From assembly GCA_964019335.1 (NCBI GenBank), contig OZ025707.1, positions 124,001 to 188,000 on the forward strand: a stretch of 64,000 bases of DNA. The letters are read 5' to 3'. Position 1 is the first letter of the stretch, and the number at the start of each line of letters is the position of its first letter. Positions 1 through 64,000 of this stretch are shown here, piece after piece. Under the pieces are notes generated by a model that was not told where the DNA came from, made no database searches, and saw only the letters and a program-made list of their open reading frames with translations. The stretch is from Diplonema japonicum. Lineage: Eukaryota; Protista; Euglenozoa: Diplonemea. The position numbers and the translations under genes are program-made.

Positions 1-592
1 ACGGATCAGGGAGGAGACGGTGGACAGCATCGCCATTGCATGGAGGCAGCTCACCGCTATGAACCACCCTCTTAAAGAAAAGGCACACACATCGCTGGTA
101 AGCATCGCGGCGAAGCTGGCGAAGAAACCCAAAGGCAGTGGTTCAAAAGCGTCCGCAAAACACTCTTGGATGCGCATTGCCGCGGCACTGGAGGCAAACC
201 TCGACCTCGTTGACCATGTGTGGAGCAGACTGCTGGATGCACTGGCAGACCCGGACACCGCCATGTCAGAACACAGCCCTGAGGTCATCGCAGCGGCAGT
301 GGCGGGGCTACTGATCCGCACCCACAAGTTTCACAAAAAAGATGACGAATCCATTAACTTGGCAGAGGACTTGCAGGCTGTAGAGGCAGGGTTGTTGAAC
401 ATGCTTGACTTGGAGTCTGAGGTATTCTCCCCCCCCACTTAAAAAAACCCACCCCAAACAACAAGGTCCCCCTTGCCACGCAAGCCTTTGCCTTCCGAGG
501 TCTGACTAACGTCTGGGCGGTTGGGTGCGGGCTGGACATCCTGCCCCAGCCGACCATACAGAAGCAGAATGAGTTCATCACGGCGTATGTGT

Positions 593-629
<37 letters not shown>

Positions 630-3229
630 TTTTCTTATTTTTTTTTTTTTTTTTATAGATTCGACAAACTCGTCCCCAATTTCCACCCGAAAGTAACACG
701 CACGGTGGCACACAACATCGCTGTTGAGGTCTGTCCGCGAAACGGAAAGAAAAAAAAAAAAAAAAAATAACTATTTATTCCGGGGCAGTAAAGTAGGGTT
801 TATTTCCCCGAGACAGATTGTGGCTCCCGAGGACATAATTTTTACCTCGCTTCGCTCGGTAAAAATTGGTTCCGAGGGGCCAGGACAATCTGTCGAGGGA
901 AAAGGTAAACCCTACTTTACCCCGGAATACGGCGTTTTATTTACAGTTTATTTTCCCGAGGCCTAAATTCTCAAAGAGCGGGACGTGGACTCCGGAATAC
1001 GCTGGACTATCACGCTTGTTTGTAGAATGAAAAAATAAAAATGGCAAAAGAAAAGAAAAAAAGGGGTGGAGTGGGTACTATCTACTCCTGGCGTGTGCGG
1101 ATGTTGATATTGATGTTGACGTCCTGTCAAAAGTCCTGCCATGTGTTGCACACTGCTTGTGCTCTGTTCCACGTACATTGCTGGCATGCTTGTGTTTCTC
1201 CATCCAAAATGTGATTGCATCATGGAGATAGATGCGCCGTTTTCAGCAGCAGCTGTGGCCGCAGAACGTCGGAAAGTGTGTGACGTAAACTTGGATATCT
1301 CATTGGCGGGCTTTCCGATGACGGATGCCACATCGTACCCCAGTTTGTATACCTTGTTTTTGCCAATGGGCGTTCCTCTCTCCGAAAGGAACAGACGCTT
1401 GGTCTCTTTCTTAGGTCGTAGCAACAAGTACTGGTCCATTGCTGATGCATAAATGCCAGTGTGCCCACCCGTCTTTGAACGTGCTGCAGTGCAGATAAAC
1501 CTCCCATCAACTTGATTCTTAACAATGTCGCTGATTTCCATCGACACCAAGCTTCGCAAGCTCTCATGCCCCCGCTAAACAGGCAAGCACGTGACGCTCT
1601 TCGTTACGGTCCCAGGACTTTAACGAAGACGTCAAGCGAGGCCAAGCTTGTAGTTTGCAGTTGTACTTGGCTTTGAAGGTTGCGTTCAATTTGGAGTAAA
1701 GACACCAGAGGCTCGATGCCTTGAGCCCGGCTTCCCTCCTGCTTTGGGAGTAGGTCACGATATCTTGCTCACGCGGCTTCCCTCCTGCTTTGGGAGTAGG
1801 TCACGATATCTTGCTCACGCGGCTTCCCTGCTATGTTCTCTGACTCGAGCATCGCAGTCCACGCTTTTTCATAGGAAGGGTTCTTATATGTGTTTGACTC
1901 ATAGATCTCTTCCATGCGCTTGACCTTCTTGCTTTTTGGCATCTTTGATAAAAAAAAAAGAGCTGGAAAAGAATTATGTTAGTTTATTTCCCCGCCCTGT
2001 TAAATTTGGCTTAAAAGTTTATTTGCCCGGGGGGGGGGGGGGGGGGGGGAACCCCTACTTTACGTTCCCCGCTCTTTGAGAATTTAGGCCGAGGGAAATA
2101 AACTGTGAAATGAAAAAAAAAAAAAAAAAAAAAAAACCCACAGAGAGAAATGCTGAGCCACGTGATGTGCGTCATCAAAATGCTGATGCTGGAGTACATT
2201 GACAGCAAGTGGGCCGCGACGGTGCTTGTGAAATGGCCCAATCTTCCGGCGAAGGCGCAGGAGGAGGTGAAGAAACTGCATAAGAGCTACGGGAAGACGG
2301 TATACCTCTTGGAGGAGAAGGCGATTATGTTTGCAAACCATCAGTACTACGAGGTAGGCGAGGAGGATGTGGAGGCGGCGGAGGGGGTCATCAAGAGTAT
2401 CTGCGTGAAGCTCGCGCAGCAAAACGGCGTGGGGAAGGGAGAGGAAACTGAGGGCGCGACAAAACTGTTACAACTCCTCGAGAAGCACGCATCAGAAAAC
2501 ACAAAAAACTGTTTCGTCCTCCACGCCGCGATCCCTTTCGTGAGGTACATGAAGAAACCCGACGCGAAAAAAATGCTGGTGGTTATGCAAAGCCGCGGGT
2601 ACGACCCGAACAGCACCTCAATCACATCTTTCATTACCGCGTTGAAAAGACGCGCTGGGGAAAAAATCCAAGAGGAACATACAAACAACGAAACCGCTAA
2701 AACCGCTAAAACCGACGATGCATCGCTGATCAAAGCATCGAGGAGCACAACAGGAACGGTGCCTAGGACGAAAACAAGTGTTTCATCCCAGCGAAAACGG
2801 TTGCTATATGATGATGACGACGATGAATCGGCAGTGGGAACGCCAACCCCGAAGCATAAGAAACAGAAGAAGAAACAGGCGGAACAGAAATCTGACCTCG
2901 CACCGTCGAGTCTTGACTTTTCCATGAATTTTGACGGCCCCGACAACACTCCGAACAAGGAAGCTGATACTTACTCCATGACATTCTCTTCCTTGGAGGC
3001 CTCGTCACAAGGGTCCCGTGTAGGGTCTTCCAGTGTTGTAGGTAAGTTGCGTAGCTCAGTAAACACCGTGACGTCGGAGGTCTTCCCAGCGAGTACGGAA
3101 AACGACACTGAGAATGTTTTTGTCGCGTCAGAAAGCGATGAAGATGATGATGATGATGAAGATGAAGAAATGTCGCCTGTGAACCGGCGTAGGATTTCCA
3201 CAGTTCGCAAGCCTCTTAGACAGGGGTAG
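1..3229 (+). CDS. SCC3/STAG-like cohesin subunit, C-terminal part (5' end outside window), spliced
   Basis: ORFs 20-442 and 2150-3229 join in frame via GT-AG introns 422-465, 585-658 and 729-2143, giving ...SE-VPLATQAFAFRGLTNVW...PQPTIQKQNEFITAFDK...VE-REMLSHVMCVIKMLMLEYIDSKWAATVLVKW. This resembles the STAG C-terminal pattern (AF..L.D..., P...Q, R..L..F.KLI...D...AA.IF), followed by a low-complexity acidic/basic tail. The gene model is well supported; the family call is moderate. Confidence 0.55.
766..2114 (-). mobile_element. Decayed tyrosine-recombinase DNA transposon (Crypton-like) inserted in the poly(A) run of intron 3
   Basis: YR remnants; about 45-bp inverted repeat between the terminus (2066-2112) and an internal copy (935-982); long imperfect hairpin 776-930; minus-strand terminus AATAAATAGTTATT (766-779) identical to the element at 60932-62597; flanked by A runs on both sides. 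Confidence 0.85.
963..1942 (-). pseudogene. Tyrosine recombinase pseudogene
   Basis: Starts MPKSKKVKRMEE at 1942 (homologous to MPKVKK... at 61284). A 46-nt tandem duplication (1728-1773/1774-1819) shifts the frame. C-terminal catalytic motifs SHTFRR, HFGW and AMY are present in ORF 963-1559; the first catalytic Arg box appears deleted. Confidence 0.85.
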
Positions 3230-3718
3230 ATTTGTTTTTTTTTTTTTTTTTTCTTCTTTCTTTTTTTTTCTTTTTTTTTTTCTCACCCCTCCTGCGGTTT
3301 TAATCGCTGGGGGGGCGGGGGGGGGGGGATCTGAAATTTTTAGATTTTTTTTTTAGAATTTCTCTTTTTTTTTAAAACCCCCCCCCTTCCCTAAACAAAT
3401 GTGTGGTGCACAGTTTTCTTCTTTTTTTTGTATGCATGAAAGTCTCTTTTGGGACCAAGGGCGGGGGGGGGGGGGGTCCTTTTCCCCCCTTTTTATTTTC
3501 CATTCACATTCTTAGATTTTACCGTTATCCTATATTTCTTCTTTTTTTTTTCTTTTTTTTTTTTACCTCCCCATCTTTTTTTTTTCTTCCCTTTTTCTTT
3601 TCTTTCTTGAAAGTTTTTTTTTTTCACGCCGTACGCACGACCCGCTTTGTAAGAAAAAGTAATTTTCTTTTTCTCCCGGTCTTTTTTTTTGGGGGGGGGG
3701 GGGGCGTGGATCGCATAG

Positions 3719-3810
3719 ATGATGACAGATGCTCACAACAGGTTCATCCCGTTCTGAGCCTTGCTTGCTTAGATGAGACACAGGGCTTTATTCATTTTCA
3801 CTCCTGACAA
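3719..3810 (+). ncRNA. Box C/D snoRNA family A, copy 1
   Basis: ATGATGA box C, internal CTGA (D') and GATGA (C'), terminal CTGA box D. The guide GGTTCATCCCG before D' is complementary to conserved LSU rRNA CGGGAUGAACC. Three copies in the window. Confidence 0.8.
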
Positions 3811-3846
3811 CAACCTTTCTTTTTTGAGGTTCCTATTTTGCTCTGC

Positions 3847-3962
3847 ATGATGATCACGAAACCAGAATAAGAGTAGTGGTGCATAGTGCGTGTCCCTCTT
3901 CTTGAGGGATGCACACAAAGACGCATAAACGGTTTTCCTCCTAAAACTAAAAACACTGACCC
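3847..3962 (+). ncRNA. Box C/D snoRNA family B, copy 1
   Basis: ATGATGA...CTGA. Internal hairpin GTGCGTGTCCCTC/GAGGGATGCACAC. GTAGTGGT is complementary to LSU ACCACUAC and TTTTCCTCC to LSU GGAGGAAAA. Three copies. Confidence 0.7.
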
Positions 3963-3984
3963 TCATCTCCCCTTTGAAAGCCAA

Positions 3985-4070
3985 ATGATGCAGATATAAA
4001 AACTCAAGTATTTCATTTATTCGATTCTGTTGATGAGATCAAATTTTTTAACCTCACAAAAGACTGATTT
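3985..4070 (+). ncRNA. Box C/D snoRNA family C, copy 1
   Basis: ATGATGC (variant box C), internal TGATGA, terminal CTGA. Conserved in three copies while the flanks diverge. Confidence 0.6.
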
Positions 4071-4242
4071 TTCTTTTTTTTTTTCTTTTGCCTGATGAGG
4101 ACAGCACCTGGGGGAGTTGCGAGATATGTCCGAACCTGAGAGATGCCTAGTACTGACTATACCCCCTCCCCTTCTTCTAGGGGCCCCTGCGGCTCTCACA
4201 CGGAGTTTGCATGTGACATATGTCCCCCCACCCTCCTCATGG

Positions 4243-4336
4243 ATGATGATAGATGCTTTCACAACAGGTTCATCCCGTTCTGAGCCTTGCTTGCTTAGAT
4301 GAGACACAGGGCTTTATTCATTTTCACTCCTGACAC
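4243..4336 (+). ncRNA. Box C/D snoRNA family A, copy 2
   Basis: Near-identical to 3719-3810. Confidence 0.8.
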
Positions 4337-4374
4337 ACTTCCCACACTTCCTTTTTTTGGATTTCTATTTTTGT

Positions 4375-4488
4375 ATGATGATCACGAAACCAGAATAAGA
4401 GTAGTGGTGCATAGTGCGTGTCCCTCTTCTTGAGGGATGCACACAAAGACGCATAAACGGTTTTCCTCCTAAAACTAAACACTGACCC
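4375..4488 (+). ncRNA. Box C/D snoRNA family B, copy 2
   Basis: Near-identical to 3847-3962. Confidence 0.7.
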
Positions 4489-4510
4489 TCATCTCCCCTT
4501 TGAAAGCCAA

Positions 4511-4596
4511 ATGATGCAGATATAAAAACTCAAGTATTTCATTTATTCGATTCTGTTGATGAGATCAAAATTTTTAACCTCACAAAAGACTGATTT
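4511..4596 (+). ncRNA. Box C/D snoRNA family C, copy 2
   Basis: Near-identical to 3985-4070. Confidence 0.6.
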
Positions 4597-4618
4597 TCTC
4601 TTTTTTTTTTTTTTTTTT

Positions 4619-4837
4619 CGTGGTTGGGAACGGTACTCTCCGACTTACTAGGACGCTAGTAGGAACCATTGAAGGGTGCCTCTTGCCTGATGAGGACGGC
4701 ACCTGGAGGAGTTGCAAGATGAGTCCGAAGCTGAGGGATACCTGGTACTGCCACGAAAGTTCGGTCCGGGAGGGCCTTATTCCCTGTGCAGCTCTTACGC
4801 AGAGCAAAAATGATGTCCCTTCACTGCATGCCAATTT

Positions 4838-4840
<3 letters not shown>
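4619..4840 (+). ncRNA. Unassigned structured RNA candidate within the snoRNA cluster
   Basis: GC-balanced island between T runs with many helices; a diverged partial copy lies at 4090-4230. Confidence 0.4.
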
Positions 4841-4871
<31 letters not shown>

Positions 4872-4904
4872 AATCCCGCCTCTAATACCCCCCCCTCCTC
4901 ATGG

Positions 4905-4998
4905 ATGATGATAGATGCTTTCACAACAGGTTCATCCCGTTCTGAGCCTTGCTTGCTTAGATGAGACACAGGGCTTTATTCATTTTCACTCCTGACAC
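4905..4998 (+). ncRNA. Box C/D snoRNA family A, copy 3
   Basis: Matches copy 2 across the boxes and guides. Confidence 0.8.
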
Positions 4999-5069
4999 GA
5001 TGGGACGTTTTTAAAAAGATTTTTTTTTATACCTCACAACAAAAAAAAAAAAGAGAGGGGGGAAAAAAA

Positions 5070-6851
5070 ATGATGAACGGGGGCACGTCGTCAGGGTGCT
5101 CCGTAGATGGGGAGATCACGTTGGTTGAACCGAACAGTTTGAACCTGGGAAGTGTAGACTGGCAGGCGTTGGAGATGAAGTTCAACGAGTTAAATGCCCT
5201 GCGCAACGCACCGCGAAGCGGTCTGAACGCATGCCGAGCACGAAAACAACAAAAAGAAAAGGTCGCATCAGCCATCGAGTCCCTACTGGAAATGGCACAA
5301 GCCGCGTGCCGGCGACTATTAGTGGAAGGCAACGCGAAGGAAGCGGTGGAAGGCGGTCTCAAAACACTAAAACTCAAAGAAGCGTATTACTCAACAGGCT
5401 CGCTGCAGCTCATCCCTGCATACTTCCACCTCGCACGGACAAACCAATACATGGATAAGTTCAAAGCCGCAGAAGAATTCCTCTCCCTAGCACAATGGAC
5501 TATTCTCCGCCACCCTGAATGCGACGTTGCCCTAAAGGCAGAACTGCACCAGACATACGGCCTTCTATATGCATCAGACGGCCGTCTTGACATAGCTTTG
5601 AAGCAACTTGCTCAGGCAACGTATTACCTGACCGAGCTTAACGGTGCGGAGCATGTATTGACCTCGTTCGGTTTTTTCGATCTTGGGAACGTCTTCGCGG
5701 CGAAGGCCAACATGGACTGCGCCATGTCTTTTTACGATAGGGTAAAGGATATATGGTACAAGCATCTCACTGAATGTTTTCAATGCCAGCCTTTTGACGT
5801 TAAAGCCAGACCTGTACAGCTTCTTTCCCCGGAGCAGCTTGGCGAGGAAAATCTTCAGGACGCGCTTAAAATGCTGAAGGGGATCGTTGGCCTGCAGACT
5901 GAACGCTTCACGCAGGTACATCCTTGCACGGGGAAGGCCGACCTTGTCCTAGGACTATTCAACGTGTGGATAGCCGACAACAGCGAAGCCCAAGAGTGCC
6001 TTGGCCGTGCGTTGGAAATTCACAAAAGAGTTTACGGTGTCAGCCACCCGACGGTGAACGCAATTAAATGTTACATGAGCCAGTTTAAATACCCTATCCC
6101 CGAGCACACAGACCACTATCTCAACCCCAAAACCGCAAACGAGGCAAGCGAAGCAGAGAAGGCCGCGGCAGCACTTAAAATACAGGCGCTTCACCGCGGC
6201 AGGAACGTGCGGAAAAAGATCAAAGAAACCAAAAAGGAAACAGGGGAAGAGCCCAAAATCGACCTCCAGCCCATGACCGAGGACGGTGCCGCCACGCGGA
6301 TTCAAGCCCTGCAACGAGGGAGACAGGCACGGAAGAAGACAGTAAAAGGTATTAAGAAGAAGGAAAAAAAAAAAAAAAAAATCTCACGAACAGTTCCCAC
6401 CGAAGAAAAAAGCAAACCAACCGCTTTGGCCAATGGGAAGGTGCAGTGGTCCGAGGACGAGGCAGCAACGAAGATACAGGCCTTGCAAAGAGGGCGGCAG
6501 ACAAGGAAGAAAAAGGTTGAAAAACCAGAGGAAACAGCGCCGGCGGAAGAAACAGCAAAAGAGAATAAAGATGCCGAGCCTGTGGAAGAAGACAAAGCCC
6601 CGGAAGAAGAGGCACCACCTCCACAAGATGCCCCACAAGCAGAAGAAGAAGGGGAAACCAACCCCCCCAACGAAACACCGGCAGAAGAAGAGGGGGAAGC
6701 CAAGGCTCCTTCCGAAACGCCAGCAGAAGAAGAAGGGGAAACCAACCCCCCAAACGAAACACCGGCAGAAGAAGAGGGAAAACCTGCAGACACCACACTG
6801 AACGAACCACCACCAGAAGAAGCCCCGATCCCAGAAGAGGCAGCCTCATGA
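5070..6851 (+). CDS. ZMYND12/TAX-1-like axonemal TPR protein (no MYND finger) with three IQ motifs and an acidic Pro/Glu-rich repeat tail
   Basis: LIPAYFHLA...AEEFLSLAQWTIL...LHQTYGLLY...TSFGFFDLGNVF matches the ZMYND12 TPR region. IQALHRG/IQALQRG x3. Probable in-frame 45-nt intron at 6349-6393. Confidence 0.75.
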   Translation: MMNGGTSSGCSVDGEITLVEPNSLNLGSVDWQALEMKFNELNALRNAPRSGLNACRARKQQKEKVASAIESLLEMAQAACRRLLVEGNAKEAVEGGLKTLKLKEAYYSTGSLQLIPAYFHLARTNQYMDKFKAAEEFLSLAQWTILRHPECDVALKAELHQTYGLLYASDGRLDIALKQLAQATYYLTELNGAEHVLTSFGFFDLGNVFAAKANMDCAMSFYDRVKDIWYKHLTECFQCQPFDVKARPVQLLSPEQLGEENLQDALKMLKGIVGLQTERFTQVHPCTGKADLVLGLFNVWIADNSEAQECLGRALEIHKRVYGVSHPTVNAIKCYMSQFKYPIPEHTDHYLNPKTANEASEAEKAAAALKIQALHRGRNVRKKIKETKKETGEEPKIDLQPMTEDGAATRIQALQRGRQARKKTVKGIKKKEKKKKKISRTVPTEEKSKPTALANGKVQWSEDEAATKIQALQRGRQTRKKKVEKPEETAPAEETAKENKDAEPVEEDKAPEEEAPPPQDAPQAEEEGETNPPNETPAEEEGEAKAPSETPAEEEGETNPPNETPAEEEGKPADTTLNEPPPEEAPIPEEAAS

Positions 6852-6855
6852 GGGG

Positions 6856-6889
<34 letters not shown>

Positions 6890-6996
6890 CCTTCCCCCCA
6901 TGTGAATACCGGCAAAAAAAAAATTTTTTTTTTTGTCTTCGCTCACTTTGTGCAAAAAAGTTTTTTTTTTTTTTTTAGAAGAAGGGGGGGCACGGG

Positions 6997-7540
6997 ATGT
7001 CGAAACCGCTTCAAGAGCCGGATCTGACTGAAAGAGAGAAGAAGCTAGAAGAGGTTGCCCCCCGTTTGGGGAAGGCATGGCCGTGGATAATCATGGCGGT
7101 GAATTTATATCTGGGTGCGGGGTGTATAGGGGCTTTCGTGGTGTTGATAGTATTTGCGGCAGATGCACAACCTTCTTTCGCAGATGACCTAGATATTCCA
7201 CCTTATCTGTGGGCTGTGAATGGGATTCTCTTCTGTGCGTGTGCACTAGGAGCACTCGCGGGGCTCGGTCTCTTTATTGCTGAAGACAAGGTGGCCGCCG
7301 CTCTGCTCCGTCTGCAAGCGGTCAACATGTTCCTCTCCTTCGTGATCGTCGTGCTCACAATAGTAGCTGCTGCGGTCTACTCCGTCTCTGATTTTGCCAG
7401 TAAGCACACCTGGACTATTCCTTGCTTCATTGTGTATTCTCTTTATACTTGTGTTGAATACACTCTCTGGGGTGTGGTCTCGCACCAGGCCTTTAAGCTG
7501 ATCGTGATTTTTGCCCCTTTTAGTCAGGCCGAGGTATGGG

Positions 7541-7572
<32 letters not shown>

Positions 7573-7601
7573 AGGAGACACATATAAACCTCGAACCTTG
7601 A
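6997..7601 (+). CDS. Four-pass membrane protein, hypothetical
   Basis: Four hydrophobic segments. A probable intron 7534-7574 (GTATGG...GCAG) gives the C-terminus ETHINLEP*. Confidence 0.65.
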
Positions 7602-7902
7602 CATTCTTTTTTTTTTTTTTCTTCTTTTTTCCGTTGTGGACCAAAAAAAAAAGTCCACTTTTTTGTTTTTCTCAAGAGAAAAAAGGAGATTTTTTTTTGG
7701 CGAAAAAAAAAAAAAAAAAAAAAAAAAAATCAGTTTCGGTATTTTGTTTTCTTTTTTTTTTCCAGGCGTCCTGCCACATACCGCAGGTACCCTTAAATGT
7801 CTCTTTTTTCTTTTTTTTTTTTTTCCTTTGAAATAACACACATCGTTATTCCTTTATTCTCACGGGGTGGGGGGCGAGAGGGTTTTATTTATTTATTTAT
7901 TT

Positions 7903-8444
7903 CATAGCCTGCACGCTATAACGCAAGCATAACGTTATCAAATTGATATTTTAAAATACCCGGTATCAAATACCATAACGCAAAAAAAGGCCCATAATCT
8001 TGCTACGTCTGCTTACGATGCAGCGAACAAAGCGCTGTTCCCTCATGCATCTCATGCATCGTCTGGAGTCCACTGACTCGGGAATCTCTCTAAGTACTTT
8101 CTGGGGGTAGCCATGCCTTCCAAACACCCACAAGTACCCCTCTAGTTCTCTCTTAGGCTCCATCCCTCCCTATTGCACTCTTGAAACAGCGTCTTCTCAT
8201 TCTCCAAATTTTCACCGATTAAAATAACATAAAAATAACATAAAATAACGCACCCAAAATTCGCCAAAAATTGGGGTTAAGTTACCCATGTTCATGGTCT
8301 CCAAAAATCATATTTTGTGTTTCTGGACCCCATCTCGACATCTGCGGGGGTATAGAGAACCTCGGCGTGCCCAGGCCAATTTTGCACTATTTAAACAAAC
8401 CGATTAAAATACCCGGTTGGTATCGGTATAACGTGCAGGCTATG
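7903..8444. mobile_element. Non-autonomous TIR element (MITE) in a (TTTA)n microsatellite
   Basis: TIRs CATAGCCTGCACGCTATA (7903-7920) and TATAACGTGCAGGCTATG (8427-8444) match at 17/18. AAAATACCCGGT is repeated near both ends. TSD length is ambiguous inside the microsatellite. Confidence 0.8.
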
Positions 8445-8973
8445 TTATTTATTTATTTATTTATTTTGAACAAGCACCCCCATGCACACTGAAACCTTAT
8501 CGAATTTACTTTGCAGCGACATAAAAAGAAGAAGGGAAAAAAAAAAAGAGGGGTAGTGATAACCTAGCTATTTTTTAACTCCCCTTTTAAGGAGAGAAGG
8601 GAGAGGGGTGAGGAACCGGAAGGGAGGGGAAAGACTTACAACAGTTTGTTTTTCCCTCTCTCCCTCTCTTTCTCCCCTCCCCCCTTTTTTTTTTCTTTTT
8701 CTTTTCTTCTTCCACCTCCTTACCCCTTCATCTTCTTCTTCTTCTTCTTCCCATATTTCGTGATGCAAAGAAAAAAAAAAAGAAGAAAAAAAAAAAAACT
8801 GATTTCCAATACCCATCGCCTCCCCTTCTACCCGGATGAGAAGAAAATGTGTATAACCCCCGTTTTCAAAATTTATTATTCGTTTGCAGGGGGGGGGGGG
8901 GAAAGGGGGAAAAAAAAAAAGACAGCGGCGGCGGCGGCTGGGTGGGGAAAAAAAAAAAAAAAAAGAAAAGAAA

Positions 8974-9603
8974 ATGAAGCACGTGGTTTACTTCACAATA
9001 TGTTTTCTAGCAGCCGTCGGTGAGGGCCACCAAGAGGAAGCAGACGCAGTAGGGATCTTGTTTAACACTGACTGCACGGGTCAGGACACCACGTGTGTCG
9101 CAGGGTTCAAGTTAGATATCCAGGCAACTGAGGATGTAAACATAGACAACTTTATACCTGAGGTGACAGAGGTCCCATTGGAAAGCTGGAGCTACGCGCT
9201 GAGACTTGTGTGTGAAAACGATGAACTTGAAAGGAACGCGAGTACCGTCTTTTGTAGGAAATCCTACGCCGATAAGAATTTCGACCGGTGCATCTCTGAT
9301 GAGGGTTACCCTTTTACTTGCCCGTTCCCCGCCACCTCTTGGTACCTCCTTCTCTCCGCAAATGTAAACCCCGCCTCGCAGCTTCCCCGCAGCCTCGACA
9401 TATCTGGGAACATTTTCATCTGCAGCTCCCTCACGTGTGCTTCGTCGAATTCCACTGGTAAATGGGTCCCAGTGTTGCTTGGCTTAGGCCTCGCTCTGTG
9501 CATGTTGCTGTGTTGCATAGGTTACACGAAGTGGCGGAATTACAAGATCGCAAAACAGCATGAAACAGCACCTATTCTAGCCCCGAAAATTTATACAGCT
9601 TGA
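8974..9603 (+). CDS. Cys-rich type I membrane protein, hypothetical
   Basis: MKHVVYFTICFLAAVGEG signal peptide, Cys-rich ectodomain, C-terminal TM segment WVPVLLGLGLALCMLLCCIGY followed by basic residues. Confidence 0.7.
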   Translation: MKHVVYFTICFLAAVGEGHQEEADAVGILFNTDCTGQDTTCVAGFKLDIQATEDVNIDNFIPEVTEVPLESWSYALRLVCENDELERNASTVFCRKSYADKNFDRCISDEGYPFTCPFPATSWYLLLSANVNPASQLPRSLDISGNIFICSSLTCASSNSTGKWVPVLLGLGLALCMLLCCIGYTKWRNYKIAKQHETAPILAPKIYTA

Positions 9604-9616
9604 GGGGAGGGAGGTG

Positions 9617-9647
<31 letters not shown>

Positions 9648-10041
9648 TTTTTTTTTTTCCAGTCCTCCTCATCTGCGTTATTACGGGGAGAAAAAAAAAG
9701 GGGGGGGGGAGAGAGAGGGTAGTAGTAAAAAAAATGAAAAGCGGCGGATACTTTCAAAAAAAAAAAAAATGATGGATTCTTTATTCCTCCCCCTTCCCAC
9801 CCAACTTGATAAAGAGAGCAAAAAAAAAGAAGGAAAAAAAAGCCGTTTCACCGACTTCCCCCCCTCCCCCCCCACCACCAACAAAAAAAAAAATTAGTGA
9901 CACAGCCAGCAACCCGTTATGAAAGCAGTTTGTCATCAAATAGATCGTTTCTACTTTACCGTGTGATTTCCTTTTTCTTTCTTCTTGTTTCTTCTTCTTC
10001 TTTTTTTTTTTTTTCTGCGTTGGCCGAACTATTTTGTTTAA

Positions 10042-10180
10042 CGCTTCATATCCGCTAAGTGACCCGGCCAATGTCCAAATTGGTCATAGACAGGGGAAAA
10101 CCTCGAAAAATGGCAAAAGGTTTTATTTAGCCCCTCAAAGAATGCGGGCTGTGATGGGTAACTTATCGGATATGAAGCGC
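10042..10180. mobile_element. Small piggyBac-type MITE
   Basis: Inverted repeat CGCTTCATATCCGCTAAGTGACCC / GGGTAACTTATCGGATATGAAGCG flanked by TTAA at 10038-10041 and 10181-10184. Confidence 0.55.
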
Positions 10181-10183
10181 TTA

Positions 10184-10216
<33 letters not shown>

Positions 10217-10586
10217 GGCTGAGCAGTCCCTTGTTGTACGATGTCCAGCACAGCCCTGAGGTGCACCTTCTCGGTCCGCACAACTTCAGATCCACCACAA
10301 CCCCCCCCACGTCCCTGTGGTGAAACCTCCACAATCAGTCAACCGAATCCACAATCATGTTGTCTATTAATCCTTGCTTCGGGTCCATTAGTAACTGCCG
10401 TAACCGATAACAGCAATTTGCAACGGGATTTTTCTTTTTTTTTTTTTTTTGGTGGGGGTGTGTGGTTTCACGATATTCTTCCACATCCATGGGGAAGGGT
10501 TCATTTTTTTTTTTTTTTTTTTTTATAAAGTTTCTTCATAAACCGTGTTCTTCTATAGTAAGGAAAAAAAAAAAAAAAAAAAAAAA

Positions 10587-12863
10587 ATGCCGCGTTCTCG
10601 CATATCCACTGTGATTCTCGATCACATTAAAGGCGTGCCGACAGCAAAGCCCACCGCGTTGGAAGAAGAAAAAAGCCTGCAGGAGGAGCTCACGGCCCTT
10701 TACAACATGCACTACACGAAGGCCCGCACGGGCGTGACAAAACCAACAGGCGAGATGGACTTTAAAAAACTGGTGGCGTACTGCGTCCCAACGGAGTTCA
10801 AAAACCAAAAGGCGCCGATTTACAGACGGTCCAGCAACGACGCTAGCCGGGAATTGTACTTGAAAATAGCTGACCGGTTGAAAGAGTGCGCGATGGGAAC
10901 GACACCGAATATTGAAAGCTTGAAAACGACCGGTGTTTTACCAGACGGAATCGGAAGGGAAATGGCCCGGTTGTACAAGGCAAACAACAACATCGACAAC
11001 ATGCTGTGTTTCATGTTAGGCGTCAGCTTTCTGGAACGGCTTTTCGTCGAAATCACATTATGGCACTACAGCAACACAGGCAACACCTCCGCAATAACCA
11101 TGCGTCAGGTTAAGATAACAGATATTCTCGCATCTTCTGTTCTGGAGGAAACCCTCGGCACACCTATGCTTATGCTCTTCAGATCCTTTATCGGACCGTT
11201 GCATGGCATCGCACTTCGCAACCTAGTCTGGCACAACTTCATCCCGACCTCGGAATGGCAACCCGCGTACACCGCTTTTCTGATAAGTATAATAACAACA
11301 TTTGATAAATCAGACTTCTCCGTCATCACAACACACCCTTCCGCCACTGTGAACATTCGCCACGTTCTTAAAATGATAAGGTCTCCCGACGAAGTGAAGC
11401 GTGATGTCCAGGCTGAAATGCTGCATGAGATCGGATTTCCGGCTGATACCGCACCCCGCATCGCGCCGTTGAAGTCGACCTTTCTAACAGGTGCGTCGCA
11501 ATATTCCATCTTTGAAATCAGCGAACAACGAACCACCGCACATAAAGGCGGCCCGTTATTCGACCTTAACGGGTATATACAACACATCATTAATGTATAT
11601 GGGATGGAACCATGCCCTGAATGGGTCGAGCAAGTTATGTCGGAAAGAAAAAGCGAGATTGATGATATAATCGATGCCGGGTGTTTTTTTTTGGACTCCC
11701 GAAACGCGGAATGGAAAGCTGCGTTTGAAAAAGCTTGTCGAAAAGATTGGCATGCGTCGGGAATTCTGGCTACGGTGCTTCTTGAGAGCGCGTTGCGAAG
11801 GATGCACTCGGCGTTGAACGATCTCGATGCAAGATGGCCCGCTCCTGATCGAGACGAGCTTTTTACCATCATCGATGACATGCTTAACGGAAAGGAGAAC
11901 GCGCTGCCGAAATGGCTTCACAAAGGATCGCTACATGCGCTTTACGACCATTGGGTTTGGAAAGAAGGTTTCAGAATTCGCGATGACCTCGCTCATGGGT
12001 CCGTAACTCCGAACTGTCTCTCTTACAGAGCAGTGGTGCCCATCCTTGCAGTGTCGCTGCAGATTTCACTGGCGGTTCACATTTCGGCGAATCCCGAGTT
12101 CCGTGTGTCGAGCGGGATTCAGAAAATTATAGATTGGGTTGAAGGGTACACACCGTTGTTCTCCCCTTGGACACTGTTGCAAACCGAGATGAGACTGTTT
12201 CAATCCGGAGGGATGAACGATATGGAACACACCTGCAGGCTCATACACGAACGGGGATCCGGTTTCCCCCCACCTCCCGAGGGAACGAAACAAAACGTTA
12301 CTGTTGAACAACGTCAGAAACAGAATGAACGACGTGAAGACGACCCGAACCGCCTTCCTAGCAACATGGCTTGTTACATTAACGCGATTCGACAATACAC
12401 GGGGAAAACGAATGTTGAAGCAATGCAGTGGGAACACCCTGCGTTGCATGATATTGAATTTGTCGGGAAGCCTGCCAACGTGCAGAACAAGGAGCTCATC
12501 AAGCTGCACACCACCAGGAGGATCGTCTCATCGTGCCATCAATTTGCCGTCCGGCTGGCCAAAACCTATACGACAAGCTACGAGCTCGTGTGGGCGAGAA
12601 AAGCGTACAAAAAACAGCGTATCGCCTACGCGCGGCTTTTGGAGGACGTGCCCACCCTCACGGACATGATTCGCCTTGCGTTCACCTTCGCCGTGCAGAA
12701 CGTGACGTTTACCTTCCCAAACGACGAAAATATCCGCGAGGCGTGTCTCAACTTCGTCTTCTCTCTCCTACACCAAGCCGAGCGGAAGCAGTGGTACCGT
12801 GCCCTCCCGGAGTACGAGTTATTCGTCTCTCGGCTTGATGCGGTGCCGGGCTTCCGAAAGTGA
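10587..12863 (+). CDS. ERMARD-like (DUF4209/HEPN-like) protein
   Basis: FLERL...DILAS...FIGPLHGIALRNLVWHNF and LLESALRR...LFTIIDDML...EGFRIRDDLAHG: two RxxxxH repeats as in ERMARD/C6orf70. ATG follows a poly(A) run at 10587. Confidence 0.75.
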   Translation: MPRSRISTVILDHIKGVPTAKPTALEEEKSLQEELTALYNMHYTKARTGVTKPTGEMDFKKLVAYCVPTEFKNQKAPIYRRSSNDASRELYLKIADRLKECAMGTTPNIESLKTTGVLPDGIGREMARLYKANNNIDNMLCFMLGVSFLERLFVEITLWHYSNTGNTSAITMRQVKITDILASSVLEETLGTPMLMLFRSFIGPLHGIALRNLVWHNFIPTSEWQPAYTAFLISIITTFDKSDFSVITTHPSATVNIRHVLKMIRSPDEVKRDVQAEMLHEIGFPADTAPRIAPLKSTFLTGASQYSIFEISEQRTTAHKGGPLFDLNGYIQHIINVYGMEPCPEWVEQVMSERKSEIDDIIDAGCFFLDSRNAEWKAAFEKACRKDWHASGILATVLLESALRRMHSALNDLDARWPAPDRDELFTIIDDMLNGKENALPKWLHKGSLHALYDHWVWKEGFRIRDDLAHGSVTPNCLSYRAVVPILAVSLQISLAVHISANPEFRVSSGIQKIIDWVEGYTPLFSPWTLLQTEMRLFQSGGMNDMEHTCRLIHERGSGFPPPPEGTKQNVTVEQRQKQNERREDDPNRLPSNMACYINAIRQYTGKTNVEAMQWEHPALHDIEFVGKPANVQNKELIKLHTTRRIVSSCHQFAVRLAKTYTTSYELVWARKAYKKQRIAYARLLEDVPTLTDMIRLAFTFAVQNVTFTFPNDENIREACLNFVFSLLHQAERKQWYRALPEYELFVSRLDAVPGFRK

Positions 12864-12945
12864 TTTTTTTTTTTTTTTATTCTCGTAAGTCTCTTTTATT
12901 TTATAAAAATAAAAAAAAATATATAAAAAAAAAAAAGGTATATGA

Positions 12946-14205
12946 ATGTCTGGACCGAAACCTGTCGTGTCCGGGCGCAGCGTGTACAACAGCTCTGACG
13001 GGAAAACATGGATTCTCAGCGGGAAGACCTTGGACGACAAGGAGTGCTGCTGGAGGATGAAGCTCGACAAGAACGGGGAGGAGAGGATGCCGTTCTACGC
13101 CAACCACGCGAACCCGAAGAAGAAGGTGTGGATCCTTCCTGACGTGGTGACGGAGGAGGAAGGAGAGCACGCCGACACACCCCCTGCAGGAGAGCCCGCC
13201 TCCATACCCCCCGCACCGCCCATCGTACTCCGGATGCACGCACCAACAAAAATAGAAGCAGAGGGTATTTACACTCTCTCGCCAGATACATGTGAAGGGC
13301 AGCCCGTATGGATTACACGACAGGGCTCTGTGTTGTATTCCACATCATCAGGGTACTGGATAGCAGGCACGAGGGAGGCAATGCGTGACAACCTGGGGTG
13401 GGTTATGTCCACTGACCCACACGACAACAACCCCCCCAACCTCGTGCCCAGCTGGTCGGCTTCTTCCGGCTCGCAGTGGGTGCCGGATAACAATATTCGT
13501 TGTGTGACTGTAGATGGCAGTGAGATCACCCAGAAGGAGAAGCGGACTGTTGGGTCGAGTGTTTACATCTCTGAAGGAGACTTCTGGATCCTCGAGGGCA
13601 AGACCCTTCAGGACCAGCCCCATGTCTGGAAGCTCAAGACAGCACCAGACGGGTCCACTTATTACGTCAACCCTTGGAACCGCACTAAGGTCACCCTTCT
13701 TCCCGATGTGGTGGTATGTTTTTTTTTTTTTTTTTTTTTTTTTTCAAAGACATCTTTTTTTTGCCAAGTATGATGATCACGAAACCAGAATAAGAGTAGT
13801 GGTGCATAGTGCGTGTCCCTCTTCTTGAGGGATGCACACAAAGACGCATAAACGGTTTTCCTCCTAAAACTAAAACACTAACCCTCATCTCCCCTTTGAA
13901 AACCAAATGATGCAGATATAAAAACTCAAGTATTTCATTTATTCGATTCTGTTGATGAGATCAAAAATTTTTAACCTCACAAAAGACTGATTTTTCTTTT
14001 TTTACGCTTAACGCCACCTAGTGTTGCAATCAAAGCTTATTATTTGTGAAACCAGGGCCTCTTGGTCTTTTTACGTTAAAAAAAAAAACATCAAAAACAA
14101 AAAAAGGGAAACCCTCGTGCCGTGCAGGCTGTGCTCATCAACTCTTCAGCGCGCTCTGCGAGTGTCAACAGCGTCGGGTCGGTATGGGGACAGACTTGAC
14201 AACCA

Positions 14206-14243
<38 letters not shown>

Positions 14244-17028
14244 TGAGATCAAGAGCAAAATCGCAGCTGGAGGCCGACCTTGAGACGGAGCTCGAACAGC
14301 ACCGTCGTACCATCAAATGCTTGGAAGACAAGGAGGTGCTGTACCAGCGGCGTGAGAGCCAGCTGGCGTCTGACTTCGCAGCTGTTACGCCTGTTGGCAG
14401 CGAGATTGCACCCCCAACAGACACTCAACAACAGCTGGACGAACTGGAACGAAAACTAGGCGTGGAAAGAGATCGTCTTCAACAAGAAGCGTCTGGACCT
14501 GGCGCTCTCCTCCCTGAGACTGCAGTCACCATCACCACCTTAGAGCGGATGCATGGCAATCTCGACGAACAGGAGAAGAAGCTGCAAGCCAAAGCAGCCA
14601 CGCTTGAGGAAGACTCCCAGCAACGCATAGAGCAAGAAAAGGAAGCCCTGCGCGAGCACCTGCGGGAGAAGCAACAACAGCAACAAGTCGAGATGGCCGT
14701 CAAAAGCACCATGGAGCAGCACCACTCTACAGAGATGAACAACATCCACGAGCGTTATTCTATTGAATCGGCAGCAGCCCTCGAGAAGCATCAGGAGTAC
14801 CTTCGTCAGAAGGCTGCGGAGCTCGAGCATGAACATGAACTGGAGACACAAAAACTGCAGGCAGCTGCAAGGCAGCTTGAGGTCTTAGCCAAGGAGAAGC
14901 AAGTGCAACCCGTGGATATCTTAAACGGTGCGGCTTCTCGATACGCCAGGTATATTGTGCAAAGCATCGACAACACACTTACCCACAGAGATCTTAACGA
15001 GCAGGAGCAAGATGTTGCTGCGAAGCGTAAGAAGTTCATGGCTGCTCTACCGCCGCAAGAAGCAGCCGGGCACAACCTCGAGACGGAGCAGAACAAGTTG
15101 CAAAATGAAGTCAACGATTTCTATCTACAGACGACACGGGCGATGGCCGACGCGATGCACGAGCTGGAAATGAAGCGATCGCAGGCACGGATGCATTCCC
15201 AAACACATGAGGCTCTGACCGAAGATGAACTACATGCACAGGCTCAGGCACAAGCATTGTCCCAGGCTCATGAACTATTGGTAGCGCAAACCCAGGCTCG
15301 GTCGCAACAAAATCAGGCCCTTGCACCACAGGCACCTTCAGAGGCTTCCGGTTTTCTGACTGCATCGGCTCTCACTCCGACTCCGACCCACAGTGTCAGC
15401 CCGAACCCTGCAGCAGTGCCCGGAATGCAAGCGTACATGCCAGCATCACACCAACCTGACCTCAAGAACGACAAAGATGTATTGATTGAGCATCTTCGCA
15501 GGGAGCTCGAGGTGAAGGCGCAGATCCAAGACAACAGAGACATCATGATCAACCAGCTGCGAAGGGAGCTGGAGGCAAAGACGCAGATGCAGGGTGGGAA
15601 CGGGGGTCTGATGGACAACCTGTACAAGCAGCTCGAGGAGGAGAAGATGAAGACAGCGACCCTGCACGCGGAACGGGACAAGGAGAAGAGATCCTGGGAC
15701 GAGCAACGGGGACAGCTCGACGTGCAGCTCTCGGAAAAGCACAACACCCTGCAAAAAGACATGGCACGACAGCTGCAGGCCGTGAAGACGGAGTTTCAGA
15801 CAACGCTAAGGTATACACGCAAAAGAACAAACAAAACAAAAACAGGAACAGCGCCGAGGAGGTGAAAACCGTAAAAGCGATCGCGTCAGAAATGGACGCG
15901 AGAGAGGAGAAGAAGAACGAACTCCTGCTGTCAATGGAACGGAAGATGGCCGACATGCAGGTGGAACACGAGAAGGAAAAGAGCAAGCTGATGAAAGGCC
16001 TTCACGATGAACTCAACACTGTGCGCAAAAAGGTCGCGGACGCCGAGAGAAAAGAAGAGCACGCGAGGAGAGACGCACAACTTGCTGCGGAGGCCGCAAT
16101 GCGCAACACGGCAGATCACGAGAGGCTCACGAAGAAGACAGAGGACCTTAAAACCGAGATAGTGAAAATGAGGATGGAAATATCCGACGCGGCGGACGCA
16201 CACAACAGCTACGTGAAACAGCTGCAAGAGGACCAAGCAAGGGAAACCAAAGCCCTTCGCGACGAAATTCAATCCCTCCGCGAGGCGGCAACAGCTGACA
16301 TCAAAACAGACAACGAAACGCTCCAGACACGCCACAACATCGAGAAGGAAGGCTTGCTCGCCGACCACCACCGCGACGTGCAAGCGGTAAAGGAGCTCAT
16401 GCAACGCGAGATCGCATTGCAAAACAAGCAAATGGAGGCGCTCGTAACAGAGCTGAAGGAGGTCCGTGAACGCCACGACGCTGCCCTCATGTCCGTCCGC
16501 GACAAGGGCAAACAAGAACGAGAGGACCTCATGGCGGAGCTCAGGGAAACCAACAAAAAGAACACGATTCTAACGGAGAACTTAGATATGTCGCAGAAAG
16601 CACAACGTGACTTACAAGTAGCTATGAGCACCGAGCGTGTGAGAGGTGCGCAAAGCGACATGCTACACGGAGAAGAGGTAGCAAGGGCACGTCAGGCATC
16701 GCACACACCGGACACGTCAGGTGATGTTAAGCAACAGCTCACTTCGCTACTTGATAGTGAGTTTCACAAGCTCTCTGCCGCATACATTGAACCAGCATCT
16801 GACTTGCAAAGTCGGCTCAAGCGGTTCCGTGACAGGTCCGCTTCTCGTTCTGCGTCGGCTGACCCGCTGCCGCCTTACAAGTACCCTTCGCGATCCCCTT
16901 CTTCCTCCCCTTACCCCGCACAGCGCACTCCCTCCTCATCCGCCATCTCCAAGCCTGACGAGCTGCGTCGTTTGCACTTCTTAAAAGAACAGATGCGTCA
17001 AAGGCTCACTGCCGAACAGGGTTTGTAA
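12946..17028 (+). CDS. Large protein with two WW-like repeats and a long coiled coil; spliced
   Basis: ORFs 12946, 14021 and 15862 join in frame through introns 13714-14106, 14182-14242 and 15811-15845. Duplicated W-ILxGKTL...W...(F/Y)Y.N......LPDVV modules. Confidence 0.75.
13770..13993 (+). ncRNA. Intronic copies of snoRNA B (box D mutated to CTAA) and snoRNA C
   Basis: Near-identical to 4375-4596; lies within intron 13714-14106. Confidence 0.65.
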
Positions 17029-17291
17029 AGCAAGGGGTGTTTCTTTTTTTTTCTAAATGGATAGAGTTTTCTTCTTTCTTCTTCTTGTTGTTGTTGTTGT
17101 ATTTGTGGAGAGGCGGAGAGAGGGGAAGCATGTACAGAGAATCGGAGAAATGGAGTTGTGTTTTTTAGAATCTACCACCACCCTCATTACCCCCTTGTTC
17201 TTTTATGCATCTAGGAGGATCCAGAGGGGTCTTGCTTCCAAAAACACACACACCACAGTTTCCTTTCTCCTTACTTTACTTTTAACTTAAC

Positions 17292-18476
17292 ATGATGAGG
17301 TGTGGTCTCCTCCTGGCTGCGGCCTGTGCGGTGAGCGGTCTGTCCCTGTCGCCCGCGACGGACAAGGTTGTGAAGGATGAGTTCATCTTGTTGCTGCACT
17401 CGAACATCACGGTGGCGGACCACGATGCGCTGAACGAGAGGGTGAAGGGGAAGAAGTTCTCTATCGGGAAGGGGTTTCGGGCGGTCCATGCGACTTTGAA
17501 CGAGGAGTCCCTTGAGTGGGTGCTTGCTCAGGAGCACCTTGTGAAGAAGGTGGAGCACAACCAGGTGGTGCGCCTCGTGCAGGAGACCTGCAACGCGCAG
17601 CAGAGGGACGCGTCGTGGGGTCAGGCGAGGACCACGAACGCTGGGCCGCAGAACGTTGTGAACACCTTCGCGCACAACCCTGACTGGGGCAAGGACATCG
17701 ACATCTACATTGTTGACACCGGTATCAGGTGCACCCACGTTGACTTCAAGGACACCGAGGGGGAGAGCAGGTGCTTGTGGGGGGCGAACACCGCTGGCGG
17801 CAGCAACACCGATGTGAACGGACACGGGACCCACTGCGCCTCGACATCGGGCGGGATCCGCTACGGTATCGCAAAGGCCTCGACGCTGATCGCCGTGAAG
17901 GTGCTCGGGGACAACGGTTCCGGGACAACGGCTGGTGTGATCGCCGGTGTGCAGTTCGTGGCGGACAACGCCGCCACAAGGAAGAAGAAGTCTGTTGCGA
18001 ACATGTCGCTGGGAGGTGGCTTCAGCACGGCGTCGAACAACGCTGTCGACGCTGCTGTTGGCACCGGTGTTTCCTTCGCTGTGGCAGCCGGGAACGACAA
18101 CGCTGACGCGAGGAACTACAGCCCCGCCAGTGCCAAGGACTGCGTCACCGTCGGCTCCACCGAGCTCGCCAACTCGGGCGGCACCCAGGTGGACGCACGC
18201 TCCAGCTTCTCCAACTACGGCAGCACCCTCGACATCTTCGCACCCGGCTCCAACATTGTGGCCGCGTACTCCACCTCCGACACCGCCTACGCCACCCTCT
18301 CCGGTACCTCCATGGCCTCCCCTCACGTTGCTGGTGCCATGGCTCTCTACGCCCAGACAAACAGCCCCGCTGAGGTCAAGAAGCTCCTCAACGACAACGC
18401 CGAGACTGGTATCCTTCAGATCGGGACTGGGTCCCCGAACAAGATGCTTCACGTTCCTTGCATTAGCACCCGTTAA
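17292..18476 (+). CDS. Secreted S8 subtilase (proteinase K-like) with I9 propeptide, copy 1
   Basis: Signal peptide; catalytic IVDTG, GHGTH, GTSMASPH; oxyanion AAGN. Confidence 0.95.
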   Translation: MMRCGLLLAAACAVSGLSLSPATDKVVKDEFILLLHSNITVADHDALNERVKGKKFSIGKGFRAVHATLNEESLEWVLAQEHLVKKVEHNQVVRLVQETCNAQQRDASWGQARTTNAGPQNVVNTFAHNPDWGKDIDIYIVDTGIRCTHVDFKDTEGESRCLWGANTAGGSNTDVNGHGTHCASTSGGIRYGIAKASTLIAVKVLGDNGSGTTAGVIAGVQFVADNAATRKKKSVANMSLGGGFSTASNNAVDAAVGTGVSFAVAAGNDNADARNYSPASAKDCVTVGSTELANSGGTQVDARSSFSNYGSTLDIFAPGSNIVAAYSTSDTAYATLSGTSMASPHVAGAMALYAQTNSPAEVKKLLNDNAETGILQIGTGSPNKMLHVPCISTR

Positions 18477-18694
18477 AAAACCTCGGGTTGGGGATTCGAT
18501 TCGCTGATTTATATTCGATTCCCCCTCTCCCCTCCCCTCCCCTCCCCTGAATGATTAAACCAAATTCGTTTTTGATCTTTTCAATCCCCCCCTCCCCTCC
18601 CCCTGAATGTGTAAACTAAAAAGAAAACGTGTGGCGTTACCTTACTTGTGTTTTTTTTTTTTTAGACACTTTTTTTTATTGCTGAAGGAAAGAG

Positions 18695-18743
<49 letters not shown>

Positions 18744-19027
18744 GAACTTGAAGACCAAACAAAAACGTCTCCGGTTTTGTTGAATCTTTGGACGCAACAA
18801 CAGAAGAGGGCATCCAAGTGTGTTTGTTCTTGTGTTTGTGTATTTGTCAGTACGAATTTAACCAGACTTCCCAATCCTTCGTTCGAACATCTCTTTCCTA
18901 TTCCTTCTTCTCTTTTCCCTCTTTCTTTCTCTGCAGTTTTACACGACTCGTATCTTATTTTTTCGAGTTCACATCCAATTAATCCCCAACACAGTCCCCT
19001 CTACCTGCACAACAACAACAACAAAGT

Positions 19028-20716
19028 ATGGATCCGTCAGCTGCTGCGAACAACACCACCCTCACAAAAGAGGAGGGGAGGGTTGCCTTGGTGAGAGCTG
19101 TTTCAAAAGGGGACCTTGAGGAGATGAGGGAACTTGTTCTGGAGCGGGGTGTTGACCCTGGTGCAACGGGCAGCGATGGTTTCACAGCCCTGCACTATGC
19201 AGCTCGCGAAAACAACTGTGTCGAGGCTGTGGCTGCTCTCGTCTCTTCTTACCACCAGGACCCTGGTGTGAAAAGCAACGATGGTTGGACACCGGTTCAT
19301 CTAGCAGCACAGGAAGGCCAGCTGGAAACAGTTAAATATCTTATTGAAACTTGCGGTAGCGATGCAGGTGTCAAAAACAACAACAGTAGGACACCGGTTC
19401 ACGAAGCAGCAGTTAACGGCCATCTTGAGACGGTTAAATATCTAGTTGAAACTCTTGGTCAAGACGCTGGTGTCAAATGCAACTTAGGTTTTACACCGCT
19501 TCATGATGCAGCATCAAACGGCCACCTGGAGACAGTTAAATATCTTGAAAAGTCTCGTTCCCGAAAAAAAAAGAGGAATGGAAAACTTGTTAAAACTCGC
19601 GGTGGCAACAAAGGTGTGAGAAGCAACGAAGGTTGGACACCGGTTCACGAAGCAGCAGAGTACGGCCACCTGGAGACTGTTAAATATCTTGTTGAAACTC
19701 TTGGTCAAGACGCTGGTGCGAAAAGCGAAGACGGTAGGACACCGATACATGAAGCAGCATTAGGAGGCCAGCTGGAGACTGTTAAATATCTTGTTGAAGC
19801 TTGCGGTCAAGACGCAGGTGTCAAAAGCAAAGACGGTAGGACACCGGTTCATCACGCTGCATTAAGTGGCCATGTGATGACGGTTAAATATCTTGTTAAA
19901 ACTCTCGGTCAAGACGCAGGTGTCAAAAACAAAGACGGTCTTACACCGCTTCATGAAGCAGCATCAAGGGGCCACCTGGAGACAGTAAAATATCTTGTTA
20001 AAACTCTCGGTCAAGACGCAGGTGTCAAAACCAACGAGGGTTGGGCACCGGTTCATCTAGCAGCATCAAAGGGCCAGCTGGAGACAGTAAAATATCTTGT
20101 TGAAACTCTCGGTCAAGACGCAGGTGTCAAAACCAACTCGAGTAAGACACTGCTTCATGAAGCAGCATCAAGGGGCCACCTGGAGACAGTTAAATATCTT
20201 GTTGAAACTCTCGGTCAAGACGCAGGTGTCAAAACCAACGAGGGTTGGGCACCGGTTCATCTAGCAGCATCAAGGGGCCAGCTGGAGACAGTAAAATATC
20301 TTGTTGAAACTCTCGGTCAAGACGCAGGTGTCAAAAGCAACTACGGTAGGACACCGCTTCATGATGCAGCATCAAGGGGCCAGCTGGAGACAGTTAAATA
20401 TCTTGTTGAAAGCAGGAGAGGTGCGGCATCACGCACTCTTTCCGTTTCATGCAAAAAAAGAAAACTTGTTGAAACTCGCGGTCAAGACGCAGGTGTCAAG
20501 TGCGACATAGGTAGGACACCGCTTCATTACGCAGCATTCAAGGGCCATCTTGAGACGGTTAAATATCTTGTTGAAACTTGCGGTCAAGACGCAGGTGTCA
20601 AAAACAACGACGGTAGCACACCGGTTCATCTAGCGGCACAGGAAAGCCATCTCGAAACAATAAAATATCTTGTTGAAGAAAGAATAAAAGAAAAAGACTG
20701 GCGACAAGAAGGATAG
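19028..20716 (+). CDS. Ankyrin-repeat protein, copy 1 (562 aa)
   Basis: 34-aa repeats TPxHxAAxxGHLETVKYLVETLGQDAGVK. Confidence 0.9.
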   Translation: MDPSAAANNTTLTKEEGRVALVRAVSKGDLEEMRELVLERGVDPGATGSDGFTALHYAARENNCVEAVAALVSSYHQDPGVKSNDGWTPVHLAAQEGQLETVKYLIETCGSDAGVKNNNSRTPVHEAAVNGHLETVKYLVETLGQDAGVKCNLGFTPLHDAASNGHLETVKYLEKSRSRKKKRNGKLVKTRGGNKGVRSNEGWTPVHEAAEYGHLETVKYLVETLGQDAGAKSEDGRTPIHEAALGGQLETVKYLVEACGQDAGVKSKDGRTPVHHAALSGHVMTVKYLVKTLGQDAGVKNKDGLTPLHEAASRGHLETVKYLVKTLGQDAGVKTNEGWAPVHLAASKGQLETVKYLVETLGQDAGVKTNSSKTLLHEAASRGHLETVKYLVETLGQDAGVKTNEGWAPVHLAASRGQLETVKYLVETLGQDAGVKSNYGRTPLHDAASRGQLETVKYLVESRRGAASRTLSVSCKKRKLVETRGQDAGVKCDIGRTPLHYAAFKGHLETVKYLVETCGQDAGVKNNDGSTPVHLAAQESHLETIKYLVEERIKEKDWRQEG

Positions 20717-22158
20717 AAAATAAAGTGTTCACCAGTGTGATGTTCGAGAGGCACAATTTTCGTACTCTCCTATTTTTTTTTTTTTTAATTTTTTATTTAT
20801 TTATTTATTTATTATTTTTTTTTTTTTGCATGAAGAAAAACAATCTATTGATACTGAATTGTTATTGCTAAAAAGAGTAGTGGTGGCATTGTAGGGCTTA
20901 CCCTTCTACAGGTTAACCCCGGCTGTGCACAAACAGCAATCAACCGACTCTTTTTTTTTGGAAGAAGTAAAAGAGAAGAAAAAAAACTATAACTATCTTG
21001 TTTCAAATCGTACCTGTTTCTTTCTTGTAAATATGTCTCTCTCTTTTTTTTTTTTTTTTTTTTTTTTTTTCTTCTCTTCATTTATACTCGGTTGTTTTGT
21101 ACACCAGGTACCCTTAACGTCATGAAAGACCCGAAGAGGGCGGGGTTCCTCAAGGACAGTGAAGAGACCACCTTTTTATTAGCAAGCCATTCAAGGCAGC
21201 AGGAAGAAAACAAATGAAGTGTATCAAATAGAAGAACAGAAATTTTGATAAATTTCGGTGTGCGGGTGGGTGCTCACCGTTGTAGAAAAGAAAAAAAAAA
21301 TGAAAAAAGAAAGAAGTAGTAAACCCCCACAGGTGCATCTTGAAGAAGAGAAAAGAAAGGAAAAGAAAAAAAGAAGAAAAGAAAAGGGGGAAAAAAAAGA
21401 AGAGAAGTGATTTCCTTTTGATCTTTCTTTTGTTGTTGTGTTTGATGTTTTTTTTTTTTCTGATTAGAGTGGGTCTTTTTGTTTTTTCCCTCGCTCTCAT
21501 CTTCTCTTGGAAAGAGAAAAATAAATAGAAAAGAGAAGGCCTCCGATGTTCAAAACCTAAATAGATTTTTTTTTTTTTTTTTTTTTTTAACCAGGGGCAG
21601 AGGTTCGCCAAGAGTGTACAGTCCTGTTTCTCGCGGAAACAGAGAACCTACCCCCCACCCCCACAGCAGCCGACCAATCAGACACAGCAGTGTGAAAAAA
21701 AAAAAAAAAAGCCCTTATTGAGAACAAAAGGAGAAAGGGAAAAAAAAAAAAGCAATTGTTTATCTTTCTTCTACTGCCTCCTTCTTTTGGGTACCAAAAA
21801 AGCTTTTCAGAAGGTCCAATACCGGCCAGGGGTGAGAGTGAGAGGACAACATGGAAGTCCGGTTCCCCGTGGTTTCATCCCCCATCCTCATTCTCGCTTT
21901 CCTCCCACCTCTTCATAGTTTACTGTTTCACGAGCGCTCCTTTTGTTGTTGTTGGACTTTAGGGTGAGCTGCTTATATTCCTTTCCTCCCGAGTTTCAGC
22001 CTTGTGAGCTGACCATCAATATTCAATAGATTTTTTTTTTTTAAACCGGGGGCGGAGGCTCACATTCAGTTTACTTTTTTCATTTTTATTTTTATTAGGT
22101 TTGTCCTCCACTTTGAGTTTTTATTTTTTATTTTTTTTTTTTTTCTTATTTTATTTTT

Positions 22159-22606
22159 GGGGACCAATGTTTCCAACCTCCCTGCGGTGGTTCCTGGTAA
22201 TTGTGGTTTGGAGAAACACAAGCGAAAGGGAAACTCTCGTTCTAAAGCCGTACACGTGGGGAAACCTGGACGGGGGTGGAGAGCCCACCCTACGCGTGGC
22301 GCCAGTTAGCATCGCCCTCAACGGAGAGTCCCTTATCCCATTACATCGAACAAGGAGGTGGCTTCACCAGGTCAGGCAAGTAGCCTCCCCGCGGCATCGT
22401 GCCAGTGAAGCAAGCCTCCCACAACTCTCCAGTTGGTGTTTAATTGCTTCTGTGGCCCCTCTCCCTATTTCAATTTCCAAGCTTTCTTTACCTCTCCACT
22501 TTTACTTTCTACGGGACCACAGGGGACTTGGGAGGCTTCGGGGCGAAGTTTCACAAGGGTGGCCGCTGTGTCACATACTGCATGGCACCACTAAAATCGA
22601 GACAAC
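22159..22606. mobile_element. 448-bp non-coding insertion (SINE/MITE-like) in a T run of the spacer
   Basis: Absent from the homologous spacer at about 28200, 51350, 56795 and 63710; internal inverted repeat AAGCCTCCCA/TGGGAGGCTT. Confidence 0.7.
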
Positions 22607-22907
22607 TTTTTTATTTCTATTCTTACTTTCATTTTTCATTTAATTTTACGTTTCATCCCGCTACCAGTCGTGGTCGCCAACAGCTCGCTCACACCCTTCT
22701 CCAGGATCTCCCTCCAGCATCTTGTCCGCGCAGCTGTCCGCGGCGGCGTCGTAGTCAGTCTCGGGGTACTCAGGATAGAGGCCAGTCCCCACGTCTCACA
22801 CCCTTCTCCAGGGCGGTTGGCCCATCGACACACATCGCGGCCTTCTCGTAGAGCTGCAGTGGGCCACCCTCCCGCGCTCGGGGAGGGGTCTTGCTTCCAA
22901 AAACACA

Positions 22908-22949
<42 letters not shown>

Positions 22950-22986
22950 ACAGTTTCCTTTCTCCTTACTTTACTTTTAACTTAAC

Positions 22987-24171
22987 ATGATGAGGTGTGG
23001 TCTCCTCCTGGCTGCGGCCTGTGCGGTGAGCGGTCTGTCCCTGTCGCCCGCGACGGACAAGGTTGTGAAGGATGAGTTCATCTTGTTGCTGCACTCGAAC
23101 ATCACGGTGGCGGACCACGATGCGCTGAACGAGAGGGTGAAGGGGAAGAAGTTCTCTATCGGGAAGGGGTTTCGGGCGGTCCATGCGACTTTGAACGAGG
23201 AGTCCCTTGAGTGGGTGCTTGCTCAGGAGCACCTTGTGAAGAAGGTGGAGCACAACCAGGTGGTGCGCCTCGTGCAGGAGACCTGCAACGCGCAGCAGAG
23301 GGACGCGTCGTGGGGTCAGGCGAGGACCACGAACGCTGGGCCGCAGAACGTTGTGAACACCTTCGCGCACAACCCTGACTGGGGCAAGGACATCGACATC
23401 TACATTGTTGACACCGGTATCAGGTGCACCCACGTTGACTTCAAGGACACCGAGGGGGAGAGCAGGTGCTTGTGGGGGGCGAACACCGCTGGCGGCAGCA
23501 ACACCGATGTGAACGGACACGGGACCCACTGCGCCTCGACATCGGGCGGGATCCGCTACGGTATCGCAAAGGCCTCGACGCTGATCGCCGTGAAGGTGCT
23601 CGGGGACAACGGTTCCGGGACAACGGCTGGTGTGATCGCCGGTGTGCAGTTCGTGGCGGACAACGCCGCCACAAGGAAGAAGAAGTCTGTTGCGAACATG
23701 TCGCTGGGAGGTGGCTTCAGCACGGCGTCGAACAACGCTGTCGACGCTGCTGTTGGCACCGGTGTTTCCTTCGCTGTGGCAGCCGGGAACGACAACGCTG
23801 ACGCGAGGAACTACAGCCCCGCCAGTGCCAAGGACTGCGTCACCGTCGGCTCCACCGAGCTCGCCAACTCGGGCGGCACCCAGGTGGACGCACGCTCCAG
23901 CTTCTCCAACTACGGCAGCACCCTCGACATCTTCGCACCCGGCTCCAACATTGTGGCCGCGTACTCCACCTCCGACACCGCCTACGCCACCCTCTCCGGT
24001 ACCTCCATGGCCTCCCCTCACGTTGCTGGTGCCATGGCTCTCTACGCCCAGACAAACAGCCCCGCTGAGGTCAAGAAGCTCCTCAACGACAACGCCGAGA
24101 CTGGTATCCTTCAGATCGGGACTGGGTCCCCGAACAAGATGCTTCACGTTCCTTGCATTAGCACCCGTTAA
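22987..24171 (+). CDS. S8 subtilase, copy 2
   Basis: Protein identical to copy 1. Confidence 0.95.
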   Translation: MMRCGLLLAAACAVSGLSLSPATDKVVKDEFILLLHSNITVADHDALNERVKGKKFSIGKGFRAVHATLNEESLEWVLAQEHLVKKVEHNQVVRLVQETCNAQQRDASWGQARTTNAGPQNVVNTFAHNPDWGKDIDIYIVDTGIRCTHVDFKDTEGESRCLWGANTAGGSNTDVNGHGTHCASTSGGIRYGIAKASTLIAVKVLGDNGSGTTAGVIAGVQFVADNAATRKKKSVANMSLGGGFSTASNNAVDAAVGTGVSFAVAAGNDNADARNYSPASAKDCVTVGSTELANSGGTQVDARSSFSNYGSTLDIFAPGSNIVAAYSTSDTAYATLSGTSMASPHVAGAMALYAQTNSPAEVKKLLNDNAETGILQIGTGSPNKMLHVPCISTR

Positions 24172-24887
24172 ACTCGGGATTCGCTGATCTTTGCATACTC
24201 TCTTCCCCTCCCCCTGAATGTGTAAACTAAAAAGAAAACGTGTGGCGTTCCCTTACTTGTGTTTATTTATTTATGAGAAAACTGCTAACTTGACCCCTAA
24301 GTTTGAGAAATGTCAAAAAGCCACCCCCTTAGTTTGAGAAATGTTCAAGGTCTATCTTTAAAGAGGAAAAAGTTTCTGATCCAGTCCCCAAGGTTTCCCT
24401 CTCCCCTCCCCTCCCCCTGAATGATTAAACCAAATTCGTTTTTGATCTTTTCAATCCCCCCCTCCCCTCCCCCTGAATGTGTAAACTAAAAAGAAAACGT
24501 GTGGCGTTACCTTACTTGTGTTTTTTTTTTAGACACCTTTTTTTATTGCTGAAGGAAAGAGAAATTTAAAAAAAAAAAAAAAAAAAACGAACTTGAAGAC
24601 CAAACAAAAACGTCTCCGGTTTTGTTGAATCTTTGGACGCAACAACAGAAGAGGGCATCCAAGTGTGTTTGTTCTTGTTGTGGATGTGTTTGTGTATTTG
24701 TCAGTACGAATTTAACCAGACTTCCCAATCCTTCGTTCGAACATCTCTTTCCTATTCCTTCTTCTCTTTTCCCTCTTTCTTTCTCTGCAGTTTTACACGT
24801 CTCGTATCTTATTTTTTCGAGTTCACATCCGATTAATCCCCAACACAGTCCCCTCTACCTGCACAACAACAACAACAACAACAAAGT

Positions 24888-26678
24888 ATGGATCCGTCAG
24901 CTGCTGCGAACAACACCACCCTCACAAAAGAGGAGGGGAGGGTTGCCTTGGTGAGAGCTGTTTCAAAAGGGGACCTTGAGGAGATGAGGGAACTTGTTCT
25001 GGAGCGGGGTGTTGACCCTGGTGCAACGGGCAGCGATGGTTTCACAGCCCTGCACTATGCAGCTCGCGAAAACAACTGTGTCGAGGCTGTGGCTGCTCTC
25101 GTCTCTTCTTACCACCAGGACCCTGGTGTGAAAAGCAACGATGGTTGGACACCGGTTCATCTAGCAGCACAGGAAGGCCAGCTGGAAACAGTTAAATATC
25201 TTATTGAAACTTGCGGTAGCGACGTAGGTGTCAAAAACAACGACAGTAGGACACCGGTTCACGAAGCAGCAGTTAACGGCCATCTTGAGACGGTTAAATA
25301 TCTTGTTGAAACTCTTGGTCAAGACGCTGGTGTCAAATGCAACTTAGGTTTTACACCGCTTCATGATGCAGCATCAAACGGCCACCTGGAGACAGTTAAA
25401 TATCTTGAAAAGTCTCGTTCCCGAAAAAAAAAGAGGAATGGAAAACTTGTTAAAACTCGCGGTGGCAACAAAGGTGTGAGCAGCAACGACGGTTGGACAC
25501 CGGTTCATCTAGCAGCAGAGTACGGCCACCTGGAGACTGTTAAATATCTTGTTGAAACTCTTGGTCAAGACGCTGGTGCGAAAAGCGAAGACGGTAGGAC
25601 ACCGATACATGAAGCAGCATTAGGAGGCCAGCTGGAGACTGTTAAATATCTTGTTGAAGCTTGCGGTCAAGACGCAGGTGTCAAAAGCAAAGACGGTAGG
25701 ACACCGGTTCATCACGCTGCATTAAGGGGCCATGTGATGACGGTTAAATATCTTGTTGAAACTCTCGGTCAAGACGCAGGTGTCAAAAGCAACTACGGTA
25801 GGACACCGCTTCATGAAGCAGCATTAAGGGGCCACCTGGAGACAGTTAAATATCTTGTTGAAACTCTCGGTCAAGACGCAGGTGTCAAAACCAACAATGG
25901 TTGGGCACCGGTTCATCTAGCAGCAGAGTACGGCCACCTGGAGACTGTTAAATATCTTGTTGAAACTCTCGGTCAAGATGCAGGTGTCAAAAACAAAGAC
26001 GGTTTTACACCGCTTCATGAAGCAGCATTAAAGGGCCATCTGGAGACAGTTAAATATCTTGTTGAAACTCTCGGTCAAGACGCAGGTGTCAAAACCAACG
26101 AGGGTTGGGCACCGTTTCAACTAGCAGCATCAAGTGGCCAGCTGGAGACAGTAAAATATTTTGTTGAAACTCTCGGTCAAGACGCAGGTGTCAAAAGCAA
26201 CTCCGGTAGGACACCGCTTCATGATGCAGCATCAAGGGGCCACCTGGAGACAGTAAAATATCTTGTTGAAACTCTCGGTCAAGACGCAGGTGTCAGAAGC
26301 AACTACGGTAGGACACCGCTTCATGATGCAGCATCAAGGGGCCAGCTGGAGACAGTTAAATATCTTGTTGAAAGCAGGAGAGGTGCGGCATCACGCACTC
26401 TTTCCGTTTCATGCAAAAAAAGAAAACTTGTTGAAACTCGCGGTCAAGACGCAGGTGTCAAGTGCGACATAGGTTGGACACCGCTTCATGAAGCAGCATT
26501 CAAGGGCCATCTTGAGACGGTTAAATATCTTGTTGAAACTTGCGGTCAAGACGCAGGTGTCAAAAACAACGACGGTAGCACACCGGTTCATCTAGCGGCA
26601 CAGGAAAGCCATCTCGAAACAATAAAATATCTTGTTGAAGAAAGAATAAAAGAAAAAGACTGGCGACAAGAAGGATAG
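24888..26678 (+). CDS. Ankyrin-repeat protein, copy 2 (596 aa)
   Basis: One 34-aa repeat longer than copy 1. Confidence 0.9.
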   Translation: MDPSAAANNTTLTKEEGRVALVRAVSKGDLEEMRELVLERGVDPGATGSDGFTALHYAARENNCVEAVAALVSSYHQDPGVKSNDGWTPVHLAAQEGQLETVKYLIETCGSDVGVKNNDSRTPVHEAAVNGHLETVKYLVETLGQDAGVKCNLGFTPLHDAASNGHLETVKYLEKSRSRKKKRNGKLVKTRGGNKGVSSNDGWTPVHLAAEYGHLETVKYLVETLGQDAGAKSEDGRTPIHEAALGGQLETVKYLVEACGQDAGVKSKDGRTPVHHAALRGHVMTVKYLVETLGQDAGVKSNYGRTPLHEAALRGHLETVKYLVETLGQDAGVKTNNGWAPVHLAAEYGHLETVKYLVETLGQDAGVKNKDGFTPLHEAALKGHLETVKYLVETLGQDAGVKTNEGWAPFQLAASSGQLETVKYFVETLGQDAGVKSNSGRTPLHDAASRGHLETVKYLVETLGQDAGVRSNYGRTPLHDAASRGQLETVKYLVESRRGAASRTLSVSCKKRKLVETRGQDAGVKCDIGWTPLHEAAFKGHLETVKYLVETCGQDAGVKNNDGSTPVHLAAQESHLETIKYLVEERIKEKDWRQEG

Positions 26679-27467
26679 AAAATAAAGTGTTCACCAGTGT
26701 GATGTTCGAGAGGCACAATTTTCGTACTCTCCTATTTTTTTTTTTTTAATTTTTTATTTATTTATTTATTTATTATTTTTTTTTTTTTGCATGAAGAAAA
26801 ACAATCTATTGATACTGAATTGTTATTGCTAAAAAGAGTAGTGGTGGCATTGTAGGGCTTACCCTTCTACAGGTTAACCCCGGCTGTGCACAAACAGCAA
26901 TCAACCGACTCTTTTTTTTTTTGAAGAAGTAAAAGAGAAGAAAAAAAACTATAACTATCTTGTTTCAAATCGTACCTGTTTCTTTGTTGTAAATGTGTCT
27001 CTCTCTCTTTTTTTTTTCTTCTTCTTTTTTTTTTTTCTTCTTCTCTTTATTTATACTCGGTTGTTTTGTACACCAGGTACCCTTAACGTCATGAAAGACC
27101 CGAAGAGGGCGGGGTTCCTCAAGGACAGTGAAGAGACCACCTTTTTATTAGCAAGCCATTCAAGGCAGCAGGAAGAAAACAAATGAAGTGTATCAAATAG
27201 AAGAACAGAAATTTTGATAAATTTCGGTGTGCGGGTGGGTGCTCACCGTTGTAGAAAAGAAAAAAAAAATGAAAAAGAAAGAAGTAGTAAACCCCCACAG
27301 GTGCATCTTCAGGAGTTTCAGTCTTGAAGAAGAGAAAAGAAAAGAAAAAAAGAAGAAAAGAAAAGGGGAAAAAAAAAAAAGAAGAGAAGTGATTTCCTTT
27401 TGATCTTTCTTTTGTTGTTGTGTTTGATGTTTTTTTTTTTTTTCTGATTAGAGTGGGTCTTTTTGTT

Positions 27468-27530
27468 GTAGGTGCAGGTAGAAGATGAGAACAAGGGGGC
27501 GTCTCACAAAGACTTCCTTTAACTCATATA
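27468..27530 (+). mobile_element. 63-bp insertion with 6-bp TSD (probable extremely 5'-truncated retroelement)
   Basis: Absent in the other spacers; TTTGTT duplicated at 27462-27467 and 27531-27536; small stem TGAGA/TCTCA. Confidence 0.7.
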
Positions 27531-28502
27531 TTTGTTTTTTCCCTCGCTCTCATCTTCTCTTGGAAAGAGAAAAATAAATAGAAAAGGGAGGGCCTCCGAT
27601 GTTCAAAACCTAAATAGATTTTTTTTTTTTTTTTAAACCAGGGGCGGAAGTTCGCCAAGAGTGTACAGTCCTGTTTCTCGCGGAAACAGAGAACCTACCC
27701 CCCACCCCCACAGCAGCCGACCAATCAGACACAGCAGTGTGAAAAAAAAAAAAAAAAAAAAATGCCCTTATTTAGAACAAAAGGAGAAAGGGAAAAAAAA
27801 AAAGCAATTGTTTATCTTTCTTCTACTGCCTCCTTCTTTTGGGTACCAAAAAAGCTTTTCAGAAGTCCAATACCGGCCAGGGGTGAGAGTGAGAGGACAA
27901 CATGGAAGTCCGGTTCCCCGTGGTTTCATCCCCCATCCTCATTCTCGCTTTCCTCCCACCTCTTCATAGTTTACTGTTTCACGAGCGCTCCTTTTGTCGT
28001 TGTTGGACTTCAGGGTGAGCTGCTTATATTCCTTTCCTCCCGAGTTTCAGCCTTGTGAGCTGACCATCAATATTCAATAGATTTTTTTTTTTTAAACCGG
28101 GGGCGGAGGCTCACATTTAGTTTACTTTTTTCATTTTTATTTTTATTAGGTTTGTCCTCCACTTTGAGTTTTTATTTTTTATTTTTTTTTTTCTTACTTT
28201 ATTTTTTATTTCTATTCTTACTTTCATTTTTCATTTAATTTTACGTTTCATCCCGCTACCAGTCGTGGTCGCCAACAGCTCGCTCACACCCTTCTCCAGG
28301 ATCTCCCTCCAGCATCTTGTCCGCGCAGCTGTCCGCGGCGGCGTCGTAGTCAGTCTCGGGGTACTCAGGATAGAGGCCAGTCCCCACGTCTCACACCCTT
28401 CTCCAGGGCGGTTGGCCCATCGACACACATCGCGGCCTTCTCGTAGAGCTGCAGTGGGCCACCCTCCCGCGCTCGGGGAGGGGTCTTGCTTCCAAAAACA
28501 CA

Positions 28503-28542
<40 letters not shown>

Positions 28543-28579
28543 ACAGTTTCCTTTCTCCTTACTTTACTTTTAACTTAAC

Positions 28580-29764
28580 ATGATGAGGTGTGGTCTCCTC
28601 CTGGCTGCGGCCTGTGCGGTGAGCGGTCTGTCCCTGTCGCCCGCGACGGACAAGGTTGTGAAGGATGAGTTCATCTTGTTGCTGCACTCGAACATCACGG
28701 TGGCGGACCACGATGCGCTGAACGAGAGGGTGAAGGGGAAGAAGTTCTCTATCGGGAAGGGGTTTCGGGCGGTCCATGCGACTTTGAACGAGGAGTCCCT
28801 TGAGTGGGTGCTTGCTCAGGAGCACCTTGTGAAGAAGGTGGAGCACAACCAGGTGGTGCGCCTCGTGCAGGAGACCTGCAACGCGCAGCAGAGGGACGCG
28901 TCGTGGGGTCAGGCGAGGACCACGAACGCTGGGCCGCAGAACGTTGTGAACACCTTCGCGCACAACCCTGACTGGGGCAAGGACATCGACATCTACATTG
29001 TTGACACCGGTATCAGGTGCACCCACGTTGACTTCAAGGACACCGAGGGGGAGAGCAGGTGCTTGTGGGGGGCGAACACCGCTGGCGGCAGCAACACCGA
29101 TGTGAACGGACACGGGACCCACTGCGCCTCGACATCGGGCGGGATCCGCTACGGTATCGCAAAGGCCTCGACGCTGATCGCCGTGAAGGTGCTCGGGGAC
29201 AACGGTTCCGGGACAACGGCTGGTGTGATCGCCGGTGTGCAGTTCGTGGCGGACAACGCCGCCACAAGGAAGAAGAAGTCTGTTGCGAACATGTCGCTGG
29301 GAGGTGGCTTCAGCACGGCGTCGAACAACGCTGTCGACGCTGCTGTTGGCACCGGTGTTTCCTTCGCTGTGGCAGCCGGGAACGACAACGCTGACGCGAG
29401 GAACTACAGCCCCGCCAGTGCCAAGGACTGCGTCACCGTCGGCTCCACCGAGCTCGCCAACTCGGGCGGCACCCAGGTGGACGCACGCTCCAGCTTCTCC
29501 AACTACGGCAGCACCCTCGACATCTTCGCACCCGGCTCCAACATTGTGGCCGCGTACTCCACCTCCGACACCGCCTACGCCACCCTCTCCGGTACCTCCA
29601 TGGCCTCCCCTCACGTTGCTGGTGCCATGGCTCTCTACGCCCAGACAAACAGCCCCGCTGAGGTCAAGAAGCTCCTCAACGACAACGCCGAGACTGGTAT
29701 CCTTCAGATCGGGACTGGGTCCCCGAACAAGATGCTTCACGTTCCTTGCATTAGCACCCGTTAA
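28580..29764 (+). CDS. S8 subtilase, copy 3
   Basis: Protein identical to copy 1. Confidence 0.95.
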   Translation: MMRCGLLLAAACAVSGLSLSPATDKVVKDEFILLLHSNITVADHDALNERVKGKKFSIGKGFRAVHATLNEESLEWVLAQEHLVKKVEHNQVVRLVQETCNAQQRDASWGQARTTNAGPQNVVNTFAHNPDWGKDIDIYIVDTGIRCTHVDFKDTEGESRCLWGANTAGGSNTDVNGHGTHCASTSGGIRYGIAKASTLIAVKVLGDNGSGTTAGVIAGVQFVADNAATRKKKSVANMSLGGGFSTASNNAVDAAVGTGVSFAVAAGNDNADARNYSPASAKDCVTVGSTELANSGGTQVDARSSFSNYGSTLDIFAPGSNIVAAYSTSDTAYATLSGTSMASPHVAGAMALYAQTNSPAEVKKLLNDNAETGILQIGTGSPNKMLHVPCISTR

Positions 29765-30503
29765 AAAACCTCGGGTTGGGGATTCGCTGATATTTTCATA
29801 CTCCCCTCCCCTGAATGATTAAACCAAATAAGTGTGGCGTTACCTTACGTGTTTTTTTTTTCTTGAAAGGAAAGTGAAATAAAAAAATGAAATTAAAGAG
29901 TTATAAAAAAAAAACAAAAAAGCCCCCCGGTATTTGTCGTTTCATTGCACGCAACAGCCGAACAGGGTGTCTAACTGTGATCCTTTTTTTTTCCAATTGT
30001 TTTGTTTTTGTATGTTGTGTGCATGTCGGTACAAAGGAAAAAGGGGGGGAAAATATTCGTAGGCACTATCTTTCGTTCAAAAATCTCTTTCCTGTTTTTT
30101 TCTTCTTCTATTTGTTTCATTCTCTGCAGTTTTCTACATCTCAGGGGGGCAGCAAGGGAAGTCTAAACAAAGGGGGTGGGGGTGGTTTCTCTAGTGTTAG
30201 GCACTTGGCACTTTATTTGCCCTTGAATGACGAAATCAAAAGAAAATCTTTTTTGCCCGCGTGGTTACGAAATCCTTGAAGATGATCTCTTCTGTCCCGA
30301 CGGGGGCCGGGGTACGCGATACACCATATAAGTCATCTTTGCTGCCTTTCTTTTTTGCTCAAATAATCTAAACAGAAACTTTTGAACCGCCAAAAAAAAA
30401 GGTGTTGACATTTTAGTCCGGACAAGCTCAGAATAAATCTCGTTTTTCTAGTTCGCATCCAATTAATCCCTCCCAACACAGTCGCCTCTACCAACAAAAA
30501 AAT

Positions 30504-32198
30504 ATGGATCCGTCGGTACTTCAGAAGTACGAGGAAGGGGAGTGCCTCGGGTCCGGCGGACAGGGGTCGGTGTACAAGGTGGTGAGGAGGGTGGATGGAG
30601 ATATCTTTGCGATGAAGGTGTTGAAGGCGTTCACAGAAGAGGAGCACAAGAAGAACGTGGAGGAGGTGCGGCACATGCTGAAGCTGAAGCACAGGAACTT
30701 GATTCCCTGCCTTGACTTCTTCGAGACGACAAAGCAGCTGGCAAAGGAATCCCTGGCCAAGGTGTGGCAGCTTCACATCGTGATGCCCCTGTACGGAAAA
30801 GGGGACCTCTACTCATGCGTCCAAAAGGAGGGACCCCTCTCTCCGGAGAGGGCGCACAGGCTCTTGCAGGAGATGGGAGGGGTTCTTCAGTTGATTCACG
30901 GTGAGGGCTTCATCCACAGGGACGTGAAACCCCAAAACATCATGGTGTCGGGGAAGGGACCTCTTTCTGTGGCCAGTGTCGTTGGCGGCGAAGAGGGGGA
31001 GGCGGAGTTCATTTTGGCTGACCTGGGACTGTCGAAGGAGGTGTCCTCCAGTGGGGTAGCGAACTCCATCTTAGGCACACCAGCTTACATGGCACCCGAC
31101 TTCAACGGAAAGGACGGCTACACCAACAAAGTAGACATGTGGGCCCTCGGGGTGACTGTGTGTCAAGTGGTTCTCAAAGCAGACCTGAGGGACCTCTTTC
31201 TGAGGTACCTGCATCATAACCGTGAGCTTGTGATGGGGAAACTTCAAACCCACCTCCCCCCTGCCCTCTGGGAGGTTGTGTTCCGCCTCCTCTCCACCGA
31301 CCCTTTGGAACGCCCCAGTGCATCCGAGATGTTGCAGATCGGAACTCCTGGTATAATAGTCAGCACCTCTTCAACTACCAGTGGCGGTGACATGCACCCA
31401 CCTGTTGCGAACAACACCACCCTCACAAAAGAGGAGGGGAGGGTTGCCTTGGTGAGCGCTGTTTCAAAAGGGGACCTTGAGGAGATGAGGGAACTTGTTC
31501 TGGAGCGGGGTGTTGACCCTGGTGCAACGGGCAGCGATGGTTTCACAGCCCTGCACTATGCTGCTCGCGAAAACAACTGTGTCGAGGTTGTGGCTGCTCT
31601 CGTCTCTTCTTACCACCAGGACCCTGGTGTGAAAAGCAACGTTGGTTGGACACCGGTTCACCAAGCAGCAGAGCATGGAAGCCTAGAGACAGTTAAATAT
31701 CTCGTCGAAACTCTCGATCAAGACTGTGGTGTGAAGAGCAACGACGGTTGGACACCGGTTCATCAAGCATCACGGTACGGCCACTTCGAGACAGTTAAGT
31801 ATCTTGTTGAAACTTGCGGTAGCGACGCAGGTGTCAAAAACAACAACGGTTGGGCACCGGTTCATCTAGCAGCACAGGGTGCACACGTCGAGACGGTTAA
31901 ATATTTTGTTGAAACTCGCGGTCACCTCGAAACAGTTAAATATCTCATCGAAACTTGCGGTCAAGATGCAGGCGTCAAATGCAACGACGGTAGGACACCG
32001 GTTCATCAGGCAGCACAGGGCGGCCACCTGGAGACAGTTAAATATCTTGTTGAAACTCTTGGTCAAGACACGGGTCTCAGAAGCAACATCGGATGGACAC
32101 CTGTTCATCTAGCAGCCAGAGTGGCCACCTCGAGGTAGTTAAGTATTTCGTCAAAGCTCGCGGTCAAGACTGTGGTGTCAAAAACATCTATGGTCTGA
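30504..32198 (+). CDS. Ser/Thr protein kinase (NEK-like) fused to ankyrin repeats; 3' end frameshifted and truncated by the Penelope-like element
   Basis: GSGGQG, AMK, HRDVKPQN, DLG (DFG position), GTPAYMAPD, DMWALG, then the same ANK N-terminus as the array genes. After about 32120 the ANK reading continues in another frame (GHLEVVKYFVKARGQDCGVKNIYGLT) up to the insertion. Confidence 0.9.
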
Positions 32199-35100
32199 CA
32201 TCCTAACTTAAAACCATTTCAGTTGCCTCTAACTGCACTACCTTGTGGGCGCCGTTTAGACGCAACCAGAGGTTCTGCAGGTTTTTAACTCTTAAGATTA
32301 GTTTTTAAGACTTACCAACCCCAGCGACCAACAATGGGGACTTACTTCACCGTAGGTCACTCTGCAGGGTCGCATTTATGTAGACCCAAATACGAAACTG
32401 ATCTCCTCCCGTTCGTCGTTGAAAGCCGAAGTTTTCGAGGGCTTTCTTCCGAAAAAAGCCCGTTTTTGATAAAATGCCTTTTGACCGCACAACTAGAGAC
32501 TCCCCACCTCTACATCCTACATCCTGAGAAATCCGCTCAGCCCCTTGTACGTCAAAGAGGGGGTCCATGCGACACGGCGTTAGTTGGGCGATGATAGGTT
32601 TCGTAAACTGGCCCTGGGGAGCTCTCGACCGTGCAGTGATAGTCCTGACTGCACGGGTGAACATACAGGCAAGGCATGCACGTTTTTTTGATGAGGTGAG
32701 CCGCGCTATATGACTGAACGTATATTTGCACATATATATAGTGCCCTATATCCATTCTATGCACCCAACTATTCCTTTTCCCCCCCGTTCTTACCTAGAC
32801 AAGGAGAACCCTTCGTTAGCTTTGCTGCCCGCGCAGGCTACGTCCTTCTCACAGGACCATCCGGCACGCTCAGGAAAGTGGTGGAAAAAAAGCCCTCAGT
32901 AGGCAACTCGGCTCATGTTGAAATACTCCGGTCGGACCCCGTTACGGCAACGGGTGCAGTTCATACCCACCATCAGCTCATTATGACATGTCTAGACCTC
33001 CTTGTCCCCGGTCCTCTAACCCGTCTAGTGCTCTGACCAACTTGTGACTGTCATTCTAAAAGCTGTCCTAAATAAAACTGCTGCTAGGAGTCAGGTAACC
33101 AATCCACCTTTGTAGAAACCCTCCGTTTTTCTAAAGCATCAAGCATTTTCATAGCGATGAAGAGACCCGCCTACGGCCGCTTTCCAACTCGTTATGACAC
33201 GCGCGCATCACAGGTGCGGCGTGCCGCAGGAAATGCACCCCTAAAGATCAATACCTTTCCGTCAACAACGAATAAAACAAACACTTATAAGAAGTATAGT
33301 CAGTCGCGCATATATACCCTTCAACTACCGTGCAATCAACAGGTCGCCCTCCAGAGAGGAAGTCATCCGCACCATCTGTGACGCCTATGGTGCGGGTGTC
33401 CGAAAGGCCCTCTTCGTACGTGATGTCGTACAAAACGGCAACGTGCTAAAGGTCCACCTGGAGATCGCCACCAGGGACACACATATTCCCTATGCACTCC
33501 TCACGCAGGCACTCCTACACCACCATGGAGTCCGTGCCTGTTTCACCGAAGGTGTAGCACCGACGCGTCCCGTCAAGACCTTACGGAAAACGCCTACTAC
33601 TCCTCAACCGGCCCACCGGCCGAACCACCGGTCTGGCCCCCAGCCCGCTTATCGTCACGGATACCAACCTGCCTACGATAACCGCTGGGGCAAAGATCAA
33701 AACAGGTACGAGATCCGCAAGGACTTCTTCCTTAGCACAATGGCAAAGGACCAAGTCAAGAAGTCGCGGGACATCTCCAAGCCTAGCCCGGTCAGCTGCA
33801 AACGAAACAACGGCAGCATTGACTGGGCCCTCTGGGAGTCTCTCAGCCAGGACGCAGCCGCCAAGTTCATGGCCAAGTACAGCCGCATCGTAAAGAACAT
33901 GCGCCAAGGAAAGGCCCCCGAACAGGACGCAGCAGGTATCATCTACCTCGCTGTCGACAAACACGGTGAACCTGTGTACGCAGGGCAGACGTTTAACACC
34001 TTACGTCGTCGTATGCAGGGCCACTGGAGCAGCGCCAGATCGCACAGAGAGAACGCTGAAAGCAACGACACCCGCTTTCACAAGGCCCTCAGGGAAAACG
34101 GGGGCCCGTTATTCGCTTTCCCCGTCGAATCGATCAACCCCAAGTTCTTCGACGACGCCAAGTCCTTCCGTCGTGTTGCGATCCCCAGGGAGAACCAGTA
34201 CATCAATAGGCTGGCTTGCTCCCTTAACATGCGTGGTAGGTTTGCTAAGACGCAGACCCGTCGCCGCCGCAACACGAAACGTAAACCTAAGACGGTACGC
34301 GAGCAGCAACAGCAGCGACACCAACACCAGGGGCGCTCGAATGCCAAACAGGACCCCAGCAGCAACACTACTACGTCCCCTTCGAACCCCAACAACACCC
34401 CCACCAGATCTACCGCTCCCTCGATACGGCTGAACGACGACGGGGAGCTGTCGATCCAGGCTACTGGGTCCAACTACAAGTCCCTGTGTATGAAGATCAC
34501 CGCGATGTGTGCACACCCCGATGTGCTGAACTACGACTTCACTACCTGGGCCCCCAAGACCGTCTTCAGGTACCTGAACTTCCTGAGACGTTACTTCGTC
34601 GGGAACTTCTTCACCGCCAAGATCGCGGCTATCGAACGAGGCCTCACCAACCGCCTCAGCCCTGCCCTCTTGAAAAAGGTGGTCCGCCGAGACGAAGGCT
34701 TCGTGTGGTTCAAAACGAGTTTTGACCACAAGGCCAAGGAGATGATCCTCTGGCGTAAGGTCTTCGAGGACAAGGAGTAATTGCGGCATGCCCCAAGCCA
34801 GCCCTCCTTCGCAGAGTACACATGTGCAACAAGCTTGGTCAAACCCTCAAGGCCACAGTGTGCAATGTGACGAAGCTCAGCATCGAGACCCCGCGTCCAG
34901 AAGCGGCCGAGCCTACAACAAACTGCCCTTGCTCGAAGCGCAAGACCTCACACACACATGAGGGACACGCCTGCGGACTAGCAGCAGAGGTCATCGATGA
35001 CGACGAAGTGAAGGAGGTTCTGAACAGAGGCATGAAGTTCCGCCTCTCAACACACGCCCTCCTCTCTTCCCAAAGTCTCGAGGAGGACATCAACGGGTTC

Positions 35101-38100
35101 ATCACTCAGAACTTTCGGAGATCCCCTGCAGTGAAAAAGGATTCCTTCCGGAAGGTCCTCCTCGCCAAGGCACAGAACCTTCTCCACCCCCACACTCAGT
35201 CTCCGGTCTTCGACCCCTCAGTCCCGGAGTTCATCAAGACAAAGCTCCGGAAACTTCAGGAGGTCTACGTTTTCCTCCCCATAGACAAAAGCACCCACGA
35301 CATTGGCGTCTGTTGCAAGGATCACTACCTCAGGATCCTGCACCAACAGCTTGATAGCCAAGCTTTCGAGCCGGTCTCGAAGCCCTTGGACTCGATCTTC
35401 TCCGAAATAGCTGATCAAGCCAAGACCTTCAACCTCGATTCCACACGTCGCATGCCATACCTGTACGGTACCCTGAAGCTACACAAAGACAAAGTGGGCG
35501 TCAGGTGGATCTCTGGTGTCTCCTCCACTGATGCACCCCCTGTGGACCAACCAGCAGCGGTCAGCACGCAGGAAATTATGGAGAACTTGGTCGCAGCAGG
35601 CGGCGATACAACGGGCAATAAAGCTAAGAAACCCACAGCTGCCACCACGGCCCTCCATCTAGAACTGTCTTCCCTCCTGAAGGCTGTCCAACGCGCGCTG
35701 CTGGACAAGGATCTGGAGGGCAGGTCCAAGACCCACGGTCCCGACGGTATCCGACTAAAGCGGTACTGGATCGTCGACTCGGCCGAGAACGTAGCTGCGG
35801 ATATCAAGCAGCAGTACACGGCTTACAAAAGCCTGTCCCCTGCCACGTACGACTTCCGGGACATGTACACCAACCTCGACCAAGGGCGTCTGAAAGAGGG
35901 GGTTCGTAAAGCAGTCCAAGAAGCGTTCGACTTCACCGGCAAGAACCTCACCCGTGGCAAGGACGGGAGCTCCTTCACAGATGCCGACGAGGACGATGTC
36001 TACACCCCGGAACGGATCCATAAGCTCCTGGACCTCGTCGTTGACAACACCTATGTTGTGCAGGGTGGCCGCGCCGTTCGTCAAGTAAAGGGTATCCCCA
36101 TGGGTGGGAACGCCTCCCCCGACCTGGCGAACCTGTTCTGCTACGCCGTGGAGGCCGCATACATCGACAAGCTCCTCGCCGAAGAGGACTGGGAGACCTT
36201 GAAACGCTACTGCAACGCGTGTCGCTACATCGACGACTTCCTGTTGTGGAGCACTGCGCCACCCCCGGAGGAGCTTTATGGCATGGCTTATGTAAAGACC
36301 TCTTCAGACCCATGCGACGTCCCCTTTATCGGGATTCGCATCCGGATAGAGCGCCACGAACAAGCTAAGCACAACTATATTAGACTTAGCATTAACGATA
36401 AGGCGCAGAACTGGCGCTTCCGGCCTACGCGGTTCACCCACGGGCACACCGCGGCGCCCACCACCCAGGGACCAGGCATCTTCAAGGGCATGGTCATCCG
36501 TGCCTGCGCCCTGACCAACAACATCGCGGACCTCAAACGGGAGATCGCTTCAGTGATCTACCTGCTCCTAGATCGCGGTCACGACAAGGGCGGCCTGCGG
36601 AAAGCGTACAACGCCTTCCTTATCGAACGCGTGGATCGACGCTTCGCCATGGAGAAAAGCAACCTGCTGGCCTTCTTCACGCAAGTCCTCCACCGATACG
36701 ACGCCAAAGCCCCGGTAGATTCTTGGTTGCCGGAAAAAACGTACATAGGCCCCAAGAAACCCCGTGCGCTTCCCACGGACGACTCCTCGGACGACTCCTC
36801 AGCTGACTCCTCAGTCGTCTCCTCAGTCGCCTTCTCGGGGGGCCCCTCAGACGAGCCCTCGGACAGTTCCTCGGACAGCTCTTCAGGTCTTGTCGAACCG
36901 TCACAACCCCGAGCAGCCTCCGTGGTCTCACCATCTGGTGTCACGGACCAGGTTTTTTCGCCCCCCATCAACCTGCACACCAACAGCGGGGAAGGTCGCC
37001 TGGGCCTGGAATGCGGCTGGGCCGTCATAAACTGGTTGGCGGACTATGCTGGTGTGGACCGCATCCCCTTCTCTACAATGCAGGAGATCCAGGAGATGTA
37101 CCACGGCTTCTCACGACTCATCTCCCCTTCCAGCACTGATGAAGCGCCCGATCCTCTTGGCAACTTTTCCCGCTCGACCTTGTCACGTGCTTGCCTCATG
37201 GTCGTTGGTGCAAACTTGGAGGTCTTCCGTGCGGGCATGAAAGAAAGCCCCTGCTTGATCGTTGGTCCCTTGAAACGAAGTCTCAGCGGCCACTGGTTCA
37301 TCGCTCTCAGGAAGAAGGGAAGGTACATGGTCAAAGACACCGACGTACGGCTAAGGCTCCAGAGCTTCAAACACATCTGCGCGACATACTCCGAACACAA
37401 CATCCTCTGCATCCCAGACGATGTGTGGGCCAGGACAACCCCAGGCAGGAAACACAACACACGTGTTCTAGACCCTGAGGCTGAGTTTCGCCAGTTTGAG
37501 CCGGTCATCACCCCGGCGGCACCCCAGGTAAGCGACTCGAGCGCGCGAAAGACTGAGACCGCTCTCAACACCCCGGAAGATCGCACCCTCCTAACTTATG
37601 TCACCCTAGCTGCAGCTATAGCTACATATGCCGCACGCACCCGACGGCTCGACACAGGAGTCGCCGCATCAGGTGTGGATGCGCACACCGCTCACTTCGG
37701 GCGGCCCGTCGCCACCGCCATCGTAGCCCTAGCTGCCGCCGTGGCCGCGCGAGCCGTGCACACCGGATGCTCTGTCACCACCACGTCTACGGCAAGCCAG
37801 ACTAACGTGGTCGGAACTGTCCCGCTCTTCCTGAAGGTCTCGAGTCTGCACAAGTCTACACCACAGACAGCAGTCGCAACCTGTCAGACGGACCGTGTCA
37901 CAGCACCTGTACTGTTCTCGATATCATCGACGCTCCAGACGGATCCTCCCAGCAGTAGACTGCCCCCGATGGACGCCGGACTGGGGTCGCCCTCGGCCGC
38001 GGCGGTCAGACTTACGAAGTCTGTCGAAATTCCGACGCCCCGCGCGACCCTGTCGAGGCGGCCGGTTATTGAGCCTCGGTTGACACCATGCCTTCCACCG

Positions 38101-40092
38101 CCAACGGACGTGTCATCCACCCAGCTCGCGGCCTGCACTCAGTCCACCCGTCGGGACACCGGACACGGGAGTGACACACCGATGCCGTCGTCTACCATGG
38201 GACACGCGACACTCCAACCAGTGGTCGGCTCCCAGATTGTGACAACGTCGGCTGTGGAGTCATCGCTCGCCCGAGCCGTGACAACGCCCGTTCTGGCAGA
38301 CGCCCCCCTCGGCGCCCGCCAGGTACAGCTCACTCCTTGCATCCAGTCCGTCCATGAGAACATCGGACTCGGGATGGATACGCCGATGGCTCCCGCCATG
38401 GGACACGCGACGCTTCAACCGGTGGTCAACGCCCAGAGAGACACGACGCTGACCCTGGAGCCGCCCGTGGCCCGAGCCGAGGCAGATGCTCCCCTAGACC
38501 CTCACCAGGCGGATGGTGGTTTAGAAATGATCGACCTCACGCAGGACTCCCCGGACAGACCCTCGCGCAAGAAGAAGCACGACGGCACTGCTTACGAGCA
38601 CGAAAGCCGTCGTGGTAAGAGTTCCTCCACAGGCGATGGGGATCTTCTCATCCTGCGCGAGCAGTCACAGGGTTTTGATCAGGAAGCCCTCAACCGAAGG
38701 GCCCTCCAGAGACGGATGGATCGATACCTCAGTCTCTTGGTCTACTTCCGGCGACACCCGGAGCTCTTGGACGAACACCAGCGTCAGCTCCTGTCGGTCG
38801 GTCCCCTCCCGATGCACCTGGACACCTCTCCACATCAACTGCTGCTCGAGGCCCGTGACACGGATAGAACTGCCGACCAACAGGCAACCGTCGCCAACCA
38901 GGAACAGCTTCTTCTGATTGCGCACAAGGCGTTGCCTACCACCGAACGTCTTCGGTTGTCTCACGAATGGCACTCGGGGCTGAACACCGCGGTACAGCAA
39001 CAGTGGTGGTCGGAGTTCTTCGCCCAAGGCGGCTGGAAACACCCACTCTTCGGTTCCGAGGCCCCAAGAGGTGACGAGACTAGGACTCCAGGGAGGACCC
39101 CTCTCCTGCTCACCTACAACGGGCAGAGGAACAAACGCCCGGAACCCGAAGACGGCCCCGCCCTTCCCGCGGCCAAACGGGATCTCGCCGCGACGAGGCC
39201 GAACACCAGAGTCACTGGACTTGTCGCCCTTAAGAGGCTCACCAGGGAAGCAGACGTCGACGGCCCTGAGGACCTGGACGAGCTTCGACACCTGGGCTTC
39301 CTTTCCCAGGGCGAGGCCGTCTTTGACCTCAGCTGCGTGTCCAGGGCTTGCACACACTTCCTGGGTGAGACCCCCATGGTCACGGTCCCCCTCGACACAC
39401 GCGTCGCGATCCCGTGTCTGCTGGTCTGTTATGACTCGACGTGGCTCTACGCTTCCCGCCAGGAACAGGGCTTTCGGTTGCAGACCCAAGGGTTCAAGGA
39501 CAAGTCGTATCCGACTGTGGCAGCCCTACTCGCTGACTTCGTGGGGGCAGGGACCCTCTACTACAGCGAGTCACAGTGGTCGACTGTGCTGAACTCCTAC
39601 AACTAGGAACTACTGGAGACGACCCTACGCAATGTAGGAGTGCCGGCCCGGCGTGCTACGAGGGCGATAGGTTATGCAGGGTCTCACAGACCTCGCACCC
39701 TATGATTTTAGTTTCCACCTTTTCCTTTTCCACTTCTTGACTTTTAACTTCCCTTCTGCTTTCCCAACATGGTTTCCGTCCCGGGTATGACGTTAAACTG
39801 CGTCCGCCGACACATTTGGGTCAACATTCTCTGATGACCAAGCCGTCTTTTTCCGTTTCTTCTCCCCTTCTCTTTGTTATGTTATTTTCATTATTCTTTC
39901 TGGCGATAGACTGATACGGGCCATGGAAGCAACCTCTGCTTAATTCCTGGTACGTGGGAGGCTCCTCTTGAGGATGTCAGTCACCTTTTCCCTTTTTTAC
40001 TCGACTCTCTGTTTTCGTATGCAGTATTTATTCTTTCCCACCCCTTTTTATCTATTTCTTCGCTTCTTCATCCTAACTTAAAACCATTTCAG
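32199..40092 (+). mobile_element. Penelope-like retroelement with N-terminal GIY-YIG endonuclease (Naiad/Chlamys-type domain order)
   Basis: 24-bp direct repeat CATCCTAACTTAAAACCATTTCAG at 32199-32222 and 40069-40092, no TSD. Order: GIY-YIG, CxC..H..GH linker, PLE-type RT. Confidence 0.9.
33157..39606 (+). CDS. PLE polyprotein: GIY-YIG EN - RT - Josephin-like protease - low-complexity linker - inactive Josephin-like repeat (two frameshifts in this copy)
   Basis: GIIY...YAGQT...RRRMQGH...E..YI...LN. RT motifs FLPIDK, YGTLKLHK, YDFRDMYTNL, GIPMGGNASP, RYIDD. Frames are continuous across single-base shifts near 33335 and 34777 (DKE|VIAACP). Confidence 0.85.
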
Positions 40093-40298
40093 CCACCTCC
40101 GACACCGCCTACGCCACCCTCTCCGGTACCTCCATGGCCTCCCCTCACGTTGCTGGTGCCATGGCTCTCTACGCCCAGACAAACAGCCCCGCTGAGGTCA
40201 AGAAGCTCCTCAACGACAACGCCGAGACTGGTATCCTTCAGATCGGGACTGGGTCCCCGAACAAGATGCTTCACGTTCCTTGCATTAGCACCCGTTAA
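40093..40298 (+). pseudogene. 3' fragment of S8 subtilase
   Basis: Begins in the STSDTAY coding region immediately after the PLE right repeat. Confidence 0.9.
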
Positions 40299-41014
40299 AC
40301 TCGGGATTCGCTGATCTTTGCATACTCTCTTCCCCTCCCCCTGAATGTGTAAACTAAAAAGAAAACGTGTGGCGTTCCCTTACTTGTGTTTATTTATTTA
40401 TGAGAAAACTGCTAACTTGACCCCTAAGTTTGAGAAATGTCAAAAAGCCACCCCCTTAGTTTGAGAAATGTTCAAGGTCTATCTTTAAAGAGGAAAAAGT
40501 TTCTGATCCAGTCCCCAAGGTTTCCCTCTCCCCTCCCCTCCCCCTGAATGATTAAACCAAATTCGTTTTTGATCTTTTCAATCCCCCCCTCCCCTCCCCC
40601 TGAATGTGTAAACTAAAAAGAAAACGTGTGGCGTTACCTTACTTGTGTTTTTTTTTTAGACACCTTTTTTTATTGCTGAAGGAAAGAGAAATTTAAAAAA
40701 AAAAAAAAAAAAAACGAACTTGAAGACCAAACAAAAACGTCTCCGGTTTTGTTGAATCTTTGGACGCAACAACAGAAGAGGGCATCCAAGTGTGTTTGTT
40801 CTTGTTGTGGATGTGTTTGTGTATTTGTCAGTACGAATTTAACCAGACTTCCCAATCCTTCGTTCGAACATCTCTTTCCTATTCCTTCTTCTCTTTTCCC
40901 TCTTTCTTTCTCTGCAGTTTTACACGTCTCGTATCTTATTTTTTCGAGTTCACATCCAATTAATCCCCAACACAGTCCCCTCTACCTGCACAACAACAAC
41001 AACAACAACAAAGT

Positions 41015-42184
41015 ATGGATCCGTCAGCTGCTGCGAACAACACCACCCTCACAAAAGAGGAGGGGAGGGTTGCCTTGGTGAGCGCTGTTTCAAAAGGGGA
41101 CCTTGAGGAGATGAGGGAACTTGTTCTGGAGCGGGGTGTTGACCCTGGTGCAACGGGCAGCGATGGTTTCACAGCCCTGCACTATGCAGCTCGCGAAAAC
41201 AACTGTGTCGAGGCTGTGGCTGCTCTCGTCTCTTCTTACCACCAGGACCCTGGTGTGAAAAGCAACGATGGTTGGACACCGGTTCATCTAGCAGCACAGG
41301 AAGGCCAGCTGGAAACAGTTAAATATCTAGTTGAAACTCTTGGTCAAGACGCAGGTGTCAAATGCAACTTAGGTTTTACACCGCTTCATGATGCAGCATC
41401 AAACGGCCACCTGGAGACAGTTAAATATCTTGAAAAGTCTCGTTCCCGAAAAAAAAAGACTAAAATTAAAACTCGCGGTGGCAACAAAGGTGTGAGAAGC
41501 AACGACGGTTGGACACCGGTTCATCTAGCAGCAGAGTACGGCCACCTGGAGACTGTTAAATATCTTGTTGAAACTCTTGGTCAAGACGCTGGTGCGAAAA
41601 GCAAACACGATAGGACACCGATACATGAAGCAGCATTAGGAGGCCAGCTGGAGACAGTTAAATATCTTGTTGAAGCTTGCGGTCAAGACGCAGGTGTCAA
41701 AAGCAAAGACGGTAGGACACCGGTTCATCACGCTGCATTAAGGGGCCATGTGATGACGGTTAAATATATTGTTGAAACTCTCGGTCAAGACGCAGGTGTC
41801 AAAACCAACTACGGTAGGACACCGCTTCATGATGCAGCATCAAGGGGCCACCTGGAGACTGTAAAATATCTTGTTGAAAGCAGGAGAGGTGCGGCATCAC
41901 GCACTCTTTCCGTTTCATGCAAAAAAAGAAAACTTGTTGAAACTCGCGGTCAAGACGCAGGTGTCAAGTGCGACATAGGTTGGACACCGCTTCATTACGC
42001 AGCATTCAAGGGCCATCTTGAGACGGTTAAATATCTTGTTGAAACTTGCGGTCAAGACGCAGGTGTCAAAAACAACGACGGTAGCACACCGGTTCATCTA
42101 GCGGCACAGGAAAGCCATCTCGAAACAATAAAATATCTTGTTGAAGAAAGAATAAAAGAAAAAGACTGGCGACAAGAAGGATAG
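41015..42184 (+). CDS. Ankyrin-repeat protein, short copy (389 aa)
   Basis: Same N- and C-termini as the other copies, fewer repeats. Confidence 0.9.
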   Translation: MDPSAAANNTTLTKEEGRVALVSAVSKGDLEEMRELVLERGVDPGATGSDGFTALHYAARENNCVEAVAALVSSYHQDPGVKSNDGWTPVHLAAQEGQLETVKYLVETLGQDAGVKCNLGFTPLHDAASNGHLETVKYLEKSRSRKKKTKIKTRGGNKGVRSNDGWTPVHLAAEYGHLETVKYLVETLGQDAGAKSKHDRTPIHEAALGGQLETVKYLVEACGQDAGVKSKDGRTPVHHAALRGHVMTVKYIVETLGQDAGVKTNYGRTPLHDAASRGHLETVKYLVESRRGAASRTLSVSCKKRKLVETRGQDAGVKCDIGWTPLHYAAFKGHLETVKYLVETCGQDAGVKNNDGSTPVHLAAQESHLETIKYLVEERIKEKDWRQEG

Positions 42185-42262
42185 AAAATAAAGTGTTCAC
42201 CAGTGTGATGTTCGAGAGGCACAATTTTCGTACTCTCCTATTTTTTTTTTTTTAAATTTTTA

Positions 42263-44914
42263 CGGTACGGTGAGCACATCAAGAGCAACCCGATGGCACA
42301 CGCCCCCATCGACGCCAAGCTGCTGAAAGAGGTGATCGGTAAGAAAGCGGACAAGGGGGCATGCGGCGTGGACGGCTGGCGGATTGGTGAGTTGAAGCGC
42401 CTGCCGGCTCCGATCCTACAAGCGTTTGCGGACCTCTTCAACTTGATAGAGGAGACGGGCGAATGGCCGATGCAGGTCACGACGGCACTCGTATCCCTCA
42501 TCCCAAAGGGGGAAGGAACGGCACCTCTGGATCACCGACCGATCACAGTGACCAGTACCATTTACCGGCTGTGGGCAAGTGCACGACTGGTGCAGGTACT
42601 GAAATGGCAGGAGAGGTGGATCACACCACGACAACATGGTTTCAGGCCTAAACACAGCACGACCTCGGCGCTGATTGACTTATGCACGAAGCTAGAACTG
42701 GCACTGGTGGAGGACGAGCCGCTAGAAGGACTTGCATTGGACTTCAGGAAGTGCTTCGACCTGGTCCCGCAACAATTGTCGCACGAACTGATGCTGGCCC
42801 TGGGACTAGACCCAGCAATCGCACGAGCACTCCAAGGAATGTACGGGCAAATCTCGAGGAGATTCAAGTTCCCCATAGGAATAGGGGCCACCTTTAAAGC
42901 AACGAATGGGATACTCCAGGGGTGCCCGCTGTCGGTGATCATTATAAACGCCTTACTGGCGGTGATGATCAGGACAATCGAGAAGGAAGCACCTGGAACG
43001 GAGGTTTGTCCTATGCAGATGACACGTACCTTCTGGCAGAGTTGGAGAAGACCTTGCAGGCTGCGGTAAACGGAACTTTGGAGTTCTGCGGACTCACTGG
43101 GATGAAGCTTAACCCGGAGAAAACGGTAGCGTTTGGCACGAAGAAGGGCTTCCGGTCAAAAGTGCTGGGTGATAGGACAGTAACACAGAAAGGGAGAGAG
43201 GTCGCAGTCCCCTATAGAACAGTGACGTCGTTCAAGGCACTGGGCGTGATGGTGTTCACGAACAGGACAGGAACGACGTGGAACGAGCCAGCGACGGAAG
43301 CGGCCAACAAGCTAGACCGGCTGGGAGGGACAAGCCTGTCCTTCGAAACAAAAGGATACCTGATTGGAACATCGGTCTTGCCGTCGTGCCTCTACAGCAG
43401 CCCGTTCTCCCCTCCGAGTGATGAGGCGCTGAAGAAGCTAACAACGAGAGTGACCTGCAACCTATGGGGGCCTCACTTCCGAGGACGATCGCCTGCAGCG
43501 GTGAATACGGTTTTGCTGAAAGGACACATCAATGACCCGTTGTCCTACGTCATCTGTCACTCGCTAAAAGTGATATCGAGCGCGCTGGAAAGGACAGGTC
43601 TTGGACAGAGAGTGCGACAAATAGTGCAGAGGTACGGCTCACAGAGGACCCCCCTGGGACCGGTGGGGAATCTGATATGCAGGTGGATGCCGAGAATCGG
43701 ATGGGACTGGGAGAAGATGGAAATAGCCACAGAACTTGAGTGGCCCAAGCGAGGAAGCGCCTTCAGGGCGGCTGTAAGGGCAGCCAGGAGTGCGACACTA
43801 GCAACGGAACGGAAGACGGTCAGCGGACTCGGGGAAGGAGCAGATCCCAAAACGAATGACCTCTGGAGGACAGCTAAAGATCGCCATCTAGCTTTCTGTA
43901 TCAAGAGGGTAATTGCGGGAGGGATCCCCTACCTAAGTCCGTATGCCAGAGCAGGACCAAAGTGTGTACCCCCCACGAAGGAGGACGACGAGTCCGAGGG
44001 ACGGAGCGAAGAAGAGGAAGATCAAGACGAGCCAGCGGCGCATGAAGGACAAGACGAGTCGGGATTTGAATGTGACCTCTGCCCGACCAAGCATGCGGAC
44101 ACAGTAACACTGCTACGCCACCAGCTGTACGAGTGCCCGCCAGCACGAGAGGAGCTGATACGGGAGGAGATGGAACCACTGCGCGACAGGACGGGATGGC
44201 CGCTCTGCCTCGAGCTGCATGCCATCCTACCAAGGGGGAACGGGTTCGAACACCTGGAGAAGCTGCAGCGATACCTGGCAATGGTGGTGGAAAAGCGGGA
44301 CGAAGGGCTGATGCAGGCAGAAGGCGGCAACAAGAAGCTACCATGGGAGCGGGAAGTGACAGGCAAAGTGACCCCGGTACCGACGACAGCACAGCTGGGG
44401 ACAGTGGTGGGACTGCTGGAGCAATTCGGGGAACCACTACTGGAATGGATGGGAAAGCTGCGATGGGTGGAGGGCGACACCGACTCGGAGGTTTCGGCAG
44501 CTGAACTTGCACTCGACTTTGAGGAGACAACCGGAAAGTCACTGGGAGTCTACAACATGCAGAGGAAGGCACGCAGAATCAAGCTGTTGGTGGAGAGAGC
44601 CAACGCAGTGTGCAGAACGAGACGGATAAGACGCCCCTTCCCTGCGGACGGGGCAAAGAGGGTCAAGTCGCTCACAGCGATCGGAGGCAAGGCTGCAATA
44701 GGCTTTAACAGGAGACCGATCTTCGCATCAAGACAGACAGCGCAAAAGCTACAGGAGTTGAAAGGGACATACAAGAAAGAACGCGTGTCGAGACTACGAA
44801 AAGCTTTAAAGGCGACAATAGGAACGAAGGCTATGCTCCAGAAGGGGAGCATTAATAGATAGGAACTCACACCACAAGAGGCTGTCCTCGAGTGGGATTG
44901 TCTTTTACCATGAG
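42263..44914 (+). mobile_element. 5'-truncated non-LTR retrotransposon (LINE): RT + C-terminal CCHC finger, no poly(A) tail
   Basis: GVDGW, LIPKG..RPI, QHGFR, LDFRKCFD, GILQGCPLS, YADD (43012, after a 1-nt frameshift), CDLC..H...C. TSD TAAATTTTT(T)A at 42253-42262 and 44915-44925. Confidence 0.9.
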
Positions 44915-46281
44915 TAAATTTTTTATTTATTTATTTATTTATTATTTTTTTTTTTTTTTTGCATGAAGAAAAACAATCTATTGATACTGAATTGTTATTG
45001 CTAAAAAGAGTAGTGGTGGCATTGTAGGGCTTATCCTTCTACAGGTTAACCCCGGCTGTGCACAAACAGCAATCAACCGACTCTTTTTTTTTGGAAGAAG
45101 TAAAAGAGAAGAAAAAAAACTATAACTATCTTGTTTCAAATCGTACCTGTTTCTTTCTTGTAAATATGTCTCTCTCTTTTTTTTTTTTTTTTTTTTTTTT
45201 TCTTCTCTTTATTTATACTCGGTTGTTTTGTACACCAGGTACCCTTAACGTCATGAAAGACCCGAAGAGGGCGGGGTTCCTCAAGGACAGTGAAGAGACC
45301 ACCTTTTTATTAGCAAGCCATTCAAGGCAGCAGGAAGAAAACAAATGAAGTGTAATCAAATAGAAGAACAGAAATTTTGATAAATTTCGGTGTGCGGGTG
45401 GGTGCTCACCGTTGTAGAAAAGAAAAAAAAAATGAAAAAAGAAAGAAGTAGTAAACCCCCACAGGTGCATCTTCAGGAGTTTCAGTCTTGAAGAAGAGAA
45501 AAGAAAAGAAAAAAAGAAGAAAAGAAAAGGGGGAAAAAAAAAAAAGAAGAGAAGTGATTTCCTTTTGATCTTTCTTTTGTTGTTGTGTTTGATGTTTTTT
45601 TTTTTTTTTTTTTTTCTGATTAGAGTGGGTCTTTTTGTTTTTTCCCTCGCTCTCATCTTCTCTTGGAAAGAGAAAAATAAATAGAAAAGGGAGGGCCTCC
45701 GATGTTCAAAACCTAAATAGATTTTTTTTTTTTTTTTTAAACCAGGGGCAGAAGTTCGCCAAGAGTGTACAGTCCTGTTTCTCGCGGAAACAGAGAACCT
45801 ACCCCCCACCCCCACAGCAGCCGACCAATCAGACACAGCAGTGTGAAAAAAAAAAAAAAAAAAAAATGCCCTTATTTAGAACAAAGGGAGAAAGGGAAAA
45901 AAAAAAAGCAATTGTTTATCTTTCTTCTACTGCCTCCTTCTTTTGGGTACCAAAAAAGCTTTTCAGAAGGTCCAATACCGGCCAGGGGTGAGAGTGAGAG
46001 GACAACATGGAAGTCCGGTTCCCCGTGGTTTCATCCCCCATCCTCATTCTCGCTTTCCTCCCACCTCTTCATAGTTTACTGTTTCACGAGCGCTCCTTTT
46101 GTTGTTGTTGGACTTTAGGGTGAGCTGCTTATATTCCTTTCCTCCCGAGTTTCAGCCTTGTGAGCTGACCATCAATATTCAATAGATTTTTTTTTTTAAA
46201 CCGGGGGCGGAGGCTCACATTCAGTTTACTTTTTTCATTTTTATTTTTATTAGGTTTGTCCTCCACTTTGAGTTTTTATTT

Positions 46282-46327
46282 TTTCTGTACTTTATTGGTG
46301 TCCGACTATTTTTTCTGTACTTTATTG
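46282..46327 (+). other. Two copies of spliced-leader 3' sequence TTTCTGTACTTTATTG
   Basis: Positions 46282-46297 and 46312-46327 match the conserved 3' end of kinetoplastid/diplonemid SL exons, within a 30-nt tandem duplication. Confidence 0.8.
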
Positions 46328-46571
46328 GTGTCCGACCGTGCCAATAAAGTCAATAGGTAATACGGTTTGAAAAGAAGAAAAATAGAAGAAGAGTAAAAGA
46401 CGAGAAGACAGAGGGAAGAATCAATAGAAAGCGAAGAACTAGGAAGACAAATCAAAAGAAGGAAGCGAAGGACGAAAAAGACTGGAGGATAAAATCAAAG
46501 CGAAGCGAAAGGACGAGAAGACAATAACAACAGAGAAGGTAAAAACGACAGAAGGGATAGGTCGAAGCAGG

Positions 46572-48782
46572 ATGGGGTTCCAAGACCTCTCACGAGCGCT
46601 GAAGGGGTTTGGCATGACGGTGGAGGCGGGGAAGGACTACACCTTGTACGGAGTGCTAGCAAAGAAGTTAGCGATGAAGAAGGCAGAGGTGCAGGGCATG
46701 GTCCTGCAGGAACTGAGGCGGAACGAGGCGGAGTACACCCCACTCGTGGAAGGAGGAGACTTCGACGGCTTCTGTGTAGCACACAGCCGAGAAGGATCCG
46801 TCGCAGACAGCCTGTGCATCCAGGCCGCCGCAAGAGCACTGAAAGCCAACATTCATGTTGCAGTGCTTGCAGAGGGGTCCCTAGTAGTGCAGGTCGCTCA
46901 AGGCGGGAAAAAGAGGGTGCACATAGGGCACGACGGACAGGGAAGGTTCTGCTTTGTCGCTGAGCCCTTCGAAAAAGGGGTGCTGAAGACCGTTCAACGG
47001 AAGTTTGAGCTGGTGAAGGTGAGGATGCCAACGACTGACGGAGAACGCAAATCCTGGCGCACCCCCAGCAACAACAAGAAGAGAACGGCCCCAGTGAAGG
47101 AGGACGCCAAGAAAGTGTGGAAGCTAGAAAAGGACCAGTTTCAAGTCCCCTTCATCGAGATGGAGGACATGGCGAAGGGAAAGGACGGCGTGGTGCTACT
47201 GTCTGAGGAGAGTTTGTTGAAGGTGCAGGCAATGAAATGGTCAGGGATCAAGGGGGTGCTCACGAAGCAAGGGGGGGACGGAAGGCTGGAAGTCGACATC
47301 GTCGTCAAGACGGCAACCGAGTACAGCAACAAGACGATGTTCCTGACGGCGCTGAGCGGGAGAGTCGAGCTGGTTGCACCTACAGGCACGGTGGACATAG
47401 ACCTGGGGAAGATGTTCGTCAGAGCAGCAGTTGTGGTCGCGAAAGAGCACGCCTCGCCAGAACTCTGGGAACGAATGGTGAACGGACCGCACGGCCAGCT
47501 GAGGAAGATGGGCTGCCGGGGCGTCCTGAGGGTAGACAAGCACCTGAACGGGGTACAACGAGTCGACGCGCTGGTAACGCTCCCGAAGGAAAGGCTGGCG
47601 GGGATGCTGAAGGACTCAGGGAAGGACGGGGTCTTCCTCAAACTGAAAGACGGGAAGCTCGGGCCGGTTGCGTGGCTTCCAAAGGACACAACGCTGGACG
47701 TAGCGTTGGCGCAGGCAGAGGCGGAGGGTCTGGCGATGCGGGACGGTGACGGCCGCATCGGGATACGGACGACGGAGGAACGGAAGATCGCCATCCTCAA
47801 CAAGGCGATGGGAGAGGGTGCGAGGCTGGAGGGCCAACACGGGGAGCCGACGTGGAAGCTCACCGGGCTCTACTCGGATTGCAGCGAACAGCACGTGGAG
47901 AGGATCACCGCAAAGATGGGATGGAAGGGAGTACCAGTCAGAGGCGGATGGAGCAACGGGACACGGTGCTGGTACATCAGAGGAACGAAACCCCCGACCG
48001 ACAAGGTGAGGATCACGACCCCGACAGGGAAGATCCTAAACTGCAGAATCACGTCGGATACGTCGACCAGACCGATGGCCACCTTAAAGTCACACCCAGG
48101 GCAGACATGGAGCAGAAAACAGTCCTCGCCAGCTGGGGCCAAGTCCTATCTGAACGCGGCAGCAGGGGTTGCTAAGACTACTCCCACCCCTAGCACCAAG
48201 ACTCAGGCAACGAAGGATTCGCCAGACACAAAGGGAAAGGTGCAAAAGAACACGTCGATGGAAGACCGTCTAGGTGCGATCGAAAAAGCGATTCAGAAAC
48301 TCTCCGGCAGACCACTCAAGAAACCAAAGGAGTCGTCGGAGGTCCTGAAACTGAGAAAGGAAAATGACGAGCTACGCCAGGAGGTACGCCAACTACAGCA
48401 GGCGATGACGGAGCTAACAGCCCAACTGAAGGTATTCGTGAAGCAGGGGCAGAGGTCGGAAGAAGCATGCTCCCCGCAGTATGGCACGGAGATGGAAGGA
48501 ACAGAAGATGCTGAGTCTAGTTTGGGACCACCGCCTACGGGGACGGATACGGACATTGAAACTGAAGGGGGAGACGGGGACGAGGAACTGTTGGAGGAAG
48601 GAGACCTTACCATTTGCGTGACAGGAAAGACGCACGTCTTCAACGGCACGTACTCGACCTGGAGGGGAGCAGTGTGCAAGATATGCGATGAAGGGGTGCA
48701 CAAGAAGAACCAGGCCCAACAATGCATAATAAACGAGTGCAGGACCACCGTGTGCCGTAGTTGTATGGAAGGCGGGTGGTGA
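46572..48782 (+). CDS. LINE ORF1: N-terminal pseudo-OTU domain, central domain, coiled coil, C-terminal Cys/His zinc finger
   Basis: OTU-like pattern (GKDYTLYGVLA...ELRRNEAEYTPLVE.GDFDGF...CIQAAARALKANIHV...VHIGHDGQGRF); coiled coil LRKENDELRQEVRQLQQAMTELTAQL; H..CKIC...C...C...CRSC. Confidence 0.75.
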   Translation: MGFQDLSRALKGFGMTVEAGKDYTLYGVLAKKLAMKKAEVQGMVLQELRRNEAEYTPLVEGGDFDGFCVAHSREGSVADSLCIQAAARALKANIHVAVLAEGSLVVQVAQGGKKRVHIGHDGQGRFCFVAEPFEKGVLKTVQRKFELVKVRMPTTDGERKSWRTPSNNKKRTAPVKEDAKKVWKLEKDQFQVPFIEMEDMAKGKDGVVLLSEESLLKVQAMKWSGIKGVLTKQGGDGRLEVDIVVKTATEYSNKTMFLTALSGRVELVAPTGTVDIDLGKMFVRAAVVVAKEHASPELWERMVNGPHGQLRKMGCRGVLRVDKHLNGVQRVDALVTLPKERLAGMLKDSGKDGVFLKLKDGKLGPVAWLPKDTTLDVALAQAEAEGLAMRDGDGRIGIRTTEERKIAILNKAMGEGARLEGQHGEPTWKLTGLYSDCSEQHVERITAKMGWKGVPVRGGWSNGTRCWYIRGTKPPTDKVRITTPTGKILNCRITSDTSTRPMATLKSHPGQTWSRKQSSPAGAKSYLNAAAGVAKTTPTPSTKTQATKDSPDTKGKVQKNTSMEDRLGAIEKAIQKLSGRPLKKPKESSEVLKLRKENDELRQEVRQLQQAMTELTAQLKVFVKQGQRSEEACSPQYGTEMEGTEDAESSLGPPPTGTDTDIETEGGDGDEELLEEGDLTICVTGKTHVFNGTYSTWRGAVCKICDEGVHKKNQAQQCIINECRTTVCRSCMEGGW

Positions 48783-49242
48783 CTGACATATGATAAACGA
48801 CCCCCAACCCCGCCGAACGGCCAACACCCTAACCTAAACAATTTCATCAATCACAATTATAATCATCACCACACGACCACCCGGCCCCAGTCGAAGCACG
48901 ACCCGAGGTTGCTCTCCGACAGAGAATCGAAGCAACTGGTCGAGGATGGGGTGGAGCCAAACCCGGGACCCGGACCGGCGAACGACGAGTTGGAGAGACG
49001 CGGAACAGACGAGCTCACCCTATTCACGCACAATGGCGCGGCCCTAAACAACAGGCTGGGTGAATATGCTGGAGTCCTCCCAGACGTCTTCTGCATCCAG
49101 GAGACGGCGCTCACAGCCCAGACACAGCTGGAAGTGGAACGCGTGCTCAGAGATGACGAATGGGGCAGGCAGTACACCAGATTCTGGGGGAAACCGCAGC
49201 CAGGCAGGAGGGCAAACGAGATCTCGTCGCTAACAATCGCCA
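48783..49242 (+). CDS. LINE ORF2 5' fragment: linker, 2A-like peptide, AP endonuclease start
   Basis: In frame with ORF1 after a single TGA; LVEDGVEPNPGP; no ATG before the APE motifs. Confidence 0.75.
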
Positions 49243-49878
49243 GAGACAGTTAAATATTTTGTTGAAACTCTCGGTCAAGACGCAGGTGTCAAAACCAACG
49301 AGGGTTGGGCACCGTTTCAACTAGCAGCATCAAATGGCCAGCTGGAGACAGTAAAATATTTTGTTGAAACTCTCGGTCAAGACGCAGGTGTCAAAACCAA
49401 CGAGGGTTGGGCACCGGTTCATCTAGCAGCATCAAGTGGCCAGCTGGAGACAGTAAAATATCTTGTTGAAACTCTCGGTCAAGACGCAGGTGTCAAAAGC
49501 AACTACGGTAGGACACCGCTTCATGATGCAGCATCAAGTGGCCACCTGGAGACAGTTAAATATCTTGTTGAAAGCAGGAGAGGTGCGGCATCACGCACTC
49601 TTTCCGTTTCATGCAAAAAAAGAAAACTTGTTGAAACTCGCGGTCAAGTCGCAGGTGTCAAGTGCAACTTAGGTTGGACACCGCTTCATTATGCAGCATT
49701 CAAGGGCCATCTTGAGACGGTTAAATATCTTGTTGAAACTTGCGGTCAAGACGCAGGTGTCAAAAACAACGACGGTAGCACACCGGTTCATCTAGCGGCA
49801 CAGGAAAGCCATCTCGAAACAATAAAATATCTTGTTGAAGAAAGAATAAAAGAAAAAGACTGGCGACAAGAAGGATAG
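49243..49878 (+). pseudogene. 3' fragment of ankyrin-repeat gene
   Basis: Matches the 3' part of the copy at 53640-55328. Confidence 0.9.
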
Positions 49879-50875
49879 AAAATAAAGTGTTCACCAGTGT
49901 GATGTTCGAGAGGCACAATTTTCGTACTCTCCTATTTTTTTTTTTTTAATTTTTTTTTTAATTTATTATTATTATTATTTTTTTTTTTTTTTTTGCATGA
50001 AGAAAAACAATCTATTGATACTGAATTGTTATTGCTAAAAAGAGTAGTGGTGGCATTGTAGGGCTTACCCTTCTACAGGTTAACCCCGGCTGTGCACAAA
50101 CAGCAATCAACCGACTCTTTTTTTTGGAAGAAGTAAAAGAGAAGAAAAAAAACTATAACTATCTTGTTTCAAATCGTACCTGTTTCTTTGTTGTAAATGT
50201 GTCTCTCTCTCTTTTTTTTTTTTTTTCTTTTTTTTTTTTCTCTTTATTTATACTCGGTTGTTTTGTACACCAGGTACCCTTAACGTCATGAAAGACCCGA
50301 AGAGGGCGGGGTTCCTCAAGGACAGTGAAGAGACCACCTTTTTATTAGCAAGCCATTCAAGGCAGCAGGAAGAAAACAAATGAAGTGTAATCAAATAGAA
50401 GAACAGAAATTTTGATAAATTTCGGTGTGCGGGTGGGTGCTCACCGTTGTAGAAAAGAAAAAAAAAATGAAAAAGAAAGAAGTAGTAAACCCCCACAGGT
50501 GCATCTTCAGGAGTTTCAGTCTTGAAGAAGAGAAAAGAAAAGAAAAAAAGAAGAAAAGAAAAGTGGGAAAAAAAAAAAGAAGAGAAGTGATTTCCTTTTG
50601 ATCTTTCTTTTGTTGTTGTGTTTGATGTTTTTTTTTTTTTTTTTTCTGATTAGAGTGGGTCTTTTTGTTTTTTCCCTCGCTCTCATCTTCTCTTGGAAAG
50701 AGAAAAATAAATAGAAAAGGGAGGGCCTCCGATGTTCAAAACCTAAATAGATTTTTTTTTTTTTTTTTAAACCAGGGGCGGAAGTTCGCCAAGAGTGTAC
50801 AGTCCTGTTTCTCGCGGAAACAGAGAACCTACCCCCCACCCCCACAGCAGCCGACCAATCAGACACAGCAGTGTG

Positions 50876-50910
<35 letters not shown>

Positions 50911-51651
50911 CCCTTATTTAGAACAAAAGGAGAAAGGGAAAAAAAAAAAGCAATTGTTTATCTTTCTTCTACTGCCTCCTTCTTTTGGGTACCAAAAAAG
51001 CTTTTCAGAAGGTCCAATACCGGTCAGGGGTGAGAGTGAGAGGACAACATGGAAGTCCGGTTCCCCGTGGTTTCATCCCCCATCCTCATTCTCGCTTTCC
51101 TCCCACCTCTTCATAGTTTACTGTTTCACGAGCGCTCCTTTTGTCGTTGTTGGACTTCAGGGTGAGCTGCTTATATTCCTTTCCTCCCGAGTTTCAGCCT
51201 TGTGAGCTGACCATCAATATTCAATAGATTTTTTTTTTTTAAACCGGGGGCGGAGGCTCACATTCAGTTTACTTTTTTCATTTTTATTTTTATTAGGTTT
51301 GTCCTCCACCTTGAGTTTTTATTTTTTATTATTTTTTTTTTCTTATTTTATTTTTTATTTCTATTCTTACTTTCATTTTTCATTTAATTTTACGTTTCAT
51401 CCCGCTACCAGTCGTGGTCGCCAACAGCTCGCTCACACCCTTCTCCAGGATCTCCCTCCAGCATCTTGTCCGCGCAGCTGTCCGCGGCGGCGTCGTAGGC
51501 AGCGGCCTTTGCTTCCAACTTCGGTCGCATTTCGGCTTCCGGTGTGGCTTGTGCCACTCGCTGTAGTCAGTCTCGGGGTACTCGGGATAGAGGCCAGTCC
51601 CCACGTCTCACACCCTTCTCGTAGGCAGCGGCCTTTGCTTCCAAAAACACA

Positions 51652-51685
<34 letters not shown>

Positions 51686-51722
51686 ACAGTTTCCTTTCTC
51701 CTTACTTTACTTTTAACTTAAC

Positions 51723-52907
51723 ATGATGAGGTGTGGTCTCCTCCTGGCTGCGGCCTGTGCGGTGAGCGGTCTGTCCCTGTCGCCCGCGACGGACAAGGTT
51801 GTGAAGGATGAGTTCATCTTGTTGCTGCACTCGAACATCACGGTGGCGGACCACGATGCGCTGAACGAGAGGGTGAAGGGGAGGAAGTTCTCTATCGGGA
51901 AGGGGTTTCGGGCGGTCCACGCGACTTTGAACGAGGAGTCCCTTGAGTGGGTGCTTGCTCAGGAGCACCTTGTGAAGAAGGTGGAGCACAACCAGGTGGT
52001 GCGCCTCGTGCAGGAGACCTGCAACGCGCAGCAGAGGGACGCGTCGTGGGGTCAGGCGAGGACCACGAACGCTGGGCCGCAGAACGTTGTGAACACCTTC
52101 GCGCACAACCCTGACTGGGGCAAGGACATCGACATCTACATTGTTGACACCGGTATCAGGTGCACCCACGTTGACTTCAAGGACACCGAGGGGGAGAGCA
52201 GGTGCTTGTGGGGGGCGAACACCGCTGGCGGCAGCAACACCGATGTGAACGGACACGGGACCCACTGCGCCTCGACATCGGGCGGGATCCGCTACGGTAT
52301 CGCAAAGGCCTCGACGCTGATCGCCGTGAAGGTGCTCGGGGACAACGGTTCCGGGACAACGGCTGGTGTGATCGCCGGTGTGCAGTTCGTGGCGGACAAC
52401 GCCGCCACAAGGAAGAAGAAGTCTGTTGCGAACATGTCGCTGGGAGGTGGCTTCAGCACGGCGTCGAACAACGCTGTCGACGCTGCTGTTGGCACCGGTG
52501 TTTCCTTCGCTGTGGCAGCCGGGAACGACAACGCTGACGCGAGGAACTACAGCCCCGCCAGTGCCAAGGACTGCGTCACCGTCGGCTCCACCGAGCTCGC
52601 CAACTCGGGCGGCACCCAGGTGGACGCACGCTCCAGCTTCTCCAACTACGGCAGCACCCTCGACATCTTCGCACCCGGCTCCAACATTGTGGCCGCGTAC
52701 TCCACCTCCGACACCGCCTACGCCACCCTCTCCGGTACCTCCATGGCCTCCCCTCACGTTGCTGGTGCCATGGCTCTCTACGCCCAGACAAACAGCCCCG
52801 CTGAGGTCAAGAAGCTCCTCAACGACAACGCCGAGACTGGTATCCTTCAGATCGGGACTGGGTCCCCGAACAAGATGCTTCACGTTCCTTGCATTAGCAC
52901 CCGTTAA
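51723..52907 (+). CDS. S8 subtilase, copy 4 (K54R variant)
   Basis: VKGRKF instead of VKGKKF; otherwise identical protein. Confidence 0.95.
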   Translation: MMRCGLLLAAACAVSGLSLSPATDKVVKDEFILLLHSNITVADHDALNERVKGRKFSIGKGFRAVHATLNEESLEWVLAQEHLVKKVEHNQVVRLVQETCNAQQRDASWGQARTTNAGPQNVVNTFAHNPDWGKDIDIYIVDTGIRCTHVDFKDTEGESRCLWGANTAGGSNTDVNGHGTHCASTSGGIRYGIAKASTLIAVKVLGDNGSGTTAGVIAGVQFVADNAATRKKKSVANMSLGGGFSTASNNAVDAAVGTGVSFAVAAGNDNADARNYSPASAKDCVTVGSTELANSGGTQVDARSSFSNYGSTLDIFAPGSNIVAAYSTSDTAYATLSGTSMASPHVAGAMALYAQTNSPAEVKKLLNDNAETGILQIGTGSPNKMLHVPCISTR

Positions 52908-53297
52908 ACTCGGGATTCGCTGATCTTTGCATACTCTCTTCCCCTCCCCCTGAATGTGTAAACTAAAAAGAAAACGTGTGGCGTTCCCTTACTTGTGTTT
53001 ATTTATTTATGAGAAAACTGCTAACTTGACCCCTAAGTTTGAGAAATGTCAAAAAGCCACCCCCTTAGTTTGAGAAATGTTCAAGGTCTATCTTTAAAGA
53101 GGAAAAAGTTTCTGATCCAGTCCCCAAGGTTTCCCTCTCCCCTCCCCTCCCCCTGAATGATTAAACCAAATTCGTTTTTGATCTTTTCAATCCCCCCCTC
53201 CCCTCCCCCTGAATGTGTAAACTAAAAAGAAAACGTGTGGCGTTACCTTACTTGTGTTTTTTTTTTAGACACCTTTTTTTATTGCTGAAGGAAAGAG

Positions 53298-53330
<33 letters not shown>

Positions 53331-53605
53331 CGAACTTGAAGACCAAACAAAAACGTCTCCGGTTTTGTTGAATCTTTGGACGCAACAACAGAAGAGGCCA
53401 TCCAAGTGTGTTTGTTCTTGTTGTGGATGTGTTTGTGTATTTGTCAGTACGAATTTAACCAGACTTCCCAATCCTTCGTTCGAACATCTCTTTCCTATTC
53501 CTTCTTCTCTTTTCCCTCTTTCTTTCTCTGCAGTTTTACACGACTCGTATCTTATTTTTTCGAGTTCACATCCAATTAATCCCCAACACAGTCCCCTCTA
53601 CCTGC

Positions 53606-53636
<31 letters not shown>

Positions 53637-53639
53637 AGT

Positions 53640-55328
53640 ATGGATCCGTCAGCTGCTGCGAACAACACCACCCTCACAAAAGAGGAGGGGAGGGTTGCCT
53701 TGGTGAGAGCTGTTTCAAAAGGGGACCTTGAGGAGATGAGGGAACTTGTTCTGGAGCGGGGTGTTGACCCTGGTGCAACGGGCAGCGATGGTTTCACAGC
53801 CCTGCACTATGCAGCTCGCGAAAACAACTGTGTCGAGGCTGTGGCTGCTCTCGTCTCTTCTTACCACCAGGACCCTGGTGTGAAAAGCAACGATGGTTGG
53901 ACACCGGTTCATCTAGCAGCACAGGAAGGCCAGCTGGAAACAGTTAAATATCTTATTGAAACTTGCGGTAGCGACGTAGGTGTCAAAAACAACGACAGTA
54001 GGACACCGGTTCACGAAGCAGCAGTTAACGGCCATCTTGAGACGGTTAAATATCTAGTTGAAACTCTTGGTCAAGACGCAGGTGTCAAATGCAACTTAGG
54101 TTTTACACCGCTTCATGATGCAGCATCAAACGGCCACCTGGAGACAGTTAAATATCTTGAAAAGTCTCGTTCCCGAAAAAAAAAGAGGAATGGAAAACTT
54201 GTTAAAACTCGCGGTGGCAACAAAGGTGTGAGCAGCAACGACGGTTGGACACCGGTTCATCTAGCAGCAGAGTACGGCCACCTGGAGACTGTTAAATATC
54301 TTGTTGAAACTCTTGGTCAAGACGCTGGTGCGAAAAGCGAAGACGGTAGGACACCGATACATGAAGCAGCATTAGGAGGCCAGCTGGAGACAGTTAAATA
54401 TCTTGTTGAAGCTTGCGGTCAAGACGCAGGTGTCAAATGCAAAGACGGTAGGACACCGGTTTATCACGCTGCATTAAGGGGCCATGTGAAGACGGTTAAA
54501 TATCTTGTTGAAACTCTCGGTCAAGACGCAGGTGTCAAAAGCAACTACGGTAGGACACCGCTTCATGAAGCAGCATTAAGGAGCCACCTGGAGACAGTAA
54601 AATATCTTGTTGAAACTCTCGGTCAAGACGCAGGTGTCAAAAACAAAGACGGTTTTACACCGCTTCATGAAGCAGCATTAAAGGGCCATCTGGAGACAGT
54701 TAAATATTTTGTTGAAACTCTCGGTCAAGACGCAGGTGTCAAAACCAACGAGGGTTGGGCACCGTTTCAACTAGCAGCATCAAATGGCCAGCTGGAGACA
54801 GTAAAATATTTTGTTGAAACTCTCGGTCAAGACGCAGGTGTCAAAACCAACGAGGGTTGGGCACCGGTTCATCTAGCAGCATCAAGTGGCCAGCTGGAGA
54901 CAGTAAAATATCTTGTTGAAACTCTCGGTCAAGACGCAGGTGTCAAAAGCAACTACGGTAGGACACCGCTTCATGATGCAGCATCAAGTGGCCACCTGGA
55001 GACAGTTAAATATCTTGTTGAAAGCAGGAGAGGTGCGGCATCACGCACTCTTTCCGTTTCATGCAAAAAAAGAAAACTTGTTGAAACTCGCGGTCAAGTC
55101 GCAGGTGTCAAGTGCAACTTAGGTTGGACACCGCTTCATTATGCAGCATTCAAGGGCCATCTTGAGACGGTTAAATATCTTGTTGAAACTTGCGGTCAAG
55201 ACGCAGGTGTCAAAAACAACGACGGTAGCACACCGGTTCATCTAGCGGCACAGGAAAGCCATCTCGAAACAATAAAATATCTTGTTGAAGAAAGAATAAA
55301 AGAAAAAGACTGGCGACAAGAAGGATAG
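53640..55328 (+). CDS. Ankyrin-repeat protein (562 aa)
   Basis: 34-aa repeats with variable residues distinct from copy 1. Confidence 0.9.
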   Translation: MDPSAAANNTTLTKEEGRVALVRAVSKGDLEEMRELVLERGVDPGATGSDGFTALHYAARENNCVEAVAALVSSYHQDPGVKSNDGWTPVHLAAQEGQLETVKYLIETCGSDVGVKNNDSRTPVHEAAVNGHLETVKYLVETLGQDAGVKCNLGFTPLHDAASNGHLETVKYLEKSRSRKKKRNGKLVKTRGGNKGVSSNDGWTPVHLAAEYGHLETVKYLVETLGQDAGAKSEDGRTPIHEAALGGQLETVKYLVEACGQDAGVKCKDGRTPVYHAALRGHVKTVKYLVETLGQDAGVKSNYGRTPLHEAALRSHLETVKYLVETLGQDAGVKNKDGFTPLHEAALKGHLETVKYFVETLGQDAGVKTNEGWAPFQLAASNGQLETVKYFVETLGQDAGVKTNEGWAPVHLAASSGQLETVKYLVETLGQDAGVKSNYGRTPLHDAASSGHLETVKYLVESRRGAASRTLSVSCKKRKLVETRGQVAGVKCNLGWTPLHYAAFKGHLETVKYLVETCGQDAGVKNNDGSTPVHLAAQESHLETIKYLVEERIKEKDWRQEG

Positions 55329-56320
55329 AAAATAAAGTGTTCACCAGTGTGATGTTCGAGAGGCACAATTTTCGTACTCTCCTATTTTTTTTTTTTTAAT
55401 TTTTTTTTTAATTTATTATTATTATTATTTTTTTTTTTTTTTTTGCATGAAGAAAAACAATCTATTGATACTGAATTGTTATTGCTAAAAAGAGTAGTGG
55501 TGGCATTGTAGGGCTTACCCTTCTACAGGTTAACCCCGGCTGTGCACAAACAGCAATCAACCGACTCTTTTTTTTGGAAGAAGTAAAAGAGAAGAAAAAA
55601 AACTATAACTATCTTGTTTCAAATCGTACCTGTTTCTTTGTTGTAAATGTGTCTCTCTCTCTTTTTTTTTTTTTTTCTTTTTTTTTTTTCTCTTTATTTA
55701 TACTCGGTTGTTTTGTACACCAGGTACCCTTAACGTCATGAAAGACCCGAAGAGGGCGGGGTTCCTCAAGGACAGTGAAGAGACCACCTTTTTATTAGCA
55801 AGCCATTCAAGGCAGCAGGAAGAAAACAAATGAAGTGTAATCAAATAGAAGAACAGAAATTTTGATAAATTTCGGTGTGCGGGTGGGTGCTCACCGTTGT
55901 AGAAAAGAAAAAAAAAATGAAAAAGAAAGAAGTAGTAAACCCCCACAGGTGCATCTTCAGGAGTTTCAGTCTTGAAGAAGAGAAAAGAAAAGAAAAAAAG
56001 AAGAAAAGAAAAGGGGGGAAAAAAAAAAGAAGAGAAGTGATTTCCTTTTGATCTTTCTTTTGTTGTTGTGTTTGATGTTTTTTTTTTTTTCTGATTAGAG
56101 TGGGTCTTTTTGTTTTTTCCCTCGCTCTCATCTTCTCTTGGAAAGAGAAAAATAAATAGAAAAGGGAGGGCCTCCGATGTTCAAAACCTAAATAGATTTT
56201 TTTTTTTTTTTTTAAACCAGGGGCGGAAGTTCGCCAAGAGTGTACAGTCCTGTTTCTCGCGGAAACAGAGAACCTACCCCCCACCCCCACAGCAGCCGAC
56301 CAATCAGACACAGCAGTGTG

Positions 56321-56355
<35 letters not shown>

Positions 56356-57096
56356 CCCTTATTTAGAACAAAAGGAGAAAGGGAAAAAAAAAAAGCAATT
56401 GTTTATCTTTCTTCTACTGCCTCCTTCTTTTGGGTACCAAAAAAGCTTTTCAGAAGGTCCAATACCGGTCAGGGGTGAGAGTGAGAGGACAACATGGAAG
56501 TCCGGTTCCCCGTGGTTTCATCCCCCATCCTCATTCTCGCTTTCCTCCCACCTCTTCATAGTTTACTGTTTCACGAGCGCTCCTTTTGTCGTTGTTGGAC
56601 TTCAGGGTGAGCTGCTTATATTCCTTTCCTCCCGAGTTTCAGCCTTGTGAGCTGACCATCAATATTCAATAGATTTTTTTTTTTTAAACCGGGGGCGGAG
56701 GCTCACATTCAGTTTACTTTTTTCATTTTTATTTTTATTAGGTTTGTCCTCCACCTTGAGTTTTTATTTTTTATTATTTTTTTTTTCTTATTTTATTTTT
56801 TATTTCTATTCTTACTTTCATTTTTCATTTAATTTTACGTTTCATCCCGCTACCAGTCGTGGTCGCCAACAGCTCGCTCACACCCTTCTCCAGGATCTCC
56901 CTCCAGCATCTTGTCCGCGCAGCTGTCCGCGGCGGCGTCGTAGGCAGCGGCCTTTGCTTCCAACTTCGGTCGCATTTCGGCTTCCGGTGTGGCTTGTGCC
57001 ACTCGCTGTAGTCAGTCTCGGGGTACTCGGGATAGAGGCCAGTCCCCACGTCTCACACCCTTCTCGTAGGCAGCGGCCTTTGCTTCCAAAAACACA

Positions 57097-57130
<34 letters not shown>

Positions 57131-57167
57131 ACAGTTTCCTTTCTCCTTACTTTACTTTTAACTTAAC

Positions 57168-58352
57168 ATGATGAGGTGTGGTCTCCTCCTGGCTGCGGCC
57201 TGTGCGGTGAGCGGTCTGTCCCTGTCGCCCGCGACGGACAAGGTTGTGAAGGATGAGTTCATCTTGTTGCTGCACTCGAACATCACGGTGGCGGACCACG
57301 ATGCGCTGAACGAGAGGGTGAAGGGGAGGAAGTTCTCTATCGGGAAGGGGTTTCGGGCGGTCCACGCGACTTTGAACGAGGAGTCCCTTGAGTGGGTGCT
57401 TGCTCAGGAGCACCTTGTGAAGAAGGTGGAGCACAACCAGGTGGTGCGCCTCGTGCAGGAGACCTGCAACGCGCAGCAGAGGGACGCGTCGTGGGGTCAG
57501 GCGAGGACCACGAACGCTGGGCCGCAGAACGTTGTGAACACCTTCGCGCACAACCCTGACTGGGGCAAGGACATCGACATCTACATTGTTGACACCGGTA
57601 TCAGGTGCACCCACGTTGACTTCAAGGACACCGAGGGGGAGAGCAGGTGCTTGTGGGGGGCGAACACCGCTGGCGGCAGCAACACCGATGTGAACGGACA
57701 CGGGACCCACTGCGCCTCGACATCGGGCGGGATCCGCTACGGTATCGCAAAGGCCTCGACGCTGATCGCCGTGAAGGTGCTCGGGGACAACGGTTCCGGG
57801 ACAACGGCTGGTGTGATCGCCGGTGTGCAGTTCGTGGCGGACAACGCCGCCACAAGGAAGAAGAAGTCTGTTGCGAACATGTCGCTGGGAGGTGGCTTCA
57901 GCACGGCGTCGAACAACGCTGTCGACGCTGCTGTTGGCACCGGTGTTTCCTTCGCTGTGGCAGCCGGGAACGACAACGCTGACGCGAGGAACTACAGCCC
58001 CGCCAGTGCCAAGGACTGCGTCACCGTCGGCTCCACCGAGCTCGCCAACTCGGGCGGCACCCAGGTGGACGCACGCTCCAGCTTCTCCAACTACGGCAGC
58101 ACCCTCGACATCTTCGCACCCGGCTCCAACATTGTGGCCGCGTACTCCACCTCCGACACCGCCTACGCCACCCTCTCCGGTACCTCCATGGCCTCCCCTC
58201 ACGTTGCTGGTGCCATGGCTCTCTACGCCCAGACAAACAGCCCCGCTGAGGTCAAGAAGCTCCTCAACGACAACGCCGAGACTGGTATCCTTCAGATCGG
58301 GACTGGGTCCCCGAACAAGATGCTTCACGTTCCTTGCATTAGCACCCGTTAA
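57168..58352 (+). CDS. S8 subtilase, copy 5 (K54R variant)
   Basis: Protein identical to copy 4. Confidence 0.95.
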   Translation: MMRCGLLLAAACAVSGLSLSPATDKVVKDEFILLLHSNITVADHDALNERVKGRKFSIGKGFRAVHATLNEESLEWVLAQEHLVKKVEHNQVVRLVQETCNAQQRDASWGQARTTNAGPQNVVNTFAHNPDWGKDIDIYIVDTGIRCTHVDFKDTEGESRCLWGANTAGGSNTDVNGHGTHCASTSGGIRYGIAKASTLIAVKVLGDNGSGTTAGVIAGVQFVADNAATRKKKSVANMSLGGGFSTASNNAVDAAVGTGVSFAVAAGNDNADARNYSPASAKDCVTVGSTELANSGGTQVDARSSFSNYGSTLDIFAPGSNIVAAYSTSDTAYATLSGTSMASPHVAGAMALYAQTNSPAEVKKLLNDNAETGILQIGTGSPNKMLHVPCISTR

Positions 58353-58571
58353 AAAACCTCGGGTTGGGGATTCGATTCGCTGATTTATATTCGATTCCCC
58401 CTCTCCCCTCCCCTCCCCTCCCCTGAATGATTAAACCAAATTCGTTTTTGATCTTTTCAATCCCCCTCCCCTCCCCTCCCCCTGAATGTGTAAACTAAAA
58501 AGAAAACGTGTGGCGTTACCTTACTTGTGTTTTTTTTTTTAGACACTTTTTTTTATTGCTGAAGGAAAGAG

Positions 58572-58613
<42 letters not shown>

Positions 58614-58918
58614 GAACTTGAAGACCAAACAAAAACGTCTCCGGTTTTGTTGAATCTTTGGACGCAACAACAGAAGAGGGCATCCAAGTGTGTTTGTTCT
58701 TGTTGTGGGTGTGTTTGTGTATTTGTCAGTACGAATTTAACCAGACTTCCCAATCCTTCGTTCGAACATCTCTTTCCTATTCCTTCTTCTCTTTTCCCTC
58801 TTTCTTTCTCTGCAGTTTTACACGACTCGTATCTTATTTTTTCGAGTTCGCATCCAATTAATCCCCAACACAGTCCCCTCTACCTGCACAACAACAACAA
58901 CAACAACAACAACAAAGT

Positions 58919-60442
58919 ATGGATCCGTCAGCTGCTGCGAACAACACCACCCTCACAAAAGAGGAGGGGAGGGTTGCCTTGGTGAGCGCTGTTTCAAAAG
59001 GGGACCTTGAGGAGATGAGGGAACTTGTTCTGGAGCGGGGTGTTGACCCTGGTGCAACGGGCAGCGATGGTTTCACAGCCCTGCACTATGCAGCTCGCGA
59101 AAACAACTGTGTCGAGGCTGTGGCTGCTCTCGTCTCTTCTTACCACCAGGACCCTGGTGTGAAAAGCAACGATGGTTGGACACCGGTTCATCTAGCAGCA
59201 CAGGAAGGCCAGCTGGAAACAGTTAAATATCTTATTGAAACTTGCGGTAGCGACGTAGGTGTCAAAAACAACGACAGTAGGACACCGGTTCACGAAGCAG
59301 CAGTTAACGGCCATCTTGAGACGGTTAAATATCTTGTTGAAACTCTTGGTCAAGACGCTGGTGTCAAATGCAACTTAGGTTTTACACCGCTTCATGATGC
59401 AGCATCAAACGGCCACCTGGAGACAGTTAAATATCTTGAAAAGTCTCGTTCCCGAAAAAAAAAGAGGAATGGAAAACTTGTTAAAACTCGCGGTGGCAAC
59501 AAAGGTGTGAGATGCAACGACGGTTGGACACCGGTTCATCTAGCAGCAGAGTACGGCCACCTGGAGACTGTTAAATATCTTGTTAAAACTCTTGGTCAAG
59601 ACGCTGGTGCGAAAAGCGAAGACGGTAGGACACCGATACATGAAGCAGCATTAAGAGGCCAGCTGGAGACTGTTAAATATCTTGTTGAAGCTTGCGGTCA
59701 AGACGCAGGTGTCAAATGCAAAGACGGTAGGACACCGGTTTATCACGCTGCATTAAGGGGCCATGTGATGATGGTTAAATATCTTGTTGAAACTCTCGGT
59801 CAAGACGCAGGTGTCAAAAGCAACTACGGTAGGACACCGCTTCATGATGCAGCATTAAGGGGCCACCTGGAGACAGTAAAATATCTTGTTGAAACTCTCG
59901 GTCAAGACGCAGGTGTCAAAAACAAAGACGGTTTTACACCGCTTCATTACGCAGCATTAAGGGGCCACCTGGAGACAGTAAAATATCTTGTTGAAACTCT
60001 CGGTCAAGACGCAGGTGTCAAAAACAAAGACGGTTTTACACCGCTTCATGAAGCAGCATTAAAGGGCCATCTGGAGACAGTTAAATATTTTGTTGAAACT
60101 CTCGGTCAAGACGCAGGTGTCAAAACCAACGAGGGTTGGGCACCGTTTCAACTAGCAGCATCAAGTGGCCAGCTGGAGACAGTAAAATATTTTGTTGAAA
60201 CTCTCGGTCAAGACGCAGGTGTCAAAAGCAACTACGGTTGGACACCGCTTCATGAAGCAGCATTCAAGGGCCATCTTGAGACGGTTAAATATCTTGTTGA
60301 AACTTGCGGTCAAGACGCAGGTGTCAAAAACAACGACGGTAGCACACCGGTTCATCTAGCGGCACAGGAAAGCCATCTCGAAACAATAAAATATCTTGTT
60401 GAAGAAAGAATAAAAAAAAAAGACTGGCGACAAGAAGGATAG
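58919..60442 (+). CDS. Ankyrin-repeat protein (507 aa)
   Basis: Lacks the SRRGAASRTLSVSCKKRK insert found in the other copies. Confidence 0.9.
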   Translation: MDPSAAANNTTLTKEEGRVALVSAVSKGDLEEMRELVLERGVDPGATGSDGFTALHYAARENNCVEAVAALVSSYHQDPGVKSNDGWTPVHLAAQEGQLETVKYLIETCGSDVGVKNNDSRTPVHEAAVNGHLETVKYLVETLGQDAGVKCNLGFTPLHDAASNGHLETVKYLEKSRSRKKKRNGKLVKTRGGNKGVRCNDGWTPVHLAAEYGHLETVKYLVKTLGQDAGAKSEDGRTPIHEAALRGQLETVKYLVEACGQDAGVKCKDGRTPVYHAALRGHVMMVKYLVETLGQDAGVKSNYGRTPLHDAALRGHLETVKYLVETLGQDAGVKNKDGFTPLHYAALRGHLETVKYLVETLGQDAGVKNKDGFTPLHEAALKGHLETVKYFVETLGQDAGVKTNEGWAPFQLAASSGQLETVKYFVETLGQDAGVKSNYGWTPLHEAAFKGHLETVKYLVETCGQDAGVKNNDGSTPVHLAAQESHLETIKYLVEERIKKKDWRQEG

Positions 60443-60931
60443 AAAATAAAGTGTTCACCAGTGTGATGTTCGAGAGGCACAATTTTCGTACTCTCCTATT
60501 TTTTTTTTTTAAATTTTTTTTTGCATGAACAAGAAAAACAATATATTGATAATGAATTGTTATTGCTAAAAAGAGTAGTGGTAGCATTGTAGGGCTTGGT
60601 TTCCAATTGTTGGGCTTATCCTTCTACAGGTTAATCCCGGCTGTGCACAAACAACAATCAACCGACTCTTTTTTTTAATTTATTATTATTATTTTTTTTT
60701 TTTTTGCATGAAGAAAAACAATCTATTGATACTGAATTGTTATTGCTAAAAAGAGTAGTGGTGGCATTGTAGGGCTTATCCTTCTACAGGTTAACCCCGG
60801 CTGTGCACAAACAGCAATCAACCGACTCTTTTTTTTGGAAGAAGTAAAAGAGAAGAAAAAAAACTATAACTATCTTGTTTCAAATCGTACCTGTTTCTTT
60901 GTTGTAAATGTGTCTCTCTCTCTTTTTTTTT

Positions 60932-62597
60932 TTTTATTTCACTCTTCGTCATTTTCTTCACTCACTAGGGGCCTCATTATTTAACGCGAAATCGCCATTA
61001 TTTAACTAGTTAAATAATGAGATTTTGCAGTTAAATAATGGCCATTCAGAGTGAAAAAATGGGTCTCGTCGTGAAAAAAATGTACCCACCCCCTTGAAAA
61101 ATTTTTTTGGGGTGGGGGTATTTTGACTATTTTTGGCCATCTGAGGCCATTCCAGCCCTTAAAAGTGGGAATAAGCGCTTTACTTCCCCTTTAAATGCCA
61201 TAGCGAAATTGCCACCCCCATATCACCTTAGGGAAATTTCAGCAAAAAAACCACCTAACAGCACTACAAATCGCATCGCAATCATGCCAAAGGTTAAAAA
61301 GTGTTCGAACTGGGAAGAAAAACTCCCCAGGAAGTCAGCTGAGATTTACAAAACAGCATGGGAAAACTTCTGGTCCAAGCATACGAAGCCGAAAGAAGCT
61401 GATGTCATCTCCTATCTTAAGCAGAAACTTGCTGATGGGTACAGCTGTGGCACCGCGTGGACGCTGTATAGCCAAATCCGGGCTGTCTTCGTTGCAATTT
61501 ATGGGGCTGATGAAAAGGAGTGGAAAGAGCTCAAACTCTTTTTGAAGAGGTCGGAATCCTCCACGACCCGGGTTGTCAAAAAAGCTGAGGTATTCAACAT
61601 GGAGGACCTCTCTACGTTGCTCACCCTCGAATGCCCTGAGCATATGAAGGCCAACGTTTTTACCGTGAACAGAGCAATGTTTGTTTGTGGTTATTACGGG
61701 GGGTTGAGGGGGGAAGAGCTGTACGAGCTAGAGTACTCTAAGGTGTCGCAAGACGACTACGGCTTCTGGTTCTGCTTCCAGCGCAAGAAACAGCGTGGAC
61801 CTCCGGAGCTTTCGACCTTTTTAGTGCCGAAGGGACTCGCAGCCGATGTTTTCAACATCTATTTTTCCTCTGTTGACGACAAGAAACCGTTCCTTTGGAG
61901 GGCAGCCCATACACAGAACGGGTCGAAGGGGTTTGTTGCGTCCAGGTTAGGGATCAACACCGTGAGGAACGTCACCAAAGTAGTGGCCAGCCTGCTAGGC
62001 AAGAGCTGCCCGTCGAAGTACACTTCGCATTCGATGAGGAGGAGTGCCGCTACAGCTGCTTGTGAAGGGGGCGCCGACATAGCCACGCTGATGAAATTTT
62101 TTAGCTGGAACTCGGTTTCAGTAGCCCAGGGCTACATCGATAAAAGCAAAAAGCTGATTAGTACTGTGTCGCAGCAGCTGAACATTCCTTGCCTGCCCTC
62201 ACAACAGCAGCCTGGAAATCCTGCCTTGGTTCCCAACACACAACAGCCTGGACTGCCACAGCCCGCCCCCAACAGTGTCCAACCGGGTCAAACTATCTAT
62301 TTCTCAAATATTAGCGACTACGTCACAATCAATATCAACAATAACCAAATGCCTGTCCCCCCCCAAAAAAAAGCTGACCCGTGTGAGGAAAGCAGCGGTG
62401 AAAGCAGTGAGAGTGAGTGAGTGAGAGTGACTCAAATGACGAAGAGTGAAATAAAACGACTTACTTGCCGCCAAATGAGCCATAATTTAACTCTCGTTAC
62501 CGTTTTTTTGCACTCGGGCCCGGCGGGCCCTCGTGCAAAAAATTCGGGACCTCGAGTTAAATTATGACTCATTATTTGTTGGCAATAAATAGTTATT
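60932..62597 (+). mobile_element. Apparently intact tyrosine-recombinase DNA transposon (Crypton-like) inserted in a poly(T) run
   Basis: Empty site visible in other units (e.g. about 55660-55690). Perfect 23-bp IR at 60932-60954 / 62434-62456; terminal hairpin 62460-62592; terminus AATAAATAGTTATT. Confidence 0.9.
61284..62420 (+). CDS. Tyrosine recombinase (378 aa from MPKVKK)
   Basis: Catalytic set R (GLRGEE), K (RKKQ), HxxR (HSMRR), W (FSWNS), Y (QGYID). Confidence 0.9.
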   Translation: MPKVKKCSNWEEKLPRKSAEIYKTAWENFWSKHTKPKEADVISYLKQKLADGYSCGTAWTLYSQIRAVFVAIYGADEKEWKELKLFLKRSESSTTRVVKKAEVFNMEDLSTLLTLECPEHMKANVFTVNRAMFVCGYYGGLRGEELYELEYSKVSQDDYGFWFCFQRKKQRGPPELSTFLVPKGLAADVFNIYFSSVDDKKPFLWRAAHTQNGSKGFVASRLGINTVRNVTKVVASLLGKSCPSKYTSHSMRRSAATAACEGGADIATLMKFFSWNSVSVAQGYIDKSKKLISTVSQQLNIPCLPSQQQPGNPALVPNTQQPGLPQPAPNSVQPGQTIYFSNISDYVTININNNQMPVPPQKKADPCEESSGESSESE

Positions 62598-64000
62598 TCT
62601 TTTTTTTTTTCTCTTTATTTATACTCGGTTGTTTTGTACACCAGGTACCCTTAACGTCATGAAAGACCCGAAGAGGGCGGGGTTCCTCAAGGACAGTGAA
62701 GAGACCACCTTTTTATTAGCAAGCCATTCAAGGCAGCAGGAAGAAAACAAATGAAGTGTATCAAATAGAAGAACAGAAATTGTGATAAATTTCGGTGTGC
62801 GGGTGGGTGCTCACCGTTGTAGAAAAGAAAAAAAAAACGAAAAAGAAAGAAGTAGTAAACCCCCACAGGTGCATCTTCAGGAGTTTCAGTCTTGAAGAAG
62901 AGAAAAGAAAAGAAAAGAAAAAAAGAAGAAAAGAAAAGGGGAAAAAAAAAAAAGAAGAGAAGTGATTTCCTTTTGATCTTTCTTTTGTTGTTGTGTTTGA
63001 TGTTTTTTTTTTTTTCTGATTAGAGTGGGTCTTTTTGTTTTTTCCCTCGCTCTCATCTTCTCTTGGAAAGAGAAAAATAAATAGAAAAGGGAGGGCCTCC
63101 GATGTTCAAAACCTAAATAGATTTTTTTTTTTTTTTTAACCAGGGGCAGAAGTTCGCCAAGAGTGTACAGTCCTGTTTCTCGCGGAAACAGAGAACCTAC
63201 CCCCCACCCCCACAGCAGCCGACCAATCAGACACAGCAGTGTGAAAAAAAAAAAAAAAAAAAAAATGCCCTTATTTAGAACAAAAGGAGAAAGGGAATAA
63301 AAAAAAAAGCAATTGTTTATCTTTCTTCTACTGCCTCCTTCTTTTGGGTACCAAAAAAGCTTTTCAGAAGGTCCAATACCGGCCAGGGGTGAGAGTGAGA
63401 GGACAACATGGAAGTCCGGTTCCCCGTGGTTTCATCCCCCATCCTCATTCTCGCTTTCCTCCCACCTCTTCATAGTTTACTGTTTCACGAGCGCTCCTTT
63501 TGTCGTTGTTGGACTTCAGGGTGAGCTGCTTATATTCCTTTCCTCCCGAGTTTCAGCCTTGTGAGCTGACCATCAATATTCAATAGATTTTTTTTTTTTA
63601 AACCGGGGGCGGAGGCTCACATTCAGTTTACTTTTTTCATTTTTATTTTTATTAGGTTTGTCCTCCACTTTGAGTTTTTATTTTTTATTATTTTTTTTTT
63701 CTTATTTTATTTTTTATTTCTATTCTTACTTTCATTTTTCATTTAATTTTACGTTTCATCCCGCTACCAGTCGTGGTCGCCAACAGCTCGCTCACACCCT
63801 TCTCCAGGATCTCCCTCCAGCATCTTGTCCGCGCAGCTGTCCGCGGCGGCGTCGTAGGCAGCGGCCTTTGCTTCCAACTTCGGTCGCATTTCGGCTTCCG
63901 GTGTGGCTTGTGCCACTCGCTGTAGTCAGTCTCGGGGTACTCGGGATAGAGGCCAGTCCCCACGTCTCACACCCTTCTCGTAGGCAGCGGCCTTTGCTTC

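What the first reader, a model, noticed from the sequence alone, without database searches (positions are those of the whole stretch)
40020..40092. PLE ends coincide exactly with a splice acceptor: possible trans-splicing-based monomer processing instead of a hammerhead
Seen: the element ends with a long pyrimidine tract, then CTAAC (branch-like), then TTTCAG, and the junction to host sequence is exactly after the AG. The last 24 nt are repeated at the 5' end (32199-32222), so the body starts right after an AG. I found no canonical hammerhead by eye in either UTR. Known: PLEs form partial tandems (pseudo-LTRs) and usually carry hammerhead ribozymes. Inference: in a tandem or readthrough transcript, SL trans-splicing at each AG would cap the monomer 5' end and leave a 3' end at ...TTTCAG, so the host spliceosome could replace the ribozyme.
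Basis: partly seen in the sequence, partly recalled or inferred. Interest (0 to 1): 0.8.

Follow-up and report, generated by a model that had tools for sequence, protein, structure and literature searches.

The report
Diplonemid Penelope ends beside splice acceptor
A Penelope-type jumping gene of a marine flagellate ends at a sequence that looks like the host's splice acceptor, but other copies run 7-9 bases past that point and none seen carries the host's leader tag, so it is likely copied from unspliced read-through RNA at fixed start sites, and splicing likely does not stand in for a ribozyme.

Summary
Observation confirmed. The element (32199-40092) ends in pyrimidine tract, CTAAC, TTTCAG, joined to a host subtilisin gene right after the AG; its last 24 nt are repeated exactly at the 5' end; no ribozyme was found. 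It is a Penelope-like element with the GIY-YIG endonuclease before the reverse transcriptase (Chlamys-type) in a euglenozoan, likely diplonemid, host. That clade normally lacks hammerheads, so nothing needs replacing. Public contigs show that the 24 nt are a very short pseudo-LTR (another copy carries at least 66 nt), and that three other insertions end 7-9 nt past the AG, inside the next unit's start: a short PLE 'tail' that needs RNA uncut at the AG. The tandem joint has no spliced-leader relic, whereas a neighbouring LINE starts with one (leader motif recalled). Best reading: internal reverse-transcription starts on unspliced read-through RNA; the tract and AG likely serve expression only. 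Still open: the AG-ending copies may be primed at the end left by trans-splicing (about 15%). Leader addition at 32223 could not be tested. My searches found no PLE reported from Euglenozoa. Unchecked scan notes report acceptor-like PLE ends in vertebrate genomes too.

The parts
32199..32222 (+). Very short 5' pseudo-LTR: copy of the last 24 nt of the element (first 2 nt also fit the host ankyrin repeat)
   Evidence: a diverged copy in run X4 has 46 more 3'-UTR-like letters upstream
32223..32231 (+). Start of the body; the 7-9 nt that other insertions carry as a 3' 'tail' after the AG
   Evidence: loose ends behind 32229 (X7), 32230 (X2), 32231 (X10), each with a different flank
32223..33156 (+). 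934-nt non-coding leader with 12 upstream ATGs
33146..33154 (+). Second acceptor-like site (TTTTCATAG), 2 nt before the start codon; weak tract (57% pyrimidine)
   Evidence: use as acceptor is inferred
33157..39606 (+). Polyprotein gene: N-terminal GIY-YIG endonuclease, KR-rich block, CxC motif, PLE reverse transcriptase, long C-terminal extension. Frameshifted twice in this copy (near 33316 and 34776); the majority contigs of the public runs carry small insertions at both places that would give one frame
33935..34057 (+). GIY-YIG core (Pfam PF01541, E 1.5e-4, 22.4 bits against a cut-off of 22.6); no cysteines inside or before the core
34924..34932 (+). CxC (CPC) motif of the Naiad/Chlamys clade
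36010..36258 (+). Reverse transcriptase core (Pfam RVT_1, E 1.4e-4); best named relatives are Diplonema papillatum proteins at 31-41% identity
39607..40092 (+). 3' UTR, 64% pyrimidine; source of pseudo-LTRs and of many 5'-truncated copies
39977..39988 (+). Possible further fixed 3' boundary, 104 nt before the terminal AG and 8 nt after another TCAG; 9 of 12 letters match the tail site
   Evidence: 3 contigs with loose ends behind 39988 in each of X1 and X3
40023..40068 (+). Pyrimidine tract (83%), AG-free
40069..40092 (+). Terminal 24 nt with CTAAC and TTTCAG; 3' end of this copy
40093..40299 (+). Right flank: 3' end of a host subtilisin gene, cut inside the ORF
30417..32198 (+). Left flank: kinase-ankyrin gene, cut inside an ankyrin repeat

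Best explanation
This is a Penelope-like retrotransposon with its endonuclease before its reverse transcriptase, and its copies are likely made from unspliced read-through RNA by reverse transcription that likely starts at a few fixed neighbouring sites (at the AG and 7-9 nt after it). Shown: domain order, no hammerhead, the 24-nt repeat, longer pseudo-LTRs and AG+7..9 ends in other copies. Inferred steps: (1) host polycistronic transcription runs through a pseudo-LTR/body joint; (2) the protein binds the AC-rich end of the unit, nicks C-rich DNA and starts cDNA inside the RNA, as the Anolis PLE does in vitro; (3) short runs give 3' stubs, and a stub placed before a full copy is the pseudo-LTR, here only 22-24 nt; (4) the 5' end joins by microhomology, without target duplication. 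The tract and AG likely act as an ordinary host processing signal (polyadenylation of the element's mRNA and a leader acceptor for whatever follows), with the AG just before the start codon the likelier acceptor for translation; they are likely not what sets the copied unit.
For: Clade features: N-terminal GIY-YIG, CxC, DKS, GxKF, KR block, no CCHH (against PMC8557442 sections 6 and 9); 7 of 16 top relatives scanned show GIY-YIG at E<=0.01, each before the RT-matching part (P0071, P0079, P0084, P0085, P0089, P0101, plus P0006 make the list; within alone 6 of 16). Hammerheads are normally absent in that clade. Tail class: of 9 'behind' loose-end rows at 7 places in a 1,246-nt stretch, 3 places are 32229, 32230, 32231, each with another flank (17 rows shown, 3 not shown); in X7 the contig graph forks after 32229 into body and a 123-nt foreign flank (records 24-26). 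Longer pseudo-LTR: X4 record 17 bridges tract, AG and body with 66 letters on the upstream side and no leader between. [quoted passage not shown] PLEs keep introns and can join by microhomology without TSD (PMC3846280). Summed contig depth is about 17-18 times higher over 39688-39958 than over 33184-33996 in X1 and X3, in line with many 3' stubs (the tool warns that this is no copy number). Flanks after the ends are C-rich in 4 of 5 cases read, as for Chlamys targets. A LINE in the same window starts with a leader-like 15-mer (46283, 46313; motif recalled), the mark a leader-capped template leaves; the PLE has no such match (best 10 of 16 on the + strand).
Against: The coincidence of an end with a top-1% acceptor-like AG is not explained by internal initiation alone (0.05-2% by chance). 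A diverged copy matches from the CTAAC onward while the tract differs but stays pyrimidine-rich (X4), and another seems to have CTGAC for CTAAC (X6, loose end behind 39997): both fit a kept splice signal. Two of the three tail contigs are short (20-22 loose letters), their depth was not shown, and X10 looks like a proximity-ligation library (one loose end starts with GATC), so only the X7 case is solid. The tail is 7-9 nt, not the 30-40 nt described. The share of copies ending at AG versus after it is unknown (181 of 205 loose-end rows not shown). No clear hairpin at the start sites (z -1.43). The window copy differs from the majority contigs at many places and none of the pieces listed bridges its own host junctions, so the runs may be another strain.
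Confidence: 0.6

Rival explanations
1. Mixed route: the host spliceosome uses the terminal AG; the upstream RNA left by trans-splicing ends in AG-OH and is the template for the copies that end at the AG, while unspliced RNA gives the tail copies.
For: Site quality: first AG after an 83% tract, top 16 of 1,647, alike to the host ankyrin-gene acceptor candidates (18936, 40917). Ends at or next to the AG: window copy, loose end behind 40093 in X1 and X3, joint 32222 to 38936 in X5 (ambiguous, because the four letters before 38936 equal the first four of the body). Motif kept in diverged copies.
Against: In trypanosomes the same tract directs poly(A) cleavage about 100 nt upstream (PMC6597758), which would cut the AG end off the ORF; the by-product is branched and would stop RT about 16 nt in unless debranched, whereas the shortest pieces seen are 22-24 nt and about 30 nt (X6, loose end before 40063). 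The tail class shows that RT can start here without a cut.
Confidence: 0.15
2. The acceptor look is incidental: a T/C-rich 3' UTR plus an AC-rich RT-binding motif that happens to end in CAG; no splicing occurs there. Copying is as in the best explanation.
For: YTRAY lies in 17.5% of random 45-nt stretches of the window and in only 2.4-15.8% of diplonemid introns (PMC12621601); trypanosomes have no branch consensus and branch upstream of the tract, while CTAAC is downstream of it here; none of the other 15 top acceptor candidates has CTAAC. The 39988 boundary shares a TCAG-T-N-N-CC-T motif with the tail site (9 of 12; 0.46% in shuffles, post hoc), which points to a sequence-directed start.
Against: 66 AG-free nt and an 83% tract directly before the AG are what kinetoplastid splicing would use.
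Confidence: 0.15
3. One reading: trans-splicing at both AGs cuts a tandem transcript into a leader-capped monomer ending in TTTCAG, which is the template, replacing a hammerhead.
For: Unit boundaries at both ends fall right after the same AG; trans-splicing host; no ribozyme.
Against: A capped monomer would be copied through the leader, leaving it in DNA between pseudo-LTR and body; the joint is direct in the window and in X4 record 17. Tail copies need uncut RNA. The clade needs no ribozyme. The 5' copy here lacks the tract altogether (43% pyrimidine).
Confidence: 0.07
4. An undescribed self-cleaving RNA, or a cis-spliced intron as in Penelope and Chlamys-3_cRei leaders, defines the boundary.
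For: PLE leaders can hold an intron at the pseudo-LTR/body boundary (PMC8557442).
Against: No Rfam ribozyme or hammerhead core; the terminal 53 nt are predicted unfolded; none of the 10 joints or the 1 is a GT..AG skip ending at this AG.
Confidence: 0.03

Closest known systems
Chlamys elements of the Naiad/Chlamys PLE clade (Craig et al. 2021, PMC8557442; sections 6 and 9 read whole, other passages, supplement searched)
   Same: N-terminal GIY-YIG without CCHH or CX2-5CxxC, CxC motif, DK motif, GxKF, pseudo-LTRs from partial tandems, 5' truncation, no hammerhead, length within 3.3-8.2 kb, C-rich targets, long C-terminal extension in some families.
   Different: Host is a euglenozoan (no mention of Euglenozoa in the main text, or of Diplonema, Euglena, Discoba, Bodo in the one supplement held); tail 7-9 nt instead of 30-40; ends at an acceptor-like AG; several relatives carry a C-terminal ubiquitin hydrolase domain. 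Not placed on a tree with named Chlamys.
Poseidon_Ac (PAc) of Anolis carolinensis (Frangieh et al. 2024, PMC11167929; first two of four parts of the text read)
   Same: Ends of genomic copies fall on two neighbouring positions at the pseudo-LTR/body joint in AC-rich sequence; the stretch between them is the tail; uncut RNA is the template.
   Different: PAc has a C-terminal endonuclease, a hammerhead and AT-rich targets; its start sites were mapped in vitro, here they are inferred from junctions.
Adineta vaga Penelope families (PMC3846280; passages read)
   Same: Partial tandems; 5' junction by microhomology without TSD; optional tail; unspliced templates.
   Different: C-terminal endonuclease, 31-bp tail, pseudo-LTRs of about 200 bp.
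Cer1 of C. elegans (PMC3315495; passages read)
   Same: A retrotransposon with an internal leader acceptor whose full-length RNA is not trans-spliced there, while a shorter mRNA is.
   Different: LTR retrotransposon of an animal; acceptor is not at the unit end.
SIRE/VIPER of Trypanosoma cruzi (recalled; only names SIRE)
   Same: A retroelement end recalled to supply a trans-splice acceptor to the gene behind it.
   Different: Tyrosine-recombinase element; the acceptor role is my recall and was not found.

Membership tests
Penelope-like elements | PLE-type RT with GIY-YIG endonuclease | tested here: met
   Pfam GIY-YIG and RVT_1, both just under or below curated cut-offs; RT aligns with N-terminal-EN PLE proteins
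Penelope-like elements | Partial tandem giving a pseudo-LTR; frequent 5' truncation | tested here: met
   24-nt repeat; at least 66 nt in X4; loose ends before 39775, 39894, 39959, 40063 and rising depth
Penelope-like elements | Optional 30-40 bp tail | tested here: inconclusive
   A tail exists but is 7-9 nt; 1 solid and 2 weaker contigs
Naiad/Chlamys clade | GIY-YIG N-terminal to RT in one ORF | tested here: met
   Order shown; two frameshifts in this copy, insertions at both places in majority contigs; one ORF in D. papillatum P0006
Naiad/Chlamys clade | CxC motif, KR block, GxKF, DK motif | tested here: met
   CPC, RRRRNTKRKPK, GMKF, DKS
Naiad/Chlamys clade | Insertion in fingers domain (IFD) | tested here: inconclusive
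   Motif A to B spacing is like that of the Naiad-type P0012, but no canonical PLE was in the alignment
Naiad/Chlamys clade | No canonical hammerhead | tested here: met
Naiad/Chlamys clade | Phylogenetic placement with named members | not tested
Naiad (animal branch) | CX2-5CxxC finger and CCHH in the endonuclease; DKA | tested here: not met
   No cysteines in or before the core; DKS, unlike P0012, L003, L005
Chlamys (protist/green branch) | Endonuclease without CCHH but with R, H, E, N; 3.3-8.2 kb; (C)n or (CA)n targets | tested here: met
   Residues read by eye; 7.9 kb; C-rich flanks in 4 of 5 junctions read, a small sample
   Only contigs of runs of unknown kind were available
   Ends at AG+7..9 and perhaps 39988; direct AG|body joint

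The most novel reading that the evidence does not exclude
A euglenozoan Penelope-like element uses the host trans-spliceosome to set its main 3' end: the RNA end left at the AG by leader addition to the downstream sequence is where reverse transcription starts, so every new copy also plants a leader acceptor in front of the host DNA it lands beside; the tail copies come from RNA that escaped splicing.
Probability: 0.15. Interest if true: 0.75.

Novelty: new member of a known kind. Interest (0 to 1): 0.4.

Why it matters
It extends the N-terminal-endonuclease PLEs to Euglenozoa, for which my searches found no report, and gives a short-tail, ribozyme-free case in which the two-start-site model from the Anolis PLE can be tested. 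If the terminal AG is a working leader acceptor, the many 3' stubs would scatter new trans-splice and poly(A) signals through a genome that is regulated through those signals. If it also set the template end, it would be a retroelement fed by a splicing by-product, which I did not find described.

Tried and rejected
Whole genome: none held, so no genome-wide junction count. RNA: no RNA holder listed. In runs X4 and X7, which look RNA-like (longest records 20.8 and 7.4 kb, patchy cover) but are of unrecorded kind, all 7 of 7 laid records were listed for each and none shows leader-like letters before 32223 or 33155; contigs show presence, not absence, so this is not counted as evidence. Contig breaks at 33155 also occur in DNA-like X2, so they are not read as leader joints. 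Ribozyme searches: nothing; one relaxed hammerhead-like hit on the minus strand (32367-32324) has a mismatched core and a 2-bp stem II and was rejected. A hairpin pairing CTAAC with AGTTG across the joint is predicted but not significant (-1.0 kcal/mol, 20 of 200 shuffles as good). The 24-mer as the host leader itself: rejected, it is the element's own 3' end. Telomeric-repeat reading of CCTAAC: no tandem telomeric repeat in the window. Related loci: 19 of 111 metagenome stretches were confirmed, all distant (23-38% identity) and of unknown host; their ends could not be defined, so conservation of the acceptor was not tested; 0 of 18 in viral contigs. A Josephin-like look of the C-terminal extension (by eye) got no support from Pfam or PDB sequence searches. 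The leader sequence could not be confirmed from papers or Rfam. Literature: 10 searches; none returned a PLE processed by trans-splicing or a PLE from diplonemids or Euglena; subscription journals are not covered, and the supplement text of PMC10161547 that describes leader sites and repeats gave no hits and may not be among the 7 files held.

Full report
Observation. The sequence is as described. The last 24 nt of the element (40069-40092) recur exactly at 32199-32222. The right flank is the 3' part of a subtilisin gene present intact 5 times in the window, which fixes the junction directly after the AG with no ambiguity. The left flank is a kinase-ankyrin gene; the first two letters of the repeat also fit the ankyrin repeat. 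There is no target duplication. The AG is preceded by 66 AG-free bases and by a tract of 83% pyrimidines, matched by 16 of 1,647 YAG sites on the strand, among them the likely acceptors of the host ankyrin genes (18936, 40917). A random end in a shuffled 3' UTR would land on YAG in 1.9% and on YAG with CTAAC in 0.05% of cases (post hoc). No ribozyme was found.

What the element is. It codes for a GIY-YIG endonuclease before a PLE reverse transcriptase. In this copy the gene is frameshifted near 33316 and 34776; the majority contigs of the public runs have an 8-nt and a 1-nt insertion there, which would give one ORF from ATG 33157 to 39606. It has the CxC, KR-rich, GxKF and DK motifs and lacks the cysteine fingers of the Naiad endonuclease, the pattern of Chlamys elements in PMC8557442. 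The closest named relatives are proteins of Diplonema papillatum and one of Lacrimia lanifica; 6 of 16 top relatives scanned show GIY-YIG before the RT part and 5 of 16 a C-terminal ubiquitin hydrolase. A host gene's named relatives are euglenozoan and other discoban proteins. All Euglenozoa add a spliced leader (PMC10161547, passages). So the premise of a trans-splicing host holds.

The missing hammerhead needs no replacement. Naiads and most Chlamys lack canonical hammerheads and proliferate well. [quoted passage not shown]

Other copies. No genome was held, so I laid contigs of 8 of the 17 listed runs. First, the 24 nt are a short pseudo-LTR: in X4 a diverged copy has 46 further 3'-UTR-like letters before it and runs through the AG into the body with nothing between. 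Second, three contigs in three runs follow the element through the AG to 32229, 32230 or 32231 and then continue in three different foreign sequences. They are 3 of the 7 places with a 'behind' loose end in 1,246 nt (17 rows shown, 3 not). The X7 case has depth 33.5 and 123 foreign letters; the other two are short and X10 may be a ligation library. These are 3' ends with a 7-9-nt tail, and a tail cannot be copied from RNA cut at the AG. Third, ends at or next to the AG also exist: the window copy, a loose end behind 40093 in X1 and X3, and a joint from 32222 to 38936 in X5, the last ambiguous. Fourth, 3 contigs in each of X1 and X3 leave the element at 39988 with unlike flanks (agreement 0.59); that place is 8 nt after another TCAG and matches the tail site at 9 of 12 letters (0.46% in shuffles; 9 such 12-mers exist in the element besides the site itself). 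It is also about 100 nt before the terminal AG, the distance of a coupled poly(A) site in T. brucei, so it fits either reading. 181 of 205 loose-end rows were not shown, so the classes cannot be counted.

The leader test. A leader-capped monomer used as template should leave leader letters in DNA at the start of the body. The joint has none. By contrast a LINE in the same window starts, right where host sequence stops, with a twice-repeated 15-mer that matches the 3' end of the Diplonema leader as I recall it (46283, 46313; not confirmed). A leader at 32223 would also leave 12 ATGs before the ORF, while another AG lies 2 nt before the start codon. Leader addition in RNA could not be tested.

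CTAAC. YTRAY occurs in 17.5% of random 45-nt stretches here and in 2.4-15.8% of diplonemid introns (PMC12621601, passages). Trypanosomes have no branch consensus and branch upstream of the tract (PMC6597758, passages); here the motif is downstream of it. It is kept in a diverged copy (X4) and seems to read CTGAC in another (X6), so it is under some constraint, as a splice signal or as a protein-binding site.

Mechanism. Most likely (0.6) the element is copied from unspliced read-through RNA by internal initiation at neighbouring fixed sites, and the tract with its AG is the host-type signal that a gene in this host needs for 3'-end formation and leader addition. Shown are the anatomy and the junction classes; the start sites, the template and the use of the acceptor are inferred.

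Novelty. A new member of a known kind, in a host group for which my searches found no PLE report (PMC12278014 lists 4 clades in trypanosomatids, none a PLE, abstract and passages). Unchecked notes of this scan describe PLE ends at acceptor-like sites in rays and a lizard; if right, the trait is not tied to trans-splicing. Papers seen: PMC11167929 parts 1-2 of 4; PMC8557442 sections 6, 9, passages, supplement search; passages of PMC10161547 (plus supplement searches), PMC12621601, PMC4006747, PMC12278014, PMC4558846, PMC3315495, PMC6597758, PMC3846280, PMC8061765; PMC7052976 searched without hits; Sturm 2001 and the SIRE papers recalled only. Interest 0.4.

Noticed in passing
window 46283-49242: 5' part of a LINE (ORF1 with a weak OTU-like hit, start of ORF2) that begins exactly where host sequence stops with a twice-repeated 30-nt unit holding TTCTGTACTTTATTG, which matches the recalled 3' end of the Diplonema spliced leader: a likely leader-headed retrotransposon.
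   Followed up: partly
window 42262-44914: 3' part of a LINE (RT, frameshifted, ending in (TTTA)n and T run) lying upstream of the LINE 5' part above; the order suggests a rearrangement or misassembly in the tandem array.
   Followed up: no
window 32198/40093: The PLE sits between the middle of an ankyrin gene and the end of a subtilisin gene, so about 3-4 kb of the normal array unit is missing: target deletion, or recombination between two copies.
   Followed up: partly
window 17286-60442: Tandem array of subtilisin and ankyrin-repeat genes, with one unique kinase-ankyrin fusion (30417-32138).
   Followed up: no
window 61098-62420 and 963-1574: Tyrosine-recombinase ORFs (Pfam Phage_integrase E 7e-9 for the first; the second by eye), possibly Crypton- or DIRS-type elements.
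   Followed up: no
proteins P0003, P0072, P0073, P0075, P0076, P0081: Relatives of this PLE carry a C-terminal ubiquitin carboxyl-terminal hydrolase domain after the RT; the window element has a Josephin-like motif by eye only. Deubiquitinase-type cargo may be a habit of these elements.
   Followed up: partly
proteins P0071, P0004: Diplonema papillatum gene models fuse kinesin or dynein-chain sequence to the PLE protein; could be annotation artefacts or splicing into the element.
   Followed up: no
window 32867-32969, 33137-33218, 38196-38236: A rearranged, diverged copy with these pieces appears as one contig in X4, X6, X7 and X2, at higher depth than the intact body in X6 and X7.
   Followed up: no
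window 39688-40092: In X6 (RNA-like, kind unrecorded) summed depth over the 3' UTR is about 300 times that of the body, against about 17-18 times in DNA-like X1 and X3; 3' stubs may sit in many host transcripts.
   Followed up: no
window 38122-38278 and 38326-38479: Internal 157-nt imperfect repeat (71%) in the C-terminal extension of the PLE ORF.
   Followed up: no

What the first reader, a model, noticed from the sequence alone, without database searches (positions are those of the whole stretch)
46277..46370. LINE whose 5' end is host spliced-leader sequence followed by an element-encoded anti-SL segment
Seen: the element starts with (TTT)CTGTACTTTATTG-GTGTCCGAC, duplicated as a 30-nt tandem repeat that includes 8 nt of host T-rich target. 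Fourteen nt after the SL end lies CCAATAAAGT (46341-46350), the exact reverse complement of ACTTTATTGG, i.e. the SL 3' end plus one G. ACGGTT (46362-46367) can pair with GACCGT in the hairpin loop (possible pseudoknot). Known: TTTCTGTACTTTATTG is the conserved 3' end of kinetoplastid/diplonemid SL exons, and in SL RNA it is followed by the GT donor. Inference, three options: (a) the LINE mRNA is trans-spliced and was reverse-transcribed into the SL, with the UTR evolved to fold back on the SL; (b) the element encodes its own SL mimic with a GT donor; (c) the anti-SL guides SL RNA capture. This differs from SLACS/CZAR/CRE, which insert into SL RNA genes; here the flank is an ordinary spacer.
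Basis: partly seen in the sequence, partly recalled or inferred. Interest (0 to 1): 0.9.

Follow-up and report, generated by a model that had tools for sequence, protein, structure and literature searches.

The report
Spliced-leader-headed LINE with anti-leader pseudoknot
This stretch is the front end of a broken copy of a jumping gene (a LINE) of the marine protist Diplonema japonicum; the family carries the cell's own mRNA "spliced leader" as its first letters, folded against a matching element sequence into a conserved knot-like RNA structure, a 5' design I found in no paper, although this scan has met it repeatedly in this genome.

Summary
Window 46285-49242 is a copy of a 6.9-kb APE/RT LINE, cut short at its 3' end and inserted in a T-run of a subtilase/ankyrin tandem array. 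Five paralogous spacers give the empty site.

The host is Diplonema japonicum. Its true SL RNA gene lies next to 5S rRNA, ends in CTGTACTTTATTG|GT, and has a different intron.

All 57 genomic copies of the post-leader module are preceded by leader sequence. Two sister lineages carry the full 37-39 nt. This lineage mostly carries the last 13-16 nt after a T-run.

- **Stem 1:** the leader's 3' end plus G pairs with CCAATAAAGT.
- **Stem 2:** GACCGT in the loop pairs with ACGGTT.
- **Conservation:** the module is 78-94% identical where the next 200 nt are 29-65% and ORF1 is 40-48%.

The SL|GT junction is inherited as DNA. Relic-leader copies show that trans-splicing onto element transcripts also happens, but rarely.

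How the RNA 5' end is made, and what the knot does, remain untested; no RNA reads were available. Earlier follow-ups of this scan already described SL-headed LINEs here. The pseudoknot test is new.

The parts
46285..49242 (+). Copy of a 6.9-kb APE/RT LINE (lineage 'G1a'), cut at its 3' end; 2958 bp are left
   Evidence: It is 99.8-100% identical to full copies on C20 (L052) and C15 (L053). Host homology stops at 46284 and resumes at 49243.
46277..46306 (+). First unit of a private 30-nt tandem duplication: 8 nt of host T-rich target, leader nt 26-38, then GTGTCCGAC
   Evidence: The duplication is absent from the sister copies.
46307..46336 (+). Second unit of the 30-nt duplication, continuous with the rest of the element
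46315..46327 (+). Spliced-leader remnant CTGTACTTTATTG, the last 13 nt of the host leader. The Ts before it may belong to the host or to the leader.
   Evidence: Identical to the exon end of the true SL RNA gene (L008:1503-1540:-).
46328..46329 (+). GT directly after the leader, in the position of the SL RNA splice donor
   Evidence: Invariant in all copies of the module.
46319..46328 (+). Stem 1, 5' strand: ACTTTATTGG (leader 3' end plus the G of GT)
   Evidence: Present in the MFE and centroid folds of four lineages. 94% of cells are paired.
46341..46350 (+). Stem 1, 3' strand: CCAATAAAGT (anti-leader)
   Evidence: Variants CCGA and CTGA keep the pairing through G-U wobbles.
46334..46339 (+). 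Stem 2, 5' strand: GACCGT, in the loop of stem 1
46362..46367 (+). Stem 2, 3' strand: ACGGTT. Together with stem 1 it closes an H-type pseudoknot.
   Evidence: Family E has CCCCGT with ACGGGG, two compensatory pairs.
46572..48782 (+). ORF1, 736 aa, with a weak OTU-like protease match, a coiled coil and a Cys-rich C-terminus
   Evidence: 99% identical proteins are in the D. japonicum transcriptome.
48909..49242 (+). Start of ORF2 (2A-like NPGP motif, beginning of the APE domain), cut off by the deletion
44917..46284 (+). Host intergenic spacer of the subtilase/ankyrin array, ending in the T-rich target
   Evidence: 96-99% identical to five other spacers in the window. The empty site is at 51327|51328.

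Best explanation
SHOWN.
- The stretch is the 5' end of a dead copy of a diplonemid-specific APE/RT LINE. The copy is cut at both ends.
- In this LINE group the host spliced leader is a DNA-encoded, inherited first segment of the element.
- The leader is always followed by GT and by a conserved module of about 45 nt.
- In that module an anti-leader pairs with the leader's last 9 nt plus the G of GT (stem 1).
- Six loop bases pair with a downstream hexamer (stem 2). Together the two stems form an H-type pseudoknot that buries the SL|GU junction.
- The elements end in a T-run, not poly(A). They insert into T-runs in the same direction as the host genes.

INFERRED.
- The leader entered the lineage when a leader-bearing element RNA was reverse-transcribed to its very end. 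Since then it has been kept as a working part of the 5' UTR.
- The RNA that is copied starts at leader nt 1-2. The 5' ends are sharp, and about 40% of full copies carry two extra Cs that are not templated.
- The existing DNA copies offer no AG at the junction. The simplest way to remake this end each cycle is therefore initiation at the first leader nucleotide from a promoter inside the element. L1Tc Pr77 of trypanosomes does this, and it binds the SL RNA gene factors TBP and SNAP50.
- The pseudoknot keeps the SL|GU junction from being used as a trans-splicing donor. It probably also marks the 5' end for the element's own proteins.
- In the window's lineage most copies lost leader nt 1-22 at integration, by joining at the leader's TTT to the T-run of the target. 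Alternatively they descend from a master that was already truncated.
For: **LINE identity.** RVT_1 and Exo_endo_phos domains in ORF2. Sister copies share one 3' end and have random 5' truncations. The neighbouring copy has an 8-bp T-rich target duplication.

**Host leader and true SL RNA gene.** The gene has a different intron, lies next to 5S rRNA, and has only 9 copies in the assembly.

**Leader-headed copies.**
- 254 genomic hits to leader end + GT.
- All 57 copies of the 16-mer module (at most 1 mismatch) carry leader sequence upstream.
- 5' end classes: G1 has 14 copies cut at nt 23-26 and 2 full; G2 has 14 full; G3 has 22 full; E has 3 cut and 1 full.

**Structure.**
- Stem 1 appears in the MFE and centroid folds of G1, G2, G3 and E.
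- Stem 1 is 94% paired, against 22-57% when the partner is slid. Its only recurrent changes keep G-U wobbles.
- Stem 2 is 97% paired and has two compensatory pairs. 2 of 500 shuffles reach this, and slid controls give 9-52%.
- A perfect complement in family E is expected by chance at about 0.001. It is present in 8 of 9 E copies read.

**Constraint.** The module is 78-94% identical between lineages, while the next 200 nt are 29-65%. ORF1 is 40-48% identical. Family E ORF1 is barely similar.

**Inherited junction and minority trans-splicing.** Relic forms are SL|TTTCTG..., SL|CTACAG... and SL|TAACGG. Each junction lies right after an AG of the parent sequence.

**Expression.** D. japonicum Trinity proteins are 99-100% identical to ORF1 and ORF2.

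**Precedent.** Pr77 is an internal Pol II promoter with CGTG at +25 to +28 and binds TBP and SNAP50 (PMC8190864).
Against: - No RNA 5' ends could be examined. The only public runs are assembled contigs of unknown type. Initiation at leader nt 1 is therefore inference only.
- Folding energies are not better than shuffles (z -0.9 to -1.65). The case for the structure rests on conservation.
- The stem 2 covariation is in effect one evolutionary event (G lineages versus E). One E copy and one contig of a related organism break the stem.
- All 8 copies of the window's own sub-lineage lack leader nt 1-22 yet are 96-100% identical. Either the full leader is dispensable or the master was not assembled.
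- The bimodal 5' ends are not explained by any single model.
- Some copies join the leader to positions that no AG precedes. This points to reverse-transcriptase template jumps as a further route.
Confidence: 0.55

Rival explanations
1. Retro-capture in every generation. The element RNA is made by read-through transcription and trans-spliced like any mRNA. The leader in the DNA is only a record of that, and the anti-leader evolved afterwards.
For: - Relic-leader copies have junctions exactly after AGs inside the encoded leader or the UTR.
- The elements sit just downstream of T-runs, which are polypyrimidine tracts, in gene orientation.
- Other apparent retro-copies consist of leader + short UTR + ATG.
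- The same extra CC prefix occurs on relic-leader copies, whose outer leader must come from SL RNA, and on standard copies.
Against: - The standard junction is TTG|GT, not AG|.
- All 57 module copies already contain the leader. Trans-splicing onto them should yield relic forms, yet these were only about 5 of the roughly 80 non-redundant leader-headed ends I classified and about 10 genome-wide.
- No leader-less master exists.
- The window's lineage propagates, or at least accumulates, with a cut leader.
Confidence: 0.2
2. SL-RNA-gene mimic. The whole element is built like a giant SL RNA transcription unit, with leader exon + GU + stem at the front and a T-tract at the end. It would be initiated, capped and terminated by the SL RNA machinery, and might even act as a leader donor.
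For: - Stem 1 copies the donor-proximal part of the exon-intron stem of the true SL RNA (duplex -8.1 kcal/mol there).
- GT is invariant.
- The 3' end is a T-run, like the SL RNA gene terminator.
- The sense strand has 15% T and no run of 5 or more Ts in 6.9 kb.
- Pr77 sets a precedent for recruiting SL RNA gene factors.
Against: - No upstream SL-gene promoter travels with the element; the flanks are unrelated T-runs.
- No intron similarity beyond the anti-leader, and no clear Sm site.
- The lack of T-runs is not significant beyond base composition (0 observed, 0.4 expected).
- Truncated copies lack the cap-proximal 22 nt.
- Donating the leader would behead the element's own RNA.
Confidence: 0.2
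3. Template jump or guided capture. Reverse transcriptase reaches the 5' end of a leader-less element RNA and jumps to SL RNA or to another leader-bearing RNA, perhaps held in place by the anti-leader.
For: - The leader is joined to several positions that no AG precedes in families A, C and D.
- One locus (L002) carries a nearly complete unspliced SL RNA, exon plus about 85 nt of intron, fused to another repeat that elsewhere starts with the leader alone.
Against: - A jump to SL RNA should bring the intron along, as in L002. The standard copies have none.
- The junction is invariant to the nucleotide in 57 copies.
- Reverse transcriptase would displace anything paired to the anti-leader before it reached the end.
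- Nothing supports an RNA that ends exactly at the leader's last G, other than the short-lived splicing intermediate.
Confidence: 0.08
4. Chance resemblance or assembly artefact.
For: None beyond the short length of the matches.
Against: - Shuffles expect 0.07 and 0.14 matches where 2 and 3 are seen.
- Dozens of independent loci show the same arrangement.
- The same module occurs in contigs of four independent studies and of a related organism.
Confidence: 0.01

Closest known systems
L1Tc/ingi LINEs of trypanosomatids with the Pr77 'hallmark'
   Same: - An APE/RT LINE of a trans-splicing euglenozoan.
- A 2A-like peptide sits in front of the APE-RT protein. The 2A peptide of L1Tc is recalled from memory (Heras et al. 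2006).
- A conserved, structured first 50-80 nt defines the RNA 5' end.
- Pr77 binds the SL RNA gene factors TBP and SNAP50 and has CGTG at +25 to +28 (PMC8190864). Here an invariant CGTG lies at +26 to +29 counted from leader nt 23.
   Different: - Pr77 has no leader sequence and is also an HDV-like ribozyme.
- Here the head is the host leader itself. No ribozyme family matches, and the topology lacks a P3 stem.
- No RNase H domain was detected.
- The nearest relatives are all diplonemid proteins, 35-47% identical in D. papillatum.
SLACS / CZAR / CRE1-2 (spliced-leader-associated retrotransposons)
   Same: Retrotransposons of Euglenozoa that are physically linked to spliced-leader sequence.
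   Different: - Those elements insert site-specifically between nt 11 and 12 of the leader exon of SL RNA genes, and they carry a restriction-like endonuclease (from memory).
- Here the leader is the element's own first segment, the targets are T-runs anywhere in the genome, and the endonuclease is APE-type.
Relic spliced leaders of dinoflagellate retrogenes (e.g. PMC5585692, PMC6050394)
   Same: - A DNA-encoded leader at the 5' end of retro-copied RNA.
- Stacked relic leaders cut at the leader's own AG; these are seen here in sister copies.
   Different: - There the leader is a passive scar on host retrogenes.
- Here it heads autonomous LINE families, and it is paired with a conserved, co-varying element sequence.
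5' pseudoknot of R2 element RNA
   Same: A conserved pseudoknot in the 5' region of a non-LTR element RNA, thought to be bound by the element's protein (from memory: Kierzek et al. 2009).
   Different: - R2 is site-specific in rDNA and is co-transcribed with rRNA.
- One strand of the knot here is host leader sequence.
Stem-loop I of the host SL RNA
   Same: The leader's 3' end and the splice donor are paired with a downstream CAATAAA-type segment.
   Different: - The rest of the intron, the T-tract terminator context and the 5S rRNA linkage are absent from the element.
- The element adds a second helix.

Membership tests
APE-type non-LTR retrotransposon (LINE) | Reverse transcriptase domain | tested here: met
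   RVT_1 has E 4e-21 in the full sister copy L052. The window copy is cut before it.
APE-type non-LTR retrotransposon (LINE) | Apurinic-type endonuclease N-terminal to the RT | tested here: met
   Exo_endo_phos has E 6e-13.
APE-type non-LTR retrotransposon (LINE) | Common 3' end, variable 5' truncation, target-site duplication | tested here: met
   About 45 sister copies end at one point and have scattered 5' starts. The copy at 42262-44916 has an 8-bp duplication. The tail is a T-run, not poly(A).
SLACS/CZAR/CRE clade | Site-specific insertion inside the leader exon of SL RNA genes | tested here: not met
   Insertions lie in unrelated T-rich spacers. The empty site is known from paralogues.
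SLACS/CZAR/CRE clade | Restriction-like (not APE) endonuclease | tested here: not met
   An APE domain is present.
ingi/L1Tc clade | Pr77 hallmark with HDV-like ribozyme at the 5' end | tested here: not met
   No Rfam match at E up to 1 on four 5' ends. The two helices leave no room for a P3 stem. Pr77 itself was not aligned, because no reference sequence was at hand.
ingi/L1Tc clade | RNase H domain after the RT; RT phylogeny within the clade | tested here: inconclusive
   Pfam finds no RNase H. No tree with reference clades was built. The nearest proteins are all diplonemid.
SL RNA gene | Leader exon + GT + SL-type intron, T-tract terminator about 100 nt downstream, tandem or 5S-linked arrangement | tested here: not met
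   The true gene (L008, L030) has a different intron and a terminator, and only 9 copies exist. Here an ORF of 736 aa follows.
Leader-tagged retro-copy (dinoflagellate-type relic SL) | Genomic leader at the 5' end of a retro-copied RNA; relic leaders cut at the leader's AG | tested here: met
   Met for the family: a full leader in G2 and G3 copies, and relic forms in L014, L023, L080, L091 and L098. The window copy itself has only a 13-16-nt remnant.

The most novel reading that the evidence does not exclude
The LINE is a self-contained imitation of an SL RNA gene. Its first 38-39 nt are the leader, followed by a GU and a stem like that of SL RNA. Transcription would then start at leader nt 1 and the RNA would receive the leader-type cap. 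A T-tract would end the unit. In this way the element would make a capped, translatable RNA without trans-splicing, in a cell where every other mRNA depends on it. The pseudoknot would keep this RNA from being consumed as a leader donor.
Probability: 0.2. Interest if true: 0.9.

Novelty: new variant of a known kind. Interest (0 to 1): 0.75.

Why it matters
In Euglenozoa every mRNA obtains its cap from the spliced leader. How a retrotransposon gets a translatable, full-length RNA there is known only for the trypanosomatid Pr77 system.

Here several diverged LINE lineages of a diplonemid have made the host leader a heritable part of themselves. They have also evolved a co-varying partner sequence that knots it. 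This raises several points:

- It offers a second, different solution to the same problem.
- It links retrotransposition to trans-splicing.
- It supplies natural tags (full, cut and stacked leaders) that record how each copy was made.
- It yields a short RNA element, about 60 nt, whose function can be tested directly in the transformable relative D. papillatum.
- Leader sequences in diplonemid genomes cannot be taken as SL RNA genes. In this assembly there are 9 true genes against about 250 leader-headed retro-copies.

Tried and rejected
- **HDV-like or other known ribozyme or RNA family.** Rfam gave no match at E up to 1 on four 5' ends. The strand order leaves one base between stem 2 and stem 1, so there is no P3.
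- **RNA evidence.** The run search found only assembled contigs of unknown type. Laying them showed the module in four studies and in a related organism, but no starts, ends or joints.
- **Relatives in metagenomes.** One pattern scan gave two chance matches without leader context.
- **Relatives in D. papillatum.** As a result, families A, C, D and E were studied only on the 1.5 kb already held.
- **T-run avoidance as a sign of T-tract termination.** No run of 5 or more Ts in 6.9 kb, but only 0.4 is expected at 15% T. Not significant.
- **MAFFT alignments.** They misplaced family E twice. Stem 1 was counted on A2 and stem 2 on A3, where the relevant columns are in register. The A of ACGG was left out of the stem 2 count for that reason.
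- **Thermodynamic support.** Weak.
- **GT after the leader.** My first pattern demanded GT. Without it, about 57 further leader ends are followed by something else. The GT rule therefore holds for three independent high-copy groups (A; C/D; E/G), not for all leader-tagged copies.
Full report
**What is at the coordinates.**

- CTGTACTTTATTG stands at 46285-46297 and 46315-46327.
- The two occurrences belong to a perfect 30-nt tandem duplication (46277-46306 and 46307-46336). It includes 8 nt of host target.
- CCAATAAAGT at 46341-46350 is the exact complement of ACTTTATTGG at 46319-46328.
- GACCGT (46334-46339) can pair with ACGGTT (46362-46367).
- Shuffles of the window expect 0.07 and 0.14 matches for the two motifs.

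**Host and setting.**

The window belongs to a 62.5-Mb assembly. Proteins 99-100% identical to both ORFs of the element are in the EukProt transcriptome of Diplonema japonicum. A 62.3-Mb genome note exists for strain YPF1604 (PMC13598402); it mentions neither leaders nor retrotransposons.

The local host sequence is a tandem array of subtilase and ankyrin-repeat genes.
- Five paralogous spacers match the flank up to exactly 46284 and then continue with host sequence (51327|51328 in the next unit). The 5' boundary of the insertion is therefore known to the base, apart from shared Ts.
- Host homology resumes at 49243, inside an ankyrin repeat. About 3.4 kb of host sequence and the last 3.9 kb of the element are missing, with no microhomology at the joint.

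**The element.**

Full copies on C20 and C15 (L052, L053) are 6.9 kb long.
- ORF1 has 736 aa, with a weak OTU-like match.
- The ORF2 frame has 1408 aa. It starts with a 2A-like NPGP motif, followed by an APE endonuclease and a reverse transcriptase.
- A sister lineage (L049-L051) has ORF1 40% and ORF2 62% identical. A 5'-truncated copy of it lies at 42262-44916, with an 8-bp T-rich target duplication.
- The elements end in a T-run, not poly(A), and insert into T-runs in gene orientation.
- The nearest proteins elsewhere are all diplonemid.

**The host leader.**

Searching the genome for the leader end plus GT gave 254 hits.

The true SL RNA gene has these features:
- It lies next to a 5S rRNA gene.
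- Its exon is L008:1503-1540:-.
- Its intron begins GTACCCAATC.
- It ends in a T-tract.
- It occurs only 9 times in the assembly.

Its intron pairs with the exon through CAATAAA and TACAGAA segments. The other hits are retro-copies of a few families, each starting with the leader: A, C/D, E, and G1, G2, G3 (my labels). C/D encodes an AlkB-like domain and points outward at contig ends. Earlier follow-ups of this scan identify it as a telomeric LINE.

I fetched every copy of the 16-mer GACCGTGCCAATAAAG with at most one mismatch: 56 loci plus the window. All are preceded by leader sequence. The lengths are bimodal.

| Lineage | Full leader (37-39 nt) | Cut at leader nt 23-26 | Other |
|---|---|---|---|
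| G1 (window lineage) | 2 | 14 | none |
| G2 | 14 | none | 1 relic-leader copy |
| G3 | 22 | none | 2 relic-leader copies, 1 cut elsewhere |
| E | 1 | 3 | none |

- In the cut copies a host T-run runs into the leader's TTT.
- All 8 copies of the window's own sub-lineage are cut.
- In the sister sub-lineage, cut and full copies are 99.7-99.9% identical.
- About 40% of full G3 copies have two extra Cs before the leader. So do relic-leader copies, whose outer leader must come from SL RNA.

**Junctions.**
- The standard junction is TTG|GT in every copy. No copy has an AG there, and none lacks the leader.
- Relic forms are SL|TTTCTGTAC..., SL|CTACAG... and SL|TAACGG. Each junction lies right after an AG of the parent sequence. 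Trans-splicing onto element transcripts therefore occurs, and such RNAs are retro-copied, but these are a small minority.
- Other families also show the leader joined where no AG precedes.
- One locus (L002) has a nearly whole unspliced SL RNA fused to another repeat. This points to occasional template jumps.
- About 57 leader ends are followed by something other than GT, including apparent retro-copies of ordinary mRNAs.

**The structure.**
- *Stem 1* is in the MFE and centroid folds of G1, G2, G3 and E, although the energies do not beat shuffles. On alignment A2 it is 94% paired, against 22-57% for slid partners. Its recurrent changes (CCAA to CCGA or CTGA) keep G-U wobbles.
- *Stem 2* on alignment A3 is 97% paired. 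In family E the two pairs G-U and A-U are both replaced by C-G. Only 2 of 500 shuffles reach this, and slid controls give 9-52%.
- Eight of nine E copies read have ACGGGG opposite CCCCGT. A perfect match is expected by chance in about 0.1% of shuffles. Swapping partners between families would break two pairs.
- The linker between the stems keeps its length in the G lineages (mostly 10-11 nt; 5-14 nt in family E) but not its sequence.
- The 50 nt after the leader are 78-94% identical between G lineages, while the next 200 nt are 29-65%. ORF1 is 40-48% identical. Family E ORF1 is barely recognisable.
- This is good evidence for a constrained H-type pseudoknot. The caveat is that the stem 2 covariation is one event. 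One E copy (L012) and one contig of a related organism break the stem.

**Mechanism.**

Shown:
- The leader and its GT junction are inherited as DNA.
- The template RNA ends at leader nt 1-2.
- Trans-splicing at internal AGs is a side route.

Inferred:
- The RNA 5' end is made by initiation at the first leader nucleotide from a promoter inside the element. The precedent is L1Tc Pr77, an internal Pol II promoter that yields unspliced translatable RNA, has CGTG at +25 to +28, and binds the SL RNA gene factors TBP and SNAP50 (PMC8190864).
- Here an invariant CGTG lies at +26 to +29 from leader nt 23, close to where the cut copies begin. This may be coincidence.
- The knot buries the SL|GU junction, which otherwise looks exactly like the SL RNA donor.

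Why one lineage is mostly cut at nt 23-26 is unexplained. Two possibilities are microhomology between the leader's TTT and the T-run target, and a second start site.

- No RNA reads were available.
- The metagenome scan found nothing useful.

**Known or new.**

The papers I could search describe these related things:
- relic leaders on dinoflagellate retrogenes;
- Pr77;
- annotation labels such as 'SLACS' in D. papillatum (PMC10161547).

None describes a LINE headed by the leader with an anti-leader. This scan's earlier follow-ups on other windows of this genome reached the same general reading. The pseudoknot had been proposed only by first readers and is tested here.

Noticed in passing
window 42262-44916 (+): A 5'-truncated copy (2655 bp: RT C-terminal part and 3' UTR) of the sister LINE lineage, 99.8% identical to full copies on C18 and C95. 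It lies in the T-rich spacer after an ankyrin gene, with an approximately 8-bp T-rich target duplication and no poly(A).
   Followed up: partly
window about 19000-64000: The host sequence is a tandem array of subtilase (S8) plus 13-repeat ankyrin genes, with units of 5.0-5.5 kb in the units measured. The spacers are 96-99% identical, which provides ready-made empty sites for both insertions.
   Followed up: partly
L002 (G000:C2:150579): A nearly complete unspliced SL RNA (exon plus about 85 nt of intron) is fused to a repeat that elsewhere (C27:396676, C30:604198) begins with the leader exon alone. It looks like a reverse-transcriptase jump onto SL RNA, in the manner of U6-L1 chimeras.
   Followed up: no
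many loci, e.g. L058, L066, L078, L087-L089, L091, L098: Two extra Cs, templated by nothing, stand between the target T-run and the first leader base in about 40% of full-length G3 copies. They also occur on relic-leader copies. They may be a trace of copying the modified cap end.
   Followed up: partly
contig ends (e.g. C5:513, C6:1906, C2:1000468, C15:777140): Families C and D (leader + GTCGT...) cluster within a few kb of contig ends and always point outward. Their first ORF has an AlkB-like 2OG-Fe(II) oxygenase domain. Shorter versions join the leader to ...GATCCCCTCCCCCC at several neighbouring positions.
   Followed up: no
L052 (C20) and L050 (C18), whole elements: The sense strand is very poor in T (15%, against 29% A and 32% G) and has no run of 5 or more Ts in 6.9 kb, while the element both starts after and ends in a T-run.
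   Followed up: partly
window 48760-49242; L052:3508-3700: ORF1 ends in a stop, and the ORF2 frame opens about 125 nt later with a 2A-like DGVEPNPGP motif. Another finding of this scan proposes UGA readthrough here. I did not test that.
   Followed up: no
run X1 (organism A), contigs laid on 46312-46349 and 46686-47400: A related organism carries the same leader + module, and an ORF1 that differs at about 7% of bases. One of its contigs has CAG instead of CGG in stem 2.
   Followed up: no
G000, whole assembly: Only 9 true SL RNA genes are assembled, two pairs of them about 350 bp apart and one beside 5S rRNA. This compares with about 250 leader-headed retro-copies, so leader hits in this genome are mostly not SL RNA genes.
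   Followed up: partly
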